This document shows, one piece after another, positions 1 to 64,000 of a stretch of 64,000 bases of DNA. This stretch comes from Anolis carolinensis (lineage: Eukaryota). Position numbers and translations under genes: made by a program. Location of the stretch: the NCBI RefSeq assembly GCF_035594765.1, contig NC_085842.1, positions 19,754,782 through 19,818,781 on the forward strand, given 5' to 3'. The number at the start of each line of letters is the position of its first letter. Position 1 is the stretch's first letter. A model generated the notes under the pieces. That model did no database searches, was not told where the DNA came from, and saw nothing but the letters and a program-made list of their open reading frames with translations.

Positions 1-283
1 GTGCTGATTCAGAAAATTGCATTGAATAGACCACATCAGTTCTAGATGATTAAATATGGTTGTCTGTGGGCAAGCAGATGGCAACTACTGGGTGGCACAT
101 GTTCCGTAACAGAAACTAGAGCTGATGTGATCTATCTAATGCAGTTTTCTGAATCAGCACCCCAAATAACCAAACTGAATCTAAAGTTGATCAGAAACTG
201 ATTCGTAACCCTTGTGGTACTAATGTTGGAGAGTGGTCCCCAGTCAAAGTAGTTCCTAGTCAAAAAAAGGTTGGGAACCGCTG
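1..283. mobile_element. hAT-type non-autonomous DNA transposon, right end
   Basis: Ends AAGGTTGGGAACCGCTG (hAT-like TIR). Internal inverted repeat 1-45 / 117-160. Confidence 0.55.
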
Positions 284-324
284 CTCTACGGGATATGGAT
301 ATTGCAGAAGTCCTTGACTATATA

Positions 325-545
325 TTGTTGAAGGCTTTCACAGCTGGAATCTCTGGGGTGCTGTGTGGTTTCTGAGCTGTATGGCCGTATTCTAGCAACA
401 TTTTTTCCTGACGTTTCACTTGCATCTGTGGCTGGCATCTTCAGAGGATCCTCTGAAGATGCCAGCCACAGAGGTAGGCAAAAAGTCAGGAGAAAATGCT
501 GCTAGAATACAGCCATACAGCCAGGAAACCACACAGCACCTCAGT
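325..545. mobile_element. Palindromic Penelope-derived element with hammerhead-like cores
   Basis: Inverted arms centred on TCAGAGGATCCTCTGA. Minus arm has CTGAAGA...GAAACGTC. Confidence 0.7.
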
Positions 546-615
546 CCTTAACTATATTTCGCACAGACATAGGTCTGCTGACAAAGACTTAAGTCTCACC
601 CATGCTTTTACTCAC

Positions 616-754
616 CACACAAGATGAAGTTTCCAGAGTCAGCCTCCTGCTTGACCACGACACTCAGGGGTCTCTTTTCCCCTTCGGATGTTGCAGGCTC
701 TGCTTCAACCAGAGAGATGCTTGTGGGTGCCAAGGGTGGCACTGCTGTCACCAC
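616..754 (-). CDS. Gene A middle exon (139 nt, phase 0 to 1; degenerate KRAB-A-like); ZF exon lies left of the window
   Basis: Acceptor TATTTCAG|GTG, donor G|GTGAGT, open frame VVTAVPPLAPTSISLVEAEPATSEGEKRPLSVVVKQEADSGNFILC. Phases match the ESCAN exon and the paralogs. Confidence 0.8.
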
Positions 755-1093
755 CTGAAATAGCAGGGAGGATTACAACATGAACTGGGTCCAAGGAACA
801 GGGAGAACTGGCAACATCAAAGGAAGAAGCAAGGCCTGGCTTTGCCTCTTATCCCCTGGCAATGAGTCATGTCCCCCACCATACAAGAAAGTGGCAGATT
901 TGGTTAGTCAGAGGGTACAACTCTAAAGACCGGGGTTCAAATCCACACTGGATAACCTTGGGCAAGTCACTTTCTCTCAGCCCCAGACGGAAGCAATGGC
1001 AAATCTCTTCTGAATTAATCTTGCTGAGAAAACCCCATGATAGCGCCACCCTAGGGTCACCAAGAGTCAGAAACAAATAGAAGGCACATAATA

Positions 1094-1512
1094 CCCTGTT
1101 TCCCCTAAAATAAGACATCCCCAGAAAATAAGACCTAGTAGAGGTTTTGCTGAATTGCTAAATATAAGGCCTCCCCCTAAAGTAACACCTAGCAAAGTTT
1201 TTGTTTGGAAGCATGCCCAACGAACAGAACACCAAAGCATGCAGGATCGGTAAATGTACGTACCATAGAGTGTTGCACATGGAAATAATGGTAGTAACAA
1301 GAAATTCTTGATAGGATTCACAGTTTGTCTGGTTATGCTAGCTTGTGATGACAACCACTGTACAGTATATAATAAATGTTCATTTTTTTGTTCAACAATA
1401 AATGTGAATTCTTCTTCATGGAAAACTAAGACATCCCCTGAAAATAAGACCTAACTCATCTTTGGGAGCAAAAATTAATATAAGACACTGTCTTATTTTC
1501 AGGGAAACACGG
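1094..1512. mobile_element. Tc1/mariner (pogo/Tigger-like) MITE
   Basis: TIRs CCCTGTTTCCCCTAAAATAAGAC and GTCTTATTTTCAGGGAAACACGG, with flanking TA. Confidence 0.8.
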
Positions 1513-1527
1513 TAGGTACATCTGGAT

Positions 1528-1885
1528 CTGTTTAGCCTACAGAAGAGAAAATTAGGAGACATGATAGCCATGTATAAATATGTGAAAAGATGTCATAAAG
1601 AAGAGGGAGCAGGTTGCTTTCTGCTGCCCCGAAAACTAGGACTAGGAGCAATGGGTTCAAATTACAGGAAAGGAGATTCCACCTGAACATTAGGAAGAAC
1701 TTCCTAACTGTGAGAAGAGCTGTTCAGCAGTGGAACTCTCTGCCTCAGAGTGTGGAGGAAGCTTTAAAACAGAAGCTGGATGGCCACCTGTCAGGGGTAC
1801 TTTGATTGTGCTTCTGCATGGCAAGGGGTTGAATTAGATGGTCCACGTGGTCTCTTCCAACTTTATGATTGTATGATTCCATGAA
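1528..1885 (+). mobile_element. CR1 LINE 3' fragment
   Basis: ORF2 C-terminus TRSNGFKLQERRFHLNIRKNFLTVR and a CR1 3' UTR. Confidence 0.85.
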
Positions 1886-1964
1886 CAACAACAACAACAA
1901 CAACAACAACAAGGCCACTATGGAGGAAGAAATGCAATATCACTTTTTGGGGATTGAAAAAATC

Positions 1965-2447
1965 CTCACAGATGATCACCCAGCCTCTGCTGAAAAACCT
2001 CCAGAGAAGGAAACTCCACCACACTCCCAGGCAGCAGTATATTCCACTGCCTAACAACTTCTACTCTCAGAAAGTTCACTAGAAACCTTTTTTCCCCCTG
2101 AAATCTGAATCCATTGCTTCATTGTGTCCTAGTCTCCAGAGCCCCTTCCTCAATGTGACATCCTTCCAAATATTTAAGTAGGGACTTCAAGTTTCCTCTC
2201 AACCTTCTCTTCTCCAAACTAAACATCCCAAGCTCCCCTCGGCTGTTCTTCATAGGTTTCCAAACCTCTGACCATTCCAGTTGCCCTCCTCTGGACACCT
2301 TCCAGTTTATCAACATCCTTCTTGAATTGCTTTGCCCAGAACTGGACACAGTGTGATTCCAGGTGATGTACGGCCAAAGCAAAACAGAATGAGATTATGA
2401 CTTACTTCAATGTAAACACTATATTCCTATTGATGCAGCCTAGAATT
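1965..2447 (-). mobile_element. CR1 LINE fragment, interrupted by an LTR
   Basis: Encodes [14 protein letters not shown]; the CR1 sequence resumes after 3001. Confidence 0.8.
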
Positions 2448-3001
2448 TTGTTGGAATTCAACTCCACACTGCCCATGCCTCCAGTCCTCAATGAGGAGTA
2501 GTTAGTTTAGAATAGGCTGAGGGAAATCCCTTCCCTCCATCTTCTGAATGACAGCTGGAATGTATCTCTTTCTTTTCTTCTCTCCATTTCTGCTCTCATT
2601 ATGTAGGATGGCTACTTTGCAGGTGCATGTCTTTTGTGTTTGACTTCTACTTTTAGTGTGTGCTGTCTGTATTGAGATCTCTCTCTCTGCTTGTGTGTCA
2701 GGAAAGATGTAGCAAGTGGAGATTTTCCCCTCTCTTTTGAACCCTAGAAGAGATGGGGTTAGTTAGGGTAGCTAGGACACGGTTATTTACTATTAAGACA
2801 TGCAGTTATTCTTTTTCTCGTAAATAAACCTTTTGTGATTTTAGAGACAGAACTTTGCATGTTTGCCTCCTAAGCTCTAAATTCTTTACAGCCACATGGC
2901 ACTTCACACTCTGCTTGCTGTGAGCTGAATGCTCAACCATAAGTGTCCTGTCTTTGCATATTTTGGGATGCTCTGCTGTTTTTGGGTAGTTTTCCCTAAC
3001 A
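2448..3001 (+). mobile_element. Solo LTR inserted in CR1
   Basis: (T)TGTTGG...CCCTAACA ends, GAATT flanks at 2443-2447 and 3002-3006, AATAAA near 2823. A related 3' part occurs at about 49330-49483. Confidence 0.65.
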
Positions 3002-3052
3002 GAATTGTGTTGGATTTTTAAGCTGCTCCTGTTCAACAATAAAGTAGATATA

Positions 3053-3880
3053 CCGTATATACTCGAAGATAAGCCAAGTTTTTCAGCCCTTTTATGAGCT
3101 GAAAAAGCCTCTCTCGGCTTAACCCCAACCGGGGAGCCTGGAGGCCATTGCTTGCAATATGCGATATATTTCTCTCCTCCCTTATCAGTGTGTTTTATTT
3201 TCCAGTTCCTCCATTGCTCTTAACCAAGGGAATGTTTTGAAAAGGGAAAGGAGGGGGAGAGAGGCCTTGCAAGTCAGGAAGAAAAATATATATCCATTAA
3301 TCTTATAAAAGCATTTTCCCCTGAAATATTTGTTGAACTCTTCTACAGATATATAGGCATTGACCCCCCTGCATGCATTTGCAATTCTTATGTACTTAGA
3401 AATCTGTATCTATCCATATACATTAATTTTATATATGAATTTTCCCTTCACATGTTTGCAGGTCTTTGCAAATCCTATATACATGTAGATCCATGCACCT
3501 GTANNNNNNNNNNNNNNNNNNNNNNNNNNNNNNNNNNNNNNNNNNNNNNNNNNNNNNNNNNNNNNNNNNNNNNNNNNNNNNNNNNNNNNNNNNNNNNNNN
3601 NNNNNNNNNNNNNNNNNNNNNNNNNNNNNNNNNNNNNNNNNNNNNNNNNNNNNNNNNNNNNNNNNNNNNNNNNNNNNNNNNNNNNNNNNNNNNNNNNNNN
3701 NNNNNNNNNTTTGATTAATGTAATTTTTATTGGTATCTATTTTTATTTTGAAATTTACCAGTAGCTGCTTAATTTCTCACCCTTGGCTTATACTTGGGTC
3801 AATAAGTTATTCCAGATTTTAGTGATAAAATTAGATGCCTTGGCTTATATTGAGGTCAGCTTATACTCGAGTATATACGG
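3053..3880. mobile_element. pogo/Tigger-like MITE spanning the gap
   Basis: TIRs CCGTATATACTCGA and TCGAGTATATACGG, with TA flanks. Confidence 0.75.
3504..3709. other. Assembly gap (206 N)
   Basis: Run of n. Confidence 1.
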
Positions 3881-4135
3881 TAACTGATTTTAATGTTTAA
3901 TGTTTTTAATATTGTAATGTTTGTGTATATTTATAATTATTTTATATCCCAATATGGAATGCTTGCTGTATATATGTTGTGCTCCGCTCTGAGTCCCCTT
4001 CGGGGTGTGAAGGGTGGAATATATATATAAATAACAATGAGATTCGGCACCAAAACCAGCAAATATGGAGGGAGAGCTGTTTACGTCACTCCTGCTGGAC
4101 GGTAGTGCAAAATAGATGGGTGAAGACCCCCTCAC

Positions 4136-4816
4136 CTGCTGCTCCCATCGCAAAGACTCTCTCTGCATCCAAAGAAAGTCCTCAGCCAGGGCCACCGCCT
4201 GGGCGCAGGTCTCGGGGCCTCGTTCCCGGACCCAGTTCTGGATCTCTGGGGGAAGGACCATCAAGAACTGCTCCAGGACCAGCAGCTCCAGGATCTGCTC
4301 CTTGGAGTGCCTCTCCACCTTCAGCCACCGCCGGCAAAGCTCCTGGAGTCGGCCGTAAACCCCCCTTGGCCCCTCGGCCTCCTGGTAGCGGAAATGCCGG
4401 AAGTGCTGACGCTGCTTCTCTCGCCTGGTGGCATCTCCTCGCAAGATGGAGGCCTTCACCTTCTCATAATCCTTCCGCTCTTGACCTTCAAGGCAGCTGA
4501 AGGCCTGCTCAGCTTCCCCGCTGAGTGCCGGCAGGAGTCGGGTCACCCACTCCTCCCTGGGCCACCGGCAGGCTTCAGCCACCTGCTCAAAGGCGGCCAG
4601 AAAGGCCTTGGCGTCGTCCCACGGAGAAGGCTCTGTGGGTATCGATGGGACATCCATCGGGGACTCTACGGTCCTCAGGAACTCCTGCCACTGGAGCTCC
4701 CATTGATGACGCCGATGCTCGCTGGATTCCTGTTTAATCTCCTCCCCGGGCTTCCTCTGGAGAAATTCTCGGATATGTTTCTCCTGGAGAAGATGAGGGG
4801 CCAACTCCGTGGCCAT
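4136..4816 (-). CDS. Gene A exon: extended SCAN (ESCAN, Gag-capsid-derived) domain of a SCAN-ZF protein
   Basis: ORF 3890-4816 has [33 protein letters not shown]...DYEKVK followed by the SCAN core [17 protein letters not shown]...[49 protein letters not shown]. Phase-0 donor CAG|GTGAG after 4136. Polypyrimidine acceptor TTTCCTTTCAG upstream, so the exon starts at 4969. Confidence 0.92.
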
Positions 4817-5233
4817 GTTTCCACCTTCTTTGGAAAGGGATGCTTCTTCTCATGCAAGAAACAGCCTCAGCAGAAGGTATCCTGCAAACAGAGCACAGAC
4901 GGGGAGAACGGAATGGAAATTCCTCTTGATCTTGGCGACAGAAATATATCCTGTACAACGTCGGATATTCTGAAAGGAAATGGGAATAAAGATAATTCAG
5001 AAAAAAGGAAAGGGGAGCTACAAAAACCTACGTAGGCTATCCCTTGTGTATCCATTTATTTACTTATTTAAACACTGGTATCTATCAAGCATGGGCAAAC
5101 TTTGGTCCTCCAGGTGTTTTGGACTTCAACTCCCACAATCCCTAACTGCCTCAGACCCTTTCCTTTTCCTCCTCCCCAGTCTGGAGAGACGAAGTTTGCC
5201 AAGGCCTGCAGTAAATGCACCCTAGCTCTTTCT

Positions 5234-6037
5234 TGTTATGGATTGATGATGATAAATGGAAGCTCTTACGTGTGCCCGCGATCCAGAGTCACCCACAGAA
5301 CAATAACATGCCACTCAGGTTTGCAGAATAAAAAAACACAGGAACTTTACTGATTCTATGAGATCAAAACAGTAGTATTTACAGTGGTCCCTCTGATCAC
5401 TTACAGAAGTCCACAGTCATAAACAGTCCTTTCTCAGTCCACAGTCTCAGCAGCCAAACAAGCCTCAAAGTAGCAAGGCCTCTCTGAGTACACACTGCTC
5501 TCTAGCAGTACTCAGCCAGCACTGAAAAACTTGTCCAAACTGGTTCTGCAGCAGCAGAATGGAAACAGTATCAAAATCAATCCCCAGGTCTTTGCAGGCT
5601 CAGCCAATCAGCTTCATGCACTTCTTTTTCAGTTAATAATAATAATAATAATCATAAAATAACAACTTTATTTTTGTATCCCGCCACCATCTCCCGGCAG
5701 GGACTCGGGGCAGCTTATATAGGGCCAAGCCTAATAACACAATTAAAATAGAGTAGACAAAAACATAATGCACAATTCACAGTACAACATAGGTAAAAAC
5801 AGCAATACAATATAAAACAAATATTATAACAGTAGTTGATAATATCAACCAACCACAGGCATAATTTCTATCATCTTCATGGGAGGGGAGACTGAAAACA
5901 GCAATACAAAATAGGATAATGTTTAAAGTGCATAAAAGATAGGGACCTAATCAGGTGCAGGATCGATTATTAATAATATTATTTGGAGCTGGAGCTGGAT
6001 TAACACACACAGCGCAGTATCTTTGCAAACCATGACA
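5234..6037. mobile_element. Solo LTR with a nested L2 3' end (about 5635-6000)
   Basis: TGTTATGG...CCATGACA inverted ends. 5-bp TSD TTTCT at 5229-5233 and 6038-6042. Confidence 0.7.
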
Positions 6038-6104
6038 TTTCTCTCCCCTTCCTGTTCTCTGGAGCCAAGCCTTCTCCCCTCCGGAAAAGGGAATGGGAAT
6101 GCAA

Positions 6105-6900
6105 TTGAGTGCAAGAATACTGGAGAATGACTGAAGGAGAAATCAACAGAATGTTAAATCTACAAATAATAATAGTTAATAGAAATGTACTACATGCAAG
6201 GATAATAGGAGTGAAGAATATACAGAAAGGAAAATTGGTTGACAAATTAATAGCGTGTGCACAAATTGTTTTAGTGAGAGGTTGGAAAGATTAAAAACTG
6301 GACTCTGATGAATTGGTATAAGTATATACAGTACAGTCTCATTTATCCAACCTTTGTTTATCCAACGTTCTTTATTATCCAATGCACTTTGCCTTTTAGT
6401 AGTCAATGTTTTTGTAGTTGATTTTTCAAAACATTGTGTAGTTTTGGTACTAAATGTGTAAATACAGTAATTACTACATAACGGTATCGTGTATTGAACT
6501 GCTTTTTTCTGTCCATTTGCTGTAAAACATGATGTTTTGGTGCTTAATTTGTAAAATCATAACGTAATTTGACATTTAATAAGCTTTTACTTAATCCCTC
6601 CTTATTATCCAACATTTTTGCTTATCCAATGTTCTGCCGGCCCATTTATGTTGGATAAGTGAAACTCTACTGTACTTATTATGTTAAATATGGAAATAAT
6701 AAATTGCACATGGAACAATATATATAAAATTGAAAAGGTTACAATAATTAAGAGGATATGGGTACCAGTCAGGAATTATTTAGAGAATGTGCTAAGAGGT
6801 GGAGTGGAAAAATTAAGATTGAGATTGATATTTCAAATGTAACTTCTGTAGTTTGTGGTGTAAATTGTGTGTACAAGGAGGGAAGGGGGGAGTGGGATAA
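6105..6900 (+). mobile_element. Degenerate L1-clade 3' fragment with nested mariner MITE (6332-6672)
   Basis: A-rich frame YWR...LIACAQIVLVRGWK resembles an L1 ORF2 C-terminus. MITE with CAGTA(C/G)AGTCTCA TIRs. Confidence 0.5.
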
Positions 6901-7019
6901 AACAATAAAACAATAAAGAAAAGGCACTGCAAAGTAATTCTTTTGCAAAGAAAAGGCACTGCAAAGAGAAGTCAGCCATAGCGGAACACTTGATGAACCA
7001 ACCTGCACACAGCATATTA

Positions 7020-7565
7020 ATGGAGAACACAGCAATGCTGGACCACTCTCACAACCATCATGTCAGATGACACAGAGAAGCCATTGAAATCCACAAGCAT
7101 GTGGACAATTTCAACAGAAAGGAGGAAACCATGCACATGAACAAAATCTGGCTGCCAGTATTAAAAATTTCTACAATTAAGACAGTAAATAAAGAGCAAC
7201 TTTCAGAAAACAGAGGGATTCCAGACATGATTTAATCAGGGCCAGCTAACACCTCCCAACAAAGGATTCCCACAGGTAGTAAACAACCAGAACTTGAAAC
7301 TGAATGGCTATTCAATGCTAATCAAGGTGGTTAATGGCAACATTTACACTTGCCTTCAATAGACAAGATTTATTTCTTCCACCCTGGATTTTCCATAGAT
7401 ACATAAACCCCACTTGCTTAGTTTCCAAAAGACCTCACAACCTCTGAGGATGCCTGCCATAGATGTGGGCGAAACGTCAGGAGAGAATGCTTCTGGAACA
7501 TGGCCATACAGCCCGGAAAACTCACAGCAACCCAGTGATTCCGGCCATGAAAGCCTTTGACAACT
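7020..7565 (+). mobile_element. Penelope-like element: endonuclease C-terminus plus pLTR
   Basis: EAIEIHKHVDNFNRKEETM-like coding remnant followed by the pLTR repeated across the window. Confidence 0.8.
7441..7481 (+). ncRNA. Minimal type-I hammerhead ribozyme core (Penelope pLTR)
   Basis: CCT-CTGAGGA-TGCCTGCCATAGATGTGGGC-GAAAC-GTC/AGG: CUGANGA and GAAA boxes, stem II, palindromic ACGT stem III, and a GUC cleavage triplet. Confidence 0.75.
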
Positions 7566-7599
7566 CTCCTTCAAAGGCGTCCCTCCCTTCCTCTCCTTC

Positions 7600-7940
7600 T
7601 GACCCCTTTAAGAAATGCCACTCACCCCAAAAGTCTCTCCAGGCGACTCCCTGCCCAGGGGAGGAGGCACGAGACAGGAAAAGGCTTGCCCAGGGCTCAA
7701 AAAGGGACCCTCTAGGAAGCTGGATTTTCTCTCCCTCTCTTTCTTTCCTCTTTTGCAAGCTCCAATTAATATTTGTGCCAAAGGCAGGCTCTCCTTCCCA
7801 TGGTGCAGATACGTAAGGTCTTGTCTCCGGTCCGGGGTTTTGCTGCAAAAGAAACACAAAACTTGGATCTTTTGCTTCCTGTTTGTTTGGCACAAAAGTC
7901 CTGGAGTTGCAGGGGACTCTGGGAGTTGTAGTTCACAGGC
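7600..7940. promoter_or_regulatory. Candidate bidirectional promoter / first exons of genes A (-) and B (+)
   Basis: Unique, GC-richer island between divergent genes. Minus-strand donor GG|GTGAGT at 7626/7625 and plus-strand donor AC|GTAAGG at 7812/7813. ACTACAACTCCCAG motif on the minus strand at 7919-7932. Confidence 0.4.
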
Positions 7941-8255
7941 ACATTCAAAAGAATCTTTCGAGCTTGATACTTAATAACTGGAGAGAGAAGGATACAGTTG
8001 CAACAGTGAGACAAGCAACCTTTCTGCAACAAGGAACCCGGCATCTCAGGGTTAAATTGACAGAGCCAGTTCCTAGAGCAGACCCACAAAATGTTCAAAA
8101 GGGGGGAGGGGGCTGTGTGAAAGGTTGCATTTGAATACCTCTTCCTGTGCAGAGGAGCAGGGTTTGTCTCCAATTTCCTAGCAGCCTCAGGACCACAGAA
8201 GAAGGTCTGGCACTGAATGTAGGAAAGGTATGCTTTCAGCAAGCCATTGTAAGAC

Positions 8256-9120
8256 TGGGTTGCTGTGAGTTTTCCGGGCTGTATGGCCATGTTCCAGAAG
8301 CATTCCTCCTGACGTTTCGCCCACATCTATGGCAGGCATCCTCAAAGGTTATGAGGTCTGTTGGAAACTAGGCAAGTGGGGTTTATACATCTGTGGAATA
8401 ATGTGAGAGAAATGAATTGTCTTTTAGAGGCAAGTGTGAATGTTGCTATTGGCCACCTTGATTAGCATTGAATTGCCTTGCAACTTCAAAGCCTGGCTGG
8501 TTGCTGCCTGGGGAAATCCTTTGTTGGGAGGTGTTAGCTGGCCCTGATTGTTTCCTGTCTGGAATTCCCCTGTCGTCTGAGTGTTGTTCTTTATTTACTG
8601 TCCTTATTTTAGAGATTTTCAATACTAATCAAGATGATTTTTTTTTTCGTGTCAGGAGCGACTTGAGAAACTGCAAGTCGCTTCTGGTGTGAGAGAATTG
8701 GCCAGGGGACGCCCGGATATTTTGATGTTTTACCATCCTTGTGGGAGGCTTCTCTCATGTCCCCGCATGGAGCTGGAGCTGATAGAGGGAGCTCATCTGT
8801 GCTCTCCCCGGGTGGGATTCGAACCTGGCAGCCTTCAGGTCAGCAACGCAACCTTCAAATCACAAGGCTTTCACCCACTACGCCACTGGGGAGCTCCATA
8901 TCAAGATGATTAATTGCAATGCTCACACCTGCCTCCAACAGACAAGAGTTCTTTCTCCCACCCTGGACCTTCCACTTGCCTAGTTTCCAACAGACCTCAC
9001 AACCTATGAGGATGCCTGCCATAGATGTGGGTGAAGCATCAGGAGAGAATGCTTCTGGAGCATAGCCATACAGCCCGGAAAACTCCAAGCATTCCAGCCA
9101 TGAAAGCCATCAACAACACA
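8256..9120. mobile_element. Inverted Penelope pLTR pair with a nested tRNA-derived SINE (about 8640-8899, minus)
   Basis: Minus copy 8256-8620 and plus copy about 8900-9120. The SINE is flanked by the duplication ATCAAGATGATT. Confidence 0.7.
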
Positions 9121-10093
9121 AGATAGGTTCTGTAGGTTTGTTCTTAAGTTGAATTTGTATGTAAGTTAGAACAGGTACATGTTTTAAGTGTAACTCCAGC
9201 TATATGTGTGTGTGGCTTGAGTTACACTTAAAAATGAACCTTGATAGAACCTATCTATCAAGCTATCAAACCTACAGAACCTCTGTGTGTGTATGTGTAT
9301 GTGGAAGGGTTTCCTTTGCTGCCTGTGGCCCTGTTCAGAACATTTCACTTTACTTTCTGTCCTTGTGATCATTGGATTTTGAAAATCTACCTTATTATGG
9401 AAACAAGGATTGGTGATCAAGTTTCAGGGGGGACCCTTTTCCTCCCATGATAATAACTCTTCCAGGAGTGAATTTCCTTTCCTTCCCGGGGAGAGATTTC
9501 TCTCACTTGCTGTTGTCTCACCCTCATTCTTAACTAGCAGTCGTTTGTAAGTTTAAAACGCGGGAATTGCCTGAAATGTACATTTTATACCTATCTTACA
9601 CACCTAAGCCAAAGGCGATCGTTTGCACTATCATCGTAGTAATTTTGTGGATGAAACAACACTTATGTGTACTGAATTCTCAGAAAGCAAAGCTGGACAG
9701 TTTGGGAGATTTTCAGATTTTGGGATTTCAGATCAGGGATGCTCAACCTGTATAGACTTGGGGTTTTGGCTTCATGGGCTTTGTAGGACCCAAGTGAGAT
9801 CCTCATCAAAAAATAAAAGCATCTGTTTGGAAGTTGTTTTGTTGATATGTTGAAATATTTTCATATTGCATAAAATACCTACATTAAAATGCACATATTA
9901 TAACACATTAGTATGACATACATATATTAAAATGCATGGTGCAAAGATTAAAATCCAACAGTAACAGGATGTACATTTAAAATGCATGGTTTAATGTTGA
10001 CTGTGTATATAAATAATTACAGTAGGGTCCATGTATCCAATAAGGTTCACTATTATCTGTGGTTTCACATAACCATACAAAGTTTAAAATGAA

Positions 10094-10134
<41 letters not shown>

Positions 10135-10512
10135 TTCTTCTGAAATGCAACTTGATTTTCTGAGGCTTTGTTCCCTGATACCAAAGGCAAATATAATCAG
10201 GGGTGCTTTTCTAGCCATATATCAAAATAAAACAAAATAGAATCCACATCAACATGCTGGATTCAAATGCCCCTTCTACACTGCCATATAAAATCCAGAT
10301 TATCTGCTTTGAACTTGATTATACGGCAGTATAGACTCATATAATCTAGTTCAAAGCAGATAACGTAGATTATGTTCTTTGATAATCTTGATTATATGGC
10401 AGTGAAGAAGGGACCTAAGTGGAGTCATTTTAAACCAGCTGAACTAAAGCCGATATAACACTGCATACAAAATCTCGACCTGGGACTCCATAATTTTTTT
10501 TGATGCTTTTAG

Positions 10513-10624
10513 GTGTCCTTAAAGGAAGAAATGAATGCTGTCAAGGAAGAACAGAACCTTTTAGAAACAAGACAAGAACCACCTTTGATTAAGAAGAAGG
10601 CTGATGAAGATGACTTTAAACCAG
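10513..10624 (+). CDS. Gene B middle exon (112 nt, ends in phase 1); first in-frame ATG at 10531
   Basis: TTTTAG|GTGTCC acceptor, CCAG|GTAAAG donor, open frame VSLKEEMNAVKEEQNLLETRQEPPLIKKKADEDDFKP. Splices in frame to 12495. Confidence 0.75.
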
Positions 10625-10938
10625 GTAAAGAAGCCTCTGGCTTCAGTGTTTGGTTGCTGGGTCCCAAGATGGTAAGGAAATTTTAATTCAGAGTTTTACA
10701 GGATCCTTTTGTCAATGTGACCAATATGAAAATCAGGGGGGAACTGAAGATATTTCTGATCTTAAAATCATAGAATTACAAGGGATCACAAAGGCCATCT
10801 AGTCTAACCACTTCTGATGCAGGGATACACTACAGTATGACTCCATGTCTGCAAGGAGTATGTTCCAAGATACACACAAACACACGCATATTCTTGTGGA
10901 TATATGACATCATGAACAATAGAGAATACTCTGACTAT

Positions 10939-11259
10939 GGAGCCCCCAGTGGCGCAGGAGGTTAAACCGCTGAGCTGCTGAACTTGCTGACCAAAAGGTC
11001 AGTGGTTCGAATCCGGGGAGCGAAGTGAGCTCCAACTGTTAGCCCCAGCTTCTGCCAACCTAGTGGTTTGAAAACATGCAAATGTGAGTAGATCAATAGG
11101 TGGGAAGGTAACAGTGCTCCATGCAGTCATGCTGGCTACATGACCTTGGAGGTGTCTATGGACAACGCTGGCTCTTCGGCTTAGAAATGAAGATAAGCAC
11201 CAACCCACAGTCATGTTGCTGTTATTCCCCTTTCATGTCAGGGGAAAACCTTTACCTTT
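10939..11259 (+). mobile_element. Sauria SINE
   Basis: tRNA-like head (GTGGCGCAGGAGG A-box, GGTTCGAATCC B-box) and an ACCTTT-repeat tail. Confidence 0.85.
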
Positions 11260-11465
11260 TCCCCTTTGATAAACCTGTTAGTGACATAGGAAAAATGTGA
11301 GCATAGCCATTCATGAAAGGTATTACCACAGATATTATAATGTTAAGAACAGCATTTGTATAAAGATTATGTTGGCTGCACATACCCAAATAAGAGAGGA
11401 AGTGAAGAAATTTAAACTGAGGCCCAATAGCCAGAAATACTTTTGTTTGTAGAAATAAATAAATA

Positions 11466-12410
11466 CAGTAGAGTCTCACTTATCCAAGACTTGCTTATCC
11501 AAGGTTCTGGATTATCCAAGGCATTTTTGTAGTAAATGTTTTCAAAACATCATGATATTTTGGTGCTAAATTCGTAAATACAGTAATTACAACATAACAT
11601 TACTGCGTATTGAACTACTTTTTCTGTCAAATTTGTTGTATAACATGATGTTTTGGTGCTTAATTTGTAAAATCATAACCTAATTTGATGTTTAATAGGC
11701 TTTTCCTTAATCCCTCCTTATTATCCAAGATATTCGTTTATCCAAGGTTCTGCCGGCCCGTTTAGCTTGGATAAGTGAGACTCTACTGTAATCAAACTTA
11801 GGAGAGCACCACAGCCATTTCATTCCTGACTAAATTCCCAGTCAGCTCCTTTCTCTCTCTCCAGAATAAAAATGGCAGTTAAAATCCGTTGGCCTCGGTG
11901 ACAAGCTAGATGCAGCAGCCAATCAGAATCCTGGCTAGCTCAGCCAATCAGCTGTTGCCACAACTTCTTTCTAGTTAACTCACTTTAACATGGAGTCTCT
12001 TTTATAATCCCTCACAAGAAGGAATCACATTGGAAGAAAGGTAGCAGCTACTGGAACAGCCATAAAGAGCTTATACAGTAGAGTCCCACTTATCCAAGCT
12101 TCACTTATCCAAGGTTCTTTATTATCCAAGGCAGTCTGCCTTTTAGTAGTCATTGTTTTTGTAGTAAATGTTGCAGTGTTTTGATGCTAAATTCATAAAT
12201 ACAGTAATTACTGCATAACATTACATGTATTGAACTGCTTTTTCTGTCAATTTCTTGTAAAACATGATGTTTTGGTGCTTAATTTGTAAAATCATAATGT
12301 AATTTTATGTTTAATAGGCTTTTTTCTTAATCCCTCCTTATTATCTAAGATTTTCAGTTATCCAAGCTTCTGCCAGCCCGTTTTATCTTGGATAAATGAG
12401 ACTCTAATGT
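11466..12410. mobile_element. Two Tc1/mariner MITEs (11466-11788 and about 12076-12410)
   Basis: TIR CAGTAGAGTCTCACTTATCCAA with TA flanks. The family recurs at about 21150, 42060, 42686, 48755, 60415-60911 and 62230-62860. Confidence 0.8.
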
Positions 12411-12494
12411 CCTCTGGAATCCTTGTAACAGACTATATGCTTAGTCATGCTGTGAAATTATTTTAATGCAATATATATCTCTTTATACCAACAG

Positions 12495-13912
12495 AAGAGG
12501 AGAATATGACAAAGGAAATGGAAGAAGGCCCCCAGCAGGAAAGTCCCAAACAAGCAGGAATGGTCCTGGAAATCACCAAAAAAGAGACTTGCTTGTGCCA
12601 TGACCAGAAAGAAGCTCCTCAGACCCAAGAGCGCTTCCTATGTGAGCAAGAAACCCATTCAGATGAGATCCCTGTTGATGTTCCTCATACGAATGACCTC
12701 AGCGTAACCACAATGGACCAGGTTATTCAGAAACATGGGAACGATGAGACAAGCTCTCAGTGTGGACAGAGTTTCAGTGTGAGCCCACCTCCGAAAACCA
12801 ACCCCGGAGAGAAGCGCTACAAATGCTTGTACTGTGGGAAGGGCTTTGCGGTGAGATCAGGCCTCACTGCTCACGAGAGAACCCACACGGGTGAGAAGCC
12901 GTACACGTGTTCAGACTGCGGGAAGAGCTTTAGCGTGAGCTCCAGCCTGAAGGCCCACCGGAGGACCCACACCGGAGAGAAGCCGCACGAGTGTTCGCAC
13001 TGTGGGAAGCGGTTCTCCGTGAGCTCGACCCTCAAGAAGCACTACCGGACGCACACGGGCGAGAGGCCCTACGAGTGCTTGGTCTGCGGGGTGAACTTCC
13101 GCCAGATCGGCAGCCTGAAAGCTCACCAAAAAATCCACACAGGAGAAAAATCCTGTGAGTGCTCTGTCTGCGGGCTGGGTTTTAGCGAGCTCTCCGTCCT
13201 TTTCTCCCATTATAGGACCCACACGGGGGAAAAACCCTACAAGTGCTCCGAGTGCGGCAAGAGCTTCTACCAGAAACAGGGGCTTGCTCTGCACCTGAAG
13301 ATGCACTTCGGGGAGCGGCCGTATAAATGCTCCGAGTGCGGGAAAAGCTTCAGCGTGAGCTCACGCCTTAAGAAGCACCAGTTGATCCACACAGGAGAGA
13401 GACCCTTCCAGTGTCAGCAGTGCGGGAAAAGCTTTTGCTCGAGCACGGATCTCATCATCCACGAGAGAGCCCACGCCGGGGACAAGCCCTATCAGTGCTC
13501 TTTTTGTGGGAAAAGGTTCTGCCGTACCTCGGAGGTGGTCAGCCACGAGAGAATCCACACAGGGGAGAAACCCTACAAATGCCTGGAGTGTGGGAAGAGC
13601 TTCAGCGTCAGCTCGCGGCTGAGTACACACAAGAGAGTTCACACAGGGGAGCGGCCGTTCAAATGCTCGCAGTGTGGAAGGACTTTCACCTACAAGGCCC
13701 ACCTGGTTGCCCACGAGAGGATCCACACGGGAGAGAGGCCGTACACATGCTCAGTGTGCGGGAAGACCTTTCGGGTGCGCGACTGCCTCATGGTACATGA
13801 GAGAATCCACACCGGGGAGAAGCCTTTCAAATGCTTAGACTGTGGCAAAAGCTTCCGGAACAGCTCTTCTCTGGTCCAGCACCAAAGAATACACGCAGAA
13901 CGGAACAAATAA
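12495..13912 (+). CDS. Gene B terminal exon: 13 tandem C2H2 zinc fingers
   Basis: ORF 12506-13912 has 13 CxxC-x12-HxxxH repeats with TGE(K/R)P-type linkers. Phase-1 acceptor ACAG|AA at 12494/12495. Confidence 0.95.
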
Positions 13913-14875
13913 CTTACTTACTGAGGCAATCCCTCATTGTCCAAGTATGATGGCCTTCCAGGTGTAGCGTCCTGGTGGTGGATACGTAGGCGACTGTAGA
14001 GCCCTTTACTTGACCCGCATGTTCTTCCACAGTGAGGATATCAGTTTCCAGGTGGAAGGCGGTTCTGGTCAGGGTTGGCTTGACACACTTTCCTCTTGGC
14101 ATGTTTTTCCCTTTTGTCCACCATTTGTGCCTCTTCAAATCCCACAGCACTGCTGGTCACAGCTGACCTCCAGTTAGAGTGCTCAAGGGCCAGGGCTTCC
14201 CAGTTCTCAGTGTCTATGCCACAGTTTTTAAGATTTTAAGCCCATCTTTAAATCTCTTTTCCTGTCATCCAACATTCTCTTTTCTGTTCTTGAGTTGGGT
14301 GTAGAGTAACTGCTTTGGGAGACAGTGATGTGATATTTGGATAATGTGGCCAGTCCAGCGCAGTTGATGGCGTAGGAGCATTGCTTCAATGCTAGTGGTC
14401 TTTACTTCTTCCAGTATGCTGACATTTGTCTGCCTGTCTTCCCAAGAGATTTGCAGGATTTTTCGGAGGCAACGCTGTTGGAATCATTCCAGGAATTGAG
14501 TGTGATGTCTGTAGACAGTCCAAGTTTCACCAGCGTATAACAGGGTTGGGAGGACAATAGCTTTATAAACAAGCACCTTGGTATCCCTCCAGATGTCCCG
14601 ATCCTCAAACACTCTCTGCTCCATTTGGAAAAATGATGCACTCACAGAGCTCAGGCGGTGTTTTATTTCAGTTTCAATGTTGACTTTTGTGGAGAGGTGG
14701 CTGCCAAGATAGCAGAAATGGTCAACATTTTCTAACATTACACCACTAAGCTGTATTTCTGGCATTGCAGAGGGGTTAGCTGGTGCCTGTTGGAAGAGCA
14801 TTTTGGTTTTATCCATGTTCAGTGAGAGGCCAAGCTTCTCGTTTGCGTCCACAAAGGTGTTGAGAGTGGCTAAAT
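13913..14875 (-). mobile_element. RTE-clade LINE, 5'-truncated
   Basis: ORFs 14484-14882 and 14402-14641 contain FCYLGSHLS...TKVLVYKAIVLPTLLYAGETWTVY. (TAAG)n tail at 13913-13920. Confidence 0.88.
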
Positions 14876-14909
14876 GCAGCATAGAATAAGAGAGGGGGAA
14901 AAGAAAACA

Positions 14910-15455
14910 AGGGCCATCCAGTTCAGCCCTATTCTGTCATGCAGAAAAATACAATCAAAGCACTCCTGCTAGATGGCCATCCAACCTATGTTTCAAAATC
15001 TCCAGAGAAGGAGACTCCACCACACTTTGAGGCAGCATATTCCACTGTTGGCAGCATATTCCACTGCTCTTACTGTCAGTTAGTTCTTCCTAATGTTCAG
15101 GTGGAATCTGTTTCCATGCCATTTGAATCCATTGCTCCGTGTCCTGGTCTCCAGAGCAGGTTATTTCAGACAAGGTCTCCAGATCAGCAGAAAGCAAGCT
15201 CACCCCACTCAATGTGACATCCTTTCCTATGTTGAAATATGTTCCCTTTGAGCCATCTTTTCTCCAAGCTAGACATACCCAACTCCCGAAGCCATTCCTC
15301 ACAGGGTTAGGCTTCTAAATCTTTTGATCGTTTTGGTCACCCTTCTCTGGACACCTTCCAGTTTGTTAGTATTGTTCTTGAATTGTGGTGACTACAACTG
15401 GACATGGGATTATTCCAGATGAGGTCTGAACAAAGCAGAGCAGAGTGGGGCTACT
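14910..15455 (-). mobile_element. CR1 LINE fragment
   Basis: Reverse complement of a CR1 ORF2 end and 3' UTR. Confidence 0.75.
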
Positions 15456-15821
15456 ACTGGGAAACTATGCGGAAGAAGGGGGATGGTGTGGAACATCAAC
15501 TTTATAACATGAAGAAATCTACAAGGATTGTAAATAGTTTATTTTGTGGGTGGGTTGATATAAATGAGAGATACACGTGGATAAGTAAATCTCATGTATA
15601 AGTCAACAGCAGGTTTTGGAGCCAAAAGTATGGATTTTGGTGTGACCAATGGATAAGTTAAAGGTAATTCTACAGAAAGGGAAGAGCACCATGGATGCCT
15701 CAGTGGCCATTACTGCAATTTTGATCGCAAACATTCAAAAAGACCAAGTATTCCTGCAGATGAAAGAGTAGAGCATATTTGTGCTTATTTTAGATTTTTC
15801 TGGGGCAGAATAAGATCTGTT

Positions 15822-16440
15822 TTGTCGAAGGCTTTCATGGCCAGAATCACTGGGTTGCTGTGAATTTTCCGGGCTGTCTGGCCATGTTCCAGAAGCATTC
15901 TCTCCTGACATTTCACTCACATATATGGCAGGCATCCTCAGAGGTTGAGAGGTCTGTTGGAAACTAAGTAAGTGAGGTTTATATATCTGTGGAATTATGT
16001 CCTAAGTGGGAGAAAGAACTCTTGTCTGTTTGAAGTAAATGTGAATGTTGTAATTAGCTACCTTGATTAGCATTTAGTGGCCTTGCAGCTTCAAAGCTTG
16101 GCTGCTTCCAGCTTGGGCGAATCCTTTGTTTGGGAGTGTTAGCTGGCCTTGATTGTTTCCTGTCTGGAATTCCCTTGTCTTCTGAGTGTCGTTCTTTATT
16201 TACTGTCCTGATTTTAGAGTTTTCAATGGTAATCAAGGTGACCAATGGCAACATTCACGCTTGCCTCCAACAGACCAGAGTTCCTTCACTCTGGACATTC
16301 CAGATGTATAAACCCCACTTGCCTAATTTCCAACAGACCTCACAACCCCTGAGGAGTTCTGCCATAGATGTGGGTGAAACGTCAGGAGAGAATGCTTCTG
16401 GAACATGGCCATACAGCCTGGAGAACTCACAGCAACCCAG
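15822..16440. mobile_element. Inverted Penelope pLTR pair
   Basis: Minus copy 15822-16222 and plus copy 16223-16440, with a hammerhead core at 16349-16383. Confidence 0.75.
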
Positions 16441-17138
16441 AATAAGCTCTCTTCTTTTGCCCATCTATTCAGAAAAGCGAAGGGTTCGCCTTTTCATAAG
16501 AGTAGAAATACAGTATTGACATTACCCATTGATAAGTTTTTATAATAATAAAGTTTCTACATTGTGTTGAATGCAATGGGCATGGATTCTTTGAAAAGTC
16601 CATGCTCAATTCCAATCATGACAGAAGCCTTTCACAATACGTATTTACAGGGCTAGGATTCCCTTTAAACGGCCGTGGCTCTACCTTGGGGAATCTCAAA
16701 CAGGTAAATCACAAGCGGCACGGGATAATAACTAAGAATCATAGAATGCATCTACACCGTAGAATTAATGTAGTTTGACATCCTTTTAACTGCCGTGGCT
16801 CAATGCTATGGAATCCTGGGAGTTGTAGTTTTGAGTATAAATGCTGGAAATAAATAAATTTGACAAGGCACCAGCAGAGAAGGCAAAAGACCTCGTAAAA
16901 CTACAGCGGCCATAATTCCATAGCAGCCTGTCCTGGCAGCAAAAGTGCATTAATTTTATAATGTAGATGTACACATGGCTGATAATACCTGGAAATCAGG
17001 AAGTATCAGAATTCTAGTAAGAATTAGGGAAAATTCCTGCCCAAAATACTGTTGAGAAACATTTATGCAGCTTAAAGTTGACATTACTGGGCTAGATGGA
17101 TTGAAGGCAGCAAATGTTCCATCACTGATATTCAAGAA

Positions 17139-18476
17139 CTAGCTTGGATCCCCGTCATATGAGTTATATGAAAAAGTCAATTGTACAAAATGTACAAAAC
17201 TACAACTGACATCATGCCAGGTTAACCCCGAGAAACTCCATCAGTATTTAAAGTTTGTAATGTTGGGCAAATTTGCTCTGGATGCTTCATCGACGGGATT
17301 CAGTGTGCTCTTTGGCTGCAGGGTAGATTACAACTCCCACTGTGGTGAGTTAGTCCCTCAAACATCTCCCGTAGGTTGAGTTAGTCATGAGGGTTCTCGG
17401 TGACAAGTGTGGTCCAGGTCCATCATTGGTGGAAGTCACAGTTTCTCTAGTGGTGGGTGAACTACAACTCCCAGAAAGGAAGATCAGTTCCACCGAAACC
17501 ACTCCAGTAATCGAAGTTTAACATATTAGGTATGTGTGCCAAGTTTGGTCCAGATCCATTGGTGTTTGGGTTCACAGTTCTCTGGATGGAGGTAACTACA
17601 ACTCCCCCAAATCATGGTGGATTTTCCCCAAATACCTCCAGTATTCTTTGCGGGTCATAGGAGTTCTGTGTGCCAAGTTTGGTCCAATTCCACCTTTGGT
17701 GGAGTTCAGCGTGCTCACTGATTGCAGGTAAACTATAAATCCCAGTACCTACAACTCCAAAATGTGCTAGCCAATTCCCCTCACATCTCAACAGTATTCA
17801 AATTTGAGCATGTTGAGTATGCATGCCAAGTTTGGTCCAGAGCCATCATTGTTTGCGTTCACAGTTCTCTCCAGACGTAGGTGAACTACAGCTCCCCGAA
17901 ACTAAGGTGAATTTTCTCCAAATACCTCCAGTATTTTTTGATGGTCATGGAGATTCTGTGTGCGTAGTTAGTTCAAGGTCCATCATTGGTGGAGTTCAGA
18001 GTGTTCTTGTATTGCAGTTGAACCATACATCCCAGTACCAACAACAGCTATAATTCATGGTGAATTCTCCCCAAATCTCTCCAGTATGTTCAGTTGCTGA
18101 TCAATTCCCCTGTTTCCTGTGTGCCATAGAAAAGAATAGATAAGGGTTATGGGAAAGGCAGTGGTCATGCAAATTCCACTCCAATGGAGAGAGTCAGAAA
18201 CACTAGGATGTCTGTGGTAGAGGAAAAACAGAAAATCTAGGATGAAATTGTCCCCGTCTGAAAGCCTTCACTTGGGTGGGGGGCAGGATGGTGTTTGTGA
18301 AGGACATACAAGGCTCTTGGACATGTTAACGGCGCTCGCAATGTCATGGGAGGGAGGGCCATTGGTATCCCCTGAGGAGTGGGAGCTACAGCTATTTGTG
18401 AAAGTGGGAGCCTATTTGTGTAAGTGGACACCACAGCCACACACACGTACATATTTTCACTTTTATTATGTGTATA
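17139..18476 (-). mobile_element. Non-autonomous Helitron
   Basis: CTAG 3' end at the left and a TC-type start region (TATGTGTATAG) at the right, with internal subrepeats. Relatives at 20416-21610, 30781-31825, 32937-33870 and 38885-39320. Confidence 0.65.
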
Positions 18477-18529
18477 GGTAGATTTACTCCTATCTCTTGC
18501 CGATACCTGTTCTAAGACTTCGATAGCCA

Positions 18530-19010
18530 ATGTGGTGTCGAAGGCATTCATGGCCGGAATCACAGGGTGGTTGTGTGTTTTCCGGGCTGTATGGCCATGT
18601 TCCAGAAGCATTCCCTCCTGACGTTTCACCCACATCTATGGCAGTCATCCTCAGAGGTTGAGAGTTCTGTTGGAAACTTATGTAAGTAAGGTTTATATAT
18701 CTGTGGAATAATGTCCAAGGTGGGAGAAAGAACTCTTGTCTGTTTGAAGCAAGTGTGAATGTTGCAATTGGATCCCTTGATTAGCATTTAATGGCCTTGC
18801 AGCTTCAAAGCCTGGCTGCTTCCTGCTTGGGGGAAATCCTTTGTTTGGGGGTGTTAGCTGTCCCTGATTGTTTCCTGTCTGGAATTCCAGTCTTCTGAGT
18901 GTCGTTCTTTATTTACTGTCCTTATTTTAGAGTTTCAATGCTAATCAAGGTGGCCATTTGCGACATTCACACAGACACCCTCAGAGGTTGTGAGGTATCT
19001 CACAACAACT
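18530..19010 (-). mobile_element. Penelope pLTR with hammerhead core (18617-18657)
   Basis: Same family as 7020-7565. Confidence 0.75.
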
Positions 19011-19152
19011 CTTTGATGGCCGTTTTGCATGGATGACCACAATACAGTCTCGCATTGGTATTGATGAATGTTTTGTCATTTTGTTTGATAATTGTCCCGA
19101 GAAATTAGTAGTGAAGGATGGTAGAACTTTCCTTAATAATGATGAAAAAAAT

Positions 19153-19479
19153 AGGTAAAGGTAAATCCCCTGACGTTAAGTCCAGTCGTGTCCGACTCTG
19201 GGGGTTGGTGCTCATCTCCATTTCTAAGCCAAAGAGCCGGCGTTGTCCATAGACACCTCCAAGGTTATGTGGCCATTGGCATGACTGCATGGAGCGCTGT
19301 TACCTTCCTGCCGGAGCGGTACCTATTGATCTACTCACATTTGCATGTTTTCGAACTGCTAGGTTGGCAGAACCTGGAGCTAACAGCAGGTGCTCACACT
19401 GCTTCCCGGATTCGAACCTGCAACCTTTCGGTCTGCAAGTTCAACACCTCAGTGGTTTAATACACTGCGCTACTGGGGG
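19153..19479 (-). mobile_element. Sauria SINE
   Basis: Reverse complement of the tRNA head and ACCTTT tail. Other copies at 37337-37648(-), 45902-46232(-), 51579-51903(+) and 63268-63592(+). Confidence 0.85.
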
Positions 19480-19615
19480 AAGAAATACAATAAAACAGAT
19501 TGTGTTTGGTAAGTGTCTCTTGATTTCTGTCCCTAGTGTGTGTCCTCCAGCGAGATGTTTCTTTGCACAATTTGGGGTGGAATTAATGCAGTTTGACGAC
19601 ATATTTCTTATCTAT

Positions 19616-19808
19616 CAGGCATGGGCAAAGCTTGGCCTTCCTTCCAGGTGTTTTCGACGGCAACTCCCACCATTCCTAACAGCCTCAAGCCCTTTCCTTT
19701 TCCCCTTCAGCCGCTTAAGCTGAAAAGGAAAGGGCCTGAGGCTGTTAGGAATGATGGGAGTTGAAGTCCAAAACACCTGGAAGGAAGGCCAAGCTTTGCC
19801 CATGCCAG
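19616..19808. mobile_element. Palindromic hAT MITE
   Basis: CAGGCATGGGCAAA...TTTGCCCATGCC(A)G. The family is also at about 5087, 20258, 24414, 29718, 44397, 45312 and 46248. Confidence 0.75.
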
Positions 19809-19899
19809 TCCTATATCCATAGGAAGATAAAATAGGAATGAAATAGGAAACAATACTTTCAAACCAGGAACACAACATAGCATAATGTTTCCGATGTTG

Positions 19900-20175
19900 C
19901 TACATAGTGAGATCAACCCAGGCCTCTTTCTTGCCAGGCCATCTCCCAGGAAGGGTTAAGGCGAGCGAGAGGAGGCTTGCAAGAGAGACCAGGGAGGGAT
20001 TTGCCAAGAGTGAAATGCAAAGAAAGGGGGGTTTTCAGAGGGGGGTTTGCAAGCCCCTTCCTGTTCCTGGAGGGGCGGAGAAAGGGGCAGGTTGGAAGGG
20101 GGTTTGGAGAGAGAGAAAAAGGGGGTGTTCTCTTTAGTATCTGGAGTGTTTAATCTTGCAAGCAAAGGTGAGCCA
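19900..20175 (+). promoter_or_regulatory. Candidate promoter / non-coding exon 1 of gene C
   Basis: G-rich unique segment with GGGGCGG near 20073. Donor AAG|GTGAGC at 20167/20168. Confidence 0.4.
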
Positions 20176-21855
20176 TGAGACAAGGGATAGTGGGCTGGAA
20201 GGAGAAAGGGATGCAAAACTGGATGATGAATGACTTGAGTCCTTGGGTGCTTCTGCACAAGGCATGGGCAAACTTTGGCCCTCCAGGTGTTTTGGACTTC
20301 AACTCCCACAATTCCTAACAGCCGGTAGGCTGTTAGGAATTGTGGGAGTTGAAGTCCAAAACACCTGGAAGGGCCAAAGTTTGCACTAACATTTGCCATT
20401 CTTCTTTAACCAAACTAGCTTGGGGATCCGGCGGTGCCTGGGTTATTTGGAAAATACAATGTTTGTTTTGGAGTGTTAGGTAATATCAGTTTGGTAATTT
20501 GTAGCTCTTAGAAAAAAGTCAGTCTTTCCTGTTGTTGTTTTTTTTATGAATGCTCTCATTAGAAAATGCATAAGGATGTGGGGGTCACAGTGCTGTGTCT
20601 TGATGCAGAGTGAACTACAACTTCCACCATATAGAGCCAGTCCCCCAAACCCCTCCAGTATGTTCAGTTGCTGATCACTTCCTCTGTTTGCTGTGTCCCA
20701 TAGAAAAGAATAGGAAAGGGTTACAGGAGAGGCAGTGGGCAGGGTCATGCAAATTCTACACCAATGGGGGAGAGAAAGGAACACTGGGATGCCTATGGTG
20801 GAGGAAAAACAGAAAATCTAGGAGGAAAATGTCCCTATATGATAGCCTTCACTTGGGTGGTGGGCAGGATGGTGTTTGTGGAGAACATTGTCAGGGCTCT
20901 TGGACATGTTCATGGCACTCGCTATAACCTGCAATGTCATTGGAAGGAGGGCCTTTGGTAGCTCCTCAACACTGGGAGTTATAGTTGTTAGTGGAAATGG
21001 GAGCTTGTCTCTTTAAATGGCCACATACACACATACATATTTTCACTTTTATCATGTGTATACATGGCCACACCAGCCACACAAACATACATATTTTCAC
21101 TTTTATTATGTGTATACATGTCCACACCAGCCACATACACACATACATACAGTAGAGTCTCACTTATCCAATATTCATGTATCCAACGTTCTGGATTATC
21201 CAACACATTTTTGTAGTCAATGTTTTCAGTACATCGTGATATTTTGGTGCTAAATTTGTAAATACAGCAATTACTACATAGCATTACTGCGTATTGAACT
21301 ACTTTTTCTGTTAAATTTGTTGTCTGACATGATGTTTTGGTGCTTCATTTGTAAAATCATAATCTAACTTGATGTTTAATAGGCTTTTCCTTAATCCTTC
21401 CTTATTATCCAACATATTCACTTATCCAACATTTTGCCAGCCCGTTTATGTTGGATAAGTGAAACTCTACTGTATTTTCACTTTTATTATGTGTATAAAT
21501 GGCCACCCCAGCCACATACACACATACACATTTTCACTTTTATTATGTGTATACATGGCCACCCCAGCCACTTACACACATACATATTTTCACTTTTATT
21601 ATGTGTATAGATAGATAATGTGTATATATTGGTTCTCCTTAAATATGCGAGTAATGGGAATCAATTACGTCTTTGTGCCATGCAGATTTTCTGAACAACC
21701 CAAAGCAGAATTTGGTTGGACGTATATCAGATCTGCCTCCCTGTTGTGCTTCCAAAACAGAAAGTAACCAAAAGCTCATAGTGACGTGAGACCAAGGCTG
21801 AAGTAGAAGAGACAGGAGTAGACAACAGTCCCCTTTGACCCAAGAGAGAGAAGAA

Positions 21856-22548
21856 ATGTCTTCGAAAGAGGAGGAGGAAGAGGTGGCTATACCCTTGGCT
21901 CCCCATGAATATTTTCCGGTCAAGAAGACAGTGGACCAACAACACCCCACAAGTCCCTTGGGACATGGAGATGCCTCGGAGGGCATGGAAATGATGAGCA
22001 ACCATGTGGTGAAAAAGGAAGACATGGTGACGTTGGCAACATCTTGTCCAGAACCAAATCGCCCACATCTCCTGGACACTCCGCATTCGGACGATATATA
22101 CCTGACGCCCGCTGAGAAGGCCATCATTAGCCATCCGGGGAAATGGATATCTCGTCTCCTCCCAGGCCTCAAGGAGGAAGGGCAGAGGCTATTTGAGGAG
22201 CGGGAGGCAGGGGACTACGGGAAGGTGAAGGCAGCTATTTTGAAGGTGGACGCCATCGGCACTGAGGTCCAGCGGCAGCACTTCCGGCTGTTTCAATATA
22301 AGGAGGCCGACGGGCCCCGCGAAGCCTGCAGCCGGCTCTGGTTCCTTTGCCATCGGTGGTTGAAGCCCGAGCGGCACACCAAGGAGCAGATCCTGGAGCT
22401 GTTGATCCTGGAGCAGTTCTTGGCCATCCTTCCTCCAGAGATCCAGAATTGGGTCAAAGACGGCTGCCCGGAGACCTGTGCCCAAGCGGTGACTTTGGCG
22501 GAGGAGTTTCTGCTGAAGCCACGAGAGGCGGAGAGGCCAACACAGCAG
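21856..22548 (+). CDS. Gene C exon: SCAN domain with eroded ESCAN N-lobe
   Basis: ORF 21835-22674 contains [10 protein letters not shown]...[10 protein letters not shown]...[64 protein letters not shown] at 21856. Phase-0 donor CAG|GTGATC after 22548. Confidence 0.9.
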
Positions 22549-22620
22549 GTGATCCTGGTGATTCTGTCATCCTATATCCTGTGGAGATACAAGAGTCTGG
22601 AAACTTTCATGGTGCCCAAC

Positions 22621-23192
22621 CCAGATCTGAAGTCCAAAACACCTGAAGGACTAAAGGTTGGACACCAGATCTGAAATCCAAAACATCTGAAGGACTAAAG
22701 GTTGGACACCAGATCTGAAGTCCAAAACATCTGAAGGACTAAAGGTTGGACACCAGATCTGAAGTCCAAAACATCTGAAGGACTAAAGGTTGGACACCAG
22801 ATCTGAAGTCCAAAACATCTGAAGGACTAAAGGTTGGACACCAGATCTGAAGTCCAAAACACCTGAAGGACTAAAGGTTGGACACCAGATCTGAAGTCCA
22901 AAACACCTGAAGGACTAAAGATTGGACACCAGATCTGAAGTCCAAAACACCTGAAGGACTAAAGGTTGGACACCAGATCTGAAGTCCAAAACACCTGAAG
23001 GACTAAAGGTTGGACACCAGATCTGAAGTCCAAAACATCTGAAGGACTAAAGGTTGGACACCAGATCTGAAGTCCAAAACACCTGAAGGACTAAAGGTTG
23101 GATACCAGATCTGAAGTCCAAAACATCTGAAGGACTAAAGGTTGGACACCAGATCTGAAGTCCAAAACACCTGAAGGACTAAAGGCTGGACA
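22621..23192 (+). repeat. 44-bp minisatellite, 13 copies
   Basis: Unit CCAGATCTGAAGTCCAAAACA(C/T)CTGAAGGACTAAAGGTTGGACA, period 44. Confidence 0.95.
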
Positions 23193-23983
23193 CCACTAGT
23201 TAAACCAGGCATGGCAAACCTCAGCCCTCCCTCCAGGTGTTTTGGACTTCGGCATTTCCTAGATCCTCCAGCACAACTCAAGTGTTTCTGCCACAAATCA
23301 ATAACGCTTGCTATTAAATGGGAATGTGCTTGTCCATGAGTCTTGAAATCCCATAACCTTCTTCTGTACATCAACTAATTTTTAACTCTCTTTTGAACTT
23401 CTTTTTATTAAATTGTTTTGGTATCACGTGCATCGTCTGGTATTAGAGTGGTTGAGCTAGGTCACATTGAGTCTATGGTGGCAACAGATATTCAGGATGT
23501 TGTCGAAGGCTTTCATGGCTGGAATCACTGGGTTGCTGTGAGTTTTTTGGGCCAAATGGTCATGGTCCAGTATCATTTTCTCCTGATGTTTCACCTGCAT
23601 CTGTGACTAGCATCTTCAGAGGTTTCTGAAAATGCCAGCCACAGATGCAGGCAGAACATCGGGAGAGGATGCTACTCAAACATGGCCTTACAGGACAAAA
23701 AACTCACAGCAACCTAGTTATTCAAGAGTTGTGCCCTGAGTCCCCACGGGTGAAAAAGGCGGGATAGAAATGACGTAAATAAATAATAAATAAATTGTGA
23801 TAACTTTGGTGTCTTCATGATGGGTCAAGTTGAGGTCCCTTCTTTTGATGACATAGCAGTAGATCAAGGAGGGTCTCCCACGTTTGTTGGCAGTGGTGGA
23901 GCCGGTGGAGGACACACCACTGCCCAGCCTCCATCCCAGACCATTCACGGTTCCTGAGCTTAACTTTCTCTTCTCTTTTTCAG

Positions 23984-24107
23984 GTGCCAGGATCTCTTGA
24001 AGAGCCAATCGGGAGCTCTCCTGTGGTGGACAAAGCGCCGTTGGAAGCCAACCAAGAAGTGGACCAGGAGGTCAAGCAAGAGACCGTTATGGATGGCATC
24101 TCCATGG
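23984..24107 (+). CDS. Gene C middle exon (124 nt, phase 0 to 1; degenerate KRAB-A-like)
   Basis: Strong acceptor TTCTCTTTTTCAG|GTG and donor ATGG|GTAAGG. Frame VPGSLEEPIGSSPVVDKAPLEANQEVDQEVKQETVMDGISM. Confidence 0.85.
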
Positions 24108-24849
24108 GTAAGGTGGAATGTTTCTTTTAACATTAACGGAAATGTGCCAGTTGATATCTGAAAAGCCAGAAATGTGCCAGTTGATACCTATGAAGTTTGA
24201 GTTTGGCCAGTGCTTTGGCAAGTAATGTTTCAGTTGGTGCTGTCCTCAGGGATCAAAAGTCTGAAAGCCAATCCTTAATGTGGAATGCCTTATTAGGGGA
24301 GCTGAATATGTTTAGTTTCCAGAAATGACAAGAAGTGACATGATAGCTATCTTTAGATGTCTGAAGGCACGTCATATGGACTTTGTAAAAGTTTGATTAT
24401 TGCTATTCTAGAGGAGGCATGGGCAAACTCGGGCCCTCCAGGTGTGTTGGACTTCAACCCCCTACCGGCTGTTAGGAATTGTGGGAGTTGAAGTTCAAGA
24501 CATCTGGAGGGCCCGAGTTTGCCCTCCCTGACATAGGGGCACAGTTCAGTATATTGAATTACCTCTCCATTGATCTGAAAGCCAAAAGCTATTTTAGTCT
24601 GATATTTTAATTCAATTCATGGCTTGGATGTCCAAATGGTTTGTATATTATGGATTTTAACTTTAATTCATTGTTATGTTTATTGTTTATTTTTTGACTC
24701 GATGTGGTCTATGTTAATTTCATTTGGTATGTTTTTTTGTGTATCTTTGTATTAATTAGATTATAGTTGCTTATTTTATGTTGTTTGCATTTCTGCTATT
24801 TTATAGGCTGCCTTGAGTCTCTCTGTGGAAATGGGGCAGGATATAAAGA

Positions 24850-24850
<1 letters not shown>

Positions 24851-24905
<55 letters not shown>
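24851..24905. repeat. (ATT)n microsatellite; similar tracts near 10095, 27878, 28373, 52063, 52254, 53935 and 56344
   Basis: Direct reading. Confidence 0.95.
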
Positions 24906-24906
<1 letters not shown>

Positions 24907-24995
24907 AAGCTGGCTTTATCATTCCCATTTATAACTGTCCTGGATTATTTTTTTAAAAATTGTCGAACAAGGTGTCAATATATTAAATATATGTA

Positions 24996-25330
24996 CAGTG
25001 TTCTCTCACTTATTGCTGGGGTTAAGTTCCAGGACCACCCGCAATAAGTGAAAACCCACAAAGTAGGGACACTATATTTATTTTAATATTTATACATTAT
25101 TTTAGTAGTTATACACTATTTTAAGTCTTTATCAACCAATTGTGTGTTGATAAATCGCCTCCTTCTCCTCCCGTTGCCGCTTGGGCTCCCTTTCTCTCCC
25201 TTCGGCTTCTCCTTCCTCCCTTCCTTAGGCTGTAAATTGCAATTTTTTATGATTTATAATAGTCTTTTAGAGTTTATTGTGAAACAGCGAATCCGCGAAA
25301 AGTGAACCGCGAAGTAGTGAGGGAACACTG
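24996..25330. mobile_element. Tigger-like MITE
   Basis: TIRs CAGTGTTCTCTCACT and AGTGAGGGAACACTG, with TA flanks. Confidence 0.75.
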
Positions 25331-26136
25331 TATTTTCTCACCCCTGAGGGCTAGAAACCTGATTTTACAACAACAAAAATTATAATTGGGAAACACAATC
25401 TCATACATGTATACTAAAAATGTCCCTATAGATTCATTGGGGTTTTATTTAAAATTGTGATTTCACTTTCTTTGCTCCTTATATGCTTTCTTGGAACTGG
25501 TTTTGATTTAGCAGCCTTCTAATTCTTCTCTGTCAAGTATATATATTTTTCTAATATTTTGTACATGCTGTACATTTTGTACATGCTCTTTTCAAAAAAG
25601 AAAATATGGGTTGCTGTGAGTTTTCCAGGCTATATGGCCACATTTATTTATTTATTTCCAACATTTATACCCCGCCCTTCTCACCCGCTGGGACTCAGGG
25701 CGGCTTACAACAGTTGGCAACATTTAATGCCAAGAACATAATAATAAAACAAAAACAGTACATATCACCAATTAAACTATAAAAATATATGATTAAAGTA
25801 CATTATAACCTTTTAAAACATATGTAAATTAGATCCATTTGTCTAAAAACCTCATGTTTCAGCCTTCAATCAGACCATGTCGACATTATCATATTACTCG
25901 TTAAAAGCTTGCGCAAACAACCATGTTTTCATGGCCTTTCTGAAACCCAGAAGGGTTGGGGCTTGTCGGATATTTGTGGGGAGGGTGTTCCACAGCCGGG
26001 GAGCCACCACCAAGAAGGTCCTGTCCCTCGTTCCCACCAGCATTCTCTCCTGATGTTTCATCCATGTCAGGCATCCTCAGGGGTTGTGAGGTTTGTTGGA
26101 AACTACGGTAAGCAAGTGGGGTCTATATATCTGTAG

Positions 26137-27630
<1,494 letters not shown>

Positions 27631-27794
27631 AAATGAATTTCCAGAGATTAGCATATATACTCGTGTATAAGTCGACCTCGTATATAAGTCGAGGGCAGGT
27701 TTGGGGCCCAAATTATGGATTTTGCAAGGACCTACAGATAAGTTGAGGGTCATTCTTTGGAGAGGGTAAGCACCAATGCGATCTACCTCTAGAC

Positions 27795-27877
27795 CAGGGG
27801 TCCCCAAACTTTTTAAACGGGGCCAGTTCACAATCCCTTAGACCACTAGATGGCCGGACTATAGTTGGCCACCAAGC

Positions 27878-27943
<66 letters not shown>

Positions 27944-28370
27944 GAGGGTTGGAAGAGACCCCTTGGGCCATTTAGCCCAACCTCCTTCTGCCTTCGTGCA
28001 CCAAAAGCCCAAGCAAAGCACCCCTTTTACAAGGAGTTTTCTCCGTGTCTCTCTGAGTCCGTTATCAGTGCACCGAAGCACCTCCTCACATTCCACATTC
28101 CATGAAATATCTTCTGGTTTGTGTAGCACACAAACGGAAGCCTTCTGGCAATCAATCAGTGCTCGCTGCAGTTAACCTCTTGACTGCTGGAATGCTTGCC
28201 GAAACAAATCCACACACTTACATAGCAACAATGGATTAAACATTTCATTACAATACCACCAAAACAATAACAGAAGAGACCACTTGGGCCATTTAATCGA
28301 ACCCCTTTCTGCCTTTGTGCACCAAAAGCACAAGCAAAGCACCTCTGACAGATGGCCTTCCAGCCTCAAT

Positions 28371-28416
<46 letters not shown>

Positions 28417-29459
28417 GGGTGGAAGGAACCCCTTGGGCCATTTAGTCCAACCCCCTTCTGCCTTTGTGCTGTGGGGGCCGGTTAAATGGCTTTGATGTGC
28501 CGCAAGTGGCCTGCGGGCCATAGTTTGGGGGTAAGGAGAGAAGGCACGATCATCAAGTTTGCAGACGACACAAAACTGGGAGGGATAGCTAACACTCCAG
28601 AAGACAGGAGCAGAATTCAAAACGATCTTGACAGACTAGAGAGATGGGCCAAAACTAACAAAATGAAGTTCAACAGGGACAAATGCAAGATACTTCACTT
28701 CGGCAGAAAAAATGGCAATCAAAGATACAGAATGGGGGACGCCTGGCTTGACAGCAGTGTGTGCGAAAAAGACCTTGGAGTCCTCGTGGACAACAAGTTA
28801 AACATGAGCCAACAATGTGATGCGGCTGCTAAAAAAGCCAATGGGATTCTGGCCTGCATCAATAGGGGAATAGCGTCTAGATCCAGGGAAGTTATGCTCC
28901 CCCTCTATTCTGCCTTGGTCAGACCACACCTGGAATACTGTGTCCAATTTTGGGCACCACAGTTGAAGGGAGATGTTGACAAGCTGGAAAGCGTCCAGAG
29001 GAGGGCGACTAAAATGATTAAGGGTCTGGAGAACAAGCCCTATGAGGAGCGGCTTAAAGAGCTTGGCATGTTTAGCCTGCAGAAGAGAAGGCTGAGAGGA
29101 GACATGATAGCCATGTACAAATACGTGACGGGAAGTCATAGGGAGGAGGGAGCAAGCTTGTTTTCTGCTGCCCTGCAGACTAGGACACGGAACAATGGCT
29201 TCAAACTACAGGAAAGGAGATTCCACTTGAACATCAGGAAGAACTTCCTCACTGTGAGGGCTGTTCGACAGTGGAACTCTCTCCCCGGCGCCGTGGTGGA
29301 GGCTCCTTCCTTGGAGGCTTTTAAGCAGAGGCTGGATGGCCATCTGTCGGGGGTGCTTTGAATGTGATTTCCTGCTTCTTAGCAGGGGGTTGGACTAGAT
29401 GGCCCATGTGGTCTCTTCCAACTCTACTATTCTATGATTCTATGATTCTATGACCCCTG
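27795..29459. mobile_element. hAT non-autonomous element whose right TIR is split by a CR1 insertion
   Basis: Left TIR CAGGGGTCCCCAAAC. Right TIR GTTTGGGG (28523-28530) ... ACCCCTG (29453-29459). Internal (AAT)n tracts. Confidence 0.7.
28538..29452 (+). mobile_element. Young 5'-truncated CR1 LINE (RT C-terminal part intact)
   Basis: Uninterrupted frame from IIKFADDTKLGG to LDGHLSGVL and an (ATTCTATG)n tail. Confidence 0.95.
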
Positions 29460-32417
29460 GTCTATTTTTCCGTGTCATTTTTCCGTTTGCCCATTCAATA
29501 AGGCCAGAAGCGATAACAAGGTGGAGAGGGTAGGGAGGATTGGTACTTCTTTTAGGTTTTCCCAGGATGAATTAAGTTCTTGTCTTTCACCACTTCACTT
29601 ACAGAAGAGGATGGTTCCTTTGTTGATACGAGTCAATGTTCAGCACTGACGTTGACCAACGGATAAAACATCCCAAGTTTTTTACTAAAGTTTCTAGACT
29701 TACACATGAGTATATAGCAGATATGGGTAAACTTTGGCCCTCTGGGTGTTTTGGACTCCAACTCCCACCATTCCTAACAACCTCAGGCCCCTTCCTTTTC
29801 CCCCTCAGCCGCTTAAGCGGCTGAGGGGGAAAAGGAAAGGGCCTGAGGCTGTTAGGAATGGTGGGAGTTGAAGTCCAAAACACCTGGAGGACCCAAGTTT
29901 GCCCATGCTTGACTTGGACTGTGCCATGTCAGGCTGTCCTCTTGTTAACTGTGTAAATGGGCCAAAAGTCTGGGGTGGGTGGGTGCTTTTCTAAAAAGAA
30001 ATAAAAAATAAAATATAGAGAGATTGAGAATCAATTACATGGAGGAATCTTTGTTTCATCAGTCTAGAAAATGTGGGACACGGGTGGGTGAGATTGCAAA
30101 CCAGAAAAGAGGACGTACCTCTGGGAGGGGAAGACTTTTCCATGTCTCTGGGATCTTATGGGTCATAATTTTTTTTTTGCTCAGTTTTGTTTTTGAAAGG
30201 GAAATGAATGTCAAGATGGCCAATGGCAACACTCACACTTACCTCCAACAGGCAAGAGATCTTTATCCCACCCTGGACATTATTCCACAGATATATAAAC
30301 CCCACTTGACTAGTTTCCAACAGACCTCACAACTTCTGAGGATGTCTATCATAGATGTGGGTGAAACATCTTCTGGAATATGGCCATACAGCCCGGAAAA
30401 CTCACAGCAATCCAATGTCGACATGGTCCCCAAAGTCATCACTCACCACAGATCACATACAAGCCCTAGAGTTGGAAGACACCTCAGCTGCCATCCAGTC
30501 CATTCTCTATGCAGGAAGACACAATCTAAGCACTCCAGACAGATGGCCACTCAGTCCGTGTTTAAAGACCTCATAAGATCCTTCCACACTGTTTATCCCA
30601 GGTTATCTCGTAGTAGGGACTCCTATATCCCAGTTTAAAGCAAATAATCTGGGATCAGATCCTGGGATAAAGGGCAGTGTAGGAGAGCCCTGCTACACTC
30701 CAAAGCACTGTTTTGATACTCAAAAGACCTCATCCCATCATAAAGTTCCTCCTAATATTTAGGTGGAATCTCTTCCTGTAGTTTGTGGGTGAACTACAAC
30801 TCCCAGAAGGGAAGGTCAGTTCCCCCCAAACCCCTCCAGTAATCAAATTTCGGTATATCAGGTATGTGTGCCAAGTTTGGTCCAGATCCATCAGTTTTTG
30901 GGTTCACAGTGCTCTCTGGATGTAGGTGAACTACAACTCCCCCCCAAATCAAGGTGAATTTTCCCCAAAGACCTCCAGTATTTTTTGCTGGTCATGGGAG
31001 TTCTGTGTGCCAAGTTAGTTCCAGGTCCATCATTGGTGGAGTTCAGCGTGCTCATTGATTGCAGGTGAACTATACATCCCAGTACCTACAACTCCAAAAT
31101 GTCCAAGCCAATTCCCCTCAAAACCCAACAGTATTCAAATTTGGACATATTGGATATGCTTGCCAAGTTTGGTCCAGATCCATTGTTATTTGGGTTCATA
31201 GTGCGCTCTGGATGTAGGTGAACTACAACTCCTATAAATCCCTCCAAAGACCCCCAATATTTTTTGATGTTCATGGGTGTTCTGTGTGCCAAGTGAGTTC
31301 CAGGTCCATCATTGGTGGAGTTCAGAGTGCTCTAGGATTGCAAATGTACTATACATCCCAGTACTTACAACTCCTATAAATCATGGTGAATTCTCCCTAA
31401 ACCTCTCCAATATGTTCAGTTCCTGATCAATTCTTGTTTGCTGTGCGCCATAGAGAAGAATGGGAAAGGGTTATATGAGAGGCAGTGGGCGGGGTCATGC
31501 AAATTCCAAACCAATGGAGAGAGAAGGCAACACTGGGATGTCTGTGGTGGAGGAAACACATAAAATCTAGGGTGAAATTGTCCCCATCTGAAACCTTCAC
31601 TTGGGTAGTGGGAAGTATGGTGTCTGTGGAGGACATTGGCCGGGCTCTTGGAGATGTTTACGCCACTCGCTATAACCAACAATGTCATTGGAGGGAGGGC
31701 CATTGGTGTCTCCTGAGTAGTGGCAGCTACAGCTATTTGTGGAAGTGGGTGCCTGTCTGCATAAGTAGACACCCCAGCCACACACATACACATATATTTT
31801 CATTTTTATGTGTAAAGTATATATAGAATATTTCTCTGATTTTTGTTTTGCTGGTTGCTTGAATTCAAATATAGTCTACTGTATTTGACAGGATGTCCTA
31901 CTGAAGATGGAGTATGATTGCTTTCTGCTGATCTAGAGATTCAAGTTGCAGGAAAAAACAAAATCAGTGACAGTGTTGCATTTTAATTAAATTACACTAT
32001 AAGGATATAGTGGTTTGGTACTATAACTTTCCTGACTCCATTATGTGAAATCCTTGGGTTTGTAGTTTTGTAGGAGACTTGGGATTTTCTTGCTAGAGAG
32101 CTCGAAGGGTATTTCTTCACCCACATCCAATCCTTGACAATTCAGTCCTATTACAGCCTTCTTGGTATCAGTGGTAAAGAAGAGATGGAGCTATGTGTAT
32201 ATAGGAAACATACATGCATTTTGTGTTTAACTCTGAGGCATCTCATTATGTACACAGGTATTCCAAAATCTGGGGAAAAATGAAATCCAAAACACTTCTG
32301 GATTCAAGCATTTTAGAAAAAGGATACTCACCTCTACCAATACATACATCTCTCCATGCGATTTGCTGAAAGCCAGCGTTCAAATGAAGCATCCCCTGTA
32401 ATATGGCTATTTCCATA

Positions 32418-32845
32418 TTAGAATCATAGAGTTGGAAGAGATCTCATGGACCATCCAGTCCAACCCCATTCTGCCAAGAAGCAGGAAATCGCATTCAAAG
32501 CACCCCAGATAGATAGTCACCCAGCTTCCGTTTGAAAGCCTCCAAAGAAGGAGCCTCCACCACACCCCGAGGCAGAGAGTTCCACTGCTGAACAGCTCTC
32601 ACAGTGAAGAAGTTCTTCCTAATGTTCAGGTGGAATCTTCTTTCCTGTAGTTTGAAGACGTTGTTCTGCATCCTAGTCTGCAGGGCAGCAGCAAACAATC
32701 CTACTCACTCCTCCCTGTGATTTCCTCCCACATCTTGATCCCTGGCCCCATCATGTTTCCTCTTACCCTTCTCTTCTGCAGGCTAAAGATGCCCAGCTCT
32801 TTCAGCCATTCCTTACAGTGCTTGTTCTCCAGACCCTTGATCATT
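32418..32845 (-). mobile_element. CR1 LINE 3' fragment
   Basis: ORF 32495-32698 encodes FKLQERRFHLNIRKNF. Confidence 0.85.
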
Positions 32846-34092
32846 TGACTTAGAAATGGAGATGAGGACTAACCCCCAGAGTCAGACATGACTAGACTTA
32901 ATGTCAGGGGGAAACCTTTACTTCTTTATTATATACTAGCTTGGGGACCCGGTGGTTCCCGGGTTATTAGAAGAAGGCATTGTTTGTTTTGGGATGTTAG
33001 GTAATATCAGTTAGGTTTGGTCCAGATCCGTCATTGGCTAGGTTCAGGGCTCTCTGGATAAGGGTGAATTACAACTCGCAGATGCAAGATCAATTACCCC
33101 CAAAGCAGGCCTGTATGCAGTTGGCCATGTTGGGTCTGTGTGCCAGGTTTGGTCAAGATTTGATGTCTGCTGGGTTCAGTGTTCTCTGGATAAGGGTGAA
33201 CTATAACTCCCAAAATGAAGGTTCATTCCCATTAACTCCTGCAGTATGTTCAGTTGGTGATGGAGCTTCTCTGTGCCAAGTTTGGTCCCAGTCCATTGTC
33301 GGTGTGTGTGTGTGTGTGTGTGTGGGGGGGGGGGGGGTCACAGTATCAGTGAAGGTACTGCAAGTCCCATCATCCCATCATGACAAGTGTGGTCCAGATC
33401 CATTGTTGGTTGGGTTCACAGTGCTCTCTACATGTAGGTCAAGTACATGGTGTGAATCATGGTGAATTATTCCCCAAACTTCTTGTTCAGTTGGTGATTA
33501 ATTCCTCCGTTAACCGTGTACCATAGGAAAGGATAGGAAAGGGTTAAGGGAGAGGCAGTGGGCAGGGTCATGCAAATTAAGGTACCCTGGGATGTCCATT
33601 CTGGAGAACATTTAGGAGGAAGTTGTCCCTGCATGAAAGCCTTCACTTGGACGGTGGGCAGGATGATGTTTGTGGAGGACACTGGCAGGGTTTGGCCACA
33701 TTTTCATAGTGCTCACTATAACCTGCATTGTTTCTTGGAGGGAGGGCCATTGGTGTCTCCTGCTCAGTGGGAGCCATAGCGGTTTATGGAGGTGGCAGTT
33801 TGTCTGTGTAAGTAGACACCTCTGCCACATTCACACATACACATTTTTCATTTTTATTATGTGTGTAGATGTCTTAAATACAGCCCACAATTTCTCAATC
33901 TAATCGAGATAGCAACCGCCACCAAACATGTATGGAGATGACGCTGGAATGCCAATAAAGAAAATCCAGAGTGATCATTTCTACTTTCAAAAAGAGGATA
34001 ACAATTTGAATACTCCTAAACCACAAATGAAACAAAACAAATGCACAAATAAACACAGAACTGCAATGTCAGCATAATCCCAAGATTCAGGG

Positions 34093-34835
34093 TTATAGTC
34101 CACTATCGGCAGGTGTTTCCGCTGCGTGGGTTTTTTTGTGCAGCATAAGAAGAGAGATCTGACAGAAGCTTTCCTCACATTCGGGGCAGGAGTATGTTTT
34201 CCGGTGGAGGTGGGACCTCTGGTGCCGAGTGAGGTACGACTTGCAGACAAATCCCTTGCCACAGTCTGAACACCGGAAGGGCCTCTCGCCGGAGTGGATG
34301 CGCCTGTGGTGGAGGAACCCAGAGCGGGAGCTGAACCCGTTCCCGCAGACTGAGCAGCTGTACGGCTTTTCCCCGGTGTGGATCCTCTGGTGACGGGCCA
34401 GGTCCGACATCCACACAAAGCTTTTCTCGCAAGCAGAACAGTCGTAGAATGTGTTCCCACTGTGGGCCTTTTGGTGCGCAGTCAGGTGCTTCTTCTGCTC
34501 GAAGCTTTCACCACACTCGGCACACAGGTACCTCATCTCTCCATTGCTGTTTTTAACCTTCTTGAAAAGCCCTAATTTTGTCAAGGGTTTACCAACCGCA
34601 CCACCAGTCTTCAGGTGAGGCCCTGGTTCTGTCTCAGGAGAGATCTTGTCTCTGGGTTTATCCCCATTGGTTCTGAATCCATCTCCCGGCTTCCTTTTTG
34701 GGTTGTGAAGGTTCTCGGGTGCTTTGGCCACATCCTGTCCATCTGAAAGCTCCTCTCTCACTCTGCATGGGTCGCATTCTTCAGGGATACCTTGGCAATT
34801 GGGGGTCACTCTGTTTTCACTTGCCTGCCCCAAAT
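34093..34835 (-). CDS. ZF exon D: 5 C2H2 fingers, no own SCAN or middle exon found
   Basis: ORF 34093-34833 has five fingers (CAEC, CSAC, CSVC, CSDC, CPEC). Long polypyrimidine phase-1 acceptor TTTTTTATTCCATTAG|AT. Confidence 0.88.
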
Positions 34836-37800
34836 CTAATGGAATAAAAAAGAGAAAAAAGATCCAGAGAGTGCCATTTGTTCCCTCTCTTTTGGGTGGA
34901 CTGCAGTCCTCTTACATTCCACCTAGACAGAAAAATGGCCAGAGACTGTGGAAACTTTTATTTGCAGTGCTTTGTATCTGTAATATGCCTTGAGTCCCAA
35001 TTTGTGGGGAAAGTGGGGTAGAGATAGAGAGATTGCAGTCCAGTGCACAATATCGAGGAAGCCAAATGTTCCCCACTTTTTTATATCTTTGTAATTATCA
35101 GTTCAAAGCAGTTGGTGCCATCAGGACAAGTAGCATTCCTATCAGTGTGTCACATACCACATTTCCAGGGGTGGCTTCATAAATTGAACCTAGCATCCAC
35201 AAGTGTCCTGTTTCATCTTGAACACCCCTTAATTTAAGGGCTGGAAATCTTGTCCCATATGCTCCAAATCCTGTATTTTTTTGAAATTATTTTTATTAAT
35301 TATTTGGCACAAACAGTCTAATATACAATCAGAAAGTATACATTCAAAAATAATGAAATGTGTCTAGATCTGTATTCAAATCACAACTTGCACAAAATAA
35401 ATATAACATTCTTTGCTGTTCACTCTAATTCAAAACATTTTCAAAGCAAAATCCACCAGTTACTTCTCTCCCCTTTTTATCATATGTAGAAATCCTAATT
35501 TTTTTAAAAAAAGAGATTGCTTGCAAGGGAAATCCTGTATTTTGATCAATGTGGGTATGAACCAGATATGGTCACGCCAGATGGACCCTTGAGCCTTTGC
35601 TATGGAGTACAAATGGTCTAACGTTATATACCAGAGGTTGGAGTTGGGCAGCCACTCTTCCTCCTCTGGGCCAACTCTGAACTCACAACAGTAAAGATCT
35701 CACTTTCCAATAGCTCTAGATTGCCATCCCAATATTGTCCTGGTCTTGAGACACGAGATTTCACAGAAACAGAGATCATATGAGAGGTTCTTACATTGGT
35801 GGACCTTATGGAGGCCCACCTCACATGTCTCCTGCCAATCTTGAGTTGGCAACTGAGTGGGGAGGATGTTGTTAAGGTAAGTCCAGAGTATTATGGTTTC
35901 TCTATCCCCTTCCCCCTTTTGCATTGCCTCACACATCTCAACTGGTTGTCTTAATTCTCCCTCACCAGGGCTGAGATTTATGAAGACAAGTTTGAAAGTG
36001 TTACTTCTCCATTACAGCTCCTGAAGTTCCCAAACATCATAGTTAATAACCTCACACTCAAGGCTGGGGAATTCTGGAGACCCCAATCTTGAAAAGGTAC
36101 ATTTCTGGCATAAAATTAAGTGTATAATCACAGGTAGCTTACAAGAAAAATCCAGTATTTGGTAGATACTGGAAACTCACCTTAGCAAGACAAGATGTAG
36201 CTACAGTCAGCCCTCCACATTTGCTGCGGTTAGAGGTGTAGGACCTCTGTGGAAGGAGAAAATCCAAGAAATAGGGATATGCTTGCCTATGAAAATATCT
36301 CTCCAGAAACTAGACCCTCCAGAACAACCCTCTTGTTCATCTCTACCAAAGAATCATGATGGAGTAGGGACGCGAGTCGGATGTTGGATGGTAAAACATC
36401 AAACATCCAGGCGTCCCCTGGGCAATGTCCTTGCAGACAGCCAATTCTCTCACACCAGAAGCGACTTGCAGTTTCTCAAGTCACTCCTGACATGAAAAAA
36501 ATCCCCCCAAAAAACATGTATCACGATGAGAATCAACTTGTTCAATCCCTCTCACTAATAGCCCCTTTTATCAGCACAGCTGTAGAAGAGGCCGGTTTCG
36601 ACTGCTCTCACCTGCAAAGAAAGGTCATAGTTTCCTCTTAAGTATGGTTAAGATAAATTAAGATTAATCTTAAGTAAAGTTCATTGAAATATGCTAGTGC
36701 CATATTTCATGGTTTGGTATTGTCCAGTTTCAAGCAAAGCAGCATTAAGAACAATTGGTTCAGTTCTGATGACACGTCACACTGCAGTTAAGCAGAAAGG
36801 GGTGGGAAAAAAGCTTCCAGATGCCTTGGGCATGAACAGGAATACAGAGAAAGGAACAGCAAAAACCATAGCTCACTAACACTTGTTCCCAGTGCATTAA
36901 AATGAGAAGAGGGGAACATATAGCCCTGTGAGCTATATATTTTGCTAACAGGGCTACATATTTTGCCTCCACTTACTCATCTTTCCTTCTCCCTGTTCAT
37001 CAAAATCATGACCATGGTCTTAAGAAACTGGCAATCCCTGCACCTACCAGTATTAGTCTATTTATATATTTTGTTATGCTAGTTTGAGAACTAGACTACA
37101 ACTTTAGAGATTGGAATTCCCATCCTCCTTTGGCCAAGAGAGTCCCAGGGTAATTTTAAGATCACATACTCTCAGCCTCAGACAAAGGCAAAGAAATCTT
37201 GCCAAGGAAATTCCGCGATAGCTTCTCCTTAGGGTCACCATAAGTTGGAAACAACTTGAAGGCACACAACAACGGGTCTGAGCCAGGCCGAAGTTTTCCT
37301 CACTCAAAAAGACCTGCTCTCTTAAACATACAAGTAGGTTAAGGTAAAGGTTTTCCTCTGACATTAAGTCTAGTTGTGTCCAACTCTGGAGGCTGGTGCT
37401 CATCTCCATTTCTAAGCCAAAGAGCCAGTGTTGTCCATAGTCATGTGGCTGGCATGACTGCTGTTCCCTTTCTGCCGCAGCAGTACCTATTGGTCTACTC
37501 ACATTTGCATGTTTTTGAACTGCTAGGTTGGCAGAAGCTGGGGCTAACAGCGGGAGCTCATCCTGCTCCCCAGATTTGAACTGCTAACCTTTTGGTCAGC
37601 AAGTTTATCACCTCAGAGGTTTAACCTTCTGCGCTATCGGGAGCCCCATTAAAAAAAATACAAGAAACATATTAAATAAATTATTGGGCTGTGGAAAATG
37701 CTACTTCTTCTTCACCCTAAGACAGGCTTCACTGTCTTTAGCAACAAGAATGAGTTCTCTGCCTATAGCAGAGGTGGGAATCATTCATGACTCCTAGCAG

Positions 37801-38113
37801 CCCCAGCAGTCAGCTATGAAGAATGCTTGGAGATGCAGTCCAATTTGAAGCATGTGAGCTACAATCTCTAGCAGCATGTATGTATGCATCCAATGGTTCC
37901 CCCCAAAAAATCAAAAACAGCCATGGCAGGAATGGAGGACATTCTTTATTGTGTGAGTGACTGAATGCTCCTGCATTTTACAGTGCCTTAAAACATGACA
38001 TTTCTGACTAAAGGGCATCCGTGGGCCAGAATGATGGGTGATACTGATTTTCTACAAGAAGCAGCTCCTTCTCCTCCTCCTCCACCACCACCATCGTCCA
38101 AGCCTCCATAGGG

Positions 38114-38787
38114 CTAGCGTGCCGTGTGGATTCTTTGGTGTCTGTTAAGGCACGTGTTGCGAGAGAACCTCTTCCCGCACACGGGACACTCGTGCGGCCT
38201 CTCCCCCGTATGGATTCTGCGGTGAGTGTTAAGGTTCGCTTTCTGGCTGAAGCTTTTCCCGCAGCGCAGGCACTCGTAGGGCCTCTCCCCAGTGTGGATT
38301 CTCTGGTGAGTATTAAGGTAGGAGTTGCGAGAGAAGCGCTTCCCGCAAGTGGGGCACTTGTGGGGCCTCTCACTTTCACACCTTTTATGGTGCCCAAGGA
38401 GCTGGAATTTCTGACTGAATCGTTTTCCACAGTCCAAGCATTTAAAGGGCTTTTCTCCTGAGTAGACGCTCTCATGTTTAATGAGGCTCGGGCTCTGACC
38501 AAACTTTTTCCTAAGCACACCGTAGATACTCGGTCTCTTACCAGGGTACATCCTCCGCTGGAACACATCTTCCTTCAAGTCCTGCAACGGTCCCCCCAAC
38601 GGGACAGATAGAGCTACTTCTTGCCCTGAGCTGAGCTCCAGGTGACTCCCTAGAATGGCTCTCTGCTCACAAAACTGGGGGGGATTCTCTGCTGATCGCC
38701 AAACGGTTGGCCCGTGGGGTGCCAATTGCTCAGAAGCTTCTGGTGGAAATTCTTCTCCTTCCGCTATAGTCATCCACCCTTTAGCAC
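38114..38787 (-). CDS. Gene E terminal exon: 3 canonical C2H2 fingers, 1 C2HC-type finger, 1 decayed finger
   Basis: From ORF 38114-38947. Phase-1 acceptor after a T-rich tract, TTCCCTCCAG|GT. Minus-strand AATAAA at 37945-37950. Confidence 0.9.
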
Positions 38788-39402
38788 CTGGAGGGAAAAA
38801 AAAGACAAAAATCACTTGTGGAGGGATGACTCTACACATAATGCAGCTACCTAGACAGGAAACAAATAGTGGAATGAAAACATCATCTATACACATAAAA
38901 AAGTGAAAATACTGTATGTATGTTTTGTGTGTGGCTGGGGTGTCCACTTACACGGACAAGCTCCTGCCTCCACATACAGCTATAGCTCCCACTGCTCAGG
39001 AAACACCAAAGCCCCTCCTTCCAATGACATTGCAGGTTATAGCGAGTACCGTGAACATCCCCAAGAGCCCTGCCAATGTCCTTCGTAAACATCATACTGC
39101 TCACCACACAAGTGAAGACTTTCATATGGAGACAATTGCACCCTAGTTTTTGTGTTTTTCCCCCACCACAGGTATCCCAGTGTCCTCTCTCTCTCCATTG
39201 GTGTGCCATTTGAATGACCCCACCCACTGCCTCTCCCATAACCCTTTCCTATTCTTTTTTATGGCACACAGCAAATTGAGGAATTGATCAGCAACTGAAC
39301 ATACTAGAGAAGTTTGGAAAATCTGAAGTTATGAGATCCCTGCCAGGGCCAAACTGGATAGTCTCAAGGGTCATTCTCAAATCTAATAGCTTATATTCTC
39401 AC

Positions 39403-39535
39403 CCATCAAGATGGCCTCGCCACTGCCCTCCTCTTGCTTGGTCTCCTTGGGTAGCTGCCTGTAACCGGTGGGAGCAGATGGAGCAGCTTCAGGGTCACAG
39501 AATCTCAAAGCCACTTCCTCAAAGGCTGGTGTGAT
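39403..39535 (-). CDS. Gene E middle exon (133 nt, phase 0 to 1): recognisable degenerate KRAB-A
   Basis: TTTTTCCAG|ATC acceptor, ATGG|GTGAGA donor. Translates ITPAFEEVALRFCDPEAAPSAPTGYRQLPKETKQEEGSGEAILM. Confidence 0.85.
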
Positions 39536-39579
39536 CTGGAAAAACAGGCAAGATGTTTTTCAGGGCAGAAGGACAGGGT

Positions 39580-40870
39580 CTAGGACTCATTCAGGTGGTC
39601 TCGGGGACCAAGCTCTGTATGTGAATAGGGTTTGGAGCTTATTCAGGTGACATTAGGGACCAAGCTCTGTATGTGAACAGGATTTGGGGTTTATCCAAGA
39701 GGTCTTAGTGACTGAGCTCTGTATATGAACAGCATTTAGAGTTTATTCAGGAGGTCGTAGTGACTGAGTGCTATATGTTAAAAGAGTTTGGGACTTATTT
39801 AGTGTTGGAAATAGCAACCTCCCAAGTCTTTCACTATTTATTTGTTAATGTATATATTTGCTAACCTGTATTCTATGTGTATGTTGATTTGCCAGTTTGA
39901 CTGTACCTCTTTGGTATGGGAGGGGTTATAGACATGTGATTGTACTTAGCATGTTCAGACTCAAGACTCCATTTTATATTCAGTGTGATTATAGACTTCA
40001 ATGTGTTAAGTCTGCTTTACACCTCAGTGGAGGTGGATGAATGAGTTTGCATCAAACCTCAGTGGTGGTGGATGCATGTTGCTGTTTTGGACTTCAATAG
40101 AGAAGTATGACTTATGGACTTCAGTGAGTACAACTATATCTAAAGAGTATGGACTATTGATTAAGAATGATATCCTGTGTACTCAACACAGAAAGAGAAC
40201 TACATCCTATCTATAACTAAACTTCAATAAGAAATGTCCCTGTATGGTGAATTAATACAAGATGTTTAAGAGTAAACAAGATATGTTATTTTCAAAAGAA
40301 GACTTTGGTTTTTTAATTTTTGAGTGCTTATTTTGAACTAAGAAATTGGATAATTAGAATTGCAACTGCAACTTCAAAGAAACAACCATCCTCTGCTAAC
40401 CAAATATATTTTTGTCGTGGCATGTCTTTGTCCTTGGCAGTTCAAAGACATGGTTCTTTAGCTTAATAGCTGAGTTACCTGTGTGCCATTACATGAATGC
40501 TCATGAATATCACTTGTTCAAAGGGTTGACTTCTAACAAGGTCATGCTTTTCTTGACTAGTGGTTTTGAAAAGGTGGTCTCCACATGTTCATGGAGATTC
40601 ACATTTGCCAAACGGATATGACATCATTTTTCAATAATGTTACGATTGCCATTTATTTCCAAAGGGATAGGTGTCCAGAGACTGGGTGCAGTTATTTCCA
40701 ATATTTAGGCAGTCTTAGGGACCAAGCCCTGTACCTGAGTGACATTTAAGGTTTATTCAGCTGTTCTTATAGACCAAACTCTGTATGTGAATTGGGTTTG
40801 GGATATATCCAGGTAGTCTTAGGGACTGAGCTCTGGTTTTGAACAGGTTTTGGGGTTCATTCAACTTGTC
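39580..40870. repeat. Diverged 52-bp tandem array split by an LTR
   Basis: GAC(C/T)(A/G)AGCTCTGTATGTGAA-type units at 39606, 39658, 39710, 39762 and 40720, 40772, 40824. Confidence 0.8.
39803..40703. mobile_element. Solo LTR-like element, 901 bp
   Basis: TGTTGGAAATA...TATTTCCAATA inverted ends. 5-bp TSD TTTAG at 39798-39802 and 40704-40708. Confidence 0.75.
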
Positions 40871-40935
40871 TGTATGTCTTAGGGATGGACATCTGAATGT
40901 AAACATGTCTCAGTGTGTGTATCTCGCTCTCCCAC

Positions 40936-41676
40936 CTGAGTTTTCTGTCGCTGTACCTCTCTCTGGACCTGCAGGAAGTTCTCAGCCAAGGCCACTGCCT
41001 GGGCGCAGGTCTCGGGGCCTCGTTCCCTGACCCAGCTCTGGATCTCGGGAGGCAAGACGGTCAGGAACTGCTCCAGGATCAGCAGCTCCAAGATCTGCTC
41101 TTTCGTGTGCTTCTCCACCTTCAGCCACCGGCGGCAAAGATCCTGGAGTCGACCGTAAGCCCCTCTGGGACCCTCGGCCTCCTGGTAACAGAAGTGCCTG
41201 AAATGCTGGCGCCTTTTCTCCCTGTTGAGGGCAGCCCCCCGCAAGATGGCCACCTTTACTCTCCCATAATCCTTTCTGTCTCGAGCTTCCAGCCGGTTGA
41301 AAGCCTGTTGTGCTTCTCCGCGGAGGGCCGGAAGGAGCCGGGTGACCCACTCCTCCCTGGGCCACCGGCAGGCCTCAGCCACTTGCTCGAAGGAGGCCAG
41401 GAAGGCCTTGGCGTCATCCCATGGGGCAGGCTCCTCCGGCAACGGTGGGAGCCCCCAGCCTGAGCAAGGAGACTCCACTTCCTTCAGGAACTCTTGCCAC
41501 TGGACCTCCCAGCGCTGAATGAGACCTTCATCAGCCTCCTCTTTAATCTGCGGCACCGGCATCTTATGGAGGAATTCACGGATGCAGCTCCTCTCGATGG
41601 CATGTGGAGACTTTCTGGCCCCTTCCAATCCTTCTACTGGTTTGGGGTCGACTTGGCGTGTCTCCTCCATTTTCAT
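40936..41676 (-). CDS. Gene E exon: extended SCAN (ESCAN)
   Basis: From ORF 40879-41838. MKMEE start at 41676, with an alternative ATG at 41697. [33 protein letters not shown] plus the SCAN core. Phase-0 donor CAG|GTGGGA. Confidence 0.92.
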
Positions 41677-44554
41677 CCCTGGTGGACTTCTCTGCATGGA
41701 AGGGTTCACGGACAAGATGGGGGCACAAGCAGAGAATTCGCGTTTTGGAAGACCAGAATCAAAGGCCCTGAGAGAGAAAGGATTGGAGACACATGAGAAA
41801 ATTGACCGCAGCTTCAGGAACTCTGTTTGTAACTTCACAATGCTACACTTCTATTTGAACTTACTCATATGGAATCTGTAAGAAAGGGAAGATGTAGGGA
41901 ACATGAAATCTCTAGGTTCTCCAGCATAACTGGAGGAGGATGACTACAGAATCAGACTGGGGGACCTAGCAATTCTAGAGGGAACATTTTTAGCAAATCT
42001 GTGAATAATCAAATCCACAAATCAAAACCTCAAATGTGCATCTGTATGAGGTATATTTACAGTAGAGTCTCACTTCTCCAAGACTCGCTTATGCAAGCTT
42101 CTGGATTATCCAAGACAATTTTGTAGTCAATATTTTCAATATATCATAATATTTTGGTGCTAAATTCATAAATATAGTAATTACAACATAACATTACTGT
42201 GTACTGAACTACTTTTTCTGTCAAATTTGTTGTATAACATGATGTCTTGGTGCTCAATTTGTAAAATCATAACCTAATTTGATGTTTAATAGGGTTTTCC
42301 TTAATCCCTCCTTATTATCCAAGATATTCACTTATCCAAGGTTCTGCCCATTTAGCTTGGATAAGTGAGAGACTACTCTATATATCCCACTGTAAGGTAC
42401 TGCAGAACCACTTCAGCAACATTAGTCCCCAGTGCGCAATGGGTTAAACCCTTGTGCCGGCAGTCGAATTCGGGGAGTAGGATAAGCTCCTGTCTGTCAG
42501 CTCCAGCTTTCCATGCAGGGACATGAGAGAAGCCTCCCACAAGGATGGTAAAACATCAAACATGTGGGCATCCCCTAGGCAATGTCCTTGCAGGCGGCCA
42601 ACTCTCTCACACCAGAAGCGTCTTGCAGGTTCTCAAGTTGCTCCTGACAAGAAAAAAGGCCACTCAAAAGAGAATCTTGGAAATACAGTAGAGTCTTGCT
42701 TATCCAACATAAACGAGCCAGCAGAACATTGGATAAGCGAAAATGTTGGATAATAAGGAGGGATCATGGATAATCTTGTTAAACTTCAAATTACGTTATG
42801 GTTTAACAAATTAAGCACCAAAACATCATGTTTTACAACAAAATGACAGAAAAAAGCAATTCAATAAATGGTAACTTATGTAGTAATTACTATATTTACT
42901 AATTTAGCACCAAAATATCGCAATGTATTGAAAACATTGGCTACAAAACATTTGACTACTGTAAGGCAGATTACGTTGGATAAGCGAGATTCTACTGTAG
43001 TTTTATTATTGCCTAGGTTTCTACAGCTAATGGAGCTTTTGTGCAAAAGTTCTAGTTTTCTGCCCCCTGAATTTCAACCCCCCCTTCCCTTGTAGCCATG
43101 GCAACCCAGGTCAAAGCAACTCCCACCAGTCCTCCTCCCAAAAATTCTTATCAGTCCTTTCTCATGAGAAGCTTTCCAAATGTCCAGGGGTATCTTTCTC
43201 TCCTCCTCAGCCCTTGACCTGTCATGGAGGAATTATGGTGGATTTTCAGAACATCAGAATGCCGCCATGACACTCACTCTTTAACCACAAAGACTTGATT
43301 GTGCCATCTGTATATATAAAAGTCAAAATATGAATGTCTGTCTGTCTGTCCGTCTGTACCACAAAGGCTGCTGTTAGGTGAAGTGGCCCTCTGTGAAGCC
43401 ATTGGGTAAGAAAGGTGGCCTATGTATGAGGGCAAGGGAGAGGGGAAGGAAAATGAAATGGAAAGGAAGAAAGGGAGCGGGGAGAGAGAAAAAAAAGAAA
43501 AACAGACATAGGAAAGGGAAAAGGTATGAGGGGAGGGAAAGAGAAAGCAGCAACCCCTTTGATACTTAGGAAACACCAGGTATATATGCTAGTTTTATAC
43601 GCGGATCCATAGTAGCGCAATGGGTTAAACCCTTAGAATTGAAGAAATGCAGTACTACCATTCTCCACTTGAAGTACAGTGCCACTATCAGAAAGAAAAG
43701 GCTTATCTATATATAGGAAAAGCACCTGCACCCCACTTTTAGAGATGTTTATGGGGGGTGTTTCTTAGAATTCAAGAAATAAGGACATTCTAACCAGCTT
43801 AGTATGGATATGGAGATAATGAGAGGTATAGATATAGGTATATATAGCGAGAGAGAGAGAGAGAAGTGGATGAGGTTTTATAGCTCCAGTCCCTCCAACC
43901 ACTGGGTCATGCCCAATTTGGCCTCTGTTTCCCTCTTACCTAGAACCACCCCAAATTAATCTCCAGTTTTGCTAATGTAAGTACACATTATGTAGAGAAA
44001 TTAAATTATTTATTACATGCCCACCTTGATTCTCCATTCTGGTTATAGATTTGAGGCAGATTAAGTTTTTTCTAGCATCCGTAAGAAGCAACAGTAAAAG
44101 ACACACTGACGGTTTTCCTACCATCTTGCTTAAAAGAAAACAACCTTATGTTGAGTTACCAATATATCTGTTGATCACCAAAGATGGGTGACCAACCATT
44201 TCTGGATGATGTAACAAAAATTAATTAAACACAAGTCCTGATTAATATCTAAAAGGAGACAGGGTTCGATTCAAGCCCTTCAAGTTCAAGCGGTTGGTTG
44301 GTTTGAGTAGGAAAGAGTTGTGAAATAACATTGAAAACCACTGCATCACGACATAGACTCTGCTAAGAATGCCATAGCAGAGGGTACCTCTATACCAGGC
44401 ATGGGCAAACTTGGGCCCTCGGGTGTTTTGGACTTCAACTCCCACAATTCCTAACAGCCTACTGGCTCTACACTGTAGAATTAACCCAGTTTGGCATCAC
44501 TTTTAAATACCAAGGAATAATGAGAGTTGTAGCTTGAAGCCCAGCAGAAAAAGC

Positions 44555-45005
44555 TAAAGGCCTTGGGAAACGACAACACCCAAGACTCGATAGCATTTGC
44601 CACAATGGTTAAAAGTGGGATCAAAGTGGGTTAATTCTGCAGTGCAGATGCCTCATGGGCCTCTTAGAAGACGGTTTGACAGCATTTAACGCCCTTCCTG
44701 GTCATAAAGGCCTTAAGAAACGACAACACCCAAGACTCGATAGCACTGCACCAAGGTGGTTAAAAGCAGAATCAAAGTGGGTTAATTCTGCAGTGCAGAT
44801 ACCCCCTGGGCCTCTTAGAAGTCGGTTTGACACCAATCAACGCCCTTCCTGGTCACAAGGGCCTTGAGAAACGACAACACCCATGACTCGATAGTACTGA
44901 GCCAAGGTGTTTAAAAACGGGATCAAGTGGGTTAATTCTGCAGTGCAGACGCCCCCGGCGCCTCTTAGAAGTCGGCTTGAGAGCAATTAATGGTCTTCCT
45001 GGTCA
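44555..45005. repeat. About 150-bp tandem repeat, 3 copies
   Basis: AAACGACAACACCC at about 44568, 44718 and 44869. Confidence 0.85.
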
Positions 45006-45099
45006 ACCTTGGGGGGCTGTCTTTCCTTCCCCGCAAGAAGCGCTTCTCATAACTTCCCTCCTTCCTTTCTGCCCCAATTTAGGAGTCCCATTTCCAAGG

Positions 45100-45260
45100 A
45101 CTCACCTGAAACCCTTCCAAAGATATCGTACTTCCTGGATTACACAACTTCCGGAAGACGGCAGCACGGCGGAAGCCAGTCTGCCTCTGCAGAGTAGCGC
45201 GACTTCCGCTTCGCCACTCTAGCCAGGGCCTCCCAGGAACTTTGTGGTCTTAACCCTGTA
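45100..45260 (-). promoter_or_regulatory. CpG-rich promoter / non-coding exon 1 of gene E
   Basis: Clustered ETS-type motifs (ACTTCCGGAAG, GCGGAAG, ACTTCCGC). Minus-strand donor CAG|GTGAGT at 45106/45105. Confidence 0.65.
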
Positions 45261-47138
45261 GACGCCAGTGACATATTGCAGCAGGGCCAGGATTGCATAG
45301 GATGTTGCAGGCAGGCCTGGGCCAACTTGGGCCCTCCAGGTGTTTTGGGCTCCAACTCCCACAATTCCTAACAGCCGGTAGGCTGTTAGGAATTGTGGGA
45401 GTTGGAGTCCAAAACACCTGGAGGGCCCAAGTTGGCCCAGGCCTGCAGTGGAATCATTGGTTACCTAATCCAACTCCATGCTAAAGTACAGACCCTGTAT
45501 TATTTATTTTTATTATTAAGCATTTCAGGATTACATCTTTTTTTTCCTTTTCAAAAATATACAAAGCCACTTTCAAGTCTGCAAAGTTTTAAAACTGCAC
45601 CGTCGCACGACTCCCCAAAATGACTTCTAGAGTTCCCTGCATCCTCCTGGGTTGAAAAGAACTTCTTCAAAAAAGCATATTTTGGGTGCTCCAAATGACC
45701 TAAATACATAGATACAGGTGTAATGGGGATGCCAGGGCTTGAACCTGCAACCTCTGGCTTGCCACTGAATCCAAGAGACGGAAGACGTCCATAGAACGGG
45801 GACCGAAATGGTAAAAGGCATGAAAGCCAAGCCCTATGAGGAGCGGCTTAAGGAGCTGGGTGTGTTGAGCTTGGAGAAAAGGCGGCTGGCGGGACACAAC
45901 AGTAAAGGTAAAGGTTTCCCCTGACATTAAGTCCAGTTGTGTCCAACTCTGGGGATTGGTGCTCATCTCCATTTCTAAGCCAAAGAGCCGGCGTTGTCCA
46001 TAGACACCTCCAAGGTCATGTGGCCATTGGCATGACTGCATGAAGCACCATTACCTTCCCACTGGAGCAGTACCTATTGATCTACTCACATTTGCATGTT
46101 TTTGAACTGCTAGTTTGGCAGAAGCTGGGGCTAACAGCAGGAGCTCACCCCCGCTCCCTTGTTTTGAACCACCAACCTTTCAGTCAGCAAGTTCAGCAGC
46201 TCAGAGGTTTAACTTCCTGCGCCACTGAGGGTAGGCAACCTTTAAAACAGTGGTTCCCAACCGTTGGGCCTTCAAGTGTTTTGAACATCAACTCCTAGAA
46301 ATCCCAGCCAGCTTACCAGCTGTTAGGAACTGTGGGAGCTGAAGTCCAAAAAACCTGGAGGCCCCAAGGTTGGGAACCACTGCTATAAAAGGATGCCATA
46401 CTGAGCTCATTTTCTGCTGCTCCAGAGGTAGGACGTGGAGCAATGGATTCAAACTACAGGAAATTCCACTGAAACGCTGTGAAGAATATCCTGAAGTAAA
46501 CACTGTTCAGCAGCGAAATACACCACTGCCTGGGAATGTAGTGTAATGGAGTCTTCTCTAGAAAGTTTTTCGACAAAGGCTGGATGGCCACCTGTCAGGA
46601 ATGCTTTGATTGTGTCTTCCTGCATTGCAGAATGGGGTCTTCTGATTCGATCTCAACAGTTTTAATATTGGGTTGCTGTGCCTTTTCCAGGCTGTATGGC
46701 CATGTCCCAGCAGCATTCTCTCCTGATGTTTCACCTGCATCCAGCTGGAATGATTGTAAAACATGGGACTGTAGACAATATCCTCTTAACTAATGTGTTT
46801 TTTTGTTGATGAATCTAAATAATGTTTTCAGTGGGTTGCTGTGAGTTTTTTGGGCTGTATGTTGGGTTTCGAGGTTGGGGGGCCTGTAGTTTTGTTGTTT
46901 TGTGGGTCGCCGTGATGCCATCACTCCTTTATATATATAGATATAGATGTCTTAATTGTGACGTTTATCCTGCTTTCAAATCTATATAAATAAAAGAGTA
47001 ATGGAATCCCAGCGACCAACAGAACTACAGGCCCCCCAGCCTTGAGATTTGACAACACAACCCATCGTCCATGCCTCTAGGTTGATACAACAAAAAGAAG
47101 AGAAAAATAAAGTCCTAATTAGAAGGAAAGGAATAATA

Positions 47139-47382
47139 GGCCTGGGCTGTGGCGCAGGCTGGAGAGCAAGCCAGCTGCAACCAGCTGCAATGAATCACTC
47201 TGACCAGGAGGTCATGAGTTCGAGGCCCGCTCGGAGCCTATGTTTGTCTTGCCTTTGTTCTATGTTAAAAGGCATTGAATGTTTGCCTATATGTGTAATG
47301 TAATCCACCCTGAGTCCCCTTCAGGGTGAGAAGGGCGGAATATAAATGCTGTAAATAAAATAAATAAATAAATAAATAAATA
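47139..47382 (+). mobile_element. tRNA-derived SINE with L2-type tail
   Basis: GGGCTGTGGCGCAGG head, GAGTTCGAGGCC B-box, CCCTGAGTCCC...(TAAA)n tail. Copies at 55739-55972(+) and about 59950-60408(-). Confidence 0.75.
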
Positions 47383-47626
47383 CAGCCTGAAAAATTCACA
47401 GCAACCCAGTGATTCTGACCCTCAACAACATATTTTTTATATTTTTCCTCTTTGTGGATTGTCTGATACGGAGAAAACTACGGTTGAAAATCTCTCATGT
47501 AGGAAGCACTTATCCATTTTTCCCTAGAATCGAGCCTTGCATGAGAAGCAAGTTATGCGTTAGAAACGAGGTTCGTTCTTCACACGGAAGACTTGCGTAA
47601 CGCTTCCGCCTCTTGCAAAGAGCGGC

Positions 47627-48408
47627 TCATTCCATGGGAAGCTCTTTCCAGGCGAAGCAGTTGCAGGTCTTCTTCCTGGCGTGGATCCTCTCGTGCTTCA
47701 TCAGGTGGGACTTCTGAATGAAGGTCTTCTCGCAGACGGAGCACTTGTAGGGCTTCTCCCCCGTGTGCGTCCTCACGTGGACCGCCAGGTTGGCCTTCTG
47801 GCTGAAGCCCTTGCTGCAAGCGGAGCACTTGAACGGCTTGTCCCGGGTGTGGATGCGTTCGTGAACCATCAGCTGACAAGTACTTCTGAAGTCCTTCCCG
47901 CAGGCAGAGCACATGTGCGGTTTCTCCCCCGAGTGGAGCCTCTCGTGGAAAACGAGGTCCGGCCTTTGCGGGAAGCACGTGTCGGGATACGAACACGGGT
48001 GCGCTTTGTTCTCCCTCGTGTGGATCCGCTGGTGTCGCTTCAGGTGGTCCTTGCGGCTGAGCATTTTCCCACACTCCGCACACTGGAAGGGACCCTCCTG
48101 GCTGTCCGCTTTCTCACATATATGGAAACCAGGACCCTGTTTGAAAGCTTCCTCAGTCCCAGCGTGCAAAGCTGACTTTGGCCACTCATGGGTGTCGCTT
48201 AAGGCCTCCTTGTCAGGCGCAAAGGAGATTGGCCTCTCTCCCGCCATCCGAGAGCAATGGTCTCTCAGCTGCCTCAGGGATCCATGTTCCTCTTCAAGGC
48301 CATGGACCTGGGGAAAGAGCTCCCCAACCGTTTTTCTGGGTGGTTCCACTGGCTTGGGTCTCTCCGGCTGATACTTATGTTCTTCACATTCCCCAATTTG
48401 CGTGTAAT
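47627..48408 (-). CDS. Gene F terminal exon: 4 intact C2H2 fingers plus degenerate fingers
   Basis: ORF 47627-48349 extends in frame to the phase-1 acceptor TTTTTTGACTAG|AT. Intact fingers CAEC, CSAC, CSAC, CSVC. One finger reads CSYPDTCF. Confidence 0.9.
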
Positions 48409-48458
48409 CTAGTCAAAAAATAAAAAATAATAAAGTTGAACAGTCCAACCAAGACAAA

Positions 48459-48708
48459 GTGTTGTTGAAAGCTTTCATGGCCGGAATCACAGGGTTGTTG
48501 TGTGTTTTCCAGGCTGTATGGCCATGTTCTAGAAGTATTCTCTCCTGACGTTTCGCCCACATCTATGGCAATACCTCACAACCTCTGAGGATGCCTGCCA
48601 TAGAAGTGGGCGAAATGTCAGGAGAGAATACTTCTAGAACATGGCCATACAGCCTGGAAAACACACAACAACCCTGTGATCCTGGCCATGAAAGCCTTCG
48701 ACAACACA
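48459..48708. mobile_element. Palindromic Penelope-derived element
   Basis: Inverted arms of about 110 bp around ATACCTCACAACCTCTGAGGA. Confidence 0.75.
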
Positions 48709-50260
48709 TTAAAATATCCTGTTTTTTTATCATGGGAAAGCAGAGTGAAAAGTAGTAGAGTCTCACTTATCCAACATAAACGGGCCGGCAGAACGTTGGA
48801 TAAGTGAATATGTTGGATAATAAGGAGGAATTAACAAAAAGCCTATGCAACATCAAATTAGGTTATGATTTTACAAATTAAGCACCAAAACATCATGTTA
48901 TACAGCAAATTTGACAAAAAAAATGTAGTTCAATACACAGTAATGCTATGTAGTAATTACTGTATTTACGAATTTAGTACCAAAATATCATGATATTTTG
49001 AAAACATTGACTACAAAAATGCGTTGGATAATCCAGAACCTTGGATAAGTGAGTGTTGGATAAGTGACACTCGACTGTATATGGTGTATGTTCTCTATCT
49101 CAAAAACTAGAGATGACAAATTAATAGTTGGAGAAGGAGACAAGAACATGGAATAATACAGAAAATATAAGAAGATAGATTATTAGGTTTTAAAATTAGA
49201 AGACAATACTATTCCTCTTTTTGTTATAGAGTATACATGGAATTTGTAAATTTTTAATAATTTAAGTAATGTGTTTAAGGACAATAGAGATACAAAAATT
49301 AGATGTAACAATTATAATTTTGTACCTCCGTCTATGTAACATTAAAGACTGAACTCTGCATTTTTGCCTCTTTTCCGGCCACAACTCTTCATACTCTGCT
49401 TGCTGAGAGCTGAATGCTCAACTGTAAGTATCTTGTTTGTATTTTTGGATGCTCTGTTGTATTTTTGGGAGTTTTCCCTAACACTTCCTTCCCTTTTTTC
49501 CTTTTTACATGACTGTTCCTTTTTTCCTCTAGTGTGAAAAAAAATATGGAAATAGTCAATAAAAATGTTATTTAAAAAAGCTAGAGCTGGGAGTGGAAAA
49601 CTGGTGGCATGTTTTGAATCAGCAGGTCAGTTATATCGAGAAACAGATCTAACATTTGCAGCACCAAAATGTGTAAATAAGATTAATATTAGCAAAACAA
49701 TAACACTATTGGTACACAGTCATAGAAGTAAGAGTGCTAAGTCAAGGGCATCCTATGACCAAAGATTTCAGGGCCAAAACCTCAGATGTAGGGATGACTG
49801 TTAGTGATGCCATGGGCCTGATGACATTAATCATGCATAATACCTTAACCTTCAACTACACTTGCAATTCGATTTTATAAGAAAGCTAACAAATAACACA
49901 TACACATTTTTCAAGTCAATGCTCTCACTTTGAGATTCCTCCCTCTTATCCTAAAGACTGAAGATGATGAGCAAAACCTTGAGATCTGATAATCCTAGCC
50001 AGAGTATTAAGAGTAGTAACAACACCCTTCCTCTAAGGAGCTTAAGACAATTGTTTATTGTTGGCCTCTCATTTTATCTTACTATTCATATCTTGCCTCC
50101 TTATCCAAAATATTCAGTACAGGAATTCCACAGCATTGGGCTGTTCATTATGTTTCAGGCTCTTTGGGCCAAACACACCTAGTTCCTTTGAGCTTTCAAA
50201 GGATGGTCATGTAGGAGTTTCATTGCATTGAAACACTGGTGCGTAAGCAGCTGTACTTAC

Positions 50261-50372
50261 TTAAAAGCACAGCATCGCTTCTTGGTCTCGTTTCCCTGCA
50301 TAGCAGTTGTGGCCGGAGATCAGATGAACAACCAGAGAAACTCACAGCCATCTCCACGAATGGCGTCAGCAT
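50261..50372 (-). CDS. Gene F middle exon (112 nt, phase 0 to 1): degenerate KRAB-A-like
   Basis: CATTTCAG|ATG acceptor, TTAA|GTAAGT donor. Translates MLTPFVEMAVSFSGCSSDLRPQLLCRETRPRSDAVLL. Confidence 0.8.
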
Positions 50373-50489
50373 CTGAAATGAGAGGGATAGTTATTGCCTG
50401 AAAAGAGAGGCACCGCTTGAGGGCCAAGATGGCACATCAGAACCTGGAAAGGTTACTTCCCTGGACAAACAAAACCAACTGTATAATCC

Positions 50490-51328
50490 TACACTTTGGC
50501 AATAAAAATGAAATGCACAGATAGAGAATGACTGGGGAAAAAAATCCATGTGAAAGGGATCTCGGAGTCTTAAGAGACCACAAACTGAACATCAATCAAT
50601 AGTTTGATGCAGTAGCTGAAAAAGCCAATGCGATTTTAGACAGCATCAATAGGAGTATAGTGTCTAGAGATGGGGGAAAGCCATAGTCCTACTTTATTCT
50701 GTTTTGGTTAGGCCTCACCTAGAATAACCCCGTGTCCAGTTCTGAGCACCACAATTCAAGAAGGATGTCAACAAGAGATAGGCGACCAAAATGTCCAGAG
50801 ATGGGTGACCTAAATGACACAGGTTTGGAAGCTAAGCCCCATGAGGAACGTCTGAGGGAGCTGGGTACGTTTAGCCTAGAGAAAAGGAGGCTGAGAGGGG
50901 AAATGATGCCCATTTCTAAATATCTGAAAGGATGTCCCATTGAGGAGGGGGGGCAGCTTGCTTTCTGCTGCTCTGGAAAATAGGATACGAATTGTAGGAA
51001 AAGATTTCCTTGTGATTTCCTTTATTTCATCACTTTTAAACTTATTTATTATGCAATGCTTTTGACCCAAAATAAAAGAAAAGAAAAAGAGATTCTACCT
51101 AAACATTAGGAAGAACTCCTTAAGGGCAAGAGCTATTCAGCAGTAGAATAAGCAGCTGCCTTGGAGTGTGGTGGAATCTCCTTGTCTGAGAGTTTTTAAG
51201 AAGAGGCTGGATACCCATCTGTCGGGAGTGCTTTGAACTTGTGTTCCTGCATGGCAGAATTGGGTTGAAGTGGGGTTGAAGTGGATCTCCTTTGTGGTCT
51301 TGTCCATCTCTCTGATACTATGATTCCA
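50490..51328 (+). mobile_element. Degenerate CR1 LINE
   Basis: Encodes [18 protein letters not shown], followed by a CR1 3' UTR. Confidence 0.8.
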
Positions 51329-52061
51329 TGGCCACAACTCCCATTACCCTTCATCCAGCATAGGCAGTGGCCGGGAATTGAAATATGTAAGGTTTTGAAG
51401 CTCTGGAACCGGCTCACACTTTGATTGTTAACGGCAGATAACCATCTCATTCTTAGGTTCTACTGCGCTTTAGGAATTTTTATAATTTTTATACTCTTAC
51501 AATTTTATTAGTGGGATTTTATATGCAGTGTTGTTTACACTTATGTCTTTGTATTTATACTCGTGTATTGTTGTTTATGGAGCTCCCGATGGTGCAGTGT
51601 GTTATAGCGCTGAGCTGCTAAACTTGTGGACTGAAAGGTCACAGGTTCGAATCTGTGGAGCGGAGTGATCGTCCACTGTTAGCCCCAGCTTCTGCCAACC
51701 TAGCAGTTCGAAAACATGCAAATGTGAGATCAATAGGTACTGCACCAGCGGGAAGGTAACAGTGCTCCATACAGTCATGCCAACCACATGACCTAGGAGG
51801 TGTCTATGGACAAGGCCGGCTCTTAGACTTAGAAATGGAGATGAGCATAAGCCCCCAGAGTTGGACACAACTAGACTTAATGTCAGGGGAAAACCTTTAC
51901 CTTATTGTTGTTTATATGTGGCACTTGGAGTGCTTCTATGAGCCGCCCTAGAATCATAGAATCGTAGAGTTGGAAGAGACCTCACGGGCCATCCAGTCCA
52001 ACCCCCTGCCAAGAAGCCCTGAGTCCCTTCGGGGTGATGGTGGCGGGGTACAAATAAAAAT

Positions 52062-52119
<58 letters not shown>

Positions 52120-52252
52120 GATGCCTGTCTCTTTATAGATGGATTCTGCAGTCTGGTTCTGCACTCAGATGACATCTTAGACAAGAGGAAATTCAAGTAC
52201 CCTCCCTTCAAATTTGATTCAGAAGCCATGGGTAAAGAAGGAATGCTCTTGC

Positions 52253-52300
<48 letters not shown>

Positions 52301-52690
52301 TTATTTTTCTATCCCGCCACCATCTCCCCAAAGGGACTTGGGGTAGCTGACATGGGGCTAAACCCAAACACAAAAAAATCTGATAAATAAAACCAATATA
52401 AAAACAATATCAACAGAACATTCAGATATAACAAACAAATTAAAAACACAAAATACAAAAACACCATAGGAACCAGATAGGGAAGGTAATAAAAACGAAC
52501 ATCGCCATCAATGGATAAAATACCCAAAACACCTGGAGGGCCCAAGTTTGCCCATGCCTCCTAACTCCAGCAAATATGGAGATCTGGCTGTTGCAGATAG
52601 TATACAGCTGTGCAGTATTATAGATTTAAAATCCTTGTTTGCGTGTTTTGCCTCTACTGTGAATTAAAGCATCACTATACATCTCCGCAC

Positions 52691-53419
52691 CTGTTTGTCC
52701 TCTCTTTCGTCCTCTTGCTGCCGGAGCTGGAACTCCTCGGCCAAGGCCACGGCCTGTGCACAGGTCTCCGGCCCGTGTTCCCGGACCCACCTCTGCATTT
52801 CCCGAGGCAAGATGGTCAGCAGCTGCTCCAGGACCAGCAGCTCCAGGATCTGCTCCTTGGAGTGCCTCTCCACCCGCAGCCACCCACGGCACAGCTCCCA
52901 CAGCTGGCTGTAGGCCCCCCGCGGCCCCTCGACCTCCCGGTAGCAGAACCGGCGGAAGTGCTGCCGCTGCTTCTCCCTCCGGAGGGTGTCCTGGCGCAAG
53001 ATAGCCGCCTCGACCTTCCCGTAATCCTCCCGGTCTTGAGCCTCCAGGCTGTGAAAGGCCTGCTCGGCCTCCCCGTGAAGGGCAGGCATGAGGCGGACAG
53101 CCCACTCCTCCTTGGGCCACCGGCAGGCTTTGGCCACTTGCTCGAAGGAGGCCAGGAAGGCCCTGGTGTCGTCCCACGGGGCGGCCTCCTCCATGAACGG
53201 CGGGCCTCCCCATCCGGAAGAAGGCGATTCAACCCTCTCCAGGAACTCATGCCATTGGTGATCCCACCGCTGGAAGTGGCCATCGTCTTTCTCCTTTTTA
53301 ATCCGCTCTTCCAGTCTCTCCTGCGGGAACATGCCGATATTCCTGGCCTGCAGGACATAGGGTCCCTCGAAGCCGTTCCTTAAGATGCTGCTCATGGGGT
53401 CTTGTTCCTCCATTTTCAT
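52691..53419 (-). CDS. Gene F exon: extended SCAN (ESCAN)
   Basis: From ORF 52664-53434. MKMEE ATG at 53419. [33 protein letters not shown] plus the SCAN core. Donor CAG|GTGCGG. Acceptor TTTTTAG, so the exon starts at 53455. Confidence 0.92.
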
Positions 53420-53932
53420 CTCAGCAACCTTCAAGCCGGTCTCCTTGCTAGAGTCCTAAAAAGGTTAATAAGAAAGAAAGTGAAGACCTGGCTATGCGAA
53501 CAAGCGTTCAAATAATAAGTTTCGTTGGCTTCGACTCGGTCTGGACTAAGGTTTATGTACAAGGTTTTGTGGATGAATGGCTCAAGTATTTTAAATGTTT
53601 TTAATTGCTTATGTTTTATTCTTTTGTATTGTTGTATACTGGCATCGAATTCTGCTGGTTTTGTAAGCCGCCCTGAGTCCCTTCGGGTGAGAAGGGCGGG
53701 ATAGAAATTATGCAAATAAGTAAATAAATAACAGAATAGAAGAACTCTACTGTCATTGTACATTGTGACAATGCTGGCTCCTTGGCTTGGAAATGGAGAA
53801 GAGTACTGCCCCCAGAGCCAGAAATGAGCACGGCCTCAACAAACCAGAAATGAAAGGAGAAGCCTTTGCCTTTGTTTGTGTTGTGTGTCTCATCCTATGT
53901 GATTGTAACAAGGCATTGAATGTTGGCCTGTA

Positions 53933-53988
<56 letters not shown>

Positions 53989-54179
53989 TTTATTTTTATA
54001 CCCCGCCCCATCTCCCCGGAGGGGACTCGGTGCGGCTTACATGGGGGCCGAGCCCGAAACATACAGCAATAAAACGATAAAACAAATATTCCAACAGTAA
54101 AACGTCAATATCAATAAAACCATCATAAAAATCAACATACAGTATAAAAATGTTAAATGGCCTGTGTCTGCTTTATATA

Positions 54180-55670
54180 CTGTAATCTGCTCTGAATTGT
54201 TGGCAGACACCTGCTCGGCCCCACAGCCTTTATCCTGTGGGGTCGCGCAGGGCTCAATACTGTCTCCCATGTTATTTAACATCAACATGAAGCCGTTGGG
54301 AGAGATCATCCGGAGTTTTGGAGCTGGATGTCATCTGTACGCAGATGATGTTCAACTCGATCACTTCTTTCCACCTGTCACTAAGGAGGCTGTTCAGGTC
54401 CTGAACCAGTGCTTGGCAGATATGTTGGCCTGTGTTGGATGAGGTTATACTCCCCCTGAGGACACAGGTTTGCAGTTTGGGGGGTTTAGTTTTTACCTTT
54501 GTCAACTTGATATAGACTCAGGGTCTATTCCCATCCCAATTTGCACTTCCAAGAATTTGCAGCACTTTATCAGTCACCTCGTGTTTACAATATTTATATG
54601 GTGCACCTTACCCAGTCTACTTTTACAACCTCTCCATTTTAATCCATGTTTTTATTAGTTCTTGTCATTTGTTTTTATTGGCTAATGTTTAAATTTTTAT
54701 AATTGCACATGTCTTTTGTCTATTGTTGTGTTTTATGTTGCTATTGTTTTTATTCGGGCTTGGCCCCATGTAAGCCGCCCTGAGTCCCCTTTGGGGAGAT
54801 AGATGTGGGGTATAAAAATAAAGTTATTATTATTATAATTATTCTCCTGGACTCATCACTGAGGCTGGAACTCCTAGTTTCAGCAGTGGCCACGGGAACA
54901 TTTGCACAATTAAAACCTGTGTGCCAGTTGCTCCCGTACCTTGGGAAGTCAGACTTGGTCATGGTAATCTACACTCTGGTTACATCCTAAATAGACTACT
55001 GCAATGCTCTCTATGTGGGTTTGACTTTGAAGACTGTTAAGAAGCTTCATATGGTCCAACGGGGAGCAGCTGGATTGCTCACCAGAGCGACATACAGGCA
55101 GCATACAATCCCCCTGTTACATCAGCTCCACTGGCTGCCAGTCTGTTATCAAACACAATTCAAAGTACAGTACTGGCTTTATAAAATCCTAAACTGTTCT
55201 GGCCAGGCTTACCTGTCTGAACAGATCTCCCCCTATGTCTGGGGAGGCCCTGCTCTTGGTCCCACCTCTGTTGCAGGCGTAATTGGCAGGGATGAGAGAC
55301 TGGGCCTTCTCAGTGGTGGCCCCTCGGCTATGGAGTTTCCTCCCCAGGGATATTAGATGAGTTCCCTTCCTTCTGACCTTCCATAAGAAAGTGAAATTTT
55401 GGCTTTGCAATCAAGCCTTTGCAGATCTTGTGCAACAGATATGAAATGATGTGCAATTGACTCTTGGAATGGTCCAGACTATGTTTGTGGATTACAGGAT
55501 TAATTGTCAATGTATTGATTTAAATGTTGTAAGTGTTTTAATATATTTATAATTCTATTTTTAAATGTTTATATTAATTGTACATTGTTTTAAGGCATCA
55601 AATGGTTGCCTATGTGTAAAGCCGCCTTGAGTCCCCTCCAGGGTGGAGAAAGGAGAGGTAGAAATGCCGT
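54180..55670 (+). mobile_element. L2-clade LINE fragments
   Basis: GVAQGSILSPMLFNINMKPLGEII...LYADDVQL and LHQLHWLPV. Tail GCCGCCTTGAGTCCC. Confidence 0.8.
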
Positions 55671-56342
55671 GTGTGTGTGTGTGTGTGTGTATGAAAACCA
55701 ATTGCCAAGCATAAATAAATGTGGGTACCATTTATATAGGCCCGGGCTGTGGCGCAGGCGGGAGAGCAAGCCAGCTGTAATTAACTGCAATGAATCACTC
55801 TGATCAAGAGGTCATGAGTTCGAGGCCCGCTCGGAGCCTATGTTTGTTTGTCTTTGTTCTATGTTAAAAGGCACTGAATGTTTGCCTATATGTGTAATGT
55901 GATCTGCCCTGAGTTCCCTTCGGGGTGAGAAGGGCGGAATATAAATGCTGTAAATAAATAAAATAAATAAATACCATTTCTTTTCTTAAAGGATATAAAT
56001 TGGTTTCCTCAATTGGTCATAATCCAATAGGTGATGATCCTAACAGGTCATAATCCTCCATTTGGTTATGTGACCAGTGATTAACCAATAGGCAATAGGC
56101 TATAGTCTCTAATAATAATTTTTTAAAAAAATATTTATTTATATTCCGCTTTATCTCTCCGGAGGACTCAGGGTGGATTCCAACAAACAAAAAGGCAAAC
56201 ATCCAATGCCTCAGTAGTAAGTATAAACATAATAACCCAAAATAACCCCACACAAGAAAACAATTTATGACGAGATACCTATAAATTAAATAAAAACATA
56301 ACCTATCAAAAATTAAAACTAACATAAAATGTAAACATAAAA

Positions 56343-56385
<43 letters not shown>

Positions 56386-57099
56386 TATGAATTGATTTAC
56401 AGGGGCCAACGAAAGTCCACAAAGTTATGTATGTTGGTTGTGTGGCCAGCAATGTTAACTGGGTTAACATGGTCTGACACAGCCTAAATACAGTAGTAGG
56501 TTTCAATCAGAGGTCTGGCAGTGGTTTCTTATCATCTAATCCTCCTCCTCTCCTTATGCTAATGAGCAAAAAATCCAGTTTCTAACAAGATCATGTCTAT
56601 CCAAGAGGTTATCCAATATCTATATATTTGAATTGTGTATTGTACCCCGCCTTGAGGCCCGAAAAGATGTGTTTAAGAAGTACAATTTTCTCAATTATGT
56701 TTTAATTTTATATCAGTGTATTTTAATCTAGATGTTTGTAAATAGTTTTATGCTTTTATCTATTTAATTATGTGGTATCCCGCCTCAAACCTTCAGCAGA
56801 GATAGGTAAGAAATAATTTCTTTTCTTAATGTGTCTATGTCTTGGTTTTGGTTTTTTAACTATATATCTTGACTATGTCTCCCACCATTTATATCCTTTT
56901 CCACTCTTTACAAGAGACTTAATGGTTTCATATTTTTATCTATGCATTTTGACTATGTATCTCACCGTCATTGTTATTTATATGCCACCTTTTCTCTCTC
57001 AAAAGAGACTAACAGCAAGTTAAATTTAAAACCCCAAATATATAAGAATTGAAATTGAATTAAAAATAGGAATATTAAAAATAATGTTTTAATTATTAT

Positions 57100-57570
57100 T
57101 GTGTTGTTGAAGGCTTTCATGGCCAGAATCACTGGGTTGCTGTGAGTTTTCCGGGCTGTATGGCCATGTCCCAGAAGCATTCTCTCCTGACGTTTCACCC
57201 ACATCTATGGCAAACACCCCCAGAGATTGTGAGATCTGTTGGAAACTAGGCAAATGGAGTTTATATACCTTTGGAATGCCCAGGATGGGAGAAAGAACTC
57301 TTATCTGTGTTGTCGAAGGCTTTCATGGCTGGGATCACAGGGTTGTTGTATGTCTTTCGGGCTGTGTGGCCATGTTCCAGAAGTATTCTCTCCTGACGTT
57401 TCGCCCACATCTATGGCAGGCATCCTCAGGGTACCTCACAACCTCTGAGGATGCCTGCCATAAATGTGGGCGAAACGTCAGGAGAGAATACTTCTGGAAC
57501 ATGGCCACACAGCCCGAAAGACATACAACAACTCTTATCTGTTTGAGGCAAGTGTGAATGTTGCAACTTG
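57100..57570. mobile_element. Penelope pLTR (-) with a nested palindromic Penelope element (57309-57529)
   Basis: 13-bp duplication AACTCTTATCTGT at 57296-57308 and 57530-57542. Hammerhead cores at 57392-57431(-) and 57442-57482(+). Confidence 0.75.
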
Positions 57571-57714
57571 ATAATAATAATAATAAACTTTATTTATACC
57601 CCGCTCCATCTCCCGAAGGACTTGGGGCGGCTTACACTGGGACAAGTCCAAAACAGTATTACATCAATAAAAACAGTGACACAAAAAAAATCACAGTATA
57701 ATAACACATCTTAC

Positions 57715-57960
57715 AAAAGTGAAAATATCAGAGAAAGAGATTGAGGAAATTATAGATAATTTAAAACCTGGAAAGACCCCAGGATTGGATGGGCTAGGAC
57801 CTGAATATTACAAAAATATTATAAAATATTATTGATACCTAAATTAAAAGATGTATTTAATAGAATAACAAAGGGAGAAAAAATTCCACCATCATGGGAA
57901 CAATCGTTAATCACTTTAATTCTAAAACCTAATAAAGACCCTACAGATCCAGGATCGATC
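57715..57960 (+). mobile_element. L1/Tx1-clade RT fragment
   Basis: LKPGKTPGLDGLGPEYYK...IPPSWEQSLITLILKPNKDP. Confidence 0.7.
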
Positions 57961-58267
57961 GTACAGACCCATCTCATTCCCCTGCCTGGGGGAATCCTTT
58001 GTTGGGAGGTGTTAGCTGGCCCTGATTGTTTCCTGCCTGGAATTCCCCTGTCTTCTGAGTGTTGCTCTTTATTTACTGTCCTGATTTTAGAGGCTTTTTT
58101 TATTAATACTGGTAGCCAGATTTTATTCATTTTCATTTAATATATATTATATATTAAAATAAAAGCATCGTTTATTATTATTTAAAGGATGCTTTTGGGC
58201 GCACACACCGATATGGGGCAAACACACATACATATATGTATTGTTTACACATGTGTGCATATGTATG

Positions 58268-58298
<31 letters not shown>

Positions 58299-58480
58299 AA
58301 TATACACACACACAAACGCACACCACCCTCCTTTGGGCTGCTTTGCTCCCTTTCCTGCTTCTTTCCCCTTTCCCCCTCCCCTGTGATGCAATAACCCAGT
58401 TCCCCCCCCCCTTCCCGTTGCCATTTGGAACATTCCGGTTCCCCCCCTTTTTTTGTTTGTTTGTTAAGTTCAGCGTTCCA

Positions 58481-58733
58481 ACTCACCCAGAGCGCCGCAC
58501 AATAGCCTGGAGTGCCTCACGGGCTTGGCGGGGGCGGGGGCGGGGGAGGAGGAGGGAGGAAGGGAGGGAGGGAGGAGAGCGTGAGAAAGTTCAGTTTCCG
58601 GGGGCGGGGACAAGGACACAAGGGGGCGGGGCTTTGGTGGTGACGTCCTTCTCCAGCTACAGAAGCGGTTGCGGAGATCCCTCTCTCTATCTATATACAG
58701 CCGGCTCTCGGTATCCACGGCAGAGAAGCGAGA
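58481..58733. promoter_or_regulatory. CpG-rich promoter of gene F (probably bidirectional)
   Basis: Several GGGGCGGGG GC boxes, CRE-like TGACGTC near 58641, and a minus-strand donor TGG|GTGAGT near 58487. Flanked by diverged inverted repeats. Confidence 0.7.
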
Positions 58734-59029
58734 TGGAACGCTGGACTTTACAAAAAAAAGGAGGGGGAGCGGAATGTTCCAAAAGGGGAAGGGGCGTCAT
58801 TATTGCGTCATAAGGGGAAGAGAGGCAGAGAAGGAAGCCTCTCAACCCAAAGGAGGGCTGTGCATTCATATACTGTATATATTTATAGATATATATATAT
58901 ACACACATTTATTTATTTATTTATTTACAGTATTTATTAAAAAATCCAAATTTATTTAATGCTTACTTAGACCATAGGTCTTTCGCATGCAAGACAAACA
59001 AACAAATACACAAAAGCCAGACCATCAAA

Positions 59030-59917
59030 TCTATATATATAAAAGAGTGATGGAATCCTGGCGACCGCCAAAACAACAAAACTAAACACCCCACAACCTC
59101 GAAATTTGACAACACAACCCATCATCCACGGCTCTAGGTTGATACAACAAAAAGAAAAGAAAAATAAAGTCCTAATTAGAGGGAGAGGAATAATTGTTTT
59201 TATCCAATTGCTGCCAGTTAGAAGGCTAAGCTCCGCCCACTTGGTCTCCTAGCAACCCACTCAGCCCAGGGCACAGGCAGAGTTAGGCCTCACTTAGGCC
59301 TCTTCCACACTGCCTATAAAATACACATTATCAGATTTTAACTGGATTAGATGGCAGTGTAGACCAGGGGTCCCCAAACTAAGGCCCGGAGGCCAGATAC
59401 GGCCCTCCAAGGTCATTTACCTGGCCCCCGCCCTCAGTTTTAGACTTAGGCTTGCCCAAAGTCTGAAATGACTTGAAGGCACACAACAATCCTAATTAAC
59501 TTGACTATCTCATTGGCCAGATGCAGGCCCACGCTTTCCATTGAAATCCCAATAGGTTTATGTTGGTTAATTTTTTTTAAAAGTATTCTTTCGTTGTTGT
59601 TGTTGTTATACTACAAATTAGACATGTGCAGTATGCATAGGAATTTGTTTGTATTTTTTTAAATGATAATTTGGCCCCTCAACAGTCTGAGGACCATCAA
59701 CCGGCCCTCCACTTAAAAAGTTTGAAGACCCCTGGTGTAGACTCAAGGCCCTTCCACACAGCTATATAACCCATTTATAATCTTATATTATCTGCTTTAA
59801 CTGGATTATCTGGACTCCACACCTTTACCCTTTACCTTAACTACCACCAATTCCTCAATACTTTATTTCCCATACCACCATACTTCGCCACAGCAACGCG
59901 TGGCCGGGCACAGCTAG
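59030..59917 (+). mobile_element. Non-autonomous Helitron with nested hAT MITE (about 59365-59735)
   Basis: A|TC start, GCCACAGCAACGCGTGGC hairpin, CTAG|T end. Confidence 0.8.
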
Positions 59918-61332
59918 TACTGTATATATTTATAGATATATATACACACATTTATTTATTTATTTACAGTATTTATATTCCGCCCTTCTTTCTCACCCCA
60001 AAGGGGACTCAGGGCGGATCACATTATACACACATAGGGCAAACATTCAATAAACATCAGACAGAGACAAAGACAGACGCAGAGGCAATTTAACCTTCTC
60101 CTGAGGGGATGTTCGATTCTGGCCACAGGGGGGAGCAGCTGCTTCATCATCCACTCTGATGGCACTTCCTCATTCCAGGTCGTAACTTAGTTAAACTTGC
60201 CTCCCCACTTTTTTATAAGTGGTACCTTATTTCCTACTTGATAGATGCAACTATCTTTCGGGTTACTAGGTCAGCAACGAGCAGGGGCTATATTTTTATT
60301 TTTAATTGATGGGTGCTCACCCCGCCACGGGCTGGCCTCGAACTCATGACCTCATGGTCAGAGTGATTTATTGCAGCTGCTCAACAGCCTGCGCCACAGC
60401 CCGGCCCCTATATACAGCAGAGTCTCCCTTATCCAAGCTAAACGGGCCGGCAGAATGTTGGATAAGCAGATATGTTGGATAATAAGGAGGGATTAAGGAA
60501 AAGCCTATTAAACATCAAATTAGGTTATGATTTTGCAAATTAAGCACCAAAACATCATGTTATACAACAAATTTGACAGAAAAAGTAGTTCAATACGCAG
60601 TCATGATATGTTGTAATATCCAACACTCGCTTATCCAACATTCTGGATTATCCAACGCATTTTTGTAGTCAATGTTTTCAATACATTGTGATATTTTGGT
60701 GCTAAATTCATAAATACAGTAATTACTACATAGCATTACTGCATATTGAACTACTTTTTCTGTCAAAATGATGTTTTGGTGCTTAATTTGTAAAATCATA
60801 GCCTAATTTGATGTTTAATAGGCTTTTCCTTAATCCCTCCTTATTATCCAAGATATTTGCTTATCCAACATTCTGCTGGCCCGTTTATGTTGGATAAGTG
60901 AGACTCTACTGTATATATATATACACACACACATATATACAAATGTAATGTGCATAATTAAGACTGAGTTAACAACAAAACCACTGGGCCAAATCACACC
61001 AAATTTGGCCACAATACTCCTCACTTTCCAAGGAGTGACCATAGACAGAAAAAGAAAGAAAGAAAACAAACAAGAAACCAGAGACAATGCCAGAAAAATC
61101 CCATTGTTACCCAACTTGAATACCATTGAATAGCCTTGCAGCTTCAAAGCCTGGCTGATTCATACCTACGGGACTCCATTCTTGGCCAACTTGAATACCA
61201 CTGAATAGCCTTGCAGCTTCAAAGCCTGGTTGCTTCATACCTAGGGGGATCCTTTCTAGGCCACCTTGAATGTCACAAAGAAAACCCCCACTTAGGACTA
61301 TGCCACAGCAACGCGTGGCTGAGCACAGCTAG

Positions 61333-61368
<36 letters not shown>

Positions 61369-61707
61369 AGACTGGGGACCCGGCGGTACCCGGGTTTTTA
61401 GAAGAAGGCGTTGTTTGTTTTGGCATGCTAGGTAGTATCACTTAAGCTTGGTCCAGATCCATCGTTAGCTGGGTTCAGTGGCCTCTGGATAAGGGTGAAC
61501 TACAATTCCCAGATCCGAAGTCAGTCGCCCCCAAACAGGCCTGTATGCACAGTGGGCCATGTAATATTAATTACCGTATAGTGATATAGTATAGTATAGT
61601 AATTTAATGCTAATATTGTGCTATGGTAATAATATAATATATTGTAAAGATATAATAATATAATATATTGTAAAGATATAATAATATAATATATTGTAAA
61701 GATATAA

Positions 61708-64000
61708 TCTATATATATAAAAGAGTGATGGCATCACGGCAACTCACAAAACAACAAAAGTACAGGCCCCCCAACCTCAAAATTTGACAACACAACCCAT
61801 CATCCATGCCTCAAGGTTGATACAACAAAAAGAAAAGAAAAATAAAGTCCTAATTAGCGGGAGAGCAATAACTGTTTTTTATCCAATTGCTGCCAGTTTA
61901 GAGGGCTAATCTCTGCCCACTTGGTCGCCTAGCAACCAGCCTGTTAGCAAAGGGACAGCCAGGGTTCAGTTAGGGGACAGGCACACTTAGGCCTAACTTA
62001 GGCTTCTTCCACAGATAATCTAATTTGCACGGGATTATATGGCAGTGTAGACTCAGGGCCCTTCCACACAGTTAGATAACCCATTTAGTATCTTATATTA
62101 TCTGCTTTGAACTGGATTATCCTGACTCCACACTGCCATATAATCCACTTCAGTGTGCATTTTATACAGCTGTGAAGAAGGGGCCTCATATAATCCAGTT
62201 CTAAGCAGATAATTTAAGATTATCAATGTACAGTAGACTCTCACTTATCCAACATAAACAGGCCGGCAGGATAAGTGAATATGTTGGATAATAAGAAGGG
62301 ATTCAGGAAAAGCCGATTAAACAAATTAAGCACCAAAACATCATATTATACAACAAATTTGACAGAAAAAGTAGTTCCATGCGCAGTAATGCTATGTAGT
62401 AATTACAGTAGAGTCTCACTTATCCAACACTCGCTTATCCAACGATCTGGATTATCCAACGCATTTTTGTAGTCAATGCTTTCATTAATATTTTGGTGCT
62501 AAATTCATAAATACAGTAATTACTACATAGCATTACTGTGTATTGAACCACTTTTTCTGCCAAATTTGTTTTCTAACATGATGTTTTCTGCTTAATTTGT
62601 AAAATCATAACTTAATTTGATGTTTAGTAGGGTTATCCTTAATCCCTCCTTATTATCCAACATATTCGCTTATCCAACGTTCTGCCGGCCCGTTTATGTT
62701 GGATAAGTGAGACTCTACTGTACTGTATTTACAAATTTACCACAAAAATATCACAGTGAATTTAAAACACTGACTACACAAACATTGATTATGAAAAGGC
62801 AGACTGCATTGGATAATCCAGAACATTGTATAAGCGAATCTTGGATAAGTGAGATTCTACTTTAATATGAAATAATTACTGGGATAGAATAATGTAGAAC
62901 AATATAATCTCTAAAATCAGGACAGTAAATAAACAGGGGAATTCCACACAGGAAACAATCAGGGCCAGCTAACACCTCCCAACAAAGTATTCCCATCATC
63001 AAAGTCTGGCAAATCCTCTGTTTTCTCAGGGCCACAGACAGTAGAAACACATAAAATATCACAAACAACACCACTTTGAAAACAAGGGAATTCCAGACAG
63101 GAAACAATCAGGGCCAGCTAACACCTCCCAACAAAAAATTCACTCAGGGAGGAAACAACCAGGCTTTAAAGCTGCAAGCCATTACATCCTAATCATTTTG
63201 CCTCCAACAGACAAAAAAAAAACCAATCAGAAATATTGTATATTCACAACCTTTAGGAAATAATATCCCCTGATGGCGCAGCGTGTTAAAGCGCTGAGCT
63301 GCTGAACTTCTGGACCGAAAGGCCGCAGGTTTGAATTGGTGGACCGGAGAGAGCCCCCACTGTTAGCCCCAGCTTCTGCCAACCCAGAAGTTCAAAAACA
63401 TGCAAATGTGAGTGCATCAATAGGTACTGCTCTGGCAGGAAGGTAACGCCGCTCCATGCAGTCATGCCACATGACCTTGGAGGAGTCTACGGACAACGTC
63501 GGCTCTTCGGCTTAGAAATGGAGATGAGCACCAACCCTCAGAATCATACATGACTGGGCTTAATGTCAGGGGAAAACCTTTACCTTTACCTTAACTACCA
63601 CCAATTCCTCAATACTTTATCTCCCATACCACCATACTTTGCCACAGCAACGCGTGGCCGGGCACAGCTAGTCTATAGATATAAAAGAGTGATGGCATCA
63701 CGGCGACTCACAAAACAACAAAAGTACAGGCCCCGCAACCTCAAAATTTGACAACACAACCCATCATTCATGCCTCCAGGTTGATACAACAAAAAGAAAA
63801 GAAAAACAAAGTCCTAATTAGAGGGAGAGCAATAATTTTTTTATCCAATTGCTGCCAGTTTAGAGGGCTAATCTCTGCCCACTTCGTCTCCTAGCAACCA
63901 AATCCTAGCAAGCCAAGGGACAGCCAGGGTTCAGTTAGGGGACAGGCAGACTTCGGCTATCTAATTTGCACTGGATTATATAGCAGTGTAGACTCAAGGC
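61708..64000 (+). mobile_element. Head-to-tail Helitron pair (61708-63671; 63672 to window end)
   Basis: A|TCTATATATATAAAAGAG start. The hairpin + CTAG end is followed immediately by TCTATAGATATAAAAGAG. Confidence 0.8.

Follow-up and report, generated by a model that had tools for sequence, protein, structure and literature searches.

From its sequence and the gene models of related lizards, a single ESCAN gene of the lizard Anolis carolinensis probably carries two unrelated zinc-finger arrays and makes two proteins by using or ignoring a 5′ splice site that lies inside exon E, the exon encoding the first array.

Results

Two finger arrays downstream of one head

We analyzed a window of 64,000 nucleotides (contig NC_085842.1, positions 19,754,782-19,818,781; assembly GCF_035594765.1). 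Its features, with the promoter and polyadenylation signals assigned from sequence, are as follows:

45106..45230, minus strand: putative promoter and non-coding first exon, with a donor-like CAG/GTGAG at 45106/45105
40936..41767, minus strand: ESCAN exon (SCAN domain and putative capsid-like N-terminal extension), ATG at 41697, phase-0 donor; common to both forms
39403..39535, minus strand: middle exon of 133 nt with degenerate similarity to KRAB-A and a phase-1 donor; common to both forms
38114..38787, minus strand: exon E, 674 nt, reading frame open to the stop, four C2H2 fingers
38542..38787, minus strand: 5′ part of exon E common to both forms, 82 codons (246 nt), phase 1 kept; internal exon in the predicted D form
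38536..38544, minus strand: internal 5′ splice site CTG/GTAAGA, in the linker of an apparently decayed zinc finger
38114..38541, minus strand: E-specific extension (one apparently decayed finger, four fingers and the stop), within the intron that the D form would remove (3,706 nt)
37945..37950, minus strand: AATAAA that would serve the E form, intronic relative to the D form
34093..34835, minus strand: exon D, 743 nt, with a phase-1 acceptor, a spacer of ~100 aa, five C2H2 fingers and a stop
33853..33858, minus strand: AATAAA that may serve the D form, within repeat-like sequence

Exons D and E are both open to the stop in frame from the phase-1 donor at 39403, and each acceptor has 15-16 pyrimidines in 17 positions. 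Exon D is intact, with an ORF of 247 codons, as are its acceptor, its frame, and the donor that would join it. Both exons encode tandem C2H2 arrays, as ESCAN/SCAN genes do, although finger 1 of exon E closes as H-x3-C rather than H-x3-H. The recognition helices of D (QKKH, WMSD, SRSG, CKSY, and QISL) are unrelated to those of E (QKFQ, RNSY, QKAN, and RNTC), and these differences suggest that the two arrays bind different DNA. An earlier note on this DNA had correctly described the intact exon D, the phase-1 acceptors, the helices, and the separate AATAAA of exon E. The region around the putative first exon (44900-45400) has a GC content of 0.54 and a CpG observed/expected ratio of 0.49.

The head contains a SCAN domain (Pfam search, PF02023, E 2e-39), and the first 120 aa of the ESCAN exon are 100% identical to an annotated A. 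carolinensis protein, P0003. A structure model of the head is helical and confident over residues ~95-254, and its best fold matches are SCAN structures. Over 154-213 columns the model also matches capsids, namely those of Arc, MLV, and PNMA2, with weak scores (E 0.003-0.03, TM ~0.3) that support a capsid-like N-terminal extension in the same exon as SCAN; searching PDB sequences with the extension gave no match. The middle exon has no Pfam match. When aligned with three KRAB-A boxes using hhalign, it scored 77% (E 2e-5; reversed control, E 0.76), a degenerate similarity and not the intact KRAB-A box of KRAB zinc-finger repressors.

An in-frame donor inside exon E

Exon E contains a strong donor, CTG/GTAAGA at 38542/38541, that is absent from the earlier note. 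As it lies 246 nt past the E acceptor, phase 1 is kept and the donor is in frame with the D acceptor. It matches the donor consensus at 7 of 9 positions, compared to 5 of 9 for the donor at 39403. We asked whether donors of this kind are simply frequent in finger spacers, and rejected that view: of 31 finger ORFs, four have G/GTRAG in codon phase 1 before their first finger. Among these four, which include E, the context resembles a finger linker only in E.

In Podarcis and Elgaria sequences, the 28 residues past the donor start with a linker-like H-T-G-K-R and end at the next H-S-G-E-K-P, and we read them as a decayed finger. Given these finger-like residues, E looks like an ordinary last exon in which a dead linker supplies the donor. 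When nine D-type and eight E-type protein rows were tabulated, the two types all parted at a single residue, which in the window falls on CTG/GTAAGA. At this position E-type rows carry Gly (7/8) or Ser (1/8), followed by Lys-Arg in all eight, a pattern compatible with a kept GT.

Orthologous proteins leave exon E at the internal donor

When the first 135 residues of D were compared with longer proteins, two matches were obtained from 82 candidates, none of which was an Anolis D-type protein. One match is a generic finger protein. The other, from Sceloporus, is 633 aa long and runs from this head (86% identical) through the middle exon and the opening 82 codons of E into D; no other true relative carrying the D spacer was found. 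Comparing the first 153 aa of D with 1.8 billion representative sequences returned mostly poly-finger proteins, with a D or E signature in none of the 150 matches listed, and D alone, in two versions, was absent from the protein collection by exact look-up.

We assembled orthologs through searches with the head and the Elgaria E region, together with cluster look-ups. The set contains 13 head-bearing D-type proteins from nine species (Sceloporus, five geckos, two Podarcis, and Zootoca), 15 E-type proteins from nine species (two Anolis, Elgaria, Rhineura, three Podarcis, Lacerta, and Zootoca), and one D-only fragment. All joins come from automated gene models. The 5′ part of E is kept in all 13 head-bearing D-type proteins (a Gekko model lacks ~20 residues in its middle), and D-type proteins from the nine species make the switch at the same residue. 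None of the 13 joins D directly to the donor at 39403; every one exits at the internal donor in E. Since D-type proteins leave through 38542, the relevant junction is 38542-to-34835 and not 39403-to-34835. The earlier note had cast D and E as alternative last exons, each spliced from the donor at 39403 to the exclusion of the other. That wiring, which would make them skipped-type last exons sharing one upstream donor, is not supported, whereas its proposal of a single gene with one head and two arrays is supported by the orthologs and by three lacertid pairs.

In these pairs, the D-type and E-type proteins have identical starts, of 371 aa in Podarcis lilfordi, 392 aa in P. muralis, and 371 aa in Zootoca. 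For Zootoca, the two proteins are annotated as isoforms X1 and X2; the accessions of the P. lilfordi pair are consecutive. Both forms were found in only 3 of 15 species. The lizard two-tail arrangement is already latent in database isoform models. Among the models, tails differ by lineage, geckos showing only the D tail and Anolis only the E tail. All four members of the P0003 cluster are E-type, and no E-type protein was found in any of the five geckos. A query with Elgaria E residues 298-452 added the Zootoca E protein; none of its 163 candidates was an E-type protein from a gecko, skink, or snake, though a word-based search readily overlooks such proteins.

In a tree of the shared part, built from 17 rows with 10 paralogs as outgroup and other isoform duplicates left out, the 17 heads form one clade (100/99) ordered by species and not by tail type. 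Tail labels change five times on this tree, a number as low in 183 of 500 shuffles. The head tree and the identical lacertid pairs led us to reject two paralogous genes, with the head of D lost in Anolis.

Exon D in Anolis

Both arrays are, judging by their identities, under strong conservation across lizard lineages. The E helices are nearly invariant in all eight E-type rows, from Anolis to lacertids. The D fingers of Anolis are 79% identical to those of Sceloporus and 66-70% identical to those of lacertids and geckos. Identity to gecko D is similar for Anolis D (66-70%) and Sceloporus D (65-68%), which gives no indication that the Anolis fingers are decaying. One sequencing run, X6, listed nine differences in exon D, four synonymous and five residue-changing; with an expected synonymous share of 0.28, this is uninformative.

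We also compared contigs from 4 of 24 runs, guessed to be RNA, over 33300-38110 only, so the D junction is visible from D's side only. Three of the four runs have no cover over the first 90-130 nt of D, and joints and loose ends are dominated by repeats; no splice junction into D appeared in the four contig sets. One contig spans the D acceptor and is unspliced (run X3, depth 3.3; 34590-34869, with 34 letters in the intron); it may derive from DNA or from pre-mRNA. Contig ends also occur near the AATAAA sites, at 37933 (X3) and 33835 (X1), where they fit the signals but cannot show 3′ ends.

These data bear on whether the two-tail gene, while real in squamates, has lost its D form in A. carolinensis or makes a negligible amount, leaving D as an intact relic. 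We consider this improbable. It would agree with the E-type models, the only ones found for both Anolis species, and with the unspliced state of the single contig across the acceptor; the intact splice sites, frame, and 247-codon ORF argue against it, as do fingers without accelerated change relative to geckos. A. carolinensis itself presumably makes the D form.

The interval between D and E

The earlier note had seen no SCAN exon, middle exon, or CpG promoter between D and E, and searches agree. Profiles that found 27 full SCAN exons in 464 kb, 26 of them with a middle exon behind, detected neither exon in the D-E interval; 78 squamate proteins gave no tblastn match there, and its CpG observed/expected ratio is 0.16. 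Exon D is single-copy, with only short finger matches of 65-94% elsewhere in the 1.85-Gb genome.

A CpG ratio this low is hard to square with D being a separate headless gene whose promoter and non-coding exons lie within the interval, the joined models then being read-through or annotation artefacts. Contigs cover unique interval sequence (35430-36225) in three of the four runs, as such a gene would allow, and fused models do occur in this cluster, such as P0086 of 1952 aa. One P. muralis model is D alone (P0095, 222 aa), but another joins D to the head (P0091). Moreover, the junction falls at the same residue in nine species, and the spacer before the first in-frame Met of D is 51% identical to Sceloporus over 97 columns. 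Together, these observations leave a headless D gene very unlikely. Least probable of all are mutually exclusive last exons both joined from 39403, as the join to D, although in frame and perhaps made as a minor skipping product, would omit the 5′ part of E, which is missing from none of the head-bearing D-type proteins.

A model for the choice of tail

Since the D form leaves E at the internal donor, and the E array lies inside the D-form intron, exon E is a probable composite terminal exon. The internal donor is in frame with the downstream exon, and the intron that starts there contains a polyadenylation signal, as far as sequence alone can tell. In our preferred model, when the donor at 38542 is ignored, cleavage likely follows the AATAAA at 37945-37950, yielding a 522-aa E form with four fingers. 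When the donor is used, the 3,706-nt intron would be removed together with the E fingers and D joined, giving a predicted 627-aa D form with five fingers. The two forms have the same first 380 residues. By analogy with other composite terminal exons, splicing at 38542 likely competes with polyadenylation at 37945-37950.

As to origin, E may have begun as an ordinary last exon, with the linker of a decayed finger becoming the donor, and a headless downstream finger exon may have been captured before geckos and other squamates split. The D join is common to geckos, iguanians, and lacertids, and E-type proteins were found in iguanians, an anguimorph, and lacertoids but in none of the five geckos; the two-tail state thus goes back at least to when those groups split.

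Discussion

By the usual count, a vertebrate KRAB or SCAN finger gene has one head, one array, and one specificity, and duplication is regarded as the means by which such genes diversify. Two complete conserved arrays in one gene would represent a second route of diversification, through isoform choice. The locus would also provide a compact, testable case in which splicing versus intronic polyadenylation chooses the targets of a transcription factor, and the two forms would explain why databases disagree on length, with ~520 aa in some lizards and ~630 aa in others.

The closest parallels are Drosophila BTB-zinc-finger genes such as fruitless and lola; broad and tramtrack are further genes of this kind. 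In fruitless and lola, splicing attaches alternative C-terminal finger arrays to a shared dimerising N-terminal domain (PMC3969260). The lizard gene likewise has a common dimerising head and alternative finger arrays, and by analogy it may work as they do, without membership in the group. Unlike them, it is a vertebrate gene with a capsid-derived ESCAN head, no BTB domain, and two tails, and its first array extends a shared exon and would be removed via the internal donor, rather than forming a separate last exon.

The gene also resembles PEG3/ZIM2, for which sharing is reported in humans. In the lizard gene, by contrast, both forms share the entire 380-aa coding head in frame, and the D join persists in lineages ranging from geckos to iguanians. 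Alternative finger-bearing ends are also known for ZFP64, and secreted versus membrane IgM is the textbook case of intronic polyadenylation. In a composite terminal exon, the donor goes unrecognised and sequence up to an intronic cleavage site is retained; such exons make up 61.6% of 2,675 human isoforms in one study (PMC5928244). Here, unlike in the usual composite terminal exon, the retained stretch is no short truncating tail but a complete, strongly conserved four-finger array.

The origin of ESCAN and its squamate expansion are covered in PMC3406341 and PMC4592553 (both citing Emerson and Thomas 2011) and in bioRxiv 10.1101/2025.03.03.638093; the last of these contains neither "isoform" nor "splic". 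Our literature search, for which subscription papers, including the founding ESCAN paper, were mostly beyond reach, turned up no work describing this locus or reptile SCAN genes with two arrays. Like other squamate ESCAN/SCAN genes, this one has an ESCAN exon, a degenerate KRAB-like exon, and a finger exon, and sits in a tandem cluster; unlike its neighbours, it has a second array reached via an internal donor.

A bolder scenario, which we regard as possible but rather doubtful, is a regulated switch across squamates, in which a dead linker came to serve as a donor and a second array was captured. SCAN dimers of E/E, D/D, and E/D composition would then offer three DNA specificities, and individual lineages would tune or drop one tail. 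If true, this switch would be a vertebrate counterpart of fruitless/lola, with finger arrays swapped without gene duplication.

The surrounding 464 kb contain 31 finger ORFs, five of them without a head of their own. The case of D cautions against assuming that a headless finger exon in a squamate cluster is a pseudogene. In the same region, 26 of the 27 heads, including that of this gene, have the usual finger exon behind them, and among these heads a second array wired via an internal donor is demonstrated for this gene only.

Headless finger exons and irregular SCAN genes

Finger exons without a SCAN or middle exon of their own (headless exons) recur in the cluster, beside SCAN genes that are themselves irregular (G000:C2 denotes the contig):

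G000:C2:19587205-19588965, +: headless 15-finger ORF (locus L009)
Window 12467-13912, +: second headless finger exon, intact, 13 fingers
Window 22273-27630, +: SCAN gene without a middle exon detected by profile search
G000:C2:19608252-19609995 and 19653355-19656134, both +: two short headless finger fragments; SCAN and middle exon without a finger exon

A complete SCAN-middle-finger gene lies 8 kb upstream of the 15-finger ORF on the same strand, and together the two are a candidate for another two-tail gene. The spacer of the upstream finger exon contains no G|GTRAG site. For the 13-finger exon, no plus-strand SCAN or middle exon was found in the stretch that separates it from the preceding genes. 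The exon is similar to the array at 26137-27630, and its best protein matches reach at most 61-69% identity. Since an in-frame methionine lies just past the putative acceptor, this exon may be a finger-only gene.

In the profile search, every SCAN gene except the one at 22273-27630 yielded a middle exon (26 of 27); judging by the Lacerta model P0086, this gene may have one that has diverged. The fingerless SCAN and middle exon are followed by no finger exon up to the next SCAN, 16 kb away.

Variation within the ESCAN gene

Two database protein models differ from the main gene: the A. sagrei model P0081 lacks the final 7 residues of the ESCAN exon (window 40936-40957), and the Elgaria model P0083 has 11 additional residues ahead of exon E. 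In these models the gene shows further alternative donor and acceptor use. Other features are as follows:

Window 38357-38440, -: exon E finger 1, ending H-x3-C in place of H-x3-H
Window 39589-39799: 52-bp tandem repeats adjoining the middle exon's acceptor
Window 44555-45005: tandem repeat, three 151-bp copies (86% matches), immediately downstream of the putative first exon

The H-x3-C signature was found in each of the 15 E-type proteins identified. Between exons D and E, contigs from three of four runs (contig sets guessed to be RNA) cover unique sequence at window 35430-36225, and a plus-strand donor-like site lies within it, at 35876. This cover may come from intron RNA, read-through or DNA, or may mark an antisense exon.

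What the first reader, a model, noticed from the sequence alone, without database searches (positions are those of the whole stretch)
39403..39535. Hidden decayed KRAB-A exons; in three genes the TRIM28-binding VMxE motif has become a SUMO-like (V/T)KQE
Seen: all five genes have one 112-139 nt exon just before the ZF exon (616-754, 10513-10624, 23984-24107, 39403-39535, 50261-50372), and the ORF track misses all of them. Each ends in phase 1; in A, C, E and F it follows a phase-0 SCAN donor. Gene E reads FEEVALRFCDPEAAPSAPTGYRQLPKETKQEE...LMG and gene F reads PFVEMAVSFS...D...QLLCRET. Established: KRAB-A is encoded by a roughly 127-nt phase 0-to-1 exon with a consensus like VTFEEVAVYFxxEEWALLDPxQRxLYREVM(L/Q)ENY...SLG, and its (D/E)V and MLE motifs are needed for TRIM28-dependent repression. 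Inference: these exons are KRAB-A relics. At the VMxE position genes A, C and E all read KQE (VVKQE, EVKQE, ETKQE), although the rest of the exon has diverged heavily. ATG to AAG is a single change, and it creates a psi-K-x-E SUMO consensus in A and C. This suggests a lizard ESCAN-ZF subfamily that swapped TRIM28 recruitment for SUMO-dependent regulation.
Basis: partly seen in the sequence, partly recalled or inferred. Interest (0 to 1): 0.82.

Follow-up and report, generated by a model that had tools for sequence, protein, structure and literature searches.

The report
Decayed KRAB exon keeps a lysine motif
In green anole SCAN zinc-finger genes, the short exon before the finger exon is a worn-down KRAB-A box whose TRIM28-contacting methionine is now a lysine in a K-x-E motif, the best-kept part of the exon across lizards and snakes and probably a SUMO attachment site, though that is untested.

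Summary
The window is Anolis carolinensis. All five short exons have good AG/GT sites, are open in frame 0 and end in phase 1. Exons C and E are spliced exactly as proposed in public annotated anole proteins, and exon F in a cluster representative labelled Anolis sagrei.

None of the five peptides is detectable as KRAB alone. With relatives the KRAB-A origin is clear:
- Four squamate family members pass Pfam's KRAB threshold.
- A profile of 74 such exons matches a canonical KRAB-A profile end to end (hhalign 96.8%, P 2.5e-10).
- The lysine falls exactly under the M of VMLE.

- The exons are not hidden from annotation.
- SCAN-KRAB zinc-finger genes are already the largest published anole ZNF class (Liu et al. 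2014).
- The M-to-K change was not acquired separately by three genes. It is inherited across a large squamate clade, and genes F and B have since lost the motif.

New here: K and the E two residues on are the slowest-changing columns of the exon. They are followed by an acidic tail, and a second strict psi-K-x-E sits before the SCAN domain.

SUMOylation and loss of TRIM28 binding remain inference.

The parts
39403..39535 (-). Gene E KRAB-A relic exon (133 nt, phase 0 to 1)
   Evidence: Splice sites; translation; present in annotated P0001 residues 255-298; E 1.4e-11 against the squamate exon profile and 8e-07 against a profile of Pfam-KRAB-positive members only; E-clade profile vs canonical KRAB-A: 92.8%, P 3.8e-07
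39431..39442 (-). Gene E T-K-Q-E codons (ACC AAG CAA GAG), aligned to V-M-L-E of KRAB-A
   Evidence: Read; register
40936..41697 (-). Gene E coding part of the SCAN exon, phase-0 donor after ...QKTQ
   Evidence: Pfam SCAN 3.1e-39; equals P0001 residues 1-254
41536..41547 (-). Gene E N-terminal strict psi-K-x-E (I-K-E-E), 10 residues before the N-lobe WEVQWQEF
   Evidence: P0001 residues 51-54; the same motif is present in 88 of 99 squamate relatives
38114..38787 (-). Gene E zinc-finger exon (acceptor in phase 1, ...G|AKGW...)
   Evidence: Pfam zf-C2H2; junction in P0001.
616..754 (-). Gene A KRAB-A relic exon (139 nt)
   Evidence: 67.5% identical to the exon of Sceloporus P0035; E 1.2e-09 vs the squamate exon profile; direct clade-vs-canonical test not significant (P 0.11) but in the same register
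644..655 (-). Gene A V-K-Q-E codons (GTC AAG CAG GAG), strict psi-K-x-E
   Evidence: Read; translation
4136..4816 (-). Gene A SCAN exon (ORF part up to ...WEQQ)
   Evidence: Pfam SCAN 2.2e-39; 78% identical to P0035
10513..10624 (+). Gene B exon (112 nt); the relic position reads I-K-K-K (E lost); two other psi-K-x-E motifs (LKEE, VKEE) lie in its first half
   Evidence: rank 13, E 0.25; the best ZF relative, P0237, reads F-V-K-Q-E at that place; weakest of the five
23984..24107 (+). Gene C KRAB-A relic exon (124 nt)
   Evidence: in annotated P0121; C-clade profile vs canonical KRAB-A: 75.6%, P 2.4e-05
24071..24082 (+). Gene C V-K-Q-E codons (GTC AAG CAA GAG); K and E invariant in 10 squamate orthologues
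21856..22551 (+). Gene C SCAN exon coding part, phase-0 donor after ...PTQQ
   Evidence: Pfam SCAN 4e-41; 100% identical to P0121 residues 1-232
50261..50372 (-). Gene F KRAB-A relic exon (112 nt); keeps the N-terminal PFVEMAVSFS half, K-x-E lost (reads ETRPR)
   Evidence: 100% identical to P0115 residues 244-280; E 2.5e-09; F-clade vs canonical KRAB-A: 73.3%, P 3e-05 over the N-terminal half only
52688..53419 (-). Gene F SCAN exon coding part
   Evidence: Pfam SCAN 2e-39; 94% identical to P0115

Best explanation
Each of these Anolis carolinensis SCAN zinc-finger genes keeps the old KRAB-A exon in its original place and phase, directly after the SCAN exon and before the finger exon.

Shown: the exon descends from KRAB-A. 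Most residues that contact TRIM28/KAP1 in canonical KRAB have decayed. The contact methionine of V-M-L-E is a lysine. That state is shared by descent across a large squamate SCAN-ZNF clade rather than gained separately in genes A, C and E. K and the glutamate two residues later are the slowest-evolving positions of the exon, and an acidic run follows them.

Inferred: the folded, TRIM28-binding domain has shrunk to a disordered acidic linker carrying a short linear motif, (V/I/T/A)-K-(Q/E)-E-acidic. This motif is most likely a SUMO acceptor site of the acidic-tail type. Together with a second strict (V/I)-K-(Q/E)-E motif in front of the SCAN domain, it would give these factors SUMO-dependent, TRIM28-independent repression or regulation.

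Gene F's lineage lost the lysine motif but kept the N-terminal half of the box. Gene B lost the glutamate.

My odds: KRAB-A descent and the M/K register about 0.9; shared ancestry of K about 0.85; SUMO acceptor function about 0.4.
For: Descent from KRAB-A:
- 7 of 61 squamate post-SCAN exon peptides hit Pfam KRAB on their own. The best is 2.9e-07 at 30.4 bits, and four exceed the 20.4-bit cut-off.
- A joint MAFFT alignment with 56 canonical KRAB-A boxes is collinear over the full length.
- hhalign gives 96.8%, P 2.5e-10, and still 96.2%, P 2.6e-09 without the Pfam-positive members.
- Clade profiles: E 92.8%, C 75.6%, F 73.3%.
- Same exon position and phase as KRAB-A.

Register:
- Pfam's ungapped match to HMM positions 2-29 puts T-K-E-E on positions 30-33.
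- hhalign puts E~KqE under dVMlE.

Retention:
- The K column holds K in 49 of 61 sequences and E(+2) in 47 of 61, the lowest entropies in the exon.
- On a SCAN tree of 109 relic-class proteins, E(+2) changes 0.117 and K 0.135 times per tip, against typically 0.3-0.5.
- In 10 gene C orthologues from gecko to snakes, the only invariant exon columns are one E, the K and E(+2).

Shared ancestry: only 3 K/M changes over 107 tips.

SUMO-like features:
- K-x-[ED] in 80 of 86 K rows, and 2.24 acidic residues in the next 6 columns against 0.82 expected.
- A second strict psi-K-x-E in 88 of 99 relatives.

Literature:
- Met33, Val32, Tyr29, Leu21, Phe13, Ile11, Val9 and Asp8 of ZNF93 KRAB contact KAP1 and are needed for silencing (PMC9753469).
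- DV and MLE are essential for KAP1 binding (PMC3971581).
- SUMOylation motifs were important for repression in at least 149 of 166 human repression domains, and a 10-residue IKEE tile suffices (bioRxiv 10.1101/2022.08.26.505496).
- Variant-KRAB ZNF746 does not stably bind TRIM28 and needs a SUMO-acceptor lysine next to its KRAB (PMC6923878).
Against: - No experiment or proteomic datum shows SUMO on this lysine.
- Only 31 of 86 K-bearing members have V/I/L/M/F before K. T (33), A (13) and P (7) are poorer Ubc9 contexts, and gene E itself reads T-K-Q-E.
- K and E codons are purine-rich, so an exonic splicing enhancer could add nucleotide-level constraint.
- Alignment to an HMM can anchor on K-x-E and inflate its apparent conservation.
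- Alone, the five window peptides are not significant against Pfam or a canonical KRAB HMM. Gene A's clade test is not significant (P 0.11) and gene B is marginal.
- A profile of the family did not retrieve KRAB chains from the PDB.
- Exon inclusion was not confirmed with RNA reads.
- The SCAN tree has 94 columns and many unresolved forks.
Confidence: 0.5

Rival explanations
1. The exon is a KRAB-A relic, but the conserved K-x-E serves another lysine- or charge-centred role. Candidates are a different modification (acetylation, ubiquitin), a CK2-type T-x-x-E site in the T-K-Q-E forms, a contact with the neighbouring SCAN domain, or a residual partner interface. It would not be a SUMO site.
For: Most K-bearing members lack a strict hydrophobic residue before K (55 of 86). 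E at -2 is also common (52 of 86), which the classical SUMO consensus does not require. R is the commonest replacement for K (8 rows).
Against: K-x-E with an acidic tail is the defining core of the SUMO acceptor motif. The strict V/I forms recur in deep clades such as gene C. The same tetrapeptide (V/I)K(Q/E)E recurs independently before the SCAN domain. Such motifs are the commonest short repression determinants in human factors.
Confidence: 0.25
2. The conservation is at nucleotide level. The purine-rich AAG-CAA/CAG-GAG-GA stretch would be an exonic splicing enhancer that keeps a short, otherwise free-drifting linker exon included, and the protein motif would be a by-product.
For: The exons are short (112-139 nt) and the conserved codons are purine-rich. 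The rest of the exon evolves fast.
Against: The equally purine-rich neighbouring acidic columns change three to four times as often as K and E(+2). Conservation is residue-specific: K in 86 of 104 and E in 88 of 103. F-lineage genes keep the exon spliced without the motif.
Confidence: 0.1
3. The relic is still a working, if weak, variant KRAB that recruits TRIM28, and the lysine is tolerated at the interface.
For: The N-terminal F-E-E-V-A-V-x-F segment is still recognisable in E and F. Four paralogous family members pass Pfam's KRAB threshold.
Against: Gene E has lost at least three of the eight residues that contact KAP1 in the crystal structure, namely Met33 (now K), Val32 (now T) and Tyr29 (now P); my rough reading is that Leu21 is gone too. 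Genes A and C have lost nearly all of them. A separate squamate SCAN-KRAB class keeps the canonical box, showing what a maintained interface looks like.
Confidence: 0.05
4. The exons are ordinary acidic linker exons unrelated to KRAB, and the resemblance is chance.
For: Single peptides give no Pfam hit at E up to 10 and are not significant against a canonical KRAB-A HMM. The family profile finds no KRAB chain in the PDB.
Against: Profile-profile match is P 2.5e-10 over 41 collinear columns. There is a graded series from Pfam-positive members to the window's exons. Exon position and phase are identical to KRAB-A.
Confidence: 0.03

Closest known systems
SCAN-KRAB-ZNF genes of Anolis carolinensis (Liu, Chang, Sun, Lu & Stubbs 2014, PMC3971581)
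   Same: Same species and architecture: SCAN exon, KRAB-A exon, finger exon. That paper counted 240 SCAN-KRAB and 89 SCAN-only ZNF models, and noted that the lizard KRAB-A consensus deviates in the MLE cluster, so KAP1 binding cannot be assumed.
   Different: The window's genes fall below single-sequence HMM detection, so they would probably be counted as SCAN-only there. The paper describes loss of the central leucine. It does not describe the M-to-K change, its K-x-E-acidic context or its selective retention.
Canonical KRAB-A box (Pfam PF01352; ZNF93 KRAB-KAP1 structure 7Z36, PMC9753469)
   Same: Homologous over the full 41 columns, with the same exon phase and a similar length. The N-terminal (V)xFE(E/D)VAVxF and the central QRxL are still visible in the family consensus.
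   Different: The KAP1 contacts Met33, Val32, Tyr29 and Leu21 and the EEW segment are replaced. The C-terminal half is acidic and carries K-x-E instead of V-M-L-E-N-Y.
Variant KRAB of DUF3669-KRAB proteins ZNF746/PARIS and ZNF777 (PMC6923878)
   Same: An old, oligomerising N-terminal domain plus a non-canonical KRAB with no stable TRIM28 association. Repression depends on a SUMO-acceptor lysine (K189R abolishes it).
   Different: There the acceptor lysine lies in a separate exon downstream of the KRAB. Here the candidate lysine sits inside the former KRAB-A box, at the methionine that used to touch TRIM28. The partner domain is SCAN, not DUF3669.
Short SUMOylation-motif repression domains (SP3 and MGA IKEE; DelRosso et al., bioRxiv 10.1101/2022.08.26.505496)
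   Same: A psi-K-x-E core in a disordered acidic context within a transcription factor. Such motifs are necessary, and sometimes sufficient, for repression.
   Different: Those are human and experimentally tested. The squamate motif is untested and has a non-hydrophobic residue before K in about two thirds of members.
Mammalian SCAN-KRAB proteins (ZNF287, ZNF483, ZKSCAN7) seen
   Same: SCAN followed by a KRAB-A-type exon.
   Different: At the M column the sampled mammalian proteins read M, L, T and a few other residues or gaps (VMLE, MMLE, VLLE, VTLQ, IVPE, IRPE), never K. Their SCAN domains form a separate side of the tree (99% support).

Membership tests
KRAB-A box (PF01352) | Single-sequence match to the Pfam KRAB model at or above the gathering score (20.4 bits) | tested here: not met
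   0 hits at E up to 10 for all five window peptides. Met by paralogous family members P0086 (30.4 bits), P0072 (25.1), P0054 (23.5) and P0109 (23.0).
KRAB-A box (PF01352) | Homology to canonical KRAB-A shown by profile-profile comparison | tested here: met
   Family profile vs 56 canonical boxes: 96.8%, P 2.5e-10, 41 columns. E clade P 3.8e-07, C clade P 2.4e-05, F clade P 3e-05, A clade not significant.
KRAB-A box (PF01352) | Encoded by one exon of about 127 nt, phase 0 to 1, upstream of the finger exon | tested here: met
   112-139 nt, all 3n+1, between the SCAN and ZF exons. The 127-nt norm is taken from general knowledge.
KRAB-A box (PF01352) | KAP1-binding residues (D/E)V and M-L-E present | tested here: not met
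   (D/E)V survives as EV in E only. MLE reads KQE in A, C and E, KKK in B and RPR in F.
KRAB-A box (PF01352) | Binds TRIM28/KAP1 and represses through it | not testable with these tools
   Needs co-IP and tethering assays.
SUMO acceptor motif (psi-K-x-E, acidic-tail type) | Large hydrophobic residue immediately before K | tested here: inconclusive
   Met in A (V), C (V) and B (I). Not met in E (T). F has no K. Family-wide: 31 of 86.
SUMO acceptor motif (psi-K-x-E, acidic-tail type) | K with E or D at +2 | tested here: met
   A, C and E yes; B and F no. Family-wide: 80 of 86 K rows.
SUMO acceptor motif (psi-K-x-E, acidic-tail type) | Cluster of acidic residues downstream | tested here: met
   2.24 acidic residues in the next 6 columns against 0.82 expected from the rest of the exon.
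SUMO acceptor motif (psi-K-x-E, acidic-tail type) | Lysine actually conjugated to SUMO by Ubc9 | not testable with these tools
   No lizard SUMO proteomics at hand. Needs an assay.
SCAN-domain C2H2 zinc-finger proteins | SCAN domain (PF02023) upstream of a C2H2 array in one gene | tested here: met
   SCAN at E 2e-39 to 4e-41 in A, C, E and F, and zf-C2H2 arrays in B, C, E and F. A's finger exon lies off the window. No SCAN exon was found for B in the window.

The most novel reading that the evidence does not exclude
A whole squamate radiation of SCAN zinc-finger genes, seen here in geckos, skinks, lacertids, amphisbaenians, anguimorphs, iguanians and snakes, converted a folded co-repressor-binding domain into a short linear motif by one ATG-to-AAG step. 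The methionine that plugged into TRIM28 became the acceptor lysine of a SUMO site, so silencing moved from TRIM28 recruitment to SUMO-dependent repression. A second SUMO site before the SCAN domain would bracket the oligomerisation module. This would be a natural, datable case of domain-to-motif exchange of repression mechanism in hundreds of genes.
Probability: 0.3. Interest if true: 0.75.

Novelty: new variant of a known kind. Interest (0 to 1): 0.55.

Why it matters
KRAB zinc-finger proteins are the largest family of vertebrate repressors. Why many old or non-mammalian members do not use TRIM28 is an open question.

This locus gives a concrete, testable answer for one large reptile group. 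The box decayed, yet one lysine-glutamate pair at the former TRIM28 contact stayed under the strongest constraint. It lies in exactly the context that short SUMO-dependent repression domains have in human factors.

If confirmed, many anole genes now labelled SCAN-only would be reclassified as SCAN-KRAB descendants. It would also give a clean natural pair for dissecting TRIM28-dependent against SUMO-dependent silencing: the canonical EVM(L/Q/E)EN class against the (V/T)KQE class within one genome.

If SUMO is not involved, the result is still a tidy annotation point: the exon's origin is settled, and a conserved motif of unknown role is flagged.

Tried and rejected
- Pfam hmmscan of the five peptides alone: nothing at E up to 10.
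- The five peptides against my own canonical KRAB-A HMM: not significant. E scored 0.25, F 2.0, and the rest were at noise level.
- Profile of the family against all PDB sequences: only spurious repeat proteins, no KRAB chain.
- phmmer of the best Pfam-positive member (P0086) against the PDB: no KRAB chain.
Four runs hold 0.47-0.49 of the sampled words, close to the exon share (0.46) of the queried stretch. I do not count this as evidence.
- Search for a canonical KRAB start or a SCAN exon for gene B in the window: none.
- Emerson & Thomas 2011 (PMC3209298) is not held.
- Three independent M-to-K events: rejected by the tree.
- Generic linker unrelated to KRAB: rejected.
Exons were handled one by one by reference, and spliced forms come from public annotated proteins.
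- The N run at 3504-3709 was left alone.

Full report
WHAT IS THERE

The window is from Anolis carolinensis. The ORF holding gene E's SCAN exon is 100% identical to the annotated 522-residue 'zinc finger and SCAN domain-containing protein 31' (P0001). Pfam finds SCAN domains in four ORFs (genes A, C, E, F) and C2H2 arrays in genes B, C, D, E and F.

All have a polypyrimidine tract with AG in front and a GT donor behind. All are 3n+1 nt long.

Gene models:
- In P0001 the junctions are ...QKTQ | ITPAFEE...ILM-G | AKGW....
- In P0121 (A. carolinensis H9GV36) they are ...PTQQ | VPGSLEE...GISM | AQLC....
- Exon F is 100% identical to residues 244-280 of P0115, a cluster representative labelled Anolis sagrei.
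- So exons C and E are in public anole gene models and exon F in that cluster representative; all are invisible only to an ORF list.
- Exon A has orthologous exons in Sceloporus and Pogona proteins.
- Exon B rests on splice signals and weak similarity.

Against chance: of 1,473 open AG...GT phase 0-to-1 candidates in the window, a profile built from other squamates' exons ranks the five loci first, at ranks 1-14 including overlapping variants.

IS IT KRAB-A?

Alone, no. Pfam gives nothing at E up to 10, and a canonical KRAB-A HMM I built from 56 boxes gives E-values of 0.25 or worse.

With relatives, yes:
- The stretch after the SCAN domain in 120 squamate SCAN-ZNF proteins forms a graded series. 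It runs from clearly KRAB-like forms (V-A-F-E-E-V-A-V-N-F-S-E-A-E ... E-Q-R-Q-L-Y-x-E-T-K-Q-E ... L-L-G) down to the window's versions.
- Seven of 61 such peptides hit Pfam KRAB individually. Of the five whose scores I retrieved, four are above the gathering score.
- An unsupervised joint alignment of canonical and squamate peptides is collinear.
- hhalign of the two profiles gives 96.8% probability, P 2.5e-10, over 41 of 43 columns. Without the Pfam-positive members it still gives 96.2%, P 2.6e-09.
- Clade profiles: gene E's four orthologues 92.8% (P 3.8e-07); gene C's ten orthologues 75.6% (P 2.4e-05); gene F's five relatives 73.3% (P 3e-05, N-terminal half only); gene A's two relatives not significant.
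- A is tied to the family by the exon profile (E 1.2e-09). B is tied only weakly (E 0.25).

REGISTER OF THE LYSINE

Three lines agree that K sits under the M of V-M-L-E:
- Pfam aligns P0086 residues 4-31 to HMM positions 2-29 without gaps, which places T-K-E-E on positions 30-33.
- MAFFT places K under M.
- hhalign places E~KqE under dVMlE.

ONE EVENT OR THREE?

On a SCAN-domain tree of 143 proteins, mammalian SCAN-KRAB proteins form one side and squamates the other (99% support). Within squamates:
- A class that keeps a canonical box reading E-V-M-(L/Q/E)-E-N forms one clade (95% support).
- The K state fills the rest, including the ZSCAN2-like clade of gene C and a 94-row clade holding the relatives of A, E and F.

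K versus M needs only three changes over 107 labelled tips. One of these is a nested apparent back-change (P0112, T-M-Q-E). The tree is short and poorly resolved, so one to three origins are possible. Genes A, C and E inherited the lysine; they did not each invent it.

SELECTIVE RETENTION

- In the first alignment, K (49 of 61) and E(+2) (47 of 61) have the lowest entropies in the exon.
- Counting parsimony changes per column on the tree for 109 relic-class proteins, E(+2) (0.117 per tip) and K (0.135) are the slowest of 45 columns. Most columns run at 0.3-0.5.
- In the ten 1:1 orthologues of gene C, from a gecko to snakes, the only invariant exon columns are one glutamate near the start, the lysine and E(+2). 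The flanking L-(E/D)-(V/I) columns are at 80% or more.
- Caveat: HMM alignment may anchor on K-x-E. The small-clade alignments do not depend on that.

Losses:
- In gene F's lineage E-T-K-Q decays to E-T-K-P and E-T-R-P, while the N-terminal P-F-V-E-V-A-V-S-F-S half stays conserved.
- Gene B reads I-K-K-K where its nearest finger relative P0237 reads F-V-K-Q-E.

HOW IT MOST LIKELY WORKS

In the ZNF93 KRAB-KAP1 crystal structure, Asp8, Val9, Ile11, Phe13, Leu21, Tyr29, Val32 and Met33 make the interface and are required for silencing (PMC9753469). DV and MLE are the classical essential clusters (PMC3971581).

In gene E, Met33, Val32 and Tyr29 are replaced (by K, T and P), and by my rough reading Leu21 as well. 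In A and C almost all eight are replaced. Loss of canonical TRIM28 binding is therefore a strong inference, but it is not shown.

What remains conserved is K-x-E: 80 of 86 K rows, with an acidic tail of 2.24 acidic residues per 6 columns against 0.82 expected. This is the core of the SUMO acceptor consensus in its acidic-tail form (general knowledge).

Supporting points:
- A second, strict (V/I)-K-(Q/E)-E motif lies ten residues before the SCAN N-lobe in 88 of 99 relatives, and in genes A, C, E and F. Two such motifs thus bracket the SCAN domain.
- In human factors, SUMOylation motifs were important for repression in at least 149 of 166 repression domains, and a ten-residue IKEE tile is sufficient.
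- ZNF746, which has a variant KRAB and no stable TRIM28 association, loses repression on K189R at a SUMO site next to its KRAB.

Weak point: only 31 of 86 K rows have a hydrophobic residue before K, and gene E has T.

I put SUMO acceptor function at about 0.4, another lysine- or charge-centred role at about 0.25, a splicing-enhancer by-product at about 0.1, and retained TRIM28 binding at about 0.05.

WHAT IS KNOWN AND WHAT IS NEW

Already published:
- SCAN-KRAB-ZNF genes are the largest Anolis ZNF class, at 240 models, and the lizard KRAB-A consensus is known to deviate in MLE.
- Variant KRABs without TRIM28 binding.
- SUMO-motif repression domains.

Not found in the literature searched:
- The contact methionine is a lysine across a large squamate clade.
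- K and E(+2) are the most constrained residues of a decaying box.
- Genes below HMM detection ('SCAN-only') still carry the relic.

I class this as a new variant of a known kind.

LIMITS AND HOUSEKEEPING

- Local scripts did scan the whole window file for candidate exons and ran one tblastn against it.
- The assembly gap at 3504-3709 was left untouched.
- Sampling outside squamates was limited to 18 mammalian SCAN-KRAB proteins, so I make no claim that the K state is absent elsewhere.
- One word-search and the large representative search were left unused.

Noticed in passing
window 41536-41547 (-) in gene E; also in the SCAN-exon ORFs of A (EEIKQESS), C (VVKKED) and F (RIKKEK): A second, strict psi-K-x-E motif, (V/I)K(Q/E)E plus acidic residues, sits about 10 residues before the SCAN N-lobe motif WExQWQEF. 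It is present in 88 of 99 squamate relatives against a 28% background per 30-residue window. Two SUMO-type motifs therefore bracket the SCAN domain.
   Followed up: partly
proteins P0149, P0157, P0163 (A. carolinensis), P0165, P0185, P0195, P0203, P0205, P0206, P0214, P0220, P0236, P0239: A separate squamate SCAN-KRAB class keeps a canonical KRAB-A box reading EVM(L/Q/E)EN (P0163 itself reads VTEE) and forms one clade on the SCAN tree. It is a natural control for the K class within the same genomes.
   Followed up: partly
window 10513-10624 (+) and 12506-13912 (+), gene B: No SCAN exon for gene B was found anywhere upstream in the window, although its closest finger relative (P0237, Rhineura) has one. 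B's relic reads IKKK (glutamate lost), but its first half carries two other psi-K-x-E motifs (LKEE, VKEE).
   Followed up: partly
window 50261-50372 (-), gene F and relatives P0115, P0039, P0033, P0006, P0011: This lineage lost the K-x-E motif stepwise (TKQ, TKP, TRP/TNP) but conserves the N-terminal half PFVEVAVSFS of the old box. The two halves of the relic appear to be under separate constraints.
   Followed up: partly
protein P0112 (Podarcis muralis): Reads T-M-Q-E at the motif while nested deep inside the K clade, next to P0083 (T-K-E-E). This looks like a K-to-M back-change.
   Followed up: no
window 28486-29361 (+): 291-codon ORF with a weak reverse-transcriptase (RVT_1) match, E 4.7e-04, below Pfam's cut-off. 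Probably a retroelement fragment between genes C and D.
   Followed up: no
window 34093-34833 (-): A C2H2 finger ORF (gene D) with no SCAN or KRAB-like exon of its own found nearby. Another first-stage note reads it as an alternative last exon of gene E. Not examined here.
   Followed up: no
window 3504-3709: Run of 206 N inside gene A's intron, between the relic exon and the SCAN exon. Left as is.
   Followed up: no
window 38114-41838, runs X11-X14: Four runs from three studies hold 0.47-0.49 of the sampled words, close to the 0.46 share that the three exons make of the stretch.
   Followed up: no

Follow-up and report, generated by a model that had tools for sequence, protein, structure and literature searches.

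A two-lobed Gmr1-like capsid domain in SCAN zinc-finger genes of Anolis carolinensis: predicted fold, selection, and loss of its N-terminal lobe

Three SCAN genes (A, E, and F) lie in the window, a stretch of 64,000 nucleotides of Anolis carolinensis contig NC_085842.1, and in each of them the 63-residue block upstream of the SCAN domain is the N-terminal lobe (N-lobe) of a Gmr1-like capsid, SCAN itself being the C-terminal lobe (C-lobe). The feature, known as ESCAN, is real and was correctly identified in an earlier note on this DNA. It is also already known: the available part of PMC3406341 describes ESCAN in Anolis, traces it to Gmr1, and reports that it is fused to zinc fingers there, and the idea of capsid targeting is likewise in print, as a speculation lacking experimental support according to the available part of PMC4592553. 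Added here are a fold model, omega (dN/dS) values, a series of losses, a range reaching tuatara, turtles, alligator, and ostrich, and the remodelling of the lobe in squamates, although Emerson and Thomas 2011 may contain part of this. Overall, the interpretation given in the earlier note is partly supported. Two of the outcomes that it had named as refuting, lack of a capsid-type fold and neutral evolution of the N-lobe, are not what the analysis shows. As for function, the reading we favour, and to which we give about an even chance, is that these are ordinary SCAN zinc-finger genes keeping a two-lobed Gmr1 capsid, with the N-lobe serving as an accessory protein-binding surface of transcription factors dimerised through SCAN, and not as a capsid-building unit.

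The region 40936-41676 (-) is a single open exon encoding a leader, a W-rich helix, the 63-residue block, and SCAN. The complete first coding exon of gene E (Table 1) is identical to residues 1-254 of P0044, a protein named ZSCAN31 (Anolis carolinensis) by its source. For gene E, both expression and splicing rest on this annotated three-exon model together with the Rhineura orthologue P0106, which is 70% identical and has all three finger fingerprints identical. Identity between the two genes is 79% for the N-lobe (50/63), 83% for SCAN (73/88), and 51% for the spacer (80/156); the pair was picked by finger identity and is hence less biased than the N-lobe-picked sets used for omega. The middle exon has no Pfam match, and we take it to resemble a degenerate KRAB-A. 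Fusion to C2H2 fingers in a host gene is found for gene E (P0044 and P0106) and for gene F, whose best relative, P0096, matches both its ESCAN exon and its finger exon, while no zinc-finger exon for gene A is found inside the 64-kb window. Gene E does not have the layout of a Gmr1 retrotransposon, as its ESCAN exon stops at a splice donor and the model continues into the fingers.

Table 1. Coordinates of the ESCAN genes and related features in the window
Feature	Position	Strand	Details
Gene E first coding exon	40936..41697	(-)	ATG at 41697, GT donor after 40936
Gene E capsid N-lobe (ESCAN extension)	41233..41421	(-)	63 codons, four predicted helices
Gene E SCAN domain (capsid C-lobe)	40960..41220	(-)	PF02023 E 1.8e-39; PDB SCAN matches to E 2.6e-25
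Gene E middle exon, usual KRAB position	39401..39535	(-)	tblastn of P0044
Gene E zinc-finger exon	38117..38788	(-)	three intact C2H2 fingers and one degenerate
Gene A ESCAN exon	4136..4813	(-)	N-lobe from 4621, SCAN 4157-4420
Gene F ESCAN exon	52691..53419	(-)	N-lobe from 53176, SCAN 52712-52975
Gene F zinc-finger exon	47627..48412	(-)	
Fourth SCAN exon, neighbouring gene, decayed N-lobe	21853..22548	(+)	Pfam SCAN and N-lobe profile
W-rich helix (genes E, A, F)	41476-41511, 4667-4702, 53231-53266	all (-)	18 residues N-terminal to N-lobe

The wildcard motif proposed in the earlier note has exactly three matches in the window, at minus-strand positions 4442-4621, 41242-41421, and 52997-53176. 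It spans 60 residues directly N-terminal to SCAN in genes A, E, and F, and the distance from motif start to the start of the Pfam SCAN match is about 67 residues, in agreement with the roughly 70 conserved residues claimed. Motif and SCAN match share one exon and one open frame in all three genes, with Pfam SCAN (PF02023) scores of 133-134 bits (E 1.8e-39 to 3.1e-39). Over an 80-residue stretch, the other two genes show 79% and 71% N-lobe identity to gene E, and the pairwise N-lobe divergence among the three is 0.75-0.92 for dS and 0.10-0.17 for dN. Their likeness is therefore neither chance nor recent homogenisation; recent duplication and gene conversion are ruled out by the same dS values. 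The window also holds a fourth SCAN gene, which the earlier note did not count. Only the C-terminal half of its N-lobe is recognisable (31 bits vs 75-129 in intact genes), and this exon serves as an internal control for decay of the lobe.

Genome-wide, three genes considerably understates the family. In the Anolis genome, the N-lobe search had 243 candidates, of which 150 were scored and 73 matched, 57 of the 73 lying on contig C2 between 19.4 and 22.7 Mb; removal of 3 retroelement copies and 6 fragments leaves about 64 near-full-length host matches. The protein search reports 584 matches among 710 candidates, of which the 120 listed belong to squamates, three turtles, and an alligator, and look-ups of 20 further protein matches add tuatara, ostrich, and a fish model. 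Profile search yields 5310 clusters at E up to 0.001, a small part of them inspected. Judging by these matches, the range of ESCAN extends beyond lizards. No mammalian name appears among the 120 + 5 + 5 matches listed or the 20 named look-ups, all of them top matches, and the review PMC3406341, in the part available, describes the N-lobe as absent from mammals. Relatives outside squamates include the ostrich SCAN gene P0260, which has an intact lobe with a Gag-like strand, P0151 and P0181 of tuatara, P0032 and P0246 of turtles, P0042 of alligator, the axolotl zinc-finger model P0126, which also carries the N-lobe, and the fish model P0135.

Several annotated models join ESCAN to partners other than zinc fingers (P0055, P0062, P0110, P0143, P0173, P0194, P0220, and P0233), namely Myb/SANT-like, Tigger/CENP-B, MULE, BED-hAT, and Brinker domains. 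An autonomous N-lobe, suggested by models without SCAN, is rejected: 5 of 7 such models are draft annotations ending at or just past the DYGK point, and the six that were looked up are all single-member clusters. At L024:1126-1404 (+), a second N-lobe profile match upstream of the main one is possibly a partial duplication.

Regarding the origin of the domain, the derivation from a Gmr1 capsid that the earlier note had given as established is supported by alignment. N-lobe and SCAN together align end to end with the Gag of turtle polyproteins, with 40-44% identity in the N-lobe, and the two lobes are colinear with those of Gmr1-like (Metaviridae) Gag. SCAN, zinc knuckle, protease, integrase, and RT follow one another in P0124, and in P0124 only, in the order stated for Gmr1 in the available part of bioRxiv 2025.03.03.638093. 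The N-lobe query also finds decayed retroelement copies in the Anolis genome, one of which retrieves the turtle polyproteins. In contrast to Gmr1-like Gag, the window genes are intron-containing host genes without zinc knuckle or Pol, and members of the squamate clade have an altered tail strand, altered charges on helix 1, and a different hinge. Three decayed Gmr1-like copies were noted on one contig (G000:C1; L031, L032, and L033), L031 having a protease-like motif downstream of its capsid region.

The earlier note had proposed comparing the extension with capsid structures, and the N-lobe is predicted to have the metaviral Arc/Ty3-type four-helix capsid fold. The AlphaFold2 model contains four helices (pLDDT 81.6 alone and 84.0 with SCAN), and its best VIA match is rat Arc (Z 8.7, rmsd 2.1 Å, 77 residues aligned); dArc1 and the Ty3 NTD have Z 6.3 and 6.0, respectively, and all but one of the top 31 rows are capsid or capsid-derived proteins. 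In Foldseek, Arc chains fill the first 10 rows, with E of at least 0.4 and none significant. According to the caveat of the structure tool, a match with Z <13 between helical folds may reflect a common arrangement, and the four-helix fold is found in both lobes. It is therefore the combination of fold, sequence homology, and position that carries the assignment, and the identity of the block as N-lobe and not C-lobe rests on its position in Gag. Sequence-level searches return little: with the N-lobe profile, PDB yields no capsid and 2 weak unrelated matches, Pfam has no N-lobe family (1 of 24 members matched Retrotrans_gag at E 0.01), and Atlas offers DUF7041 and Retrotrans_gag as leads only.

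In the ESCAN model both lobes are complete and correctly ordered. The C-lobe of gene E is modelled in the open SCAN form, with a SCAN crystal structure as the best match (Z 8.6, rmsd 1.9 Å), and helix 4 of the N-lobe is predicted to run into SCAN as one continuous helix (residues 81-104). A complex prediction of five N-lobes (3 of gene E and 2 of gene A, with alignments not used and controls not folded) scores 0.01 vs a mark of 0.34 and speaks neither for nor against assembly. PDB searches return no Gmr1 capsid structure, so the interface argument is borrowed from dArc.

As for selection, the N-lobe is under purifying selection, which supports the view of the earlier note that its conservation implies a current function. 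For 42 host genes (43 extracted; L016 excluded for an internal deletion), omega of the N-lobe is 0.193, compared with 0.150 in SCAN and 0.548 in the upstream linker, and the 31-gene clade that includes the window genes has 0.199, 0.164, and 0.747, respectively, the linker alignment being gappy and its omega possibly inflated. The dN/dS comparison suggested earlier thus gives 0.19-0.20 for the N-lobe vs 0.15-0.16 for SCAN, far from neutral evolution: in the 31-gene clade, the N-lobe departs significantly from omega = 1 (p 8e-46), whereas the linker does not (p 0.16). Constraint is also seen in two young clades (13 and 7 genes), with N-lobe omega of 0.28 and 0.33. Since the sets were picked by N-lobe similarity, these values describe lobe-keeping genes and are biased towards conservation. 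Purifying selection on the N-lobe could also be mere fold maintenance.

Many paralogues, however, lack the lobe. Among 150 scored SCAN matches (712 candidates), 54 have an N-lobe match alongside and 96 do not. None of 40 inspected N-lobe-less loci (39 with the highest SCAN scores, plus one from C6) holds an intact N-lobe; the lobe is decayed or deleted, the best scores being 24 and 16 bits vs 75-129 for intact genes, which belonged to the training set of the profile. Several of these loci keep eroded in-frame traces. The SCAN-only tree (84 rows) implies at least 6 changes of lobe state, but the number of losses is soft because good support is found for only 23 of its 81 branches. Lobe-bearing and lobe-less paralogues are interleaved within one cluster. 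The N-lobe is ancestral, useful where kept, and often expendable.

Where it is kept in squamates, the lobe has been remodelled. Across 157 squamate copies, two acidic Gag positions near the start of helix 1 are replaced by W (98%) and K (91%), conservation is mostly low in the strand that precedes helix 1 (19-68% per position; omega 0.75, p 0.16 against 1), and the Gly/Pro hinge before SCAN gives way to what is modelled as continuous helix. Presumably exposed positions of helix 1, with exposure taken from helical periodicity, are 88-98% conserved in the same copies, which points to a binding surface. According to the available parts of bioRxiv 697193 and PMC8121366, the dArc capsid ring is built by acidic helix 1 against the basic helices 2-3 of a neighbour, the N-terminal tail docks in a groove equivalent to the mammalian Arc peptide site, and a flexible linker joins the two lobes. 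The dArc-type tail, acidic helix-1 face, and hinge are thus changed in squamates and largely kept in turtles, their roles being borrowed from dArc. The Gag-like strand is also largely kept in tuatara, in ostrich, and in a divergent set of 10 Anolis genes (omega 0.24), and therefore one mechanism may not cover all ESCANs.

In the mammalian literature, SCAN forms domain-swapped dimers, and SCAN zinc-finger proteins bind DNA and anchor nucleosomes. Under the accessory-surface reading, a SCAN dimer would present a pair of N-lobes on a long helix that runs on into SCAN, and the N-lobes would recruit a partner or a second dimer, either through the conserved helix-1 face or through a groove corresponding to the peptide site of mammalian Arc. 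An Arc-type groove could be filled by the invariant Pro-Trp itself. Beyond homology, fold prediction, and selection, these steps are what we infer.

Capsomer-like oligomerisation by the N-lobe is possible, but that the lobes still form such rings, linked by SCAN dimers into lattices or particles that cluster zinc-finger target sites, appears doubtful. The predicted presence of two complete lobes in the correct order and the conservation of the presumably exposed helix-1 positions in squamates are consistent with rings, as is the fact that helix 1 is the ring contact in dArc, whose isolated lobes oligomerise (bioRxiv 697193 and PMC8121366, in the parts available). However, the acidic helix-1 positions, tail strand, and hinge differ from Gag, the model shows an open, SCAN-type C-lobe, and lobe-bearing genes sit among lobe-less ones in one cluster. 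A broader conjecture, which we regard as distinctly unlikely, is that reptile and bird ESCANs are transcription factors with a working capsid assembly module, forming rings or particles that cluster DNA-bound finger arrays (or trap Gag), and that squamates re-tooled the helix-1 face and expanded the family to dozens of genes. The N-lobe might also be of structural use only, stabilising the SCAN dimer or tuning paralogue pairing with no outside partner. Its omega close to that of SCAN, the predicted continuous helix, the tolerated loss, and the selectivity of SCAN dimerisation (stated in the available part of bioRxiv 2025.03.03.638093) all agree with this, but mammalian SCAN dimers are stable without the lobe (PDB matches), and the near-invariant presumably exposed residues and squamate-specific Trp exceed the needs of fold maintenance, so that we consider it rather unlikely. 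The accessory-surface reading is retained here.

Positive selection on a capsid-derived domain is a feature of Fv1-like restriction factors. The site-mixture test on 31 paralogues gives no sign of a class of N-lobe sites under positive selection (2dL 1.74, p 0.42), although its power is limited by the use of paralogues rather than orthologues and by a length of 63 codons. Besides the query, the genome search finds 11 dispersed Gmr1-like capsid copies, and 11/11 carry stops while ESCAN genes duplicated recently, these counts being lower bounds (79 matches among 150 scored of 678 candidates, with flanks inspected for all but 9 copies). Taken together, the two results weaken the proposal of the earlier note that ESCAN proteins assemble together with the Gag of a retroelement as an Fv1-like system that restricts or targets it; the Ty1 restriction factor Drt2 would be a further parallel. 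N-lobe identity to the local Gag remnant is, moreover, about 29-39%, most SCAN paralogues have shed the lobe, and reptilian genomes are reported to be depleted of Gmr1-like elements (bioRxiv 2025.03.03.638093, available part). In its favour, these genes do encode a full capsid, and the idea itself goes back to Emerson and Thomas, according to the part of PMC4592553 available. The bioRxiv preprint also describes Gmr1-like elements as abundant in turtles and fish, and turtle ESCANs keep the Gag-like strand. On balance, restriction of this kind seems highly improbable for these genes.

In comparison with the ESCAN of Anolis SCAN-(KRAB)-ZF genes (Emerson and Thomas 2011, via the available parts of PMC3406341 and PMC4592553), the window genes have the same full-length Gmr1 capsid-derived domain with zinc fingers in the same species, and no feature was found in those parts that sets them apart. 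The C-lobe is 45-57% identical to mammalian SCAN according to Foldseek (PF02023; ZNF24, ZNF174, and PEG3 structures) and has the same predicted open fold, whereas mammals keep the C-terminal lobe alone, per the part of PMC3406341 available. The N-lobe of mammalian Arc is the best structural match to the model, but it is an independent domestication with 14-19% identity and no sequence-level match; reuse of the capsid lobe for peptide binding is known for Arc, from sources available in part, and conjectural in ESCAN. Fv1, Drt2, dArc, and PNMA2 are domesticated Gag capsids as well, from which ESCAN, known here from sequence, differs by its fusion to DNA-binding fingers and by the lack of positive selection. 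The available part of bioRxiv 2025.03.03.638093 reports squamate expansion and purifying selection on SCAN and does not contain the words "N-terminal" and "extended", and the capsid survey PMC11011659 excluded SCAN, according to its available part. No functional or structural study of the N-lobe was found in the literature searched, which leaves aside most subscription journals.

ESCAN is the intermediate step on the way from a retrotransposon capsid to the mammalian SCAN domain, and every stage can be found in the Anolis genome, from broken copies of Gag through intact ESCAN and decayed lobes to genes with SCAN only. With all of them in one genome, both the role of the lost half and its loss in mammals become directly testable with matched natural controls. 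Rings on chromatin, if true, would be a new mode of transcription-factor multimerisation, while a simple docking domain would be a parallel to Arc.

The W-rich helix upstream of the N-lobe has six key positions 85-97% conserved across 157 squamate copies and scores at least 10 bits in 11 of the 40 inspected paralogues without the N-lobe; because it persists there, it looks like a separate putative interaction motif. In gene E it is a predicted helix with pLDDT of about 51 and no confident placement, and searches give no useful family match for it. At the place of helix 4 (KVK), 8 of the 40 N-lobe-less paralogues (L047-L050, L054, L058, L062, and L085) show a hydrophobic-K-E-E motif just upstream of SCAN, which we take to resemble a SUMO consensus. 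Elsewhere in the window there are two related 13-finger arrays at 12467-13912 (+), with no SCAN exon found upstream within the window, and at 26137-27630 (+), as well as a 5-finger exon at 34093-34911 (-). LINE reverse-transcriptase-like fragments lie at 28486-29361 (+) and 14484-14936 (-), presumably CR1-like and RTE-like.
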